Part shown: positions 1 to 37,320 of the stretch, piece by piece
Numbering within the stretch: position 1 is the first letter of the stretch
Layout of the letters: each line of letters starts with the position of its first letter
Made by a program: the position numbers and the translations under genes
Notes under the pieces: model-generated
The model's database searches: none
What the model was told of the DNA's origin: nothing
The model's input: only the letters and a program-made list of their open reading frames with translations
DNA from: a virus
Lineage: Duplodnaviria; Caudoviricetes
IMG/VR virus record: IMGVR_UViG_3300030376_002193
Coordinates: 1 to 37,320 of that record
Length of the DNA stretch: 37,320 nucleotides
Direction: 5' to 3' (one strand)

Positions 1-426
1 TTAAATGAAGTCATAAACGAAAGGAACAACCTTCGTGATGCCATGCAATCTTTGAAAACGCAAGAGGAAGAAAAACGTAAAGCCGATCTCGCAGATCAAG
101 AAAAATGGCAAGAGTTAAATACTGAATTATCAAAAGAAGTAGATAACTACAAACCCTATAAAGAAAAATGGGAAAGTATGGATGCCAAGATTAGAGAAAC
201 TGCTTTATCAAAACTTCCTGAATCTAAAAGAGAAAAATTTTCTAGTGTTGACACCGAAGTTTTACTAGATATTGTTCAAGAGTTTGCAGACGAGGAAAAC
301 AAAGTAAATCCTCCTGATAGACAAGGAACAGTACCTACTAAACAAATCACAGACTGGACAGATATGGATGCTGTGAACAGAAGAAGAAACTGGGGTGCGA
401 TACTAGAGTCATACATAAAAAGGTAA
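1..426 (+). CDS. Capsid scaffolding protein A (5'-truncated)
   Basis: Frame is open from base 1 (LNEVINERNNLRDAM...). Charged coiled coil directly upstream of the MCP. Its C-terminus W-T-x-M...RR-x-NW-x-x-I matches the 33924..34508 protein. Confidence 0.75.
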   Translation, partial: LNEVINERNNLRDAMQSLKTQEEEKRKADLADQEKWQELNTELSKEVDNYKPYKEKWESMDAKIRETALSKLPESKREKFSSVDTEVLLDIVQEFADEENKVNPPDRQGTVPTKQITDWTDMDAVNRRRNWGAILESYIKR

Positions 427-431
427 AATAA

Positions 432-1328
432 ATGGCTAAACATTATCAAGGTAGTCCAGTAACAACGACTACAGATCAACATTTTATTCCTGAAATCTGG
501 GCAGACGGAATCTATAAATACTTTGAACGTAAAACTGTATTCAGAGGTCTTGTAGACGATTATTCTGCTTTAGTAGGTGGTAAGGGATATGGAGATGCAA
601 TTAATATTCCAGAAATGAGTCTTATTAGTGCATCAGATAAAAGTGCTGGTTCAGACGTATCTTATGATGCAACTGCAACCACTACTACTCAACTTGCTAT
701 TAATAAACACAAGTACGTTGCAAAGTTATTTGAGGATGTAGCATTAATCCAATCTGAAGCTGACTTAGTTGCTAAGTATTCAAGAATGATGGGTGAGGCT
801 CTTGCTCGTCAAGTAGATGCAGATATATGGGCAGAATTAGATGGTTTAAATCAATCTCAAGCTCTTTCTGCTGACGATACGCTCACTGCTACTGTTTTTG
901 AATCTGCTTTAGCTACGTTAGGTGAAAATGACATTCCTTACATGGATGGTCAATGTGCTATGGTTGTAAACCCAACACTATTTGCAGATATACTTAACCC
1001 ATCTGCTGGTATAGCTCAATACTTTATTCGTAATGATGCTGTCGGTGAAGGAAATCGTGGACTACGTTCAGGTATGGTTGGATCACTTTACGGAATTGAC
1101 GTATATATGTCAAATACTGTATCGACTGCTGGAACAAGCTCTACAATTTCAGGTGCTATTTTCCACAAAAGTGCGTGTGCTTTTGCTTCTCAACAAGAAG
1201 TAAGAGTTCAGTCAGAATATTCTGTAGATGCTTTGGGAACTAAAGTAGTTTCCGATTTGTTATACGGAGTCAAACTAATTGATGATTCTGATAATAAAAG
1301 AGGTATTAAGTTTACTAACGTAGACTAA
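432..1328 (+). CDS. Major capsid protein A (HK97-fold, P22 coat-like)
   Basis: 298 aa with FIPEIW, GDAINIP, AKLFED, G-x-LYGIDVYMSN and DLLYGVK motifs. Follows the scaffold; homologous to 34519..35403. Confidence 0.9.
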   Translation: MAKHYQGSPVTTTTDQHFIPEIWADGIYKYFERKTVFRGLVDDYSALVGGKGYGDAINIPEMSLISASDKSAGSDVSYDATATTTTQLAINKHKYVAKLFEDVALIQSEADLVAKYSRMMGEALARQVDADIWAELDGLNQSQALSADDTLTATVFESALATLGENDIPYMDGQCAMVVNPTLFADILNPSAGIAQYFIRNDAVGEGNRGLRSGMVGSLYGIDVYMSNTVSTAGTSSTISGAIFHKSACAFASQQEVRVQSEYSVDALGTKVVSDLLYGVKLIDDSDNKRGIKFTNVD

Positions 1329-1344
1329 TACTTGGTATTACTCA

Positions 1345-1377
1345 TAACTATTGGGGGCGTTATGCCCCCTTTAGTTA
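1345..1377 (+). terminator. Stem-loop after MCP A (terminator or mRNA stabiliser)
   Basis: TAACTA-TT-GGGGGC-GTTAT-GCCCCC-TT-TAGTTA inverted repeat; T tract is short. Confidence 0.65.
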
Positions 1378-1390
1378 AACTAGGAATAAT

Positions 1391-1594
1391 ATGATACAAT
1401 ACTTTAAAAAACCTAATCTTGGTAAAGTTGAGAGACTAGAAGAAGAAACTTTAAAAAAACACCCTGAAAAATTAGAGGCTTTATTGGTCAAAGGATATGT
1501 AAGAGTTATGAGTGAAAGTGATGACTCTGAATATAAAGAACCATCTATAGTAAAGAAGGCTGTTAAAAAAGTTGCCAAGAAAATGAAAAAATAA
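1391..1594 (+). CDS. Small Lys-rich head-region protein
   Basis: AGGA RBS; positional counterpart of 35461..35622 (shared GY-x-x-V motif and Lys-rich tail). Confidence 0.6.
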   Translation: MIQYFKKPNLGKVERLEEETLKKHPEKLEALLVKGYVRVMSESDDSEYKEPSIVKKAVKKVAKKMKK

Positions 1595-1610
1595 TTAGAC
1601 CAAAGCACGA

Positions 1611-1640
1611 TCTCATTCACGCTTTGTCATAGCTTAGAGA
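1611..1640 (+). promoter_or_regulatory. Conserved structured leader motif, copy A
   Basis: CTC-ATTCAC-[GCT TTGTCAT AGC]-TTA-GAGA abutting the RBS; second copy at 35634..35664. Confidence 0.55.
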
Positions 1641-1649
1641 GGAAGAAAA

Positions 1650-1994
1650 ATGGCAGACCTACATACTCATTCAGTACAAGAAGCCTTAAACGCTACAGTT
1701 GGTGGTAAATGGACAGTAGCAACTGCTGGTACTGCTGGAAGCTCAGCAGACGTAGCAAACACAACTCACAAATCATTACACAGTAGCACTTCTATGATAG
1801 GCGTTTATTCTGCCGTAGAAGTGTATTTTAATTTTAGCACAACCACAACAGATGTTAATGCTAGCAATGATTTATTAATTCCAGCTAATACAAACTTTTT
1901 TTTAACAGTTCCTAGAGGATTAGGGAATACTGTTTATTTTAATTATAACTCTACTAGCACTACTACTGGTGCAGTAAGATTGGTGGAGATTTAA
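1650..1994 (+). CDS. Virion structural protein, probably capsid decoration
   Basis: 114 aa, Thr/Ser-rich and beta-rich; 88/114 identical by manual count to 35970..36314. Confidence 0.6.
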   Translation: MADLHTHSVQEALNATVGGKWTVATAGTAGSSADVANTTHKSLHSSTSMIGVYSAVEVYFNFSTTTTDVNASNDLLIPANTNFFLTVPRGLGNTVYFNYNSTSTTTGAVRLVEI

Positions 1995-1995
1995 T

Positions 1996-4900
1996 ATGAG
2001 TTTCTTTGGAGGTATGGGTCAATCTGCCATTAAAAACCTCGGTAATGGTGGAACAATGGATGGGGATGTTACAGTAACTGGGGATTTAACTGTCAATGGT
2101 GGAATAGCACTCACATTATCAGAGGTATTACAAGGCACATCAACTATAGATGTCAATAACACCGAAGCTCTATTAGTTAGAAAGAATGGAGATGGTGGCG
2201 ATGTATTTATTGTAGATACTACAAATTCACGAGTTGGAGTAGGCGTAGCACCTACGCATAATTTAACTGTCAATAACCAAATTGGAATTAAGCGAGATGG
2301 TACAGATGCTTATGGAACTTTGACATTTGATGGTTCTGGATTTGTAATTGACCAAAGTACTTCTGGTTATGCACCTTTAAAAATTAAATCTAACGGCACA
2401 GAAGTAGCTAGGTTTACATCTACTGGCTTGGGAATTGGAACTAGTTCTCCGTCAACATTGTTAAATTTGGAAAGTGCTACTTCAACTGCTATAACAGCAG
2501 AAAATACTGGGAATGGAGCAGTTGCTTTAAACTTAGATGCTAATAGGTCTGGAGCAGATCAAGGTCTAGGAAATATTAACTTTAAATGGAATGGAACTTC
2601 TGTTGCTCAAATATCTGGGGCAAGTGGTGCTGATACAACCAATAAAGACGATGGTCAAATTCAATTCAGTACGATGTCTGGAGGTTCTAGCTCTGTTAAT
2701 ATGACTCTTGATAAAGATGGAAGTGTAGGAATTGGAACAACTACGCCTTCAAGTTTTGATTCAGAAGCTAATAATTTAGTAGTTGGTAATGGTTCTGGAG
2801 ATAATGGAATTACAATATTTACTGGCTCAAGTGCTGGACATCATGGTTCAATTTTTTTTGGAGATGCAACTGGTACACCAAAACAAGGTCAAATAAGGTA
2901 TGAGCAAAACAATGAAGTAATGTCTTTCCATACCAATGCTACTGAAAGAATGAGAATAGACTTAAATGGCAAAGTCGGAATTGGAACTAGTTCTCCGTCA
3001 GTACCAATGCACATTTACGCAAATGACACTACAAAATGGCAAAGCACTATTGAGCAAGATGGAGCTGGAGATGCATCGTTAAAGTTTTCTATAACTGGAG
3101 CAAGAGATTGGTTGATAGGAGTAGATAATTCAGATGGCGATAAATTTAAAATTAGTTATGATGCAAATGATTTAAATGATTTAACTACCTTAACTCTAGA
3201 TACATCTGGAAATGTAGCAATTGGGACAACACCCAATACAGATTTTAAAACATATTTATACGACAACACTAATAGTGCAGATGCGTGGGTTTTAAATGTT
3301 TATCAAGACGGTGCTGGTGGAAATGGAGCTAGAATTGATGTAGACAGTACAGATGCTTCTGATTTTATTTTACAATGTGGGGCAAATGGTGGCTCTACCG
3401 AAGTTTTAAATGTCATGGCGAATAATCGAGTTGGAATTGGAGTAACTACTCCAGACACTAATATGCACATTCATAAAGCAAGTGCTGGTTCTGTTGATTC
3501 CTATTCTGAATCTGTTTTAACACTTGAAAATAGTGGCAATACAGCTCTAAATATTTTAAGTGGAAATGCTAATCATGGGCAAATAGCTTTTGGAGATGAT
3601 GGTCAAAATGATGATGGCATACTAGGATATGATCAAGCTACAAATAAAATGTATATTCTTACAAACCACAGTAATACTAAAAAATTTGTTGTAGATGCAA
3701 GTGGGAATATAGGGATTGGAACTGACTCTCCAAACTCAAATTTACACGTTCATACAGATATTGGAGATGCTAGAATAACTATAGATAGTGCTACAAATTC
3801 AGATGCTCAATTAAAGTTTGCAAATGGGGGTGGTAATTCTTGGAGTGTTTTTTCCGATGGTTCGGCTACAAACGATCCATTAATCTTTTATGATTATGCC
3901 TCATCAACCTCTATGATGACTTTAAATAATGGAAAAGTAGGAATTGGAACTGTTTCTCCACAATCTAGTCTCGAAATCGAATTGAGTGGAGATACTGGTA
4001 CATATTTTGAAGCTGGTGGAAGTGGAAATGATGCATCTGATTTAAGACATTTATTAATGACAGCATCGACTACAACTAATGCTGGAGATACTCACGCTAT
4101 TAATGCTGAATCTGGAACTGGGGTTTTATTATTACAAACAAGTAATACAACAAGGTTAAAACTAGATGCCAACTCTCGCATTTCTCTTAGTAATAATGAT
4201 GGCGGTTCTAATAACACGACTTTTGGGAATTTAGCTGGAGTTGCCTTAACAACTAATGGAGATAGAAATTCTCTTTTTGGTCATTTAGCTGGAAATGATA
4301 TTAGTAGTGGTGCAGAAAATACTTTAATGGGTTATAATGCTGGTGAAAAAATTACAACAGGGTTGTATAATACAGCGATAGGTAGTCAAGCTTTTGTAAC
4401 AAATGTAGATGGTGATTTTAATACTGCTATTGGATATGCAAGTTTATATAGTTTTGAAGCTGGAAGTGATGGTCATGGGAATAATGTAGCTATAGGTTCA
4501 AATGCGTCTTTTCATCTTGACTCTGGTCAGAATAATACAATGGTGGGAACAAGTGCTGGTCAATCTTCTGCTGGAACAATTACTTATACTGGTAATACTG
4601 GTTTAGGTTATAAAAGTTTATTTGCAGTTACTACTGGTGGATATAATATAGCGATTGGTAACTCAGCTGGTGATAATATAACTACTGGAAGTTCTAATAT
4701 CCATATTGGTAGTTTAGCTGGAGATAATATTTCAGACGCTGGACATATAATTGCTATTGGAGATAGTGCAGTTAGAACTGGAACTACAACTACTGGGGCA
4801 AATGGAACAGTTGCTGTTGGAAGTTATGCTTTGGAAGGTCTTACATCTGGAGCAAGAAATTTAGCAATAGGGTATCAATCTTTAGATGCTCTTACACAAG

Positions 4901-5976
4901 CTGACGATAATATAGCAATCGGTTATCAAGCATTAACTGCTAGTTCTGAAACTCAAGCACATAGGAACATAGCTATAGGTAATTACGCATTAGAAACTTT
5001 GAACGCTAGAGGTCAAGAAAATATTGCTATTGGTTTTGAAGCGTTAGAAACTGCAAATCACGCAGATATAGATGCAAATATAGCTATAGGCAATTATGTA
5101 TTAGATGATGTTGGAAGTGCTGGAGTTTGGGCGTGTGTAGGAATAGGACATAATTCACTTTCAGCAGTAAATAGTGCTTTGGCTTACGGAACAACAGCTA
5201 TGGGGTATTATTCATTAACAAACAACACATCTGGAGCTGGGAATACTGCATATGGCTATCAATCTGGAAGGTATGTTACAACTGGTGGAAGTAATACTTT
5301 TATGGGTTTTGAAGCTGGAAAAGGCGTAGATGGAACGCCTATGACTGGTGGTAATAATGTTGCTATTGGACAAGGTGCTGGAATTAATTTACAAGGAGCA
5401 GTTACATCAAACACTTTTGTGGGTACTGCCTCTGGAGATGTAGTCACAACAGGTACTAATAATATCTGTATTGGAACATTATCAGACCCAAGTAGTGCGA
5501 CTGGTACAAATCAAATTGTAATTGGAACAAGCACAACTGGACAATCAGATAACTCAGTAACATTAGGAAATGCTAGTGTAACAGATGTTTATATGTCATC
5601 AGATAAAGGAGCAATAGTTCACGCTACTGGTCTACAAAATTCTGGAGTCAAGGCATATAGGTTATCTGGTAGTAAATCAGTAAGTGCAGACACATTAACA
5701 GATATATTTACAGTAGGTCATTCGCACAATTACTCAATCACTCTTTGGTGTATAAGTAATAATCAAAATCAAGGTCAATGGTTTGGTCATTCACAAGCTG
5801 TTTATGGAGCTGGAACAATTACTGAAACACTAGATAATAGAAATGGCTCAATGAGTAACATCACAGTAGCGTATAACAATAGTGGCTATAAATTACAAAT
5901 AACTGTAGCTGGTGTAGGAGCTACTGTTTATTATACTATTGATGGACTAGGTAGTCAAGATTTAGTGGCTTTATAA
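1996..5976 (+). CDS. Long fibre / receptor-binding protein
   Basis: 1326 aa; repeated G-x-VGIGT-x-x-P junction modules, then N-x-AIG-x-x-A/S beta-roll (YadA-head-like) repeats; Gly/Thr/Ser/Asn-rich. Confidence 0.8.
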   Translation: MSFFGGMGQSAIKNLGNGGTMDGDVTVTGDLTVNGGIALTLSEVLQGTSTIDVNNTEALLVRKNGDGGDVFIVDTTNSRVGVGVAPTHNLTVNNQIGIKRDGTDAYGTLTFDGSGFVIDQSTSGYAPLKIKSNGTEVARFTSTGLGIGTSSPSTLLNLESATSTAITAENTGNGAVALNLDANRSGADQGLGNINFKWNGTSVAQISGASGADTTNKDDGQIQFSTMSGGSSSVNMTLDKDGSVGIGTTTPSSFDSEANNLVVGNGSGDNGITIFTGSSAGHHGSIFFGDATGTPKQGQIRYEQNNEVMSFHTNATERMRIDLNGKVGIGTSSPSVPMHIYANDTTKWQSTIEQDGAGDASLKFSITGARDWLIGVDNSDGDKFKISYDANDLNDLTTLTLDTSGNVAIGTTPNTDFKTYLYDNTNSADAWVLNVYQDGAGGNGARIDVDSTDASDFILQCGANGGSTEVLNVMANNRVGIGVTTPDTNMHIHKASAGSVDSYSESVLTLENSGNTALNILSGNANHGQIAFGDDGQNDDGILGYDQATNKMYILTNHSNTKKFVVDASGNIGIGTDSPNSNLHVHTDIGDARITIDSATNSDAQLKFANGGGNSWSVFSDGSATNDPLIFYDYASSTSMMTLNNGKVGIGTVSPQSSLEIELSGDTGTYFEAGGSGNDASDLRHLLMTASTTTNAGDTHAINAESGTGVLLLQTSNTTRLKLDANSRISLSNNDGGSNNTTFGNLAGVALTTNGDRNSLFGHLAGNDISSGAENTLMGYNAGEKITTGLYNTAIGSQAFVTNVDGDFNTAIGYASLYSFEAGSDGHGNNVAIGSNASFHLDSGQNNTMVGTSAGQSSAGTITYTGNTGLGYKSLFAVTTGGYNIAIGNSAGDNITTGSSNIHIGSLAGDNISDAGHIIAIGDSAVRTGTTTTGANGTVAVGSYALEGLTSGARNLAIGYQSLDALTQADDNIAIGYQALTASSETQAHRNIAIGNYALETLNARGQENIAIGFEALETANHADIDANIAIGNYVLDDVGSAGVWACVGIGHNSLSAVNSALAYGTTAMGYYSLTNNTSGAGNTAYGYQSGRYVTTGGSNTFMGFEAGKGVDGTPMTGGNNVAIGQGAGINLQGAVTSNTFVGTASGDVVTTGTNNICIGTLSDPSSATGTNQIVIGTSTTGQSDNSVTLGNASVTDVYMSSDKGAIVHATGLQNSGVKAYRLSGSKSVSADTLTDIFTVGHSHNYSITLWCISNNQNQGQWFGHSQAVYGAGTITETLDNRNGSMSNITVAYNNSGYKLQITVAGVGATVYYTIDGLGSQDLVAL
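2431..3000 (+). repeat. 24-nt exact direct repeat in the fibre gene
   Basis: GGAATTGGAACTAGTTCTCCGTCA at 2431..2454 and 2977..3000 (encodes GIGTSSPS). Confidence 0.9.
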
Positions 5977-5993
5977 ATTAAAAAAGGATAATT

Positions 5994-6320
5994 ATGAATT
6001 GGTCAGAATACAAAGATAAAAAAGGCAAAACAGTAAATTTTGCAACAAAAGAAGTAGTCACAAACAAGGCTAAAAAAGAAATAAAAGATGCAGACGGAGC
6101 TATTACACAAGTAGCAAAAGCAGAAGAAAAAAGAACATATATAGCTATAGTTACAAAGGCTTGGAATCCATCAACTGGAGAAAAGCTAGATGACCAAGAG
6201 CATGAATACTCATTATCTCAGCTTGAATCAGAAAAGAAAAGATATGATGATGAGATGGATAGAGCTAAAGCACAATCAGATGGTCTTGCACTTGCTATAG
6301 AAGATTTTAAAAAACTTTAA
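5994..6320 (+). CDS. Hypothetical protein, fibre-associated
   Basis: AAGGA RBS; directly after the fibre gene; C-terminal coiled coil. Confidence 0.6.
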   Translation: MNWSEYKDKKGKTVNFATKEVVTNKAKKEIKDADGAITQVAKAEEKRTYIAIVTKAWNPSTGEKLDDQEHEYSLSQLESEKKRYDDEMDRAKAQSDGLALAIEDFKKL

Positions 6321-6340
6321 TTAACAAACAAGGAAACACA

Positions 6341-6595
6341 ATGGCAAAAAAACAAAAAGACAAGCCAATGTTAAATCTCGATGGCAAAGAATACGCAATC
6401 GAGGATATGACAGATGCGCAAAAAGAACTAGCAAATGAAGTAGCTAAAAATCAAAATCACGTTAATGACTTAAACAATAAACTAGCTACAAATCTGCACG
6501 TAAATGAGCAGTTGAGTGCTACGTTGAAAGTCTTTAATGAGAAGCACCAGCAAGGCGTTAAAGAGCTTAAAAAAGCAATGGAGCCTACTGAATAA
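6341..6595 (+). CDS. Coiled-coil protein, possible fibre chaperone
   Basis: AAGGA RBS; LDGKEY-x-IEDMT followed by a heptad pattern. Confidence 0.55.
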   Translation: MAKKQKDKPMLNLDGKEYAIEDMTDAQKELANEVAKNQNHVNDLNNKLATNLHVNEQLSATLKVFNEKHQQGVKELKKAMEPTE

Positions 6596-6596
6596 A

Positions 6597-6875
6597 ATGG
6601 TAGTTCGTAAATGCGCTCATAATCACAATGTAGTGATTCATTTAAATAATAAACCTAATATGATTAAAAAATTAAGTGAATCTAAAACATTGAAATATCC
6701 AAATAGTAAAAAATATTTTCTAGTAGTAAATGATATAATTAAAACTAAATCTGATTCATTTAAGACTATTGAAAACGCTTTTGTTGACGAGTGTGCAAAG
6801 CTACACGATTCTGGTAATGGGCGCATTGACCTTGTTAAACATAAATTAATTGACAACAAAGTGGTGTTGAGATAA
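6597..6875 (+). CDS. Hypothetical protein
   Basis: ATG 6597 follows the upstream stop and is preferred over 6537; TAATG overlap with the next gene. Confidence 0.55.
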   Translation: MVVRKCAHNHNVVIHLNNKPNMIKKLSESKTLKYPNSKKYFLVVNDIIKTKSDSFKTIENAFVDECAKLHDSGNGRIDLVKHKLIDNKVVLR

Positions 6876-7192
6876 TGGATTTTTTAGCTATTTATGGCGA
6901 AGCGGGAATGATTGGTGTAGTAGGTGCGATGTTCGTTTATTTAGTTATTTCATTATCTAGAAAGAGCGAAGCTCAGCAACAAGCACTAGAAAATTTAAAA
7001 ATTGAAAATAAAGGTCAATCTGAAACTTTAGAAAATATGGAAGGCATGATAATAAAGCTTATAAATAGGTGGAATGTCTCAGATGATAAACTAGATCGCA
7101 AGTTTGATGCGCTTACAAAAGATGTTAATTCAGTTGATAATCAAATTTCAGAAGTCAAAGGTTCTTTAAGTAGAATAAATGGAAGGCATTAA
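6875..7192 (+). CDS. Membrane protein, holin-like (1 TM + coiled coil)
   Basis: N-terminal hydrophobic segment MIGVVGAMFVYLVISL followed by a coiled coil; upstream of the endolysin. Confidence 0.55.
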   Translation: MDFLAIYGEAGMIGVVGAMFVYLVISLSRKSEAQQQALENLKIENKGQSETLENMEGMIIKLINRWNVSDDKLDRKFDALTKDVNSVDNQISEVKGSLSRINGRH

Positions 7193-7256
7193 ATGGTAAT
7201 GTTTACTTTAATATTTTTTATGTTTTTAGGAGTTTTATTTATGGTTGAACAAAAAA

Positions 7257-7391
7257 ATGGATAGTCTCAAAATCGCTTCAATTAGCTTTAGTAATTACTT
7301 AGTGCACCTTTCAGGTATTCACGAGTTTTTACAGGTGATTGTGGCTCTTTTAAGTATATTTTTATTAATAAAGAATCTAAGGAATAAATAA
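7257..7391 (+). CDS. Small membrane protein (44 aa)
   Basis: Manual translation MDSLKIASISFSNYLVHLSGIHEFLQVIVALLSIFLLIKNLRNK; TAATG coupling to the next gene. Confidence 0.55.
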   Translation: MDSLKIASISFSNYLVHLSGIHEFLQVIVALLSIFLLIKNLRNK

Positions 7392-7540
7392 TGGAATGGC
7401 TAAGTAATAATTGGGAGTGGGTTTTATTAGCTTTTATGGTTTTAGAAAAAGTTGTAAAAATGTCTCCTAGCGATAAAGATGATATTTTATTAGATGTTGT
7501 TTTTAACGGATTAAAACAAATGTTAAAAAAGGATAAATAA
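7391..7540 (+). CDS. Small membrane protein (49 aa), holin-like
   Basis: MEWLSNNWEWVLLAFMVLEKVVKMSPSDKDD...; AAGGA RBS. Confidence 0.6.
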   Translation: MEWLSNNWEWVLLAFMVLEKVVKMSPSDKDDILLDVVFNGLKQMLKKDK

Positions 7541-7699
7541 ATGAGTATGTTATCAAGCTATGTTAAAAGGCAAATAAAAAAAATGGGCGTTAAAGGTTTT
7601 ATTATGAAAGTTTTAGATATAATTGTAAAACTAACACCAAGTAAAAAAGATGATGAAATGGTTGTAAAAATTAAAAAAGTAATAAAGGAATTTAAATAA
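7541..7699 (+). CDS. Small amphipathic protein (52 aa), paralog of the preceding ORF
   Basis: MSMLSSYVKRQ...IVKLTPSKKDDEM...; AAGGA RBS; coupled to the next gene. Confidence 0.6.
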   Translation: MSMLSSYVKRQIKKMGVKGFIMKVLDIIVKLTPSKKDDEMVVKIKKVIKEFK

Positions 7700-7896
7700 T
7701 GACACATTCAATAATAATTCTCTTAACAACAATAACCCTTAGTAATGAGCCTCTAGATTCTAATGACAAACATTTAGATCAATATGCTATGATGGAAGAA
7801 GTTAAAAAGAAAAAGAAAAAAGGTAAGAAAATTGGTGGCAATAAAGGAAAGAAATCTAAAAAAGGCTTTTTCTCTAAAATATTTGGCAGTAAATAA
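7699..7896 (+). CDS. Small protein with hydrophobic N-terminus and Lys-rich tail
   Basis: ORF track; TAATG overlaps at both ends. Confidence 0.55.
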   Translation: MTHSIIILLTTITLSNEPLDSNDKHLDQYAMMEEVKKKKKKGKKIGGNKGKKSKKGFFSKIFGSK

Positions 7897-8174
7897 TGGC
7901 TAGAGATCCACGTTTAAAAAGGTTTGGTTTGAAAGGTTTTAATAAACCTAAAAGAACACCAAGTCACGCTACTAAATCTCACGTTGTATTGGCTAAAAGT
8001 GGATCAACTATTAAACTAATTAGGTTTGGACAACAAGGAGTCAGAGGTGCTGGAAAAAGACCTAAAACTGCTGCACAAAAAGCTAGAAGGAAATCATTTA
8101 AAGCAAGGCATAGAAAAAATATTGCAAGAGGAAAACTCTCTGCTGCATATTGGGCAAATAAGGTGAAATGGTAA
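7896..8174 (+). CDS. Highly basic phage protein
   Basis: KPKRTPSH-x-TKSHVVLAK...IRFGQQG...SFKARH...YWA pattern, typical of small marine phage proteins. Confidence 0.7.
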   Translation: MARDPRLKRFGLKGFNKPKRTPSHATKSHVVLAKSGSTIKLIRFGQQGVRGAGKRPKTAAQKARRKSFKARHRKNIARGKLSAAYWANKVKW

Positions 8175-8302
8175 TGGCTAAAAAAGTAAGTTGGACATGG
8201 CGAGGAAAAAGATATAGTGGAACATTTATAAGGGAAACAAAAAAGCATATTTTTGCTAGAACTAAAAGTGGTAAAACTAAAAAAATAGTCAAAAGAAAAT
8301 GA
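8174..8302 (+). CDS. Small basic protein (42 aa)
   Basis: Manual translation MAKKVSWTWRGKRYSGTFIRETKKHIFARTKSGKTKKIVKRK; TAATG and ATGA overlaps. Confidence 0.6.
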   Translation: MAKKVSWTWRGKRYSGTFIRETKKHIFARTKSGKTKKIVKRK

Positions 8303-8775
8303 TAAATAAACAACAAATATTAAAAGTAATTAAAACGACTTTAAAAAAATTAGATGCTAAATATTATTCTGATCAAGCAGTTGATTTAATTTACAATACA
8401 GGTTTAGTTGAGTCTAATTATCAATATTTAATGCAATTAGAAGATGGTCCAGCTAGAGGATTTTTTCAAATGGAACCTGCTACTGCAGTTGATATATGCA
8501 AAAATTATTTATGCTTTAGACCAAAACTATTAACAGAAATAGAAAGTATTTGTTTTTTAAATCCTTATATTTTAGTTGCAGCAAAATCAGAAGAATTAAA
8601 ATTCTTATTAGCAACAAATGTAGCGTTACAAATTATTTTTTGTAGAATACATTACAGACGAGTGCCAAAACCTTTACCATATACCCTAGAAGATCAAGCT
8701 GTATATTGGAAAGCATATTATAATAGCCATTTAGGGAAAGGCACTGTTGAAAAGTTTATAGAGATATGTAAATGA
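8299..8775 (+). CDS. Endolysin, lysozyme/transglycosylase-like
   Basis: Catalytic E-S (GLVESNY), GPARGFFQMEPAT and YWK-x-YYN motifs of the lysozyme-like superfamily. Confidence 0.75.
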   Translation: MINKQQILKVIKTTLKKLDAKYYSDQAVDLIYNTGLVESNYQYLMQLEDGPARGFFQMEPATAVDICKNYLCFRPKLLTEIESICFLNPYILVAAKSEELKFLLATNVALQIIFCRIHYRRVPKPLPYTLEDQAVYWKAYYNSHLGKGTVEKFIEICK

Positions 8776-9824
8776 TAATTAAAGAAAAAAATGAAAATTT
8801 ATATGATAAAAACAAAAACATATTAAGTTGTGTTTATTGTAATTCTATGCAAATCCATAAAGACGGAAAAACTAAATACGGAAAGCAAAGATATTATTGT
8901 TTAAGCTGTAAAAGGAGAAGTGTAAAAACAAACACTATTTATAATAAAGACTTTAACCAAGAAAAAAACCCTCCTAATAAAGAAATGGATATTGAGGAGT
9001 TAATTAAATACAGAGTCAAAAAGTTTAAAGTAAAACAAAAAAGAGATTTTTATGAAAAATTAGTAAATATAAATATTAATCTTGATGGTCCAATAGGAAT
9101 TGCTCATTTTGGCGATCCTCACGTTGATGATGATGGTACAGATTTATCTGAAATATTTGCTATTACAAATTTAATTAACAAAACCGAAGGAATGTTTGCT
9201 GGTAATTTAGGCGACATTCAAAATAACTGGATAGGCAGACTGGCTAGGTTATACGCTAATCAAACCACAACTGCGAAAGAATCTTGGTTGTTATCAGAGC
9301 ATTTTGTTAAAAGTTTAGAGTGGCTTTATTTAGTTGGTGGAAATCACGATGTTTGGTCAGGCGATGGCGATCCTCTAGAATTTATAATGAGAAATAGTGA
9401 AACTGTTTATAGCAACCACGGTGTTAGAATAAATTTAAAATTCCCTAATAAAAACCAAGTTAGGATAAACGCTAGGCATCAATTTAAAGGAAATTCAATG
9501 TGGAATACTGCTCACGCTATTAGTAGAGCAATTCAAATGGGTTGGCGTGATCATATTTTAACTGCAGGGCATATACACGTTTCTGGATACCAAGTTTTAA
9601 AAGACCCTAGTTCAGGGTTAATTTCTCATGCGTTACAAGTAGCAAGTTTTAAAAGAATGGACGAATATGCAAATAAAAACGGAATGGATGATAAAAATAT
9701 ATTTAATTGCCCTGTAACTATTATCGATCCTAAATATTCGGCTGATGATAATAGGTTAATTACAACAATTTTTGATCCACATGAAGGCGCAGATTATTTA
9801 ACATGGAAAAGATCACAGAAATAG
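8772..9824 (+). CDS. Zn-ribbon + calcineurin-like metallophosphoesterase
   Basis: CVYC...KDG...KQRYYCLSC ribbon; GDPH, GDIQNN, GNHD, RH and GHIH motifs. Confidence 0.8.
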   Translation: MIIKEKNENLYDKNKNILSCVYCNSMQIHKDGKTKYGKQRYYCLSCKRRSVKTNTIYNKDFNQEKNPPNKEMDIEELIKYRVKKFKVKQKRDFYEKLVNININLDGPIGIAHFGDPHVDDDGTDLSEIFAITNLINKTEGMFAGNLGDIQNNWIGRLARLYANQTTTAKESWLLSEHFVKSLEWLYLVGGNHDVWSGDGDPLEFIMRNSETVYSNHGVRINLKFPNKNQVRINARHQFKGNSMWNTAHAISRAIQMGWRDHILTAGHIHVSGYQVLKDPSSGLISHALQVASFKRMDEYANKNGMDDKNIFNCPVTIIDPKYSADDNRLITTIFDPHEGADYLTWKRSQK

Positions 9825-10027
9825 AAACAACATTAGACACTGACTATAACGCTTTTGAAGTTATATGTAGATGTAAAGAGATTGCAGAACACTTAGATGT
9901 AACAAATATTATAATAGATAATCAATGTTATGAAGAAAAAGAAATGTTGTTGGAATTAATAAGTAAAATTAAAAGTTTAGAACTGGAGATTGTTGACTAT
10001 CCCCATAGACCAGAGGCAGAAGCATGA
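9803..10027 (+). CDS. Hypothetical acidic protein
   Basis: ORF track; overlaps both neighbours. Confidence 0.55.
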   Translation: MEKITEIETTLDTDYNAFEVICRCKEIAEHLDVTNIIIDNQCYEEKEMLLELISKIKSLELEIVDYPHRPEAEA

Positions 10028-11010
10028 GCACATATTACGAATCATATTGCAACACAACCACAGACTTATCGTTTGTAGAGCCATATTTAAGTGAATACGA
10101 CCATAAAAAAGTTTTAGCTAGTAACTTTACCACTACGGACACAACGAACCTCTATCAGCTTAATAATACAGGGTATATTTCTCAACTTTACAAAGATGGC
10201 GTTGAGATGACTTCCGTAACAGATACGCCAAACGCTGATAATGAATATAATTATTCTAGTAGCACCGATTCTTTTCAGTTTTTTCTAGCATCTTCATCTG
10301 TATCGGCATTAAATAGCGCAGTTTTTGAAGCATCTAGAGATTGGAGTGATTTAAAAACAGAAGCAGTAAAAAGAGCAAGTGACTTTATTCGTTCATTATT
10401 ACCATTTCCAATTTATAAAAACAAAGGTGTTGGAACTTCTGACGCAGTAGCAAATGACTATCCAGAAATAATAGTGCGTAGTACGGCAGTAATGGCTGTA
10501 GAATCGCTGATTAGACCTTATGATGTAGATAAAGCTGACCAAATAAAAAGTCAGGCTATAAACGACCAAAATACAGGTTGGTTGGATATGCTAAGAAAGG
10601 GTGAAATTACATTATATTCTAGCGAATCAGAACAAAAGCATAAAGGTGTATTAAAAGACGTATCTGTAAACGCAAATACAACTGGTGGAATTGTAGATGT
10701 AAAAGGTCGAGCTAGTACACAATGGGATGCTATAAAAATTATTATATCAGCTGGGGGAACAATTACAGCAGGTTCTGCAAATACAAGCGTGACATATTCT
10801 AGTTTTACTAGAAATGAAAAAGGTTTAAAAATGAACCAAGATACAACTGAAGAAATTATTGATTGTGGATGGCAATCCGTAGGGCATGATATGTGGGTAA
10901 GATTTTCACCTGGAGTATATACTACAAACGATGAATATGAATTAGAAGTTAGTGGCGTTGTAGATCAAGCTTTTACGCCTATTAAAACAGTGAGAACAAG
11001 CAGATATTAA
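10024..11010 (+). CDS. Virion protein, probable head-tail adaptor
   Basis: N-terminal SYCNTTTDL and ...KRASDFIRS...YPEII...WLDML pattern of adaptors; lies before the tail genes. Confidence 0.5.
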   Translation: MSTYYESYCNTTTDLSFVEPYLSEYDHKKVLASNFTTTDTTNLYQLNNTGYISQLYKDGVEMTSVTDTPNADNEYNYSSSTDSFQFFLASSSVSALNSAVFEASRDWSDLKTEAVKRASDFIRSLLPFPIYKNKGVGTSDAVANDYPEIIVRSTAVMAVESLIRPYDVDKADQIKSQAINDQNTGWLDMLRKGEITLYSSESEQKHKGVLKDVSVNANTTGGIVDVKGRASTQWDAIKIIISAGGTITAGSANTSVTYSSFTRNEKGLKMNQDTTEEIIDCGWQSVGHDMWVRFSPGVYTTNDEYELEVSGVVDQAFTPIKTVRTSRY

Positions 11011-11011
11011 T

Positions 11012-11434
11012 ATGGCAATAACTTTTACAAATACAATACATGATAAAATAATAGATAGTTTAGCAACTATTATTCATAATGAATTTAATATTCCTATTAA
11101 GTATAGCGAACACAGAGGAAATCAATCTTTCTTATTAACGCCAGAATCAGATGCTTTTATTGAACATTTAAATAGTGGAATAACACGAGAATACACTGTA
11201 AATATAGAATATCAACTAAAATCAGCAGGAGAATATTCTCTAAATAATTTAAAACAAGTCAGTAATATTATGGAAAGATTTAAAAGGTTAGTTTTTAATA
11301 ATATTAGCTATTCAAACGGAGATGTTTGGTTTGATGCTAGAGTAACAAGTATTGAGTACATTCAAGATGAAGATGATAAAACTCTTTTAAAAGGTCTTGC
11401 TGTATTTAATTGCACCAATATAGAAATAATATAA
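11012..11434 (+). CDS. Probable tail terminator/completion protein
   Basis: 140 aa, alpha/beta pattern; lies before the tail tube gene. Confidence 0.55.
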   Translation: MAITFTNTIHDKIIDSLATIIHNEFNIPIKYSEHRGNQSFLLTPESDAFIEHLNSGITREYTVNIEYQLKSAGEYSLNNLKQVSNIMERFKRLVFNNISYSNGDVWFDARVTSIEYIQDEDDKTLLKGLAVFNCTNIEII

Positions 11435-11444
11435 GGAATCTATA

Positions 11445-11624
11445 ATGAAGAATAAAAAAAAATACAAGGCAACTTCAACATTTAATGTAGATGCCTTTGA
11501 TAATTACAAAGGGTTGGGCAACGATAATCATGCAAAGCTATGCAAAGGTAAAATTGTTGAGCTTGATTTTGAACCAGCTGAATTACTTAAAAATAAAATG
11601 CTCAAAACAGTAGGAGAAAAATAA
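11445..11624 (+). CDS. Hypothetical protein (59 aa)
   Basis: AAGGA RBS; MKNKKKYKATSTF...TVGEK; TAATG overlap with the tail tube gene. Confidence 0.55.
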   Translation: MKNKKKYKATSTFNVDAFDNYKGLGNDNHAKLCKGKIVELDFEPAELLKNKMLKTVGEK

Positions 11625-12637
11625 TGGCAACATATTCAGGAAATCAATTCCTTGTCTATATAGGTCAACATGCAGCAAATCAAGGTATCTTAACTCAAAA
11701 CGCTGATAATGCTCTACATAGATGGAATTTAGAAACAGTAAATGATATAGACTTTAGCGCAGGAGTTACACAAGAGTTTATCCCAAGAACTGGTCAAAAA
11801 GTCTTTAGAGAAGAAGATTTGTTTACAACTCAAAATGGTGGCTCTTATACAATGGCTTTTGACTACTTAGTGGATTCAGAAGAAATATTGCAATTGTTAC
11901 TAAGATCAGCAATGGAAGTAGATGGAACTACGGGAGTTTGTCACATGACTGGAAATCAAGGGCATTCTGCTCAATACGCAGTTAATACATCAGCTCCAGA
12001 CTTTTCATTACAAGTTAGTATTGTAAATCCAGATTCTGACCAAACTCGATTATTGCACTCTGCAGTAGTTACAGAGCTTACTTTGTCAATGGACACTGGT
12101 ACAAATGGTGGTAGATTGAGGGCTAGTGGAACATTGTACTCTGGTTATAGACCTACTGTTGGAACAAACGCAGTTTCTGATGGTTCTACAGCTTCAAATA
12201 CAGATTATGCTTTTGGGTTATTTGATTGTCACGCAGTTGAAATTGCTGGAACTCAAGTTACGTGTAAATCTTTTTCTGTAACTATTTCAAACCCAGCAGA
12301 AAGAGTTGGTTATCAAATTGTAAATAGTATAGATGGGGAACCAACTGATTACATAAGGAATCGAGCTGATGTCACTGGCTCTATAAATGTAAAAATGGAT
12401 GATACTTCTGTAGCTCAATTACCATTCTATCTAGCTGGTACTTCAAAAGGTATTCTAGTTGGAGATGAAGGAACTTCAGGTGGTGGTAGTGCATCAGATA
12501 TATTTATAGAAATACCAACTGCAAAATACACTGGACATAATGTTGATTTAGGTTCAGAAGGTGGTGTTTTTATTGAATTACCATTTCAAGCAACTGCGAC
12601 TGGAACAAATAAACTAATAACAGTTCTAGCAACTTAA
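11624..12637 (+). CDS. Major tail tube protein
   Basis: 337 aa, beta-rich (VTELTLS, SFSVTISN, VTGSINV, IELPFQA); upstream of chaperones and tape measure. Confidence 0.75.
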   Translation: MATYSGNQFLVYIGQHAANQGILTQNADNALHRWNLETVNDIDFSAGVTQEFIPRTGQKVFREEDLFTTQNGGSYTMAFDYLVDSEEILQLLLRSAMEVDGTTGVCHMTGNQGHSAQYAVNTSAPDFSLQVSIVNPDSDQTRLLHSAVVTELTLSMDTGTNGGRLRASGTLYSGYRPTVGTNAVSDGSTASNTDYAFGLFDCHAVEIAGTQVTCKSFSVTISNPAERVGYQIVNSIDGEPTDYIRNRADVTGSINVKMDDTSVAQLPFYLAGTSKGILVGDEGTSGGGSASDIFIEIPTAKYTGHNVDLGSEGGVFIELPFQATATGTNKLITVLAT

Positions 12638-12655
12638 TAAACAGGGAGGAATAAA

Positions 12656-12931
12656 ATGATAGTAAATACAAAGCATGGCGATTTTGAATGTAAAGATATT
12701 ACAAGAAAAAAAAGGCGCAGTTTATATAGGAAAGTAAAAGAAGTATTTGCTGACCTAGAACAAACTAAAGTTCATGATCTTGCTGATGAATTTGCATTAA
12801 TCGCTTTTGGAACAGAAGAAAAAGCAGAGGAGAGATTAAAAGGATTATCTGCATTGGCTGAAGATGAAGTTTTAATGGAAATTATAAACTCTTATATGGG
12901 TTTTAATTCGGGAAACATAACTGGCGATTGA
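12656..12931 (+). CDS. Tail assembly chaperone (lambda gpG-like)
   Basis: Between tail tube and tape measure; in-frame slippery heptamer near its 3' end. Confidence 0.75.
   Translation: MIVNTKHGDFECKDITRKKRRSLYRKVKEVFADLEQTKVHDLADEFALIAFGTEEKAEERLKGLSALAEDEVLMEIINSYMGFNSGNITGD
12910..12916 (+). promoter_or_regulatory. -1 ribosomal frameshift site G GGA AAC
   Basis: X XXY YYZ in the gpG frame; the -1 frame (GGG AAA CAT AAC TGG CGA TTG) is continuous with ORF 12928..13323. Confidence 0.8.
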
Positions 12932-13323
12932 GAACAGCAGTCTGGTTCTCCCAATATGGTCTGCCAGACGTTGAGTATTTCCTCCCATACAAAGCTCGGT
13001 CGCCAGTATTATTAAGGGTTTTAACTTATCAAAATAAAGGAGATTTATTTGATGAAATTGATAGATTACTTAAAGATAAAGGCACTCACAAATTTGGAGT
13101 TGGTCAAAGTCTTTTTTATCAATTGCCCTTATTTTGTAATCCTAGTGTACTTATCCCTAATTGGTGTTGGGAAATGATAAACGATTATCAAAGCGTAAAA
13201 AAGTTTCATATTCCTATCGCTAAGAGCTTAGATTCTGCTAATGCTTGGCAACTTGATTGCTTTAATATAATAGATCAAGAAATAACAAGAATTAAAAACC
13301 ACGAGAGAATAAAAAATGGCTAA
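12910..13323 (+). CDS. gpT-like portion of the G-T frameshift fusion
   Basis: Only a TTG start with no RBS at 12928; reachable by the -1 frameshift. Confidence 0.7.
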   Translation, partial: GKHNWRLRTAVWFSQYGLPDVEYFLPYKARSPVLLRVLTYQNKGDLFDEIDRLLKDKGTHKFGVGQSLFYQLPLFCNPSVLIPNWCWEMINDYQSVKKFHIPIAKSLDSANAWQLDCFNIIDQEITRIKNHERIKNG

Positions 13324-15415
13324 AAATGTAGTTTTAAAAATATCTCAAAAAGGTGCTAAGAAAACAACAACTGCTCTTAAAAATGTAGGTGGAGCATTAA
13401 CAAGTATTGGAACAAAAGCTGGAATTGTTACGGCTGGTTTTGGAATTTTATCTGTTAAATTAGCTGGAGACTTTCAAAAGAGCCTTCTAGAGGTTAGTAC
13501 ATTATTAGATAAAACGAACAAAAGAACTCTACCAGAAATGAGCAGAGAACTAAGAAATGTTGCATCTGCTAGTGGTTTAGCTCTTAGTTCTATCAGTAAA
13601 GCCAAATATGATATTGTTTCAGCTGGATTTTCTAAAGCATCGGATTCAGCTAAAGTTTTAAATGCTTCTTCTAAATTAGCAGTTGGTGGAGTTACCAGTG
13701 CAGCAGAAGCTGCAGACCTTCTTACAACTGCATTAAACGCTTATGGAAAATCAGCAGAAGAAGTTGACGCAGTTTCAAATACTTTATTCACAACTGTTAG
13801 GCTAGGTAAAACTACAATGGGCGAACTTGCTGGAAGTTTAGGCAGGGTGCTTCCTTTTGCTAAGTCTATGAATTTAAGTTTAGATGACGTTGGTGCATCA
13901 ATGGCGACTCTTACTGCTGCAGGTATAAATACAGCAGAAGCAACAACAGCTCTTACTAGTGCAATTACATCTTTATCTGCTCCTGGAGATGCAGCAAAAG
14001 AAGCTATGGAATTGGCTGGGGTTGAAGTAAAAAAGTTTGATGATGGAACTGTCGATCTTGTCAAAACAATAGAACAATTCCAAGGACTAGATCAAGAAAC
14101 AATTAAAAAGTTTATTCCTAATATTCGTGCTATTGCAGCAATACAGACAATGGCTAATAATTTTGGAACTCTAGAAAATAACGTTGTAGAATTTAACAGA
14201 GCTGCACAAGAATCAAACGCAACCGAAATTGCTTTTAATAAAATGACAAGTGCTTTTAATACTCAATTTGCTATGTTGAGAAATAATTTTCAAGGTATAA
14301 TGATTGAAATTGGTAATGTCATCATAGAAACAATACAACCCTCTATTGAACAAGCTAATAAAGAATTTGAAAAGTTAGGAGATATAGGTTGGGATAATAT
14401 AGGTAAAGCAATACAAGAAAGACTCCCAGCAATAGCAGTTCTTTTACAAGAAACAATGCGAATTGCTTTTGAACATATTGAAGGCAGAGCTAGTATTATG
14501 GGACTAACAATTAAAGAACATATAAAAGATGCGATTCCTTTTGTTGAAGGAGATTTTGAATCATTAAAACAAATGAGTGACGATTTAACACAAAAAACTA
14601 GCGAAAATACAGCAGAACTAAAAGAGCTATATACTAAAGCCTATAACGGTATTCTAGAAAAAGCTCAAGAAAATCGTGATGCTCAAATAGAAGTAAATAA
14701 ACAACTTTTAGAGCAACAAAATGCAGATTTACAAGAGAATGAAGAGAAGAAAAAAGAAATTGAAGATGCCTCAAAAAGTAAAAAAGCTGAAGATGTTGCA
14801 GAAGCAATAAAATTTATATCTATGGAACAATTTGAAAGAAATAAAGGTATTGCATTAATAAATAAAGAAGCAGAAGAAATGAAACGGGCTGGAGTTTCAG
14901 AAATTGATATAAAAACATTTATTGCTAAGAAAACTGTAGATTTAGAAAGAGTAAAAAGAGCTGCACAAGCATCAACTGTTTCTTCATTAGTTGGAGCTTT
15001 AGGACAAGCGAATACTGCATTTAAAGGCTCTGCGCTAGTATCAAAAAGACTTGCTCAAGTACAAGCAGTAATAGATACTTATGCTGGAGCAAATAAAGCA
15101 TTAGCTGCATCGCCACCACCTTTTAACTTTGTTGCTGCAGCTGCAGTAGTTGCTGCAGGACTTACGAATGTTGCCACAATAGAATCTCAAAACTTTGCTT
15201 CTGGTGGTATTGTTCAAGGCGCAGGAAATCAAGATACTGTTCCAGCAATGCTAACTCCAGGTGAGTTAATTCTTAATCAAGCACAACAAGAAAATCTAGC
15301 AGGTAATTCGGGAGGTGCAATTACGCTTAATATTTCTGCTCCGTTAGTAGATGAAACAATACTAGATACAATTATACCGGCTATTGAAAAAGCTAAATCA
15401 ATGAATATAGCATAA
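13316..15415 (+). CDS. Tape measure protein (TP901-family core)
   Basis: Ala-rich helical; YDIVSAG, LFTTVRLGKTTMGELA and ATLTAAGI motifs; C-terminal FASGG...DTVPAMLTPGE. Confidence 0.92.
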   Translation: MAKNVVLKISQKGAKKTTTALKNVGGALTSIGTKAGIVTAGFGILSVKLAGDFQKSLLEVSTLLDKTNKRTLPEMSRELRNVASASGLALSSISKAKYDIVSAGFSKASDSAKVLNASSKLAVGGVTSAAEAADLLTTALNAYGKSAEEVDAVSNTLFTTVRLGKTTMGELAGSLGRVLPFAKSMNLSLDDVGASMATLTAAGINTAEATTALTSAITSLSAPGDAAKEAMELAGVEVKKFDDGTVDLVKTIEQFQGLDQETIKKFIPNIRAIAAIQTMANNFGTLENNVVEFNRAAQESNATEIAFNKMTSAFNTQFAMLRNNFQGIMIEIGNVIIETIQPSIEQANKEFEKLGDIGWDNIGKAIQERLPAIAVLLQETMRIAFEHIEGRASIMGLTIKEHIKDAIPFVEGDFESLKQMSDDLTQKTSENTAELKELYTKAYNGILEKAQENRDAQIEVNKQLLEQQNADLQENEEKKKEIEDASKSKKAEDVAEAIKFISMEQFERNKGIALINKEAEEMKRAGVSEIDIKTFIAKKTVDLERVKRAAQASTVSSLVGALGQANTAFKGSALVSKRLAQVQAVIDTYAGANKALAASPPPFNFVAAAAVVAAGLTNVATIESQNFASGGIVQGAGNQDTVPAMLTPGELILNQAQQENLAGNSGGAITLNISAPLVDETILDTIIPAIEKAKSMNIA

Positions 15416-17943
15416 TGGCTTTTTCTAGTAATATAAAAAAATCTAATATATCAGAAAACTGGTTGTTCCAACTAGAATATTATAATGGAGATTCTCAAGG
15501 AGATGGGGGAGGTGGATTTGATCAGATATTTAGAAGTGATGGCACTACTGCTAATTTAATAAATGAAGCTTTTGATGATACTGATACAAGTCTTTTAGTT
15601 GATAACAATACAATGTTTGAGGCTGGAGACTTTATTAAAATAGATAGTGAAATTATGTTAATTACAGAGGTAAGCTCTGGTGCGCCTGTAATAACAGTAG
15701 TCAGAGGGGCAAAAGGAACTACTGCAGCAACGCACAGTGATAATAGTATAATGTTTTGGGATAATTATTTACCTATTTCTTTTTCTGATTTTTCTTATAA
15801 TAATGTTTTTTATCATGGCGTAATTACAAATAATCCTTCAATCAGGGAGTCTATTGATTTAAAAAAATGCACCTCTAAATCTTCAAATATTTCTATAACT
15901 ATACCAGATTTTAAATACAAGGGAAGCCCTATATCTCATGAATTATTTAGTACGCACAAATATATAAATAGAGTTGCCACTGTTTACTCTGTTATTGATG
16001 GCCAAGCTTTAAACAAAATAGCATCTTTTAGAGTTTCTGATATACAAAGTAATGGAATAAAAATCACAATTAATTTAGTAAGTCATAGACCGTGGGATAA
16101 CATTAGCGTTCCTCAAGTTAAAACTACTACAAATCAAAATTATTTTCCTATTGTTTATGGAAAAGATTTTACAGGGAGTTCTAGCTCGTATGCTTCGCCT
16201 TCTTACATTGAAACTTTTAGCAAAAAATTATGGCCAGTAAAAATAGATAAATACAGTTACTTTTTTCAATGTTTATTACATGAAGATTTTTCAGCTGGGA
16301 CATCTATCAGATTGCGTTATTACGAAAAAGGATTTGATGCTTTTGTTCCTCTAGAAACTGCTCTTGATTCTGAAAGCTATGAAAACGGAATTAGTGTTAG
16401 GACTTATTTTCATTTAAGGAGGCATTTTAAATTCAAGCCTACTGCAGCAATTTCTAAAACATTTTCTGATGTTGCTAATATAATTGATGGAACTGCAGAT
16501 CAAACTATTAGTGATACTTTTGCAGAAATGCCTATGGATAAAAATAGTGCTGGGGTTACTACCACCCTTACAAAAGACAATGTTTTTAATTTTCCAGCTT
16601 TTGATGATCCTCCAGATATTACTTCTGATTCTAGTACAAATTTTGGTTTTGTTATAGAGATAAGATGGAAAATGATAGATTTCTATGGAACCACAGGTGA
16701 CAGTAATGGCCTTACTGCAAATAGCGTTACAGTAAGTAATAACAGTAGATATACCACAGGTAATATAAGCGACTCGGTTGCTGGAGGTACAACCTTTGCA
16801 ACAAACGGAACTTTTAATACTGTAAACGCTTCAACTGGAAGTAGTAATGCTGTAACCATAAATGAAACAACTTCATCAACAAATGGTGCAACAACAGCAA
16901 CTGAATTTACATCTTTTCCTTATCAAAACGGATTATCAATTAGGTTTACAAGATTAGTAACCTCTGCAACAGACGGAACTGGAACTGCATCGTCTGGAAT
17001 TAATTCAGATTTACAAGTTGCTGATTTAAGGTGCAAGGTAACTTGTAGAATAGATAAGTTTAATACAACCACAGATGGCTTTGCTAGGATTAGAGATATA
17101 GACAGATTATACTGCGCAAATGATGGATTAGATAATGGCATTACAGGGTTAAGTGGTCAAGTTGAAGAAATACACCAAGCGCATTTAGATTTATTAAATA
17201 GATTTTGTGACGTTGATGTTGCAACAAATCCCAATACAAATATAGATGGTTACAGTGGATTAGATTCTGCAAGGAATAATTGGGATATAAGATACTGGAT
17301 TGAAGAACCAGAGTCATTAGAAAAAGTTTTAAATAAATTACAATTTGAAGGTCAGTTTGTTTTTAGATTTAAGCAGGGAGATTTTACTCAACCACAATAT
17401 GTATTTGTTCCAGATTCTCCAAGCTCTATTTTAACATTATCAAAAAACGATATATCAGATGTTGATCTAGAGGTTTCAAATCCAACAGATATTGTAACAA
17501 AAACCACAGTTAATTACGATAAACACCCAGCTCTAGGAACTTATCAAAATACAGTTACTGGCGTAAATAGTACATCAAGAAAAAATAATAATATACAATC
17601 AAAAGAAAATATAAAAGAAATAAATCTAGATGCTCTTGTTAATAATATAGGGGACACTGATCCAACTGGAGAAGATAAGAATGATAATTTCTTGGCTTAC
17701 ATAAACGCTTTATTTGGTGATATATACTTGAATATTTCATTAGATATAGTAAACCCTAGCAAGTGGGTTGATTCAAGCTTAGATCCAGTTGAAGTAGGTG
17801 ATATAATTGATTTTAATAATGATAATATGTTTCCTGTTTCGCCTTTAGGTTTTAATTCTAATTCTTGGAATGGTTTAAATTTTATTATTGTAAGTACAAA
17901 AAGAAGTTTAGGGAAATTATCAATTAAAGCAAGGAGCCTATAA
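15415..17943 (+). CDS. Large tail tip / hub protein
   Basis: 842 aa after the tape measure; PIVYG motif and C-terminal VEVGDII motif typical of hub proteins. Confidence 0.6.
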   Translation: MAFSSNIKKSNISENWLFQLEYYNGDSQGDGGGGFDQIFRSDGTTANLINEAFDDTDTSLLVDNNTMFEAGDFIKIDSEIMLITEVSSGAPVITVVRGAKGTTAATHSDNSIMFWDNYLPISFSDFSYNNVFYHGVITNNPSIRESIDLKKCTSKSSNISITIPDFKYKGSPISHELFSTHKYINRVATVYSVIDGQALNKIASFRVSDIQSNGIKITINLVSHRPWDNISVPQVKTTTNQNYFPIVYGKDFTGSSSSYASPSYIETFSKKLWPVKIDKYSYFFQCLLHEDFSAGTSIRLRYYEKGFDAFVPLETALDSESYENGISVRTYFHLRRHFKFKPTAAISKTFSDVANIIDGTADQTISDTFAEMPMDKNSAGVTTTLTKDNVFNFPAFDDPPDITSDSSTNFGFVIEIRWKMIDFYGTTGDSNGLTANSVTVSNNSRYTTGNISDSVAGGTTFATNGTFNTVNASTGSSNAVTINETTSSTNGATTATEFTSFPYQNGLSIRFTRLVTSATDGTGTASSGINSDLQVADLRCKVTCRIDKFNTTTDGFARIRDIDRLYCANDGLDNGITGLSGQVEEIHQAHLDLLNRFCDVDVATNPNTNIDGYSGLDSARNNWDIRYWIEEPESLEKVLNKLQFEGQFVFRFKQGDFTQPQYVFVPDSPSSILTLSKNDISDVDLEVSNPTDIVTKTTVNYDKHPALGTYQNTVTGVNSTSRKNNNIQSKENIKEINLDALVNNIGDTDPTGEDKNDNFLAYINALFGDIYLNISLDIVNPSKWVDSSLDPVEVGDIIDFNNDNMFPVSPLGFNSNSWNGLNFIIVSTKRSLGKLSIKARSL

Positions 17944-18980
17944 TGGCAAATATGGATGTAAAAATACCACGATTTTATCCAGATTTAATAAACCATATTA
18001 TGTCAAGAGGTGTAGCTCAAACTGATGTAGCAGATGTAATTACTGGAACTAATTTAATTGGCGTTCAAAACGGAACAGAAGCCGAATTATTTGACCTTAA
18101 CCCTTTAAATCAAGTTGACTTTAATACAAGCGCAGATGATGATGGCCACGTATTAATTAATATAGACACTCAAAACCAATCTAAAAGAATTAATTTTATT
18201 GCGATTTTAAACCATAATATGGTAACAGCTGGAGCAGAGTTTATTGCAGCGACCTCTAATACTGAAAGCCATATAAATAATGTAGATTTTGCAAGTGGAC
18301 ATGCAGACATTGATGGGACAGAAATAGTAAATGCAGATGATATTGAGTCAAGTGGAACACACGCAGTTACTCCAGGAACAAACGGATCAACAATTATAAG
18401 GTTTGCCGAAACTTCTCACCAACATATAGGAATACAATTTCAAGGTTCTGATGGAACTTTTACAGCTACGGATTTAAAAATAGGCTGTATAATAGTTGGT
18501 GAATATTTCGATATGCCTTTTGCTCCAGATTTATCATTAAAGCGATCTATTGTATATGACTCAAATAAAATACAAGAATCATTAGGTGGTCAAAAATATA
18601 GTACAATGGTAAATCATGGCAGAAAAACTTTTGGAGCTGGAAATATATCTCCGTTTAGTGTAACGACTGTAAATCACGACCTTTATGGAGGTAGAATAAT
18701 ATATGATTTAAGCTTTAGTTTTTTAAACAGCGATAAAATAATGCCTGAAGAATATTCCAATCACGAAGATGGCTCTGGAGATGATCAAGTCATTACCGAT
18801 ATTTGGGAAGTTACAAACGGAAATCATCTACCTTTTATTTTTAGCGTTGATAATACTAGCGAAGGAGACGAAGCCGAATCAGAACATATATTCGCTAGAT
18901 TTGGACAAGAATCATTAGATATGACTCAAGTAGCCAATGGCGTTTATTCGTTAAGTATGAAGATTGAAGAAGAATTTTAG
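17943..18980 (+). CDS. Tail tip protein (distal-tail-like)
   Basis: Last structural gene; acidic and beta-rich; ends in SMKIEEEF. Confidence 0.55.
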   Translation: MANMDVKIPRFYPDLINHIMSRGVAQTDVADVITGTNLIGVQNGTEAELFDLNPLNQVDFNTSADDDGHVLINIDTQNQSKRINFIAILNHNMVTAGAEFIAATSNTESHINNVDFASGHADIDGTEIVNADDIESSGTHAVTPGTNGSTIIRFAETSHQHIGIQFQGSDGTFTATDLKIGCIIVGEYFDMPFAPDLSLKRSIVYDSNKIQESLGGQKYSTMVNHGRKTFGAGNISPFSVTTVNHDLYGGRIIYDLSFSFLNSDKIMPEEYSNHEDGSGDDQVITDIWEVTNGNHLPFIFSVDNTSEGDEAESEHIFARFGQESLDMTQVANGVYSLSMKIEEEF

Positions 18981-19015
18981 CTTCTTATAGATATATGTAT
19001 TAAATTACAACCTTA

Positions 19016-19081
19016 TATTAGGGGAGTTTCCTCTCACCTTGCTCCGTGAGTTGTTATTCACAATATTCAGCTCCCCTAATA
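19016..19081 (+). ncRNA. Candidate structured antisense small RNA (three-way junction)
   Basis: 13-bp closing stem 19016-28/19069-81 enclosing CTCAC-[CTTGCTCC]-GTGAG and TTGT-[TATTC]-ACAA; arms are complementary to early-gene leaders; followed by CTCTTTTT. Confidence 0.55.
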
Positions 19082-19096
19082 CTCTTTTTATCTTAT

Positions 19097-19112
19097 AGAG
19101 TTATGTAACTCT
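19097..19112. promoter_or_regulatory. Palindrome, operator candidate
   Basis: AGAGTTA-TG-TAACTCT; another AACTCTT at 19129..19135 overlaps the -35. Confidence 0.45.
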
Positions 19113-19133
19113 TAAAAAAACTGAAATAAACTC

Positions 19134-19177
19134 TTGCAGGTTATATTTTAATTGAGTACATTACTATGTGAATAACA
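19134..19177 (+). promoter_or_regulatory. Sigma70-type early promoter P1 with conserved leader
   Basis: TTGCAG (19134-39), 17 bp, TACATT (19157-62); A-tract upstream; AGTACATTACTATGTGAATAACA is identical at 26251..26273. Confidence 0.8.
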
Positions 19178-19203
19178 CTTTTAAAATAACAAATGGAGCA
19201 AAC

Positions 19204-19539
19204 ATGACAAACTCAAATGATTATGGTAATTACATAAATCTTTCAAACAGATCAAAAGAACAAATTCAAGCTAGATTAGAGCTATCTATTTATAGTGCTG
19301 GAATAAACACGCTAGAACATACATTTGCAAACACTCTTAAAGATGATCTTTACTATGGTTTTTTCAAGGTAGATGCAGACAATGGAAATAATGAACTTCC
19401 TATCAGAGTTACAACAGATGGAGTTGTTCATTTAGAAGTATGCCCAGAGGATTTTCAAATAGGACACATTGATGATCTTGTAACACTTGCAAAAAATCTT
19501 ACTATTTTTAAAGATACTGATTTAAAAGGGGGTAAGTAA
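19204..19539 (+). CDS. Hypothetical early protein
   Basis: GGAGCA RBS at 19195 favours ATG 19204 over GTG 19168. Confidence 0.7.
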   Translation: MTNSNDYGNYINLSNRSKEQIQARLELSIYSAGINTLEHTFANTLKDDLYYGFFKVDADNGNNELPIRVTTDGVVHLEVCPEDFQIGHIDDLVTLAKNLTIFKDTDLKGGK

Positions 19540-19540
19540 C

Positions 19541-19774
19541 ATGACAAACGAACATAAAACAGCTATTAAAGATTACAGAAAGCCATTTATCCAAGACGCA
19601 TTAGAAAGAGAGATAAAAACAAAAGAGTGTAAATGTGATTACTGCGACAAAAACGAAGGTAATACATGTGGAAAATATTATGGCTTTTATATAAAAGTTG
19701 TAGAAAAACATAACAAATACATTTCTTGGGTTTTTGCTGACGACCTAAATACTTTTTTTCAAGGAGGCAGGTAA
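19541..19774 (+). CDS. Hypothetical Cys-containing protein
   Basis: CKCDYC motif; GGGGGT RBS. Confidence 0.6.
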   Translation: MTNEHKTAIKDYRKPFIQDALEREIKTKECKCDYCDKNEGNTCGKYYGFYIKVVEKHNKYISWVFADDLNTFFQGGR

Positions 19775-19775
19775 T

Positions 19776-20084
19776 ATGGCTTATGTACAAAAATCCTCTA
19801 TAAAAAAACTTGTAAAAGATAAAGGTTTTAGAATCAGCCCAAGTTCTTACGATGGAATAAATAGATCGGTTGAAAGTATTATCTTGCAAATGTTAGAAAA
19901 AGTAGATCAAGACGGAATGAAAACTTTAATGGATCAACATACTGGAATAACTAAAAAAGCTAAAGTTGTAAAAAGCAAATCTTGTTCCAGGTGTTGTATG
20001 ATTAAAGATCAATTTATTCAATGGGCAAGAGCTACTCAAGATTGGTGTATTACAAAAGCCACTACACTATCAAGGCGGGTGTAA
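19776..20084 (+). CDS. Prokaryotic histone-fold protein with C-terminal Cys-rich extension
   Basis: S-x-IKKLVKDKG-FRIS...INRSVESII...DGMKTLM resembles bacterial/archaeal histones (L1 R-I-S, L2 G-x-K-T). Confidence 0.65.
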   Translation: MAYVQKSSIKKLVKDKGFRISPSSYDGINRSVESIILQMLEKVDQDGMKTLMDQHTGITKKAKVVKSKSCSRCCMIKDQFIQWARATQDWCITKATTLSRRV

Positions 20085-20085
20085 A

Positions 20086-20277
20086 ATGTTATTTACCAAT
20101 ATACATAAGCCTGAAGAAAATACTGGTCCAGAAATTAAAGATTTTTGGACAGATGAAAGAGTAATCGAATTTATAAGAACTTCAACACAAGGACAATACT
20201 GGATTTATAAAGGTTGTAAAACTCTAGGTATGAAAATGAAAGCCTATAAAGAATGGATTTTAAAAGGGGATAAATAA
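20086..20277 (+). CDS. Hypothetical protein
   Basis: ORF track; tight packing. Confidence 0.55.
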   Translation: MLFTNIHKPEENTGPEIKDFWTDERVIEFIRTSTQGQYWIYKGCKTLGMKMKAYKEWILKGDK

Positions 20278-20588
20278 TGTATTGTATTCAATGTGATAAT
20301 AAGTTTGTAATTCAACAATACAATTCTTATATGAATATGTGCAATAAATGTTCCAATGTTCAAAGATTTTCAATGGAGGTAGAGTTTGATCATCCAGAAT
20401 GCGATTTTGGAGTTTTAGTTGATGCTAACTTAACAAGATTATTATTGCAATTTAAAAAAGCAAAAAAAACTGGTTGGCACCATTCGTTAGCTGGTTGCCC
20501 TAAAATAAAAATACTGAGCGTAAAAGATAATTTTACAGGAGAATTAATTAACCCTAATTTGATAAACAAAATGTTGGAGAAAAAATGA
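20277..20588 (+). CDS. Hypothetical Zn-finger protein
   Basis: CIQC...CNKC; GGGGA RBS. Confidence 0.6.
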   Translation: MYCIQCDNKFVIQQYNSYMNMCNKCSNVQRFSMEVEFDHPECDFGVLVDANLTRLLLQFKKAKKTGWHHSLAGCPKIKILSVKDNFTGELINPNLINKMLEKK

Positions 20589-20986
20589 GACATTCAGAGA
20601 GACAATATTTAGAGCTAGAAACTAATTTTTTAAATTTATTTAATGCAGTTGAATCGCTTTTAACTATTACAGAAGGCGAAAATTTAGACAGCGATCAATT
20701 AAAAGCTAGACATCTTGGGGTATTATCAATTAGGTTAAATGATATATCAGAAAGATTTTCAAAAATTAAACAGGAGGTGCAGTCAAACATGTTCCGTGTC
20801 GATACTGTTATTCACAAAAAACCTCCTGTAACTTTAGAAGAAGAAGAATCAAAAAAACTAATAGAGTGCGTTGAGCATTTTATTTGTATGTGGGAAAAAG
20901 TAGATGATCCTATGCCGTATAAGGATTTACTTAATAAACTAACTAACAAAAGCGATTTACCACAAGATAGGAGCAATAATGACTAA
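20585..20986 (+). CDS. Hypothetical helical protein
   Basis: GGAG RBS; ATGA overlap. Confidence 0.6.
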   Translation: MRHSERQYLELETNFLNLFNAVESLLTITEGENLDSDQLKARHLGVLSIRLNDISERFSKIKQEVQSNMFRVDTVIHKKPPVTLEEEESKKLIECVEHFICMWEKVDDPMPYKDLLNKLTNKSDLPQDRSNND

Positions 20987-21152
20987 ATCAAAACAAGCTA
21001 AAAGATTAAAAAGAAAAAAAGCAAAAAGAAAAAATGCTAATATGCAACAGAACGGATTATCTTATAATAAAAAACAAGAGCTAGAAAAAAATAAAAAGTA
21101 TAGTAAAATAAAACCTCAAAGAAAATACGGAGCTAATAATGAGTCAAAATAA
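20979..21152 (+). CDS. Small Lys/Arg-rich protein (57 aa)
   Basis: GGAGCAA RBS; MTKSKQAKRLKRKKAKRKN... Confidence 0.5.
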   Translation: MTKSKQAKRLKRKKAKRKNANMQQNGLSYNKKQELEKNKKYSKIKPQRKYGANNESK

Positions 21153-21369
21153 AGAAATAAAAAAATATCTAAATCACGGAAATAGATTAACCAGCTTGGA
21201 AGCACTAAATTTATTTGGGTGTATGCGTTTGGCTAGTAGAATAAGCGATTTAAAAAATGAAGGCATGGCTATTGGTTCGGAAACAATAACGGCAGCAAAT
21301 GGAAAGAAATATTCACAATACTATGCTTTACATCCAGAAGGTAATAAAGCTCAAGTCAAGTTGTTTTAA
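21139..21369 (+). CDS. Winged helix-turn-helix DNA-binding protein
   Basis: LTSLEALNLFGCMRLASRISDLKNEG...Y-x-x-Y pattern of small phage wHTH proteins. Confidence 0.8.
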   Translation: MSQNKEIKKYLNHGNRLTSLEALNLFGCMRLASRISDLKNEGMAIGSETITAANGKKYSQYYALHPEGNKAQVKLF

Positions 21370-21378
21370 GGACATAAT

Positions 21379-21546
21379 ATGATATTTGCACTAGATATAT
21401 ATGAGTGGATATTAAACTTCGCAATGCTTGGGATTGCTAGTTGTTTTTGGGCGTTGTTTTTTATTCTATGTATTCTTATTTATTTTGGAGTAATAATGGG
21501 TATTCAAATAACAAAAACGATGTTTAAAAAAGGGAGTTTAAAATGA
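21379..21546 (+). CDS. Small membrane protein (55 aa)
   Basis: AAGGA RBS; long hydrophobic stretch; ATGA overlap with the next gene. Confidence 0.55.
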   Translation: MIFALDIYEWILNFAMLGIASCFWALFFILCILIYFGVIMGIQITKTMFKKGSLK

Positions 21547-21728
21547 GATATTATTTTGAAGCTTTGTTCAGCGCAGAGTATTTTCCTTATTGGGAATTTA
21601 GTCAGCTATGCATATTGTTTTTTGTTTTAAGGGTTTTGACATTATTATATAAAATAATAAACAATCAAAAAGAAATAAAAAAAACTTTACAAAATATATT
21701 AGAAACAAGGAGATATTATGATGCTTGA
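21543..21728 (+). CDS. Small membrane protein
   Basis: GGGAG RBS; YWEF followed by one TM segment. Confidence 0.6.
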   Translation: MRYYFEALFSAEYFPYWEFSQLCILFFVLRVLTLLYKIINNQKEIKKTLQNILETRRYYDA

Positions 21729-21846
21729 TTTTATTGATAACTTTATTGACTTACTAGAGTATTATTTAATTAAGTCTATAAGAGCATGGCTAATTGTTTT
21801 AGCGTTAATTGTTATATATAATTTTTTAATAACACAAGGAGTGTAA
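21721..21846 (+). CDS. Small membrane protein (about 41 aa)
   Basis: AAGGAG RBS; AWLIVLALIVIYNFLI segment; alternative in-frame ATG at 21718. Confidence 0.5.
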   Translation: MLDFIDNFIDLLEYYLIKSIRAWLIVLALIVIYNFLITQGV

Positions 21847-21847
21847 A

Positions 21848-22498
21848 ATGGGATTTTTACAATTAAATAAAAACTATCATATTAATAAACCAGTAATAAT
21901 AAAATTACTAGAAGATCCTGCTTTAATTAACGGATTAGCTAAAGAGTACAATGGAAAGACCTATTTGCAATTTAGTATAAAAGTGCAAAACATAGGGCAG
22001 GAATATTTAACAAAAGAACAAGATTCGTATAAAATAAATGCTGGGCAAGAAGTTGAATTTAAAATGACCGATTCTTTGCATCAAAAAATTGTAAACTTTC
22101 AAGAAAACGAACTTGTTTATATTAATATGAAACCAAGATCAAAAGGTGGCTATTTATGGGATATTAAACCAGCAACTGGAGAAGATATTGAGAAACTAAA
22201 CAAGAATCACGGAGTTGAAGATTTTAATAATGCTAGAAAAAACGTTAATAATGATTCTAGAGGATTAGAAATTAAATGGGGAATGGCTTTTAATAATGCA
22301 ACAAGATTAGTTGCTCAAACAACTACAAGCGTAGATCAAAAAGAAATGGTTGATCAGATTAAAAGAATAATTGCACCAATGTTTCAAGTTGCTTGTGGTA
22401 TGGATAAAACGATTGATTTTATTAATAAAAAGCAAAAACCAACAGAAAAACCAACAGAAAAAAAGACAAAAGAGGAGATTGAAGATGAGTTATTCTAA
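21848..22498 (+). CDS. Putative single-stranded DNA-binding protein
   Basis: Beta-rich N-terminal domain, flexible linker and acidic C-terminus EEIEDELF resembling an SSB tail. Confidence 0.5.
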   Translation: MGFLQLNKNYHINKPVIIKLLEDPALINGLAKEYNGKTYLQFSIKVQNIGQEYLTKEQDSYKINAGQEVEFKMTDSLHQKIVNFQENELVYINMKPRSKGGYLWDIKPATGEDIEKLNKNHGVEDFNNARKNVNNDSRGLEIKWGMAFNNATRLVAQTTTSVDQKEMVDQIKRIIAPMFQVACGMDKTIDFINKKQKPTEKPTEKKTKEEIEDELF

Positions 22499-22688
22499 AA
22501 AAAAGATTAATAAAAGAAAAGAATATGGAAGTTATAGTGCTGAATTGCAAAGCAAGTTTGGAGTAATAAATATTTATAGAAAGATGTTAAAAGATGGTAT
22601 AATAAAAAAAGGTGGATCAGCGCATAACAGAATGAATCAATTATATATAAAAATACATGAACAAAGCTCAAAAGAAAAAACTTCATAG
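22485..22688 (+). CDS. Hypothetical basic protein
   Basis: ATG 22485 with GAGGAG RBS is preferred over the TTG at 22371. Confidence 0.55.
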   Translation: MSYSKKKINKRKEYGSYSAELQSKFGVINIYRKMLKDGIIKKGGSAHNRMNQLYIKIHEQSSKEKTS

Positions 22689-23019
22689 TTTAGTTAGGCA
22701 AATTGTAATTGCTAGAGATAAGGTATGTTTAAGATGCAAAAAATCTACAAACTTACACGCCTCTCATATTTATCCAAGAGGGAAGTACCCTAAAATGCAA
22801 TTTGATCCACTTAATGTTAAAGCTCTTTGTTTAGGTTGTCATCTTTATTGGTGGCATAAGCATCCAATAGAAGCAAAAGAATGGGCACAAAAAACTTTAG
22901 GTGGAAGAAGATTAAACAAATTAAAAAAACAGGCAAATACAATAAATAAGAGCTTGTGGGATTTTAAAGAAATAAAAAAACAACTAGAAAAGGAGCTGGA
23001 GCAGTATGACAATGTCTAA
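22657..23019 (+). CDS. NinG/Rap-like HNH-fold endonuclease
   Basis: RDKVCLRC...LHASHI...FDPLNVKALCLGCH. Confidence 0.8.
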   Translation: MNKAQKKKLHSLVRQIVIARDKVCLRCKKSTNLHASHIYPRGKYPKMQFDPLNVKALCLGCHLYWWHKHPIEAKEWAQKTLGGRRLNKLKKQANTINKSLWDFKEIKKQLEKELEQYDNV

Positions 23020-23227
23020 AGAGCTTATTAATAAAGTAGTAGAAATAATGGAAAAAAATACAAATACTTTTAAAGAGTGCGTTGATTATTATATAGGCAT
23101 GAAAAAAGAAATAACAACAATAAAAGATAGGCTGTACAAGTTACATGATATGAAAAAAGAAATAGAAGCAATAAAAAACACTCAGATTGATATTTTAAAA
23201 ATGATAAACAAAATGGAGCAAAAATAA
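23006..23227 (+). CDS. Hypothetical coiled-coil protein
   Basis: Internal MKKEI repeat; coupled to the next gene. Confidence 0.55.
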   Translation: MTMSKELINKVVEIMEKNTNTFKECVDYYIGMKKEITTIKDRLYKLHDMKKEIEAIKNTQIDILKMINKMEQK

Positions 23228-24096
23228 TGGCAAAACGATTTGTTGACACAAAAATATGGGATAAAGCATGGTTCAGAAAACTATCTTCAAAGAATAAACT
23301 TTTTTGGATATACTTATTGACTAAATGCGATCACGCTGGAATATGGGATGCTGATTGGGAAGCAGTAGAATTTTTCATTGGAGAATGGGTTGAGTTTGAA
23401 GAACTTCCAAATGAAGTTACATCTAAAATGCAATATATAAAAGAAAGTGGTCAGTATTTTATACCAGCTTTTATTGAATTCCAATATGGAAGTTTAAGAG
23501 AAAATTCAAAACCTCATTTAAGTGTTATTAAAAGACTAACAGAAAAAGGGTTGCTAAACCCTATACAAAGTGTATCTAATACTCTTAAAGATAAAGAGAA
23601 AGCTAAAGTTAAGGTAAAAGATAAAAAAAAAAGAGGAGAAGAATGGAGTTTAAAAGTAGTTAAGATTGCAAAGGAATTAAAATTAGATGGAAAGATTACA
23701 ATAGCTTTTGTTAATTACTGGACAGAATCAAATGAAAATGGTAGAAAGATGAGATATGAAATGCAAAAAACATTTGATATTAAAAGGCGATTAATAAAAT
23801 GGAGAGATAATAATACAGAATGGACAAATAATAATATTAATACAAGAAAATCTTTTGAATCTAGTTTTACAAAATTAAAATCTGGAATAGGCTACAAAGC
23901 TTGGTGTTCTAAATGTGGAAAGAAAGAAATGCCTGCAGACTTTTTTGCTATTAAAAAAGGTTCTAGTTGTTGTGCAGTTGATTATCTTAGTAAAGAACCA
24001 GAGAAAAAAAATGATGATCTAATTGATTTTAATAGTTTTAAAGAAAAAAACCCAGGAGCTAGAGGATTAAATCATTTAAGTAAGTATATAAAATGA
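23227..24096 (+). CDS. Replication initiator-like protein
   Basis: KRFVDTKIWDKAWFRKLS...KLFWIYLLT...HAGI wHTH N-terminus, KDKEK linker, FVNYW...RL-x-x-W C-terminal domain. Confidence 0.7.
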   Translation: MAKRFVDTKIWDKAWFRKLSSKNKLFWIYLLTKCDHAGIWDADWEAVEFFIGEWVEFEELPNEVTSKMQYIKESGQYFIPAFIEFQYGSLRENSKPHLSVIKRLTEKGLLNPIQSVSNTLKDKEKAKVKVKDKKKRGEEWSLKVVKIAKELKLDGKITIAFVNYWTESNENGRKMRYEMQKTFDIKRRLIKWRDNNTEWTNNNINTRKSFESSFTKLKSGIGYKAWCSKCGKKEMPADFFAIKKGSSCCAVDYLSKEPEKKNDDLIDFNSFKEKNPGARGLNHLSKYIK

Positions 24097-24350
24097 AAAA
24101 AAAAGAAAATATAATTGAATATATATTAAGAACTCAAGAGTATTTCAGATTTAGAAAGTTTGAAAGAAAAAAATACAAATGTAGAACTGAAAATGTAGAT
24201 GCTTATATTTTTTTATGTAGTAACTGTGACAGTTTATGGTCACGTGTTGAAGCTTATATAAATACAAGAAGATGGTTAAAATATTCTGAACAAATAATGC
24301 CAAAAATAGGCAAAAAAAATAAAACTTGTCCAGATTGCAAAAAAAAATAA
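24093..24350 (+). CDS. Hypothetical Zn-ribbon protein
   Basis: CSNC...CPDC. Confidence 0.6.
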   Translation: MKKKENIIEYILRTQEYFRFRKFERKKYKCRTENVDAYIFLCSNCDSLWSRVEAYINTRRWLKYSEQIMPKIGKKNKTCPDCKKK

Positions 24351-24367
24351 AATAAGGAGCAAAAACA

Positions 24368-25465
24368 ATGTTTAATACACCTTCAATGAAAGAGATAAAT
24401 CAAATAAAACAAAATAATTATAATGTAATATCAACTTTTAGTGGTTGTGGAGGTAGCTCTTTAGGTTATAAAATGGCTGGTTATAAAGTTTTATGGGCAA
24501 ATGAGTTTATTCCTGCAGCTCAAGAAACATATAGAGCAAATCATAAAAGCACTTTTTTAAATACTAAGGATATTAGAAGTGTTACAGGAGAAATGATTAA
24601 AAATGAAGCTAGAGTAAATGAAATAGATATTTTTGACGGATCTCCCCCTTGTGCTAGTTTTTCAATGTCAGGGCAACGTGAAAAATTATGGGGCGAGGTA
24701 AAAAAATATAGCGATACAAAACAAAGAGTTGATGATTTATTTTTTGAATATACTAGATTAATAAAAGAACTGAAACCAAAAATATGCATTGCAGAGAATG
24801 TGGCAGGGCTTACTTTTGGAAAAGCAAAAACTGAAGTTTTAGGTCAAAATCAATATGATATGTTTAATTCTCAAGAAAAAACAATATTATACCAAATTGA
24901 ACAACACGGATATAATGTTAGTTATAGAATTTTAAATGCAAAAGATTTTGGAGTGGCTCAAAATAGACCTAGAATTTTTATAGTTGGAGTTAGAAATGAT
25001 TTAAACTTGTCGCCAAGTTTTCCATTGCCATTAAATAAAAAACATGCAACATTTAAAGATGTTGTAAAAGACTTAATCCAAACAGAAGATGAAATAAAAG
25101 AAAGCTTAATTGATCCAAAATATGAAGTTTATAAATATATCTTAAAACTTAAACCAGGTGAATGTGGTTCTGACTATCACAAAACTGGATCATATTTTAA
25201 TTTAAAAAGAATGGAATGGGATAAGCCTTGTGGTACTATACTGCAAATGGAGGGTGGACCGAGCGTAGCTTGTGGACATATTCACCCAGAAAGAAACGGA
25301 AAGCTTACAATAAAAGAACTAAAAAGACTTCAAGGATTTCCAGATGATTTTAAATTAACAGGATCGTTTCAACAAAAATGGGAAAGGATTGGTAGGTCGG
25401 TTGCACCACCAGTTATGTATTATTTATCAAAAACAATAAAAAATAATGTATTAGATAAGTCATAG
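24368..25465 (+). CDS. C5-cytosine DNA methyltransferase-family enzyme, predicted carboxymethyltransferase
   Basis: Motif I FSGCGG, IV GSPPC-x-x-FS, VI ENV, VIII Q-x-R-x-R, IX RLQGFPD; motif X reads IGRSV instead of IGN(A/S)V. Confidence 0.85.
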   Translation: MFNTPSMKEINQIKQNNYNVISTFSGCGGSSLGYKMAGYKVLWANEFIPAAQETYRANHKSTFLNTKDIRSVTGEMIKNEARVNEIDIFDGSPPCASFSMSGQREKLWGEVKKYSDTKQRVDDLFFEYTRLIKELKPKICIAENVAGLTFGKAKTEVLGQNQYDMFNSQEKTILYQIEQHGYNVSYRILNAKDFGVAQNRPRIFIVGVRNDLNLSPSFPLPLNKKHATFKDVVKDLIQTEDEIKESLIDPKYEVYKYILKLKPGECGSDYHKTGSYFNLKRMEWDKPCGTILQMEGGPSVACGHIHPERNGKLTIKELKRLQGFPDDFKLTGSFQQKWERIGRSVAPPVMYYLSKTIKNNVLDKS

Positions 25466-25473
25466 GAGCAGAA

Positions 25474-26187
25474 ATGAAAAAAGACAACGTTTTACCAAAA
25501 AAAAAGTGGGAGTTTGATGAAAGTGTTACTAGCGTATTTGATAATATGCTAGAAAGATCAATCCCTCAATATTTAGAAATGAGAAAATTAGTTTCTAATT
25601 TATCAAAACAAGTGATAGAGAAAAACGATTTACCAACAAATACAATTATAGATATTGGATGCAGTAAGGGTAGAGCTTTAGAGTCAGTGCATAAAATATT
25701 TCCTAGTTTTAATTATATAGGAGTTGAAGTTAGTGAATCAATGTATTTATACTGTAAAGAAAACTATAAGCAACACAATATAAGGTTTTACAATAATGAT
25801 TTAATTGATTGGTACCCTCAAACAAAACCAGATAACTCACTAACATTGTCAATATTAACGCTTTGCTTTATTCCAATAGAATATAGGTCGTATGTTTTAA
25901 AAAATATTTATAATAATTTATGTATAGATGGCTCTCTAATAATCGTTGAGAAATGTTTAAGTAATAATTATGACACTTCTGAGTATTTTGACAACGTTTA
26001 TTATGATTTAAAAAGCAAAAACGGATATACACAAGAACAGATTAAATCAAAAAGAAAATCCCTTGAAGGTGTCTTAGTACCACTTACAACATCATTTAAT
26101 GAAGAATTGTTTAAGCAAGTAGGATTTAAAAAAATAGATATATTTTGGAAATACTTAAATTTTACAGGGTGGATTATGACAAAATAA
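25474..26187 (+). CDS. cmoA: Carboxy-SAM synthase (CmoA-like)
   Basis: WEFD-x-x-V-x-x-VFDNML-x-RSIP-x-Y, DIGCS-x-G, LTL-x-FI, EK and K-x-x-NGY...I-x-x-KR-x-x-LE-x-V; the Arg aligns by eye with E. coli CmoA R199. Confidence 0.85.
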   Translation: MKKDNVLPKKKWEFDESVTSVFDNMLERSIPQYLEMRKLVSNLSKQVIEKNDLPTNTIIDIGCSKGRALESVHKIFPSFNYIGVEVSESMYLYCKENYKQHNIRFYNNDLIDWYPQTKPDNSLTLSILTLCFIPIEYRSYVLKNIYNNLCIDGSLIIVEKCLSNNYDTSEYFDNVYYDLKSKNGYTQEQIKSKRKSLEGVLVPLTTSFNEELFKQVGFKKIDIFWKYLNFTGWIMTK

Positions 26188-26229
26188 ACTAACTCTTATA
26201 TAACTCTTTAAAAAAAATAAATAAAGAGT

Positions 26230-26273
26230 TTGCATGTATTATTATTGTTTAGTACATTACTATGTGAATAACA
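26230..26273 (+). promoter_or_regulatory. Sigma70-type early promoter P2 with conserved leader
   Basis: TTGCAT (26230-35), 17 bp, TACATT (26253-58); 23-nt identity with P1; inverted repeat AACTCTTTA...TAAAGAGTT at 26202..26230. Confidence 0.8.
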
Positions 26274-26302
26274 TTAACAAACTAAACAAAACGGAGCAGG
26301 AC

Positions 26303-27322
26303 ATGACAAAAGGAACTTTTAATTTAGAAAGAGGATACGGAATAGAGATAGAATTTTTAAGACCTTCTACTCTCTCTCAAAGAATAATAGCTAAGGCGAT
26401 TAATCGACAATTAACACTTCCAGGTACACCACTTAATAGAAATGGTTGCCAGGTTGAGTCTTACAACCACAATACTGTAAACAACTGGAAGATCGTAGGA
26501 GATGCATCTGTTTATACTACAAACTCAGATCGTGGATATACAGGACACAATGAAATTGTTTCACCAATTTTATATGGCTATCAAGGGTTAAAACAATTAG
26601 AAGCGGTTTTAGAAGTTTTAAATACTCTTAATTGTAAAGTTAATTACCATTGTGGAATACACGTTCATCACGATGTTACAAAAAAAGTTTTAGAAGGCAG
26701 AAAGCAAACAACTACTTTTTTAACCAACTTAGTAAAATACATTGCTAAGTACGAACATTTAATTTATAAGCTAGTTTCACCTTCAAGATTAGATCAAAGA
26801 AGATACTCAACACCAGTCAGACAAGATTTTGCAGAGTATCGTAGCGATTTAATAGATGTAAAGAAATTAAAAAAGTCTATTAAGTCAGATGTAAACAGAA
26901 AAGTAGACAACGATGGACTTAATCTAAACAACGGACATTACGCTATAAGACCAAGAACACAAAAGCGTAGAGCTTGTGGATTAAATCTTTTAAATATTTG
27001 GACTAGAGGTTCTGTTGAATTTCGCTATCATAACGGAAGTTTAAATTTTAAAAAGATTACATCCTGGATAGTTTTTACACAGGCGATTGTTAACACTGTT
27101 GAAACTACAAAATCAGTTCCAATGAATTTTGTTCCCAATAATGTAAAAGGACTTACTAGATTCAGAAAGTCTTTAGGGTTCGTCAGTACATCAAATAGAA
27201 GTCCTCTTGTAAAATCTACTAGCAATTATATGCTTAAAAGATTCAAGCAGTTATCAAATAGAGAAACAGATTACAGAAGACATAACCAATACAACCACGT
27301 CAGAGATGGCGTGGTAGTATAA
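26303..27322 (+). CDS. Putative amidoligase (COOH-NH2 ligase, Amidoligase_2-like)
   Basis: GIEIEF, WKIVGDASV, EIVSPIL, CGIHVH and GSVEFR motifs; start moved to ATG 26303 (GGAGCAGG RBS; 26234 lies inside the promoter). Confidence 0.85.
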   Translation: MTKGTFNLERGYGIEIEFLRPSTLSQRIIAKAINRQLTLPGTPLNRNGCQVESYNHNTVNNWKIVGDASVYTTNSDRGYTGHNEIVSPILYGYQGLKQLEAVLEVLNTLNCKVNYHCGIHVHHDVTKKVLEGRKQTTTFLTNLVKYIAKYEHLIYKLVSPSRLDQRRYSTPVRQDFAEYRSDLIDVKKLKKSIKSDVNRKVDNDGLNLNNGHYAIRPRTQKRRACGLNLLNIWTRGSVEFRYHNGSLNFKKITSWIVFTQAIVNTVETTKSVPMNFVPNNVKGLTRFRKSLGFVSTSNRSPLVKSTSNYMLKRFKQLSNRETDYRRHNQYNHVRDGVVV

Positions 27323-27341
27323 TAAATAGGGAGATTATATT

Positions 27342-28235
27342 ATGTGTGGATTAGCAGGAGTAATACTAAAACAAAAAAATAGAACAAATGTAGAGTTGAA
27401 AAAAATAACTACATCTTTTAAAAATATGCTTACAGAAGCAGATACAAGAGGAGGACACGCTACGGGATTTGCTTTAATAGATAAGTACGGAGATTATTTA
27501 TTATGTAAAAAAAATAAAGATGCGTTTGATTTCTTAAAAGATAATCAAGTAAATAGTAATATTGATTCTATTACAAATGACGTTATATGTTTAATGGGAC
27601 ATACTAGATACGCTACTTTAGGATCGCCAGATATTAATAAAAACAATCACCCTATTAGAGCTGGAAAAACCATAGGTACTCATAATGGATCAATACACAA
27701 CCATAAAGAGCTATTTAGAAAGTTTGATATGGAAAGATATGCTCAAGTAGATTCAGAAGCTATTTTCAGACTTTATGAAACATCAGACAATGCGAAAGAT
27801 TTTTCAGAAAATAGATTGCCACTGGTTAGAGGTCGAGTTACTATTGTTTGGGCAGATTTAGAGTATGCAGATTACATATATATAGTCAAAGCAAATAATC
27901 CACTAGAAATGGTTTATATTCCAGAGTTAGATGTTCTAGCTTATGGAAGCACTTTAGATATAGTAAAATCTGGTAAATGGGGTGATTTTGAGCCAATTAG
28001 TATAAAAGCAAATACTATGATGAGAGTTAATACTAAAACATTAAACAAAAGAACAAAGTCAATTAAAATTATAGAACCAATTAAAAAGAAGTCTTATGTT
28101 TATAATAAAGATTTGGGAATTTATCAAAACACAGTAAAAAGATTTGTTCCTAGATATTCATATATTGAAAAACAAAGAGAGCTTTTTAAGGCTTTTAAAT
28201 CCAGCGATGGATCAACAATTAGGAAGATAAAATGA
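27342..28235 (+). CDS. Class II (Ntn) glutamine amidotransferase
   Basis: MCG N-terminal nucleophile, RG-x-x-ATG, GHTRYAT, N-x-HP, HNG and VDSE motifs. Confidence 0.9.
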   Translation: MCGLAGVILKQKNRTNVELKKITTSFKNMLTEADTRGGHATGFALIDKYGDYLLCKKNKDAFDFLKDNQVNSNIDSITNDVICLMGHTRYATLGSPDINKNNHPIRAGKTIGTHNGSIHNHKELFRKFDMERYAQVDSEAIFRLYETSDNAKDFSENRLPLVRGRVTIVWADLEYADYIYIVKANNPLEMVYIPELDVLAYGSTLDIVKSGKWGDFEPISIKANTMMRVNTKTLNKRTKSIKIIEPIKKKSYVYNKDLGIYQNTVKRFVPRYSYIEKQRELFKAFKSSDGSTIRKIK

Positions 28236-28852
28236 AAAAGCATTTATTTGTTTACGGAACACTAAAAAAAGGTTTTCATAATCATATCTTTTTAAAAGAT
28301 TGTAAAATGACAGGACACTTAAAATTAAAACACTATGCCTTAGTTGATCTAGGGCATGGGTTTCCATATATGATTGAATCAACAAAGCACGAATGGGTTT
28401 ATGGAGAAGTCTATGAAGTCAATAGAGCTATTTTAAAAAGAATTGATTTATTAGAAGGCGTGCCATATCATTATCAAAGACAGAATATGTTATTAGATAC
28501 GCCAGAGGGTAAACCAATTAACACATATTACTATGTGTCTAATTTAAAAGATGTTGAACATCTTAAAGTAAAAGATAATTACTGGGCACCTAGTAAAGCT
28601 TATAGTACAGTATTTGATGTAATTGTTGATGGTCGTGAATATTCTGATACTGCAGATAAGATAGTATTTCATATGAGATTTTTTGATGGCGACAGAACAC
28701 CAACTAACAAAGATTATATGAAACTTGTAAAAGCTAGAAGTCACTTACCTATAAATATAGATAGCGAAAATTTATTTCTTTTAGATTGTATTCATTATGG
28801 AATAGTAAAATATATAGATTATAAGTATATTAATAACGTGAATAAACAATAA
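28232..28852 (+). CDS. Gamma-glutamylcyclotransferase (AIG2-like) with C-terminal extension
   Basis: LFVYGTLKKG, VYGEVYEV and IDLLEG-x-x-x-x-Y-x-R motifs. Confidence 0.85.
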   Translation: MKKHLFVYGTLKKGFHNHIFLKDCKMTGHLKLKHYALVDLGHGFPYMIESTKHEWVYGEVYEVNRAILKRIDLLEGVPYHYQRQNMLLDTPEGKPINTYYYVSNLKDVEHLKVKDNYWAPSKAYSTVFDVIVDGREYSDTADKIVFHMRFFDGDRTPTNKDYMKLVKARSHLPINIDSENLFLLDCIHYGIVKYIDYKYINNVNKQ

Positions 28853-28863
28853 CAGGAGCTTTT

Positions 28864-29355
28864 ATGAATATATTTATATTAAACGAACACCCTCAAACTG
28901 CAGCTAAAATGCAACACAATAAGCATGTAGTTAAGATGGTTTTAGAGTCTACTCAAATGTTATGTGGCGCATTTGATTCAACGCATAAACCACCATACAA
29001 AAGAACACACTATAATCATCCTTGTTCTATTTGGACTAGAGAAAGCAAAGAAAATTATATGTGGCTATTAATACACGCTTTTAGTTTAGCAATAGAATAC
29101 ACGCACAGATATAACAAAGTGCACGCATCTCAAAAAGTAATAAACTGGTGCTATAAAAACATAGACAAAATAAATTTTCCAAAGCAAAAAAGAACTCCAT
29201 TTGCTTTAGCTATGCCAGACCAATACAAAACAAGCGATGCTGTAGAATCATATATTTATTACTATATAAGCGAAAAATTACAAAACGCTCAATGGAAAAA
29301 TAGAGAAAAACCATTTATTTTTAATAAAGATACTCTAGGTTTGATTAAGAACTAG
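28864..29355 (+). CDS. Pyrimidine-dimer DNA glycosylase (DenV)-related protein
   Basis: MNIF...KHVVKMVLESTQML...YK-x-TH-x-NHPC-x-x-W...NY-x-WL...EYT-x-RY-x-K-x-H...AMPD-x-YK. Confidence 0.7.
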   Translation: MNIFILNEHPQTAAKMQHNKHVVKMVLESTQMLCGAFDSTHKPPYKRTHYNHPCSIWTRESKENYMWLLIHAFSLAIEYTHRYNKVHASQKVINWCYKNIDKINFPKQKRTPFALAMPDQYKTSDAVESYIYYYISEKLQNAQWKNREKPFIFNKDTLGLIKN

Positions 29356-29388
29356 CAGAATAGGGTAGGAACTATGAAGCGCAGAATT

Positions 29389-29418
29389 GGGATAGTACCG
29401 CATCACTATCCCTTTTTT
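29389..29418 (+). terminator. Rho-independent terminator ending the early region
   Basis: GGGATAGT-ACCGCATC-ACTATCCC followed by TTTTTT. Confidence 0.85.
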
Positions 29419-29493
29419 GTTTTTAATGTATAACTATTTTATTTAATATAATATCATATCTAAATTATAACGAAAAAATCTAAGGAGTCATTT

Positions 29494-29580
29494 ATGCCAA
29501 TGGGAAAAGGTACATACGGATCAAAAAAAGGTAGACCAACCAAAAAAAAGAAAAAAAGAAAAATTGTTAAAAGAAAATAA
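29494..29580 (+). CDS. Basic micro-protein (28 aa)
   Basis: TAAGGAG RBS; MPMGKGTYGSKKGRPTKKKKKRKIVKRK. Confidence 0.6.
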   Translation: MPMGKGTYGSKKGRPTKKKKKRKIVKRK

Positions 29581-29746
29581 AGGCGTTACTCTTGATGTCG
29601 AATTAGTAGGGATTAAAAATTTAAAGACTACTCATAATTATAGATTAGAGTTTGATGTTTTTGAAGTAGACACGCCAAGAGTAAAAGAGCTAATTGATAA
29701 ATTAAATAAAGTCTTTGCTATGGCTTTAGTGGAATATGACCAATAA
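29564..29746 (+). CDS. Hypothetical protein
   Basis: TTG start; overlaps both neighbours. Confidence 0.5.
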   Translation: MLKENKGVTLDVELVGIKNLKTTHNYRLEFDVFEVDTPRVKELIDKLNKVFAMALVEYDQ

Positions 29747-30077
29747 ACAAACGCAGAAGAAACGCTCAAATCATAAACCTAATGGCAGTTTTGCCAAAGG
29801 AAATAAATTAGGTAATCGCTGGAAAAAAGGCGAGTCTGGAAATCCTAATGGAAGGCGAAACGCCTATACTGATTTAATAAAAGACTTTAGTTTTAGCAAG
29901 GTGGGTGAAAAAGAGCGAAGGGAAGTTGTAGTATCTAAATTATTTAATCTAGCTGAAAGGGGTGATTTAAGAGCCATACAATTCATTGTAGAGCGATTGG
30001 AAGGAAAAGCTTTAGAGCGTATGGAAACAACTAACAAATCTGAACCAATACAAGTAATGGTAATTGATGAAAAATAA
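29736..30077 (+). CDS. Probable terminase small subunit
   Basis: WKKGESGNPNGR and A-x-x-GD-x-x-AI-x-x-I-x-ERLEGK motifs; upstream of TerL. Confidence 0.7.
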   Translation: MTNKQTQKKRSNHKPNGSFAKGNKLGNRWKKGESGNPNGRRNAYTDLIKDFSFSKVGEKERREVVVSKLFNLAERGDLRAIQFIVERLEGKALERMETTNKSEPIQVMVIDEK

Positions 30078-30136
30078 AACAATTAAAATTATAAAAGTAA
30101 AAGATCAATATTGGACTTATACAACTTTATATAAAA

Positions 30137-31339
30137 ATGATAGAATGGTCATTAAATACAACTAGAAAAGAAATATTACACAACCCTGCTAGATTTAAAG
30201 TCATTGTTGCTGGTCGTAGATGGGGTAAAACAATATTGAGTTTAATGTATTTATTAAAAGATGCATTTAACCCTGGAGAGCGCAGATGGTTTATCACGCC
30301 AACATATAGGCAAGGGAAAATGATTGTGTTCCCAATATTAAGACAAATGTTTGTTGGATTTAAGGGTGCTAAATTAAACGAATCTGAAATGCTAGTATCT
30401 TTTGACAATGGTGCAGAATTAAGCGTAAAAGGAGCAGATAATGAACATAATCTTAGAGGTGTTGAATTAACTAAATGTGTAATGGATGAAATGGCTTATA
30501 TCAAACCACATGTATGGGAAGAAATTATTTATCCTATGTTAGCAACTACTCAAGGAGAAGTTTTATTTATTGGAACGCCAAGTGGATATGATATTATGTA
30601 TGATTTGTATTCTAGAGGACAGGGTGAAAAAGATTGGCAAAGCTGGAAATTTACCACTATTGAAGGTGGCTTTGTACCTCTAGAAGAAATAGAAAGAGCT
30701 AAAAGAACTATGGATGAAGTTATATTTAGGCAAGAATTTGAAGCATCTTTTGAAACAACTGGTAATAGAGCTGCATATAATTTTGATCGTGATATTAATT
30801 GTTCTAAAGCCAAAGAGCTTTCTAATAACTTATGGTGGGGAGTTGATTTTAATGTAGATTTTATGACTGCAGTTCTAGCGTGTGAATATACAGATGGCAC
30901 TATACACTTTTTTGATGAGCTTAGATTAAAGAACAGCAATACTGAAGAGTTATCTATCAAGATGAAAAAGATCGCTCCAAATATAGAGTGTTACCCTGAT
31001 CCTGCAGGCAAAGCTAGAAGCACCACCAGTAGGAGATCAGATCATCAAATATTAAGAGATCACGGTTTTTTAATTCGTGCTAAAAAATCACATCCAAGTC
31101 ACATAGATAGATTAAACGCTTTAAATAGAAAATTAAAAGATGCAGAAGGTAAAGTTGGAATGACCATTGATCCTTCTTGCACTTATTTAATAAAAGATTT
31201 AGAACAATGCCAAAGAGATAAATATGGAAAGCTAGATAAAAAAGATATGCAATTAACACACGCACTTGATGCATGTTCTTATGCTATTAGCCATAAATTT
31301 CCTATTCGTAGAATGGTTGGCTCAACAATAAACTGGTAG
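30137..31339 (+). CDS. terL: Terminase large subunit
   Basis: Walker A AGRRWGKT, LRG, Walker B CVMDE, IGTP-x-G, RQEFEASF, nuclease GVDFN and HALDA. Confidence 0.95.
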   Translation: MIEWSLNTTRKEILHNPARFKVIVAGRRWGKTILSLMYLLKDAFNPGERRWFITPTYRQGKMIVFPILRQMFVGFKGAKLNESEMLVSFDNGAELSVKGADNEHNLRGVELTKCVMDEMAYIKPHVWEEIIYPMLATTQGEVLFIGTPSGYDIMYDLYSRGQGEKDWQSWKFTTIEGGFVPLEEIERAKRTMDEVIFRQEFEASFETTGNRAAYNFDRDINCSKAKELSNNLWWGVDFNVDFMTAVLACEYTDGTIHFFDELRLKNSNTEELSIKMKKIAPNIECYPDPAGKARSTTSRRSDHQILRDHGFLIRAKKSHPSHIDRLNALNRKLKDAEGKVGMTIDPSCTYLIKDLEQCQRDKYGKLDKKDMQLTHALDACSYAISHKFPIRRMVGSTINW

Positions 31340-31355
31340 AAATAAGGAAAACATA

Positions 31356-32711
31356 ATGTATAATTTTGGCAAATCCGTGAACAAAGTAATTATTCCAGAC
31401 CTTGCAGAAACAGCTGTTATTGATAGCGTTGCAAACGCATCTAAGGAATATTTTCAAAAGCAAGACACCAATAAACTGGAATCAATAGATTATTATTATA
31501 ATCAAAACTTAGATAATCATCTAGAACAATGGTTTGCTTCCGATAGCTTAACACAAGTTCCTCCATTTATTTCTAGTTGCGTTCCTAGGTTTGCTAAAGC
31601 TAGAATGATGTTATATAAAGATGCGCCACAAAGATTAATAGCAGGTGAATCTAATGAAGATTATAATGGATTGGCTTTTAAATTAAATAGCCATACAAGA
31701 GAATTTGCAGAATTGAGCTGGTTATTAGGTCAATGCTGGATGAAAACTGTTTATAATGAAAGGCGTGAAAGATTAGAATATGAAATTTTACCAGTAGTTC
31801 AAGAATATTTTATTTATGGAGAAAGAGAACCATACGGATATAGCTATGAAATAGAATCTATTGATGTTAATAGGCGTTTTGTATTTTGGAGCGAATCAAG
31901 AGAAGGTATTCCTGGAATGCATTTTGAGTTTAATAATAAAGGGCAAAGATTTGCTATAATGGGTAATGAAGATATGTTAAACCCTTATGGGATAAACCCT
32001 ATTAGTTCTGTTGCTTTTAATTCAGACGCATATGACGTTACAAGAGCATCTCTACATATCGCTATGGCTATGACTGAAATCGCTTTATCTGTTAGATCAA
32101 GATTAGGTCAGCCTGTATTTACAGGAATCGAAGAAGGTCAAAGCAGAATTAAATCTGGTATTGATAATGCAATCATATTACCAGAAGGAGCAACGTTTGA
32201 TTATAAATCACCTGCTGGAAACTTAAATGAATTAATTGATGCAGTTAAATCTATGGCAAATCAAACAGCAGAAAATAATCAATTAAGAATTAGATGGGGC
32301 GAGTCAGGTGGTAATACACCAAGTGGTGAAGCTCTTAGAATATTAGAAATTGAAAACCTTGAAGCTAGAAAAAGTGATGAGGGTTTATTTAGGGAATGGG
32401 AAAGCTCAAGATATGAAATTGATAGGACTATATTAGAAACGCATAACAAGATAACATTATCAGAAGATTACTCTGTTGACTTTGGTGAAGTAAGTTATCC
32501 TATGTCACCAGAGCAAGAAAGAGCGTGGCTTGATTGGAAACTAGAAAAAGGTATAATGACTCAAAAAGAGCTTTTATTATACTTCAACCCTGATATGTCC
32601 GATAATGAAATAGATTCTAAGCTTAATGAAGTAAGAGAAGAAACAAAAGCAAATACAGAAGCGACAACACCACAATCAACCTTTCAAAGATTAGTAAACG
32701 CCAATGCCTAA
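31356..32711 (+). CDS. Portal protein
   Basis: 451 aa directly after TerL; SGEALR motif of SPP1-like portals. Confidence 0.85.
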   Translation: MYNFGKSVNKVIIPDLAETAVIDSVANASKEYFQKQDTNKLESIDYYYNQNLDNHLEQWFASDSLTQVPPFISSCVPRFAKARMMLYKDAPQRLIAGESNEDYNGLAFKLNSHTREFAELSWLLGQCWMKTVYNERRERLEYEILPVVQEYFIYGEREPYGYSYEIESIDVNRRFVFWSESREGIPGMHFEFNNKGQRFAIMGNEDMLNPYGINPISSVAFNSDAYDVTRASLHIAMAMTEIALSVRSRLGQPVFTGIEEGQSRIKSGIDNAIILPEGATFDYKSPAGNLNELIDAVKSMANQTAENNQLRIRWGESGGNTPSGEALRILEIENLEARKSDEGLFREWESSRYEIDRTILETHNKITLSEDYSVDFGEVSYPMSPEQERAWLDWKLEKGIMTQKELLLYFNPDMSDNEIDSKLNEVREETKANTEATTPQSTFQRLVNANA

Positions 32712-33396
32712 TGTTCAACCAGCTGTTGATAGATTTATAAATGAAATTGAAAGACTAGAAAGAAAATTTGAAAAAGACTTAAATAAATTAGTTGTTCAGT
32801 TAAGTAGGATGTCAGATACTGAAGTAATTAGAGCAACTAGAGAATTAAATTTCTTTCAAGAGTTAACAAACAGTGGCTATGGGAAAGCTTTAGACAATTT
32901 TGATGAAAGCTATGCTGTTATGTTACAAGCTGCAATTAGGGAAGGAAATAAAAGAGGAATCCCTGCATTAGCTGGAGCATCTGTTGAATCGCTAGAAGTT
33001 TTAAAAGATATGGATTTTGAAAGACTCTTAGGCAGAGCGAGTATATATTCGAATGAATTAGAGATACAGCTGTTTAGGGGCGTTTTTGGAGGTGTAAATC
33101 CTAAAACAATCAGCGATAACTTAATAAATATACGATTAGCGAGTCATCAACTAAATGTTGTAGCTTATGACGGATTAAAAATATTTGATGATATGGCTAG
33201 ATATAAAGTGTTTGAAGGTCAAGATGTAAAGTGGGTTTATATTGGACCACAAGATGCTAACACTAGAGATGAATGTAGAGCAACAAAAGATAACGAACCA
33301 AAAGAAGGTTATACAGAATCAGAAGTTGGTTCTAGCGATACGCCATTTGGAGTTCGTGGAGGTTTTAATTGCAGGCATAGTTGGATGGTAAGATGA
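32704..33396 (+). CDS. Minor head protein (MuF / SPP1 gp7-like)
   Basis: Y-x-GP-x-D-x-x-TR-x-x-C...GGFNCRHSW. Confidence 0.75.
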   Translation: MPNVQPAVDRFINEIERLERKFEKDLNKLVVQLSRMSDTEVIRATRELNFFQELTNSGYGKALDNFDESYAVMLQAAIREGNKRGIPALAGASVESLEVLKDMDFERLLGRASIYSNELEIQLFRGVFGGVNPKTISDNLINIRLASHQLNVVAYDGLKIFDDMARYKVFEGQDVKWVYIGPQDANTRDECRATKDNEPKEGYTESEVGSSDTPFGVRGGFNCRHSWMVR

Positions 33397-33863
33397 AATC
33401 AAAAGACTTAGTTAAATTTAAAAAAAGTCAATGGCTAAAGCTTGGTGGTAAATTAGCAACTAGAATAGTTGAAGATGCTGACAAAGGAATAAGCCAAGAT
33501 GGTGATGGTGTTAAATTTCCTGCATATAGTACGGATTATTCATTAAAAAAAAGAATAGGTAAAGCTACACCAAAAGGTGTCAGTGCAAGTAAACAAACAA
33601 ACCCTCCTAATTTAAGATTAACAGGCACAATGCTTAATTCTTTAAAAGTTCAAAAAGCTACAACAGAAAGCGTTGAAATAAATTACAGAGACGGAGAAAA
33701 AGTCATAGGTCATTCTAGAAAAAGAGGAAACAAACCTAAGAGAAATATATATGGCTTAAATAATAAAAATTTACAATTCGTTCAAGATTTTATTAACGAC
33801 AATATTAATGATAATATTAAAAAGTTTAATAAGAAAGATATAATAATTGACGTTAAAATATAG
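33393..33863 (+). CDS. Virion morphogenesis protein (Mu gpG-like)
   Basis: F-x-x-YS-x-x-Y...NLRLTG-x-ML-x-S...R-x-x-YGL; ATGA overlap favours the start at 33393. Confidence 0.65.
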   Translation: MKSKDLVKFKKSQWLKLGGKLATRIVEDADKGISQDGDGVKFPAYSTDYSLKKRIGKATPKGVSASKQTNPPNLRLTGTMLNSLKVQKATTESVEINYRDGEKVIGHSRKRGNKPKRNIYGLNNKNLQFVQDFINDNINDNIKKFNKKDIIIDVKI

Positions 33864-33923
33864 TTGGCTATTTTATGAAAGTTTATTTTTATAGTATATT
33901 AACTAAAATAATAAGAGGACAGA

Positions 33924-34508
33924 ATGTCTGAAGAAACAAATACACAGGGCGTGGAAAACCAACCAAAGGCTTACGTTGAGAGACCAGTGGTGGAAAAACC
34001 TATATCAACAGAGATGGCAACTGAAAGCCAGGAAAAAGACCTTGAATTACCTGATTATGGTCAATTAGTGCAGGAAAGCAAAAAGTACAGGAAACGTGCT
34101 CAAGAATCAGAAGCAAAACTTGAAAAGCTAGTTAAGAAAGGCGAAGCAGAAAGAACAAAGCAAATGGAAGAACAAAACCAATGGCAACAACTAGCTGAAG
34201 AAAGAGCTCTAAAAATTCAAGAACTAGAACCTATTGTAGAGCAATTTAAAAAAGATGAAGCTCAACAAAGAGATTCTATATTGAGTACACTAAGCGAAGA
34301 AGATCGAGAGCAGTTTGGTGATTTACCAATTACAAAGCTCAGAATCTTAGCAAATAAATTAAACCCTAATGAAAAAAGCGTTCCTAATACAAGTGGAACT
34401 CCAGCAAGAGCTGTTAATCCTTCTAATAAAAATTGGACTACAATGACCGATAATGAAAGAAGATCGAACTGGGCAGATATTGTAAAGGGTTATGCGCTTA
34501 GAAAATAA
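33924..34508 (+). CDS. Capsid scaffolding protein B
   Basis: ESKKYRKRAQ coiled coil; directly before MCP B. Confidence 0.8.
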   Translation: MSEETNTQGVENQPKAYVERPVVEKPISTEMATESQEKDLELPDYGQLVQESKKYRKRAQESEAKLEKLVKKGEAERTKQMEEQNQWQQLAEERALKIQELEPIVEQFKKDEAQQRDSILSTLSEEDREQFGDLPITKLRILANKLNPNEKSVPNTSGTPARAVNPSNKNWTTMTDNERRSNWADIVKGYALRK

Positions 34509-34518
34509 GGAGTCTTAA

Positions 34519-35403
34519 ATGGCTGATTATCACGGTTTTTCGGGTGATGTAACCCAAAAAACAGACATTGATGTATTCGTTCCTGAACTATGGGGTGACG
34601 GGGTACTTCGATATTTTGAAAAGTCTTTAGTTTTTAAACCATTCTTTGATGATTATTCTAGTTTGGTTCAAGGGCGTGGAGACGTTTTACACATTCCAAC
34701 AATGCAAGAAGTTGCAAGTGCTACAAAAGCAGCAAATGATTCAGTAGATTATACTGCTAATGTTGAAACAGATATTGATTTAGCAATAGATCAACACGTT
34801 TATGCAGCTAAGCTATTTGAAGATATTGCAATGGTACAAAGCAACGAACAGCTTTTTGATAAGTATGCTCAATCTATGGCTTATGCTCTAGGAAAAGCAG
34901 TTGATACAAAGATAGAAGAATTATTGCAAACTATTGGAACAACTCAAACTCTAGCTGCAGACAACACAATGTCAAACGCTGATGTTGAAACTGCTCTAGG
35001 CACTTTAATGGCTAATGATATACCAGCTGATGAATGTGCTTTCTTTGTTAATCCTCTTATTTATGCTGACTTAATGAACTCAAAAGCATTTGTAACGAAT
35101 AACTCTGGCGCAGGTGTTGGTTTTGGTAATGATAACGCAGTAATGCAAACTGGTCTAGTTGGAAACCTTTTTGGTATTCCAGTAATGACTAGCTCTTTAA
35201 TTCCTACAACAACTTCAACAGGAATTGAAGCTGCATATCTAGTACATAAATCAGCTATTGCAGTAGCAGTTCAGCAGGATATAAGAGTACAATCTGAATA
35301 CGATGTATCTTATCTAGGAACTAAAGTTGTGGCTGACATCATTTATGGTGCAGTAATTACTACTTCAAATCATGTTAAAGGAATAGAATTTTTAAATCCT
35401 TAA
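34519..35403 (+). CDS. Major capsid protein B
   Basis: FVPELW, GDVLHIP, AKLFED, G-x-LFGIPV and DIIYG motifs; homolog of 432..1328. Confidence 0.9.
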   Translation: MADYHGFSGDVTQKTDIDVFVPELWGDGVLRYFEKSLVFKPFFDDYSSLVQGRGDVLHIPTMQEVASATKAANDSVDYTANVETDIDLAIDQHVYAAKLFEDIAMVQSNEQLFDKYAQSMAYALGKAVDTKIEELLQTIGTTQTLAADNTMSNADVETALGTLMANDIPADECAFFVNPLIYADLMNSKAFVTNNSGAGVGFGNDNAVMQTGLVGNLFGIPVMTSSLIPTTTSTGIEAAYLVHKSAIAVAVQQDIRVQSEYDVSYLGTKVVADIIYGAVITTSNHVKGIEFLNP

Positions 35404-35421
35404 ACCTTGATAAAAAATATT

Positions 35422-35449
35422 GGGTGGTGTTAATTCGCCACCCTTTATT
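35422..35449 (+). terminator. Stem-loop after MCP B
   Basis: GGGTGGTG-TTAATT-CGCCACCC-TTTATT. Confidence 0.65.
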
Positions 35450-35460
35450 AAAAGGACATT

Positions 35461-35622
35461 ATGATAATACTTAAAAAAGATAAACATTACGAACATACCC
35501 TAGATACTGATAAAGCTTCAAAAATGGTTCAAAATGGCTATGAAGTTGTAAAGGGTAAGACTATATTAGACAAAGCAAAAAAAGAAGTAAAAACAAAGAA
35601 AAAGCCTATTAAGAAAAAGTAA
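35461..35622 (+). CDS. Small Lys-rich head-region protein (53 aa)
   Basis: AAGGA RBS; MIILKKDKHYEH...NGYEVV...KKPIKKK. Confidence 0.6.
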   Translation: MIILKKDKHYEHTLDTDKASKMVQNGYEVVKGKTILDKAKKEVKTKKKPIKKK

Positions 35623-35633
35623 CAAAAATATGG

Positions 35634-35664
35634 CTCGTTCACGGTTAACCATTAACCTTAGAGA
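35634..35664 (+). promoter_or_regulatory. Conserved structured leader motif, copy B
   Basis: CTC-GTTCAC-[GGTTAA CCA TTAACC]-TTA-GAGA directly before an AGGAG RBS. Confidence 0.55.
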
Positions 35665-35676
35665 TTAGGAGAATCA

Positions 35677-35961
35677 ATGGCAACATCAAATCTACACAAT
35701 TATACAACTCAAGAAGCTCAAAATAGACTCGGTGGTGGTGGTTACGATTATGTAACAAACGCAACTGTAAACTCTCATACTTATGTGGCAATCCAAGCAT
35801 TATCAGTTGATTGCGTAGTTACAGCCACGTCAGTTGATACCGATATTTGGGACACATTAACAAGCGTAACAATTTTAGCAGGTCAAACTATTTATGGTGA
35901 ATGGTCAAGCGTAGCAGTAGCCAATGGTGATTTTGCTTTAGTATATAGAAAATCTAGCTAG
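35677..35961 (+). CDS. Virion structural protein (decoration-like)
   Basis: Beta-rich; N-terminal NLHNYTTQEAQN resembles the start of the 114-aa proteins. Confidence 0.6.
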   Translation: MATSNLHNYTTQEAQNRLGGGGYDYVTNATVNSHTYVAIQALSVDCVVTATSVDTDIWDTLTSVTILAGQTIYGEWSSVAVANGDFALVYRKSS

Positions 35962-35969
35962 AGGATAAT

Positions 35970-36314
35970 ATGGCAAATCTACATAAAAGATCGGTTCAAG
36001 AAGCATTAAATGCGACAGTTGGAGGTAATTGGACAGTAAATTCTGCTGGTACTGCAGGTTCAAGTGCTAGTACAGGAAACACAACTCATTTATCTCTAGC
36101 CACTATGACTTCAACAATCGGAATACATTCCGCAGTAGAAATTTATTTTAATTTCACAACTACTGCTACTGATGTAAACGCTTCAAACGATATGATAATT
36201 CCTAAGAATACCCTTACTTTTTTAACAGTTCCAAGGGGATTAGGAAATACAGTATATCTAAATTATAATTCAACTAGCACAACGACTGGTGCTGTAAGAG
36301 TAGTGGAGATATAA
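35970..36314 (+). CDS. Virion structural protein, homolog of 1650..1994
   Basis: 88/114 residues identical by manual count. Confidence 0.65.
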   Translation: MANLHKRSVQEALNATVGGNWTVNSAGTAGSSASTGNTTHLSLATMTSTIGIHSAVEIYFNFTTTATDVNASNDMIIPKNTLTFLTVPRGLGNTVYLNYNSTSTTTGAVRVVEI

Positions 36315-37320
36315 TGCAAAGTTCAATGCTAAGAACTATTGTCGAAGATTTCGGTAATGGTGGAACAATAGATGGCGACCTAGTAATAACAGGTGATCTA
36401 CAAGTTGATGGTGGTGGATCACTTAGCTTTGATGAGATAATAGAAGGAACGCAAGTAATAGATGTAACTAGCACCGAAGCTCTATTAGTTAGAAAGAATG
36501 GAGATGGTGGCGATATATTTATTGTTGATACTACAAATTCAGAAGTAGATGTTACTGGTAAATTAAAAATTGATGCAAATGCCACTTCTGGAACAGCAAT
36601 CGAGATTGATTCTGAAACGCAAGATGGTCAAGGTATTTATATGGATATTAGCCAACAAACAAGTGGCTATGGAATTAATATAAATGATGTAGGTACAAGC
36701 AGAACAACTGGAGGAATATTATACATAAACTCTAATCAATCTGGTACTGGCACTAGAAATCTAGTTGAAATAATAAACAATCATATTAATGCAACTGGCA
36801 CAACTGCTTTAAAGATTAAACAAGATTCTGCTCAATACGCTATGGCTATTGACCAAAATGGAAACGCCAATGCAATTAGAATTGACTCTGATGCAACTAC
36901 AAATGTAGGAGCAATTCAAGCTCATGTAGATTCTTTAACAACTGGAAGGATTGCATATTTCTATTCTAATTCTAGCGACACATCTACTAGAGGATTGGTT
37001 AAAATTGTTAATGATCACGCTAGTGCAACTGGTACAACAGCCTTAGAAATACAGCAAGATTCTACTGGGTTAGCTTTACATTCGACTGGTACGATCCTTA
37101 TAGACCAATCTGCTGGTACATCTAATTCAGCAGTTTTAAGACTTGAAGCAGATAGAGGTAGTGCAGATCAAGATAGTGGAGAAATAAGATTTTATAATCA
37201 AGGTGGAAGTGATCACGATTACGCTAGAATTGTAGGCGTAAGAGGTGGTGCAGATAACTCTGGATATTTACAGTTTAGAACAAGTGAAGCTGGAACAGAA
37301 GGCACTAGAATGACTATTTC
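36314..37320 (+). CDS. Fibre protein B (3'-truncated)
   Basis: MQSSMLRTIVEDFGNGGTIDGDLVITGDL...TEALLVRKNGDGGDIFIVDTTNS is homologous to the N-terminus of 1996..5976, then diverges; appears open to the window end. Confidence 0.8.
   Translation, partial: MQSSMLRTIVEDFGNGGTIDGDLVITGDLQVDGGGSLSFDEIIEGTQVIDVTSTEALLVRKNGDGGDIFIVDTTNSEVDVTGKLKIDANATSGTAIEIDSETQDGQGIYMDISQQTSGYGININDVGTSRTTGGILYINSNQSGTGTRNLVEIINNHINATGTTALKIKQDSAQYAMAIDQNGNANAIRIDSDATTNVGAIQAHVDSLTTGRIAYFYSNSSDTSTRGLVKIVNDHASATGTTALEIQQDSTGLALHSTGTILIDQSAGTSNSAVLRLEADRGSADQDSGEIRFYNQGGSDHDYARIVGVRGGADNSGYLQFRTSEAGTEGTRMTI

Follow-up and report, generated by a model that had tools for sequence, protein, structure and literature searches.

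The closest described relatives, in logic, of the element considered here are two small phage RNAs. The c4 RNA of phages P1 and P7 is described as binding near a ribosome-binding site and blocking translation, with variants that give heteroimmunity (PMC12197685), and the c4 consensus drawing shows a' and b' regions (PMC2864571 supplement 6). The CI RNA of the satellite phage P4 provides RNA-only early-gene control by pairing with two sequences (PMC4825925). A further motif, c4-2 (RF02944; Weinberg 2017), is presented as a likely distant homolog of a known RNA (PMC5737381). A second strand of background concerns messages that begin with a start codon. E. coli messages are described that carry a 5'-terminal AUG together with a downstream start led by a Shine-Dalgarno (SD) sequence (Beck et al. 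2016, PMC4965119), and the 5'-terminal AUG binds ribosomes and can alter downstream expression (PMC4965119). Leaderless translation is reported to be enhanced by CA repeats near the start, and GUG is a poor leaderless start in E. coli and an efficient one in some other bacteria (PMC9031893). Section 4 of that source gives small-RNA control of leaderless messages as unreported as of 2022 (PMC9031893).

The window, by which is meant the whole stretch of 37,320 nucleotides that was analysed, is a complete-looking tailed-phage record (CheckV 100%) with all of its genes on the + strand, running from the head and tail genes through a set of small early genes that begins at 19168, then DNA methylases and an amidoligase unit beginning at 26264, to the terminase; its promoters are predicted to be of the sigma-70 type. 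The best matches of the terminase in cultured phages are about 42% identical, the relatives of the phage are uncultured, the metagenome records that name an environment are marine, and a genome scan for a host returned a single 35%-identical contig in a MAG. Family and profile searches of the window proteins and a tRNA search detected no integrase, CI-type repressor or tRNA; the integrase, S24 and HTH_3 families have no match among the window proteins, and likewise none in five of five near-complete relatives, and no antirepressor family was found among the window proteins. The major capsid gene and the genes following it are present as two diverged copies (432-2234 and 34519-36546, about 34.3 kb apart) that are 72-78% identical in repeats, which could reflect a duplication or the join of two related genomes at the contig ends.

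At 19016-19081, a position between the tail genes and the early genes, the initial annotation had described a two-armed RNA, antisense to the leaders and ribosome-binding sites of the early transcripts; when the sequence was re-examined all of its coordinates held. The parts of this element and the gene before it are as follows.

17943-18980, + strand: last gene of the tail operon, 345 aa, the marker gene for gathering relatives.
19001-19006, + strand: candidate -10 box, TAAATT, of the RNA's own promoter, from hexamer conservation; putative in function.
19016-19081, + strand: small RNA core, 66 nt, from its fold and its match to model R2, which was built without the window sequence.
19016-19028 with 19069-19081, + strand: outer stem P1, from the fold and pair counts.
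19033-19037 with 19046-19050, + strand: hairpin P2, from the fold and pair counts.
19038-19047, + strand: arm 1, the P2 loop, with a CUCC anti-SD core, from core conservation and pairing lengths.
19052-19062, + strand: arm 2, the putative specificity arm, complementary to the predicted first bases of the early transcripts, from the exact match and co-variation.

The element starts 35 nt past the last tail gene and is predicted to fold, as annotated, into a 13-bp outer stem (one G-U) closing two hairpins at -22 kcal/mol; the stability of 19016-19081 corresponds to z = -5.06, and none of 200 shuffles was as stable. Of the two annotated hairpins P2 is conserved, whereas the second, 4 bp around arm 2, is weak and unconserved in relatives, in which arm 2 is for the most part unpaired; it takes 1.3 kcal/mol to open arm 2, against a duplex of -12.2 kcal/mol. 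Across 24 RNAs the non-Watson-Crick oppositions inside P1 comprise 15 G-U, no A-C and two others, which fixes the + strand and argues for an RNA over a DNA cruciform. All 16 family members have a TAnnTT hexamer 7-12 nt upstream of P1, with no consensus -35, and the RNA is therefore probably made from a -10-only promoter of its own. An intrinsic terminator was considered and rejected, as the outer stem encloses 40 nt rather than a loop of 3-8 nt and the U-tract is not conserved; a short U-rich tail is present in the window, and in the alignment the 3' tail of relatives is CUCC-rich rather than U-rich. A terminator scan flagged the inner hairpin alone at the element and found four candidates against 3.6 expected.

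Relatives were collected at about 290 loci via the last tail gene as marker, two DNA patterns and the early gene X described below. The first pattern matched 51 loci with L032 (contig of L015) as the sole real member among the matches listed, and the second matched 16, of which five were real and one, L155, new. The initial annotation had recognised no RNA family here, and Rfam scans of the window, 11 related loci and three single regions (E 10) gave no match to C4 or to any other relevant family. Model R2, a covariance model built from three relatives with the window sequence excluded, recovers the window RNA at 19013-19087 with E 5.5e-9. On the strength of these comparisons the element is a member of an uncatalogued RNA family, represented by 15 distinct sequences in related phages. 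As a held-out set, 18 new loci were picked by gene X alone, five of them lacking upstream DNA and 13 testable; R2 finds the RNA in 12 of the 13, each with a match of 7-11 nt to its own leader, and a stricter 9-nt scan alone caught six of the 18 against one per control. In the thirteenth locus, L278, arm 2 and the matching leader have been lost together; the shortened RNA at L278:7596-7644 retains P1 and the anti-SD loop and appears to be a natural loss-of-arm variant.

The structural alignment comprises 17 rows, 15 of them distinct, and being fitted to the model it leans toward it; with that bias, 90% of its cells are paired, 17 of 18 pairs contain double changes, and its covariation is 0.596 against 0.216 when shuffled and at most 0.147 when slid. 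The conserved anatomy consists of P1, the P2 hairpin with its CUCC loop and a mostly single-stranded arm 2. The element is accordingly more than an outer stem of the kind that a plain terminator would conserve, the inner hairpin and both arms also being kept in relatives, and the double changes in 17 of 18 pairs speak against a decayed copy of the leader. Between the window and L001 the tail gene is 97% identical, the RNA 64% and the leader 69%; the stems of the L001 RNA are rebuilt, its arm 2 is altered, and the leaders at both promoters are altered to match.

The targets assigned to the two arms lie at two early promoters.

19097-19135, no strand assigned: AACTCTT/AGAGTT repeats just upstream of the p1 -35, present also at p2 (26191-26231).
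19134-19162, + strand: predicted early promoter p1, -35 TTGCAG, 17 nt, -10 TACATT.
19168-19206, + strand: leader 1, in which GTG at the predicted +1 opens a 12-codon stretch in frame with the SD-led ATG at 19204; both targets inside.
19204-19539, + strand: first gene of early unit 1, function unassigned, which differs among relatives.
26230-26258, + strand: predicted early promoter p2, -35 TTGCAT, 17 nt, -10 TACATT.
26264-26305, + strand: leader 2, in which GTG at the predicted +1 opens a 13-codon stretch in frame with the ATG at 26303; both targets inside.
26303-27322, + strand: amidoligase-family gene (PF12224, E 1.3e-29; phrog_2443), first in its unit.

Arm 2 is, as first reported, the exact reverse complement of 19167-19177 and 26263-26273 at the two predicted promoter starts, and when the loop was shuffled 200,000 times an 11-nt complement at both starts arose in only 21 cases. 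When 182 loci were scanned blind, predicted +1 ends had 29 distinct antisense matches enclosed by a stem, in 42 loci, and the controls gave five direct, two complement-only and five reverse-only matches. Co-variation was scored in 16 model-supported members, leaving out L244 and L134 and scoring L280 on the leader of its second promoter because the adjacent one pairs in a shifted register. Arm 2 pairs with leader positions +1 to +10 in 134 of 160 cells where 114.6 are expected when leaders are dealt to other phages, a value reached in none of 100,000 such shuffles, which ignore the relatedness of the phages. Positions +1 to +6 pair in 16 of 16 members, +8 in 15, -1 in 14 and -2 in only four, with double changes at +1, +2, +5 and +8. 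The duplexes are short (7-11 bp) and AU-rich, and in L149 the match extends 6 nt upstream of the predicted +1. A 19 x 19 matrix of arms and leaders gave 11.6 against 5.5 nt, a comparison that is partly circular as members were chosen on complementarity. The same target recurs at second or third promoters in the window and in L001, L015, L155, L280, L282, L285 and L291, two or more promoters at distances of up to 7 kb thus sharing it, and with the same 5' sequence at extra promoters in eight phages the RNA would be required to act in trans. In a genome-wide nested co-folding scan of 9,318 segments the antisense strand of the RNA itself comes ahead of the two leaders, which rank third and seventh, and for most relatives the net energies are near zero, in part because the program does not allow pairing within a closed loop; the leaders do not stand out by thermodynamics alone.

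Arm 1 matches 26291-26300 and 19193-19201, each with one G-U, as the initial annotation stated. Its reading as an arm that pairs with the ribosome-binding site fits the window, with 9-10 nt, but the pairing is generic and falls to 5-8 nt in nine other upstream-type leaders. CTCC is present in arm 1 of 15 of 16 family members and CTCT in one, and a comparison of G-U with A-C oppositions at arm 1 (158 and 151) does not discriminate. Co-variation of the arms with leader and ribosome-binding site, which the annotation had proposed to look for, is therefore found for arm 2 (134 of 160 against 114.6); arm 1 varies little with its targets. Together, arm 2 reads as the element that gives specificity and arm 1 as a general anti-SD helper.

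The leaders are rich in A and CA and almost without structure (-1.2 kcal/mol). All transcription start sites used here are predicted, and p1 is absent among the matches listed by a generic promoter scan. An ATG or GTG stands at the start of the target in all 36 sites first examined, 31 of which lie 4-9 nt after a -10-like hexamer; such a start codon occurs at 341 of 4323 promoter-like sites in the background, and an upstream start of this kind precedes none of 47 other window genes. Of 29 distinct leaders (seven near-duplicate or unresolved rows were left out), 15 have a 5' start whose reading frame continues in frame into the first gene, 12 a frame that terminates no more than 15 nt from that gene, one a frame that overlaps it and one a frame that stops early, so that 28 of 29 are open to the first gene against 10.8 expected. 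Among the held-out leaders 13 of 17 carry ATG or GTG 5-6 nt after the -10, ten of these in frame (about 2.5 expected) and three coupled; the four without a 5' start are three GCG leaders of one clade, which keep the arm pairing, and that of L280 p1. The frame that stops early is at L134 p4, and that of the second L155 promoter stops after four codons. The predicted GUG or AUG at the targeted 5' end is thus in most leaders either coupled to the first gene or in its frame, which means that the two arms cover two possible translation starts; both of these may be used. The 5'-terminal AUGs of E. coli involve no small RNA, whereas the starts in these phages are mostly GUG, usually in frame and matched by an RNA arm.

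Upstream of the -35 in ten of ten target promoters examined there are AAC(T/C)CTT repeats, direct or inverted, whose T/C variant differs between phages; they could be protein-binding sites and hence a second, protein-based layer of control. The unit behind the second targeted promoter (26303-28852) consists of amidoligase, glutamine amidotransferase and gamma-glutamyl cyclotransferase genes, and amidoligase-like first genes also sit behind targeted promoters in L015 and L285.

A probable second copy of the RNA lies within the early unit, inside a coding gene.

20585-20986, + strand: early gene X, 133 aa, function unassigned, with the embedded stem in a variable linker.
20770-20829, + strand: probable second RNA copy in gene X, with a 9-bp stem, from model R3 and its fold.
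21139-21369: winged-helix gene, from a profile match.

The embedded stem encloses an anti-SD-like stretch (20790-20796) and an exact copy of arm 2 (20806-20816), a third 11-nt match, in the RNA's own orientation, that had been overlooked in the initial annotation. Model R3 places the embedded copy as its second-best match in the window (E 0.0053), with the L015 copy at E 0.0078; a search of the window with R2 missed it. Comparison of gene X in the window and in L001 gives identities of 92% and 86% on the two flanks of the stem and of 57% inside it, and the inside matches the phage's own leader both in L001 (9 nt) and in L155, there with a compensatory change in the stem. A stable stem is present at the linker in 16 of 17 gene X loci and absent in the L103/L105 type, and the arm-2 match is kept in some of the loci only. 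Synonymous recoding of the embedded arm gave a weak signal (134, 451 and 294 of 3000). The embedded copy is probably a paralogue or an ancestor of the stand-alone RNA. In the gene X linkers of L275-L291 an ACTCC stretch lies in the conserved in-frame stem (16 of 17), which is about twice as stable as a control stretch taken from gene X itself, and in the window an AGGAGG sequence located 11 nt ahead of an in-frame ATG is likewise buried in the embedded stem.

Set beside the known systems, the element resembles P1/P7 c4 (RF01695; target motif c4-a1b1) in being a small phage RNA of several stems that exposes two short antisense regions, one of them matching the region of a ribosome-binding site. 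The analogy with c4 and CI that the initial annotation drew survives as a shared logic but does not extend to membership of Rfam C4 or c4-2: the window does not match RF01695 even at E 10 and stays below its gathering threshold of 45 bits, and the c4-2 model (RF02944, 41 bits), for which two candidates were scored, has no match at E 10 in the window genome. The window RNA has about 66 positions against 87 in c4, and its family conserves P1 and P2 only, whereas c4 has a conserved three-stem junction of P1, P2 and P3. It lies upstream of the target promoter behind its own candidate -10 and is directed at the extreme 5' ends of several early units, whereas c4 is located within the transcript that it targets, an antirepressor message. 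c4 works together with a protein repressor and an antirepressor, neither of which was found among the window proteins. The a1b1 target of c4 lies upstream of the RNA and its a2b2 target downstream, and c4 is matured by RNase P. With P4 CI the window RNA has in common RNA-only early-gene control, as proposed here, through two pairing segments. P4 CI, however, is processed from the transcript it controls, between seqA and seqC, and acts by termination, whereas the stand-alone window RNA is upstream of its targets and one of these is an anti-SD site; the embedded copy (20770-20829) is within the early unit, unlike the stand-alone RNA upstream of p1. P4 integrates, whereas the window phage has no integrase match. 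The two-arm logic is already known from c4 and CI, and a search of the openly readable literature found no description of the family itself.

RNAs of the same logic occur in more distant phages with the same tail gene, outside detection by R2 and R3; neither model matches the type B RNAs, L244 or L134 at E 10, and their likeness to the window family is one of logic. L134 has four promoters and one RNA, which is followed by a terminator, and L244 is likewise a look-alike. In the type B layout (L076, L095, L097, L104, L112, L118, L121, L123, L131, L135, L145, L178, L191, L197, L203, L219, L229, L232, L243 and L247) the RNA lies 30-50 nt inside the early leader, and a frame of 28-40 codons from a 5' AUG traverses it to the first gene and is open in 15 of 15. 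The arm of a type B RNA often has matches at the downstream ribosome site as well as at the 5' end, and the frame is coupled or fused to the first gene. The c4 layout, with targets on both sides of the RNA in one transcript, is therefore that of type B and not that of the window RNA, whose targets are at separate downstream promoters; like P4 CI, too, the type B look-alikes sit between an upstream and a downstream target in one transcript.

The position after the tail genes is occupied by other modules in other phages. In L002-L018, L144 and L146 (e.g. L010:5890-6220) it contains a promoter with a palindromic operator, then a nearly leaderless 62-aa HTH-like gene, then a further RNA, closed by a stem, that has a long loop of CT repeats and an outer stem reaching right up to the next ATG, and GAGAG-type ribosome sites are found at several downstream genes. 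In L088, L110, L132, L141, L170, L172, L184 and L189 it is filled by attP-like fragments of tRNA ends, an integrase or both. Modules of RNA, HTH and integrase type thus appear to alternate at one genomic position. An integrase match (PF00589) was found in none of 23 records taken to be RNA-bearing and in four of 27 others, small numbers in which many records are fragments, seven of the 23 being at least 90% complete and the membership of L098 assumed.

The best explanation of these features, to which a probability of about 0.72 is assigned, is that the element is a conserved folded RNA gene whose product would act in trans as an antisense repressor of the early messages, blocking both of their predicted starts. 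The comparisons above establish the fold, the strand, the arms, the co-variation and the reading frames; from them we infer that the RNA is expressed and pairs with the leaders, and also the sign of its effect and its role. It is proposed that the RNA is transcribed from its own -10-only promoter and accumulates after infection, that arm 2 then pairs with the first 8-11 bases of the early messages and arm 1 with their ribosome-binding site, and that 70S ribosomes would be kept from loading at the 5'-terminal start and 30S subunits at the SD start, leaving an untranslated early message to be terminated or degraded. An unlikely variant, though the strongest of the rivals, is that the antisense RNA targets these leaders too but has its main effect on the transcription or stability of the message, through premature termination or RNase attack once the emerging 5' end is paired, with the 5' start codons incidental. 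P4 CI is described as terminating transcription by pairing with seqA and seqC (PMC4825925), and the GCG clade (L279, L286-288) keeps the arm pairing although its 5' end is not a start codon. Against this, the 5' frames are open and mostly in frame far above chance, arm 1 is a conserved anti-SD loop, and the A-rich leaders (-1.2 kcal/mol) offer almost no structure to switch.

That the shared 11-mer is instead a DNA operator, bound by a phage or host protein at both promoters, the hairpin and gene X, is very improbable. The 11-mer does occur in both orientations within the window, its in-gene copy tracks the arm in L001 and L155, and a winged-helix gene is present at 21139-21369; but without exception the arm is antisense to the leader and enclosed by the stem (29 against five direct matches), the stems use G-U and not A-C, the in-gene copy sits in a stem that R3 scores as a second RNA copy, and the edge of the match falls at the predicted +1. 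Match orientation and the G-U bias likewise disfavour the DNA operator that the initial annotation had named as a way to be wrong. The window 9-mer fits TT[AT]TNCACA, which we take to be the DnaA-box pattern; a DnaA box was rejected, the 9-mer being broken in L001, L103, L155, L149, L279, L281, L283 and L285. Marginally less probable again is a cis-acting structure at the end of late tail transcripts, which would serve as a terminator or insulator and pair with the adjacent leader only when transcription reads through. It would suit the location 35 nt after the last tail gene, the short U-rich tail in the window and the predicted pairing of arms and leader in cis within a continuous 18981-19210 transcript (-43.6 kcal/mol). 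It would not suit an interior of 40 nt in place of a 3-8 nt loop, an unconserved U-tract, distant promoters bearing the same target, or the separate -10 ahead of the RNA in 16 of 16. Two-segment guide RNAs exist, and the least probable reading of all is that the RNA guides a protein to the leaders or to DNA, or activates the messages as does IsrK, for which activation of translation in trans is described (PMC4825925). The arms would directly cover the start codon and the SD, the leaders hold no inhibitory structure to open, and the 55 window proteins include no Cas, TnpB, IS110 or Nop-type match.

If the RNA is the trans-acting repressor favoured above, its role would, with somewhat better than even odds, be a delayed shut-off of early expression that also blocks later phages with the same leader, amounting to protein-free, type-specific immunity; a switch to a carrier state or lysogeny is the more tentative alternative. 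In a more speculative and rather doubtful extension, the 5'-terminal GUG or AUG would serve as a barcode on each early message that the RNA reads, shutting both the leaderless and the SD-led start; arms and barcodes would be exchanged as one module, giving rise to immunity groups, and the embedded copy would let the early message feed back on its own 5' end, the RNA copy within the early coding gene changing the protein to keep step. The element itself would add to the regulatory RNAs of phages a family in which natural compensatory changes are unusually clear, and a possible answer to how marine phages without a repressor or integrase limit early expression or superinfection. The natural arm/leader pairs of several specificities make small-RNA control of leaderless initiation testable, and orthogonal pairs of 66-nt repressor and leader may prove useful parts.

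Follow-up and report, generated by a model that had tools for sequence, protein, structure and literature searches.

A cmoX-cmoA gene pair in a phage genome predicts 5-carboxymethylcytosine in DNA, probably without a CmoY cap

Two adjacent phage genes, cmoX and cmoA, match the CmoX-CmoA system for DNA carboxymethylation. By analogy with its characterised member, it is very probable that the phage makes carboxy-SAM (Cx-SAM) and writes 5-carboxymethylcytosine (5cxmC) into its own DNA, where the base probably stays uncapped. The window, by which we mean the whole stretch of DNA that was analysed, is the entire record G000, a linear virus contig of 37,320 nt with a completeness rating of 100%, and it covers the whole gene order. 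Genes for terminase, capsid, tail tube, tape measure, and replication are found in it, all on the plus strand. The public runs in which the phage is best represented were marine or seawater metagenomes; no RNA run is listed among those containing it, which has no bearing on expression.

The chemistry itself was described for Synechococcus phage S-B43 by Yang et al. (Nat Commun 2025; PMC12783734), as the initial annotation had suspected that it might be. According to the available text of that paper, CmoA of S-B43 makes Cx-SAM and CmoX (SpCmoX) uses it to carboxymethylate cytosine at GC, giving 5cxmC, with Arg350 contacting the carboxymethyl group or carboxylate of Cx-SAM. Wild-type SpCmoX accepted Cx-SAM only, the R350N variant was dead, and the modified product resisted HhaI in vitro. 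A third enzyme, the AMP-forming, asparagine-synthetase-like ligase CmoY, adds glycine, and the DNA of S-B43, the only natural genome for which that text gives an analysis of the 5cxmC product, contained the glycine amide, with free 5cxmC absent. The window pair is a further example of this known system, and its predicted chemistry repeats the December 2025 result.

The gene cmoX (24368-25465, plus strand) encodes a 365-aa homologue of the C5-cytosine methyltransferases (MTases), a predicted carboxymethyltransferase, which matches PF00145 (E 1e-63) as a full-length C5-MTase. The enzyme had been annotated as complete, with a motif X reading WERIGRSVAPP, and both points held: Arg343 is encoded by AGG at 25394-25396 (plus strand). 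The alignment that had been called for places this residue on M.HhaI Asn304, and it also falls on SpCmoX Arg350; the alignment to M.MpeI spans residues 45-241 only, not reaching N374. The catalytic Cys95 (24650-24652, plus strand) lies in the SPPC motif of residues 92-95 and aligns with SpCmoX Cys98 and M.HhaI Cys81, in the numbering of PMC12783734. The S-B43 CmoX structure (8YF3) was both the top PDB match by sequence (E 4e-61) and the first-ranked fold match, with TM scores of 0.80/0.87 for an AlphaFold model of pLDDT 92.9. Aligned pairwise with SpCmoX, the window enzyme has the same residue at all six positions F25, E47, F48, D69, C98, and R350, and these are all the cofactor and catalytic positions of SpCmoX named in the available text of PMC12783734. 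Both published search markers of CmoX, SPPC and the Arg350 equivalent, are present, as is cmoA in the neighbourhood, so that by published sequence criteria the window pair belongs to the CmoX-CmoA system. The window enzyme shares the motif order, the catalytic Cys, and the fold with ordinary C5-MTases (M.HhaI, M.HaeIII), but those have Asn at motif X, the mark of a canonical 5mC-MTase, where the window has Arg343; Asn-type enzymes had cmoA nearby in 0 of 13 sampled loci.

The Arg in motif X and the gene pair are neither chance nor an assembly error, because Arg343 is invariant across 103 aligned sequences and the region recurs in other assemblies. Locus L165, possibly of the same source, is 100% identical to the window across 17,095 nt, and X2 record 12, a contig of another study, covers 25384-25534 with zero differences, bridging the cmoX/cmoA junction.

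The second gene, cmoA (25474-26187, plus strand), starts 8 nt past the cmoX stop, and its 237-aa product, a predicted carboxy-SAM synthase, matches phrog_4752 (E 5e-63) and TIGR00740, with 1IM8, 4GEK, and 4IWN as the best PDB matches. The TIGR00740 match (E 3e-40) reaches 138.4 bits against a cut-off of 193.3 and thus stays below the score of the bacterial CmoA equivalog. In the part of PMC3663124 available, Arg199 of E. coli CmoA forms a salt bridge to the carboxylate, and its counterpart, counted along the 4IWN alignment, is Arg194 (26053-26055, plus strand) within KRKSLE at residues 193-198. The fold and the equivalents of E. coli Tyr39, Asp62, Gly64, Ser66, Glu164, and Arg199 are kept, whereas Asp89 is replaced by Glu and Asn132 by Ile. 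The CmoA homologue 8 nt downstream with its KRxxLE arginine had been annotated correctly; the arginine had also been taken as support for function, and here the residue is indeed present but has little diagnostic value. Among 135 distinct phage homologues, the Arg199 column holds Arg in 54 and Glu in 58. With Glu in the proven S-B43 enzyme and Arg in only 54 of the 135 homologues, phage CmoA proteins cannot be recognised by this arginine; at the sequence level it supports, and does not define, the function. The window CmoA also differs from the bacterial enzyme of the cmo5U tRNA pathway in its partner, which is a DNA enzyme: no CmoB-family Pfam match was found among the 51 window ORFs, in agreement with the initial annotation.

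The predicted making of Cx-SAM by the phage and carboxymethylation of its DNA, as proposed in that annotation, is supported at the sequence level, being the chemistry of S-B43 with both CmoX markers present. By analogy with S-B43, CmoA would convert host SAM and prephenate into Cx-SAM; CmoX would flip the target cytosine, and Cys95 would attack C6; Arg343 would hold the carboxylate of Cx-SAM while the carboxymethyl group is transferred to C5. In both systems cmoA lies next to the gene for a C5-MTase homologue that has SPPC, the motif-X Arg, and the same fold, and the window CmoX keeps all the named cofactor residues. However, the identity to the only proven enzymes, 37% for CmoX and 27% for CmoA, counts against this reading. 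The window differs from S-B43 in lacking CmoY and a ParB-like partner, in its gene order (cmoX-cmoA against cmoA-cmoY-cmoX), in the recognition region of CmoX, and in keeping the Arg199 equivalent, which is absent from SpCmoA. S-B43 is also a cyanophage of 214 kb, whereas the window represents a 37-kb phage with tape-measure and tail-tube genes.

The motif-X Arg and cmoA co-occur tightly. Single-protein scans of viral_contigs with cmoX and the amidoligase discussed below returned no relative, and alignments were needed instead. Homologues picked by patterns outside motif X gave 157 rows, 156 with an ORF, and 131 distinct proteins; after removal of L165 and of loci with <900 nt downstream, 104 were left, three of them without a residue at the column. 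A cmoA gene was present in the locus of 74 of the 78 Arg-type enzymes and of none of the 23 Asn- or Met-type enzymes (Fisher p 5e-19, a value overstated by the non-independence of relatives). Among the four exceptions, L277 carries a cmoA truncated by the contig end. The Arg-type loci L179 and L180 show no cmoA match in roughly 3 kb of downstream sequence; their enzymes may draw Cx-SAM from the host. In L168:5122-7098, CmoX and CmoA form a single ORF of 658 aa in the contig sequence. Close CmoX relatives of 42-46% identity (L242, L244, L271, L272, and their kin) have Asn at motif X and no cmoA; they are likely ordinary methylases, judging from their sequences, inside or beside the CmoX clade and would be useful as controls. 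Ten further C5-MTase homologues (L297, L299-L302, L304, L312, L314, L316, L317) carry Met in place of the motif-X Arg and lack cmoA.

These counts bear on two other readings. The enzyme might methylate with SAM, mainly or in addition, yielding 5mC or a mixture. Such a mixture of 5mC and 5cxmC is possible because engineered Lys/Arg variants keep SAM-dependent methylation: M.CviPI Y205K/R and M.MpeI N374K share with the window enzyme a cationic residue at the cofactor pocket, which lets them use Cx-SAM, and they retain methyltransferase activity with SAM, which in E. coli is about 400-fold more abundant than Cx-SAM (PMC13288465, available portion). The 3-4 of 78 Arg-type loci without cmoA point in the same direction. 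However, those variants are engineered and come without their own Cx-SAM synthase, the natural SpCmoX took Cx-SAM and not SAM (PMC12783734), and cmoA is adjacent in the window and present in 74 of the 78 Arg-type loci; we regard methylation with SAM as unlikely. Alternatively, CmoA might work independently of CmoX, either draining SAM or providing Cx-SAM for host tRNA modification. The best-matching CmoA, that of Alcaligenes phage Afa-NA1, has no C5-MTase match within 6 kb, and PMC12783734, in the text available, raises SAM depletion by CmoA as an open question. The 8-nt coupling, the L168 fusion, and the co-occurrence of Arg and cmoA tie CmoA to CmoX and make a separate role extremely improbable, albeit compatible as a side effect. 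The Afa-NA1 gene (L005:5977-6729) has genes for NUDIX, dTMP kinase, and thymidylate synthase next to it and may serve another use of Cx-SAM.

Beyond the initial annotation, we found that the CmoY ligase is missing. SpCmoY gave no tblastn match to the contig at E 10, PF00733 (asparagine-synthetase-like) gave none while its positive controls matched, an HMM of 50 CmoY ORFs reached a best E of 0.59, and CmoY of L166 gave no match in a search run without a positive control. A match of the first CmoY HMM proved to be cmoX itself, owing to a CmoX-CmoY fusion from L270 among its sequences, and the cleaned HMM found nothing. The fusion, apparently natural, is 861 aa long in the contig sequence at L270:about 10001-12400. 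With CmoY not found, the window does not fit the three-step CmoA-CmoX-CmoY pathway. Loci without the ligase are also implied by the published candidate counts of 5,615 CmoX and 4,257 CmoA against 2,251 ligases (PMC12783734, available text), and cmoY was seen in at least 20 of our 74 loci with Arg and cmoA, a lower bound set by short contigs. In a tree built from 22 selected rows, the window CmoX groups at 100/100 support with its nearest relative, L166 (78% identity), in which cmoY lies between cmoX and cmoA. L167 has cmoY, whereas its sister L213 does not; the two pairs indicate that cmoY is gained and lost among close relatives. The window CmoA is 70% identical to that of the ligase-less L006 and 64% to that of L166, which might suggest a recombinant origin of the ligase-less cassette, while the CmoA tree does not settle the sister of the window. 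As the contig yielded no gene for the CmoY ligase, the end product is likely to be 5cxmC without a cap.

A ligase could nevertheless have gone unseen, lying in a missing part of the genome, having diverged too far, or coming from a co-infecting cmoY phage. A piece of the genome may be missing, as the linear contig lacks repeats at its ends and carries two divergent head modules; in run X1 its first 2.7 kb has a depth of about 7-16, compared with 14-24 further in, and the close relatives L166 and L167 do have cmoY. Against this stand the negative searches by tblastn, PF00733, HMM, and L166 CmoY, and a window gene order that closes on itself. In relatives, cmoY, where seen, lies within about 3 kb of cmoX, and L213 and L006 lack it in long loci too. 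We consider capping by an unseen ligase highly improbable. The head modules are divergent copies at the two contig ends (window 43-2229 and 33924-37318), with identities of 28% for the scaffold-like protein, 43% for the capsid, 77% for a 114-aa gene, and 50% for the start of a tail protein; relatives carry either capsid type singly. Together with the shallower first 2.7 kb, they suggest that two strains were probably joined in the assembly.

Directly downstream of cmoA on the same strand lie genes for a glutamine-synthetase-type amidoligase (26303-27322), an Ntn glutamine amidotransferase (GATase; 27342-28235), and a gamma-glutamyl cyclotransferase (GGCT; 28232-28852). The amidoligase and GATase might replace CmoY and amidate 5cxmC on DNA, since a carboxylate-amine ligase suits the chemistry. 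The order cmoX-cmoA-amidoligase recurs in L006, L169, and L171, and in comparison with L018 the divergent block spans the amidoligase and GATase (56-71% nucleotide identity) before identity returns to 87-98%. A single clade for the three cmoX-cmoA amidoligases was not rejected (p-AU 0.54), whereas one for the GATases of cmoX-cmoA phages was (p-AU 8e-6; quick trees of 22 rows in both cases). Co-occurrence is also poor: cmoA was found in only one of 38 close amidoligase loci, and the amidoligase in only 3 of the 74 loci with Arg and cmoA and in one of 80 loci of another set. In 10 loci the triad is opposite in orientation to the replication genes, a conserved promoter-like stretch, weak in the window, precedes the amidoligase, and similar cassettes of other phages are hypothesised to be cell-wall-modifying modules in the portion of PMC5498523 available. 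On these grounds we largely reject the amidoligase as a pathway member; amidation by these enzymes appears very unlikely, and the triad probably lies outside the modification pathway. If the amidation were real, the second step would be carried out by a ligase unrelated to CmoY, and this orphan phage module would gain its first DNA substrate. The triad is followed by a pyrimidine-dimer glycosylase-like gene (28864-29355) and a terminator-like hairpin (29389-29412).

The cmoX-cmoA pair occupies a slot, between the replication genes and the amidoligase, that is swappable among relatives, another feature that the initial annotation did not contain. Among 39 loci (L006-L044), 38 carry an amidoligase with an identity of 38% or more, and in 17 the stretch running from replication gene to amidoligase is collinear. 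In these 17, counted with any duplicates, the slot holds a glycosyltransferase in nine, thymidylate synthase/dUTPase in five, an N6/N4-methylase in two, and CmoX-CmoA in one; the glycosyltransferases are of the TAGT family, five with an epimerase and four without. The DNA of L018 is 87-94% identical to the window on either side of the slot, yet has a glycosyltransferase inside. The left edge is marked by an RBS-like AAGGAG (24354-24361, plus strand) common to L018, after which, at about 24360, similarity ends, and similarity resumes near 26188 in an intergenic stretch (26188-26302, plus strand) conserved in L006 and L018. This stretch is promoter-like in L006 and L018 and weak in the window (26230-26258, 3/6 and 4/6), where a promoter scan, with 66 sites against 62.9 +/- 8.2 by chance, did not list it. 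The slot families are tied by name to DNA modification or nucleotide supply. It is not established from the sequences that all slot alleles modify DNA, because no TET/JBP or thymidylate synthase was found in five glycosyltransferase-allele records, two of them with terminal repeats, in searches of which that for TET lacked a true positive control.

Several further observations concern the slot. Its glycosyltransferase is accompanied by a small unknown protein, with or without the epimerase, in L007:7926-9900, L011, L018:6057-7234, L019, L027, and L037. Other class I methyltransferases, faintly CmoA-like, are found in the slot at L020:7657-8493 and L035:8011-8793, adjoining its glycosyltransferase or thymidylate synthase. 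One contig of run X6 joins window 24322 to 26204 across 17 other letters, at 85% likeness, and might represent a possible empty-slot allele. A literature search, with most subscription papers outside its reach, found natural CmoX only in PMC12783734 and no description of the slot.

The target of the window CmoX may also differ from that of S-B43. Its recognition region departs from SpCmoX after a conserved Thr, and because of this difference the GC specificity of the S-B43 enzyme cannot be assumed. Judging from the alignments, relatives have this region in mosaic form: over residues 266-309 the window enzyme agrees with P0003 at 35 of 44 positions and with the otherwise closest P0002 at 24 of 44. 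The L166 and L006 enzymes differ in their recognition regions too. In word counts of the window, GC is over-represented (1.34), CG is under-represented (0.55), and GGCC, CCGG, CGCG, and CATG are avoided; L018, with its glycosyltransferase allele and without the cassette, has the same profile, which makes word counts uninformative about the target motif. Avoidance of GGCC, CCGG, and CGCG is as strong in relatives without the cassette and gives no sign of long-term protection. A bulky acidic base would be expected to block restriction enzymes whose sites contain the modified base.

The finding adds modestly to what is known of how phages might disguise their DNA. On balance, we lean towards a natural genome whose final base is free 5cxmC, written at some motif that is not GC, with the cassette as one allele of a swappable slot. 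The window is a candidate for a natural genome that leaves 5cxmC uncapped, whereas the single measured genome had the glycine amide only. A CmoX with a different recognition region could serve as a carboxymethylation tool with another target. Near-identical genomes swap CmoX-CmoA, CmoX-CmoY-CmoA, glycosyltransferase, N6/N4-methylase, and thymidylate-synthase alleles at one place, and this phage group would offer a convenient set for comparing DNA disguises.
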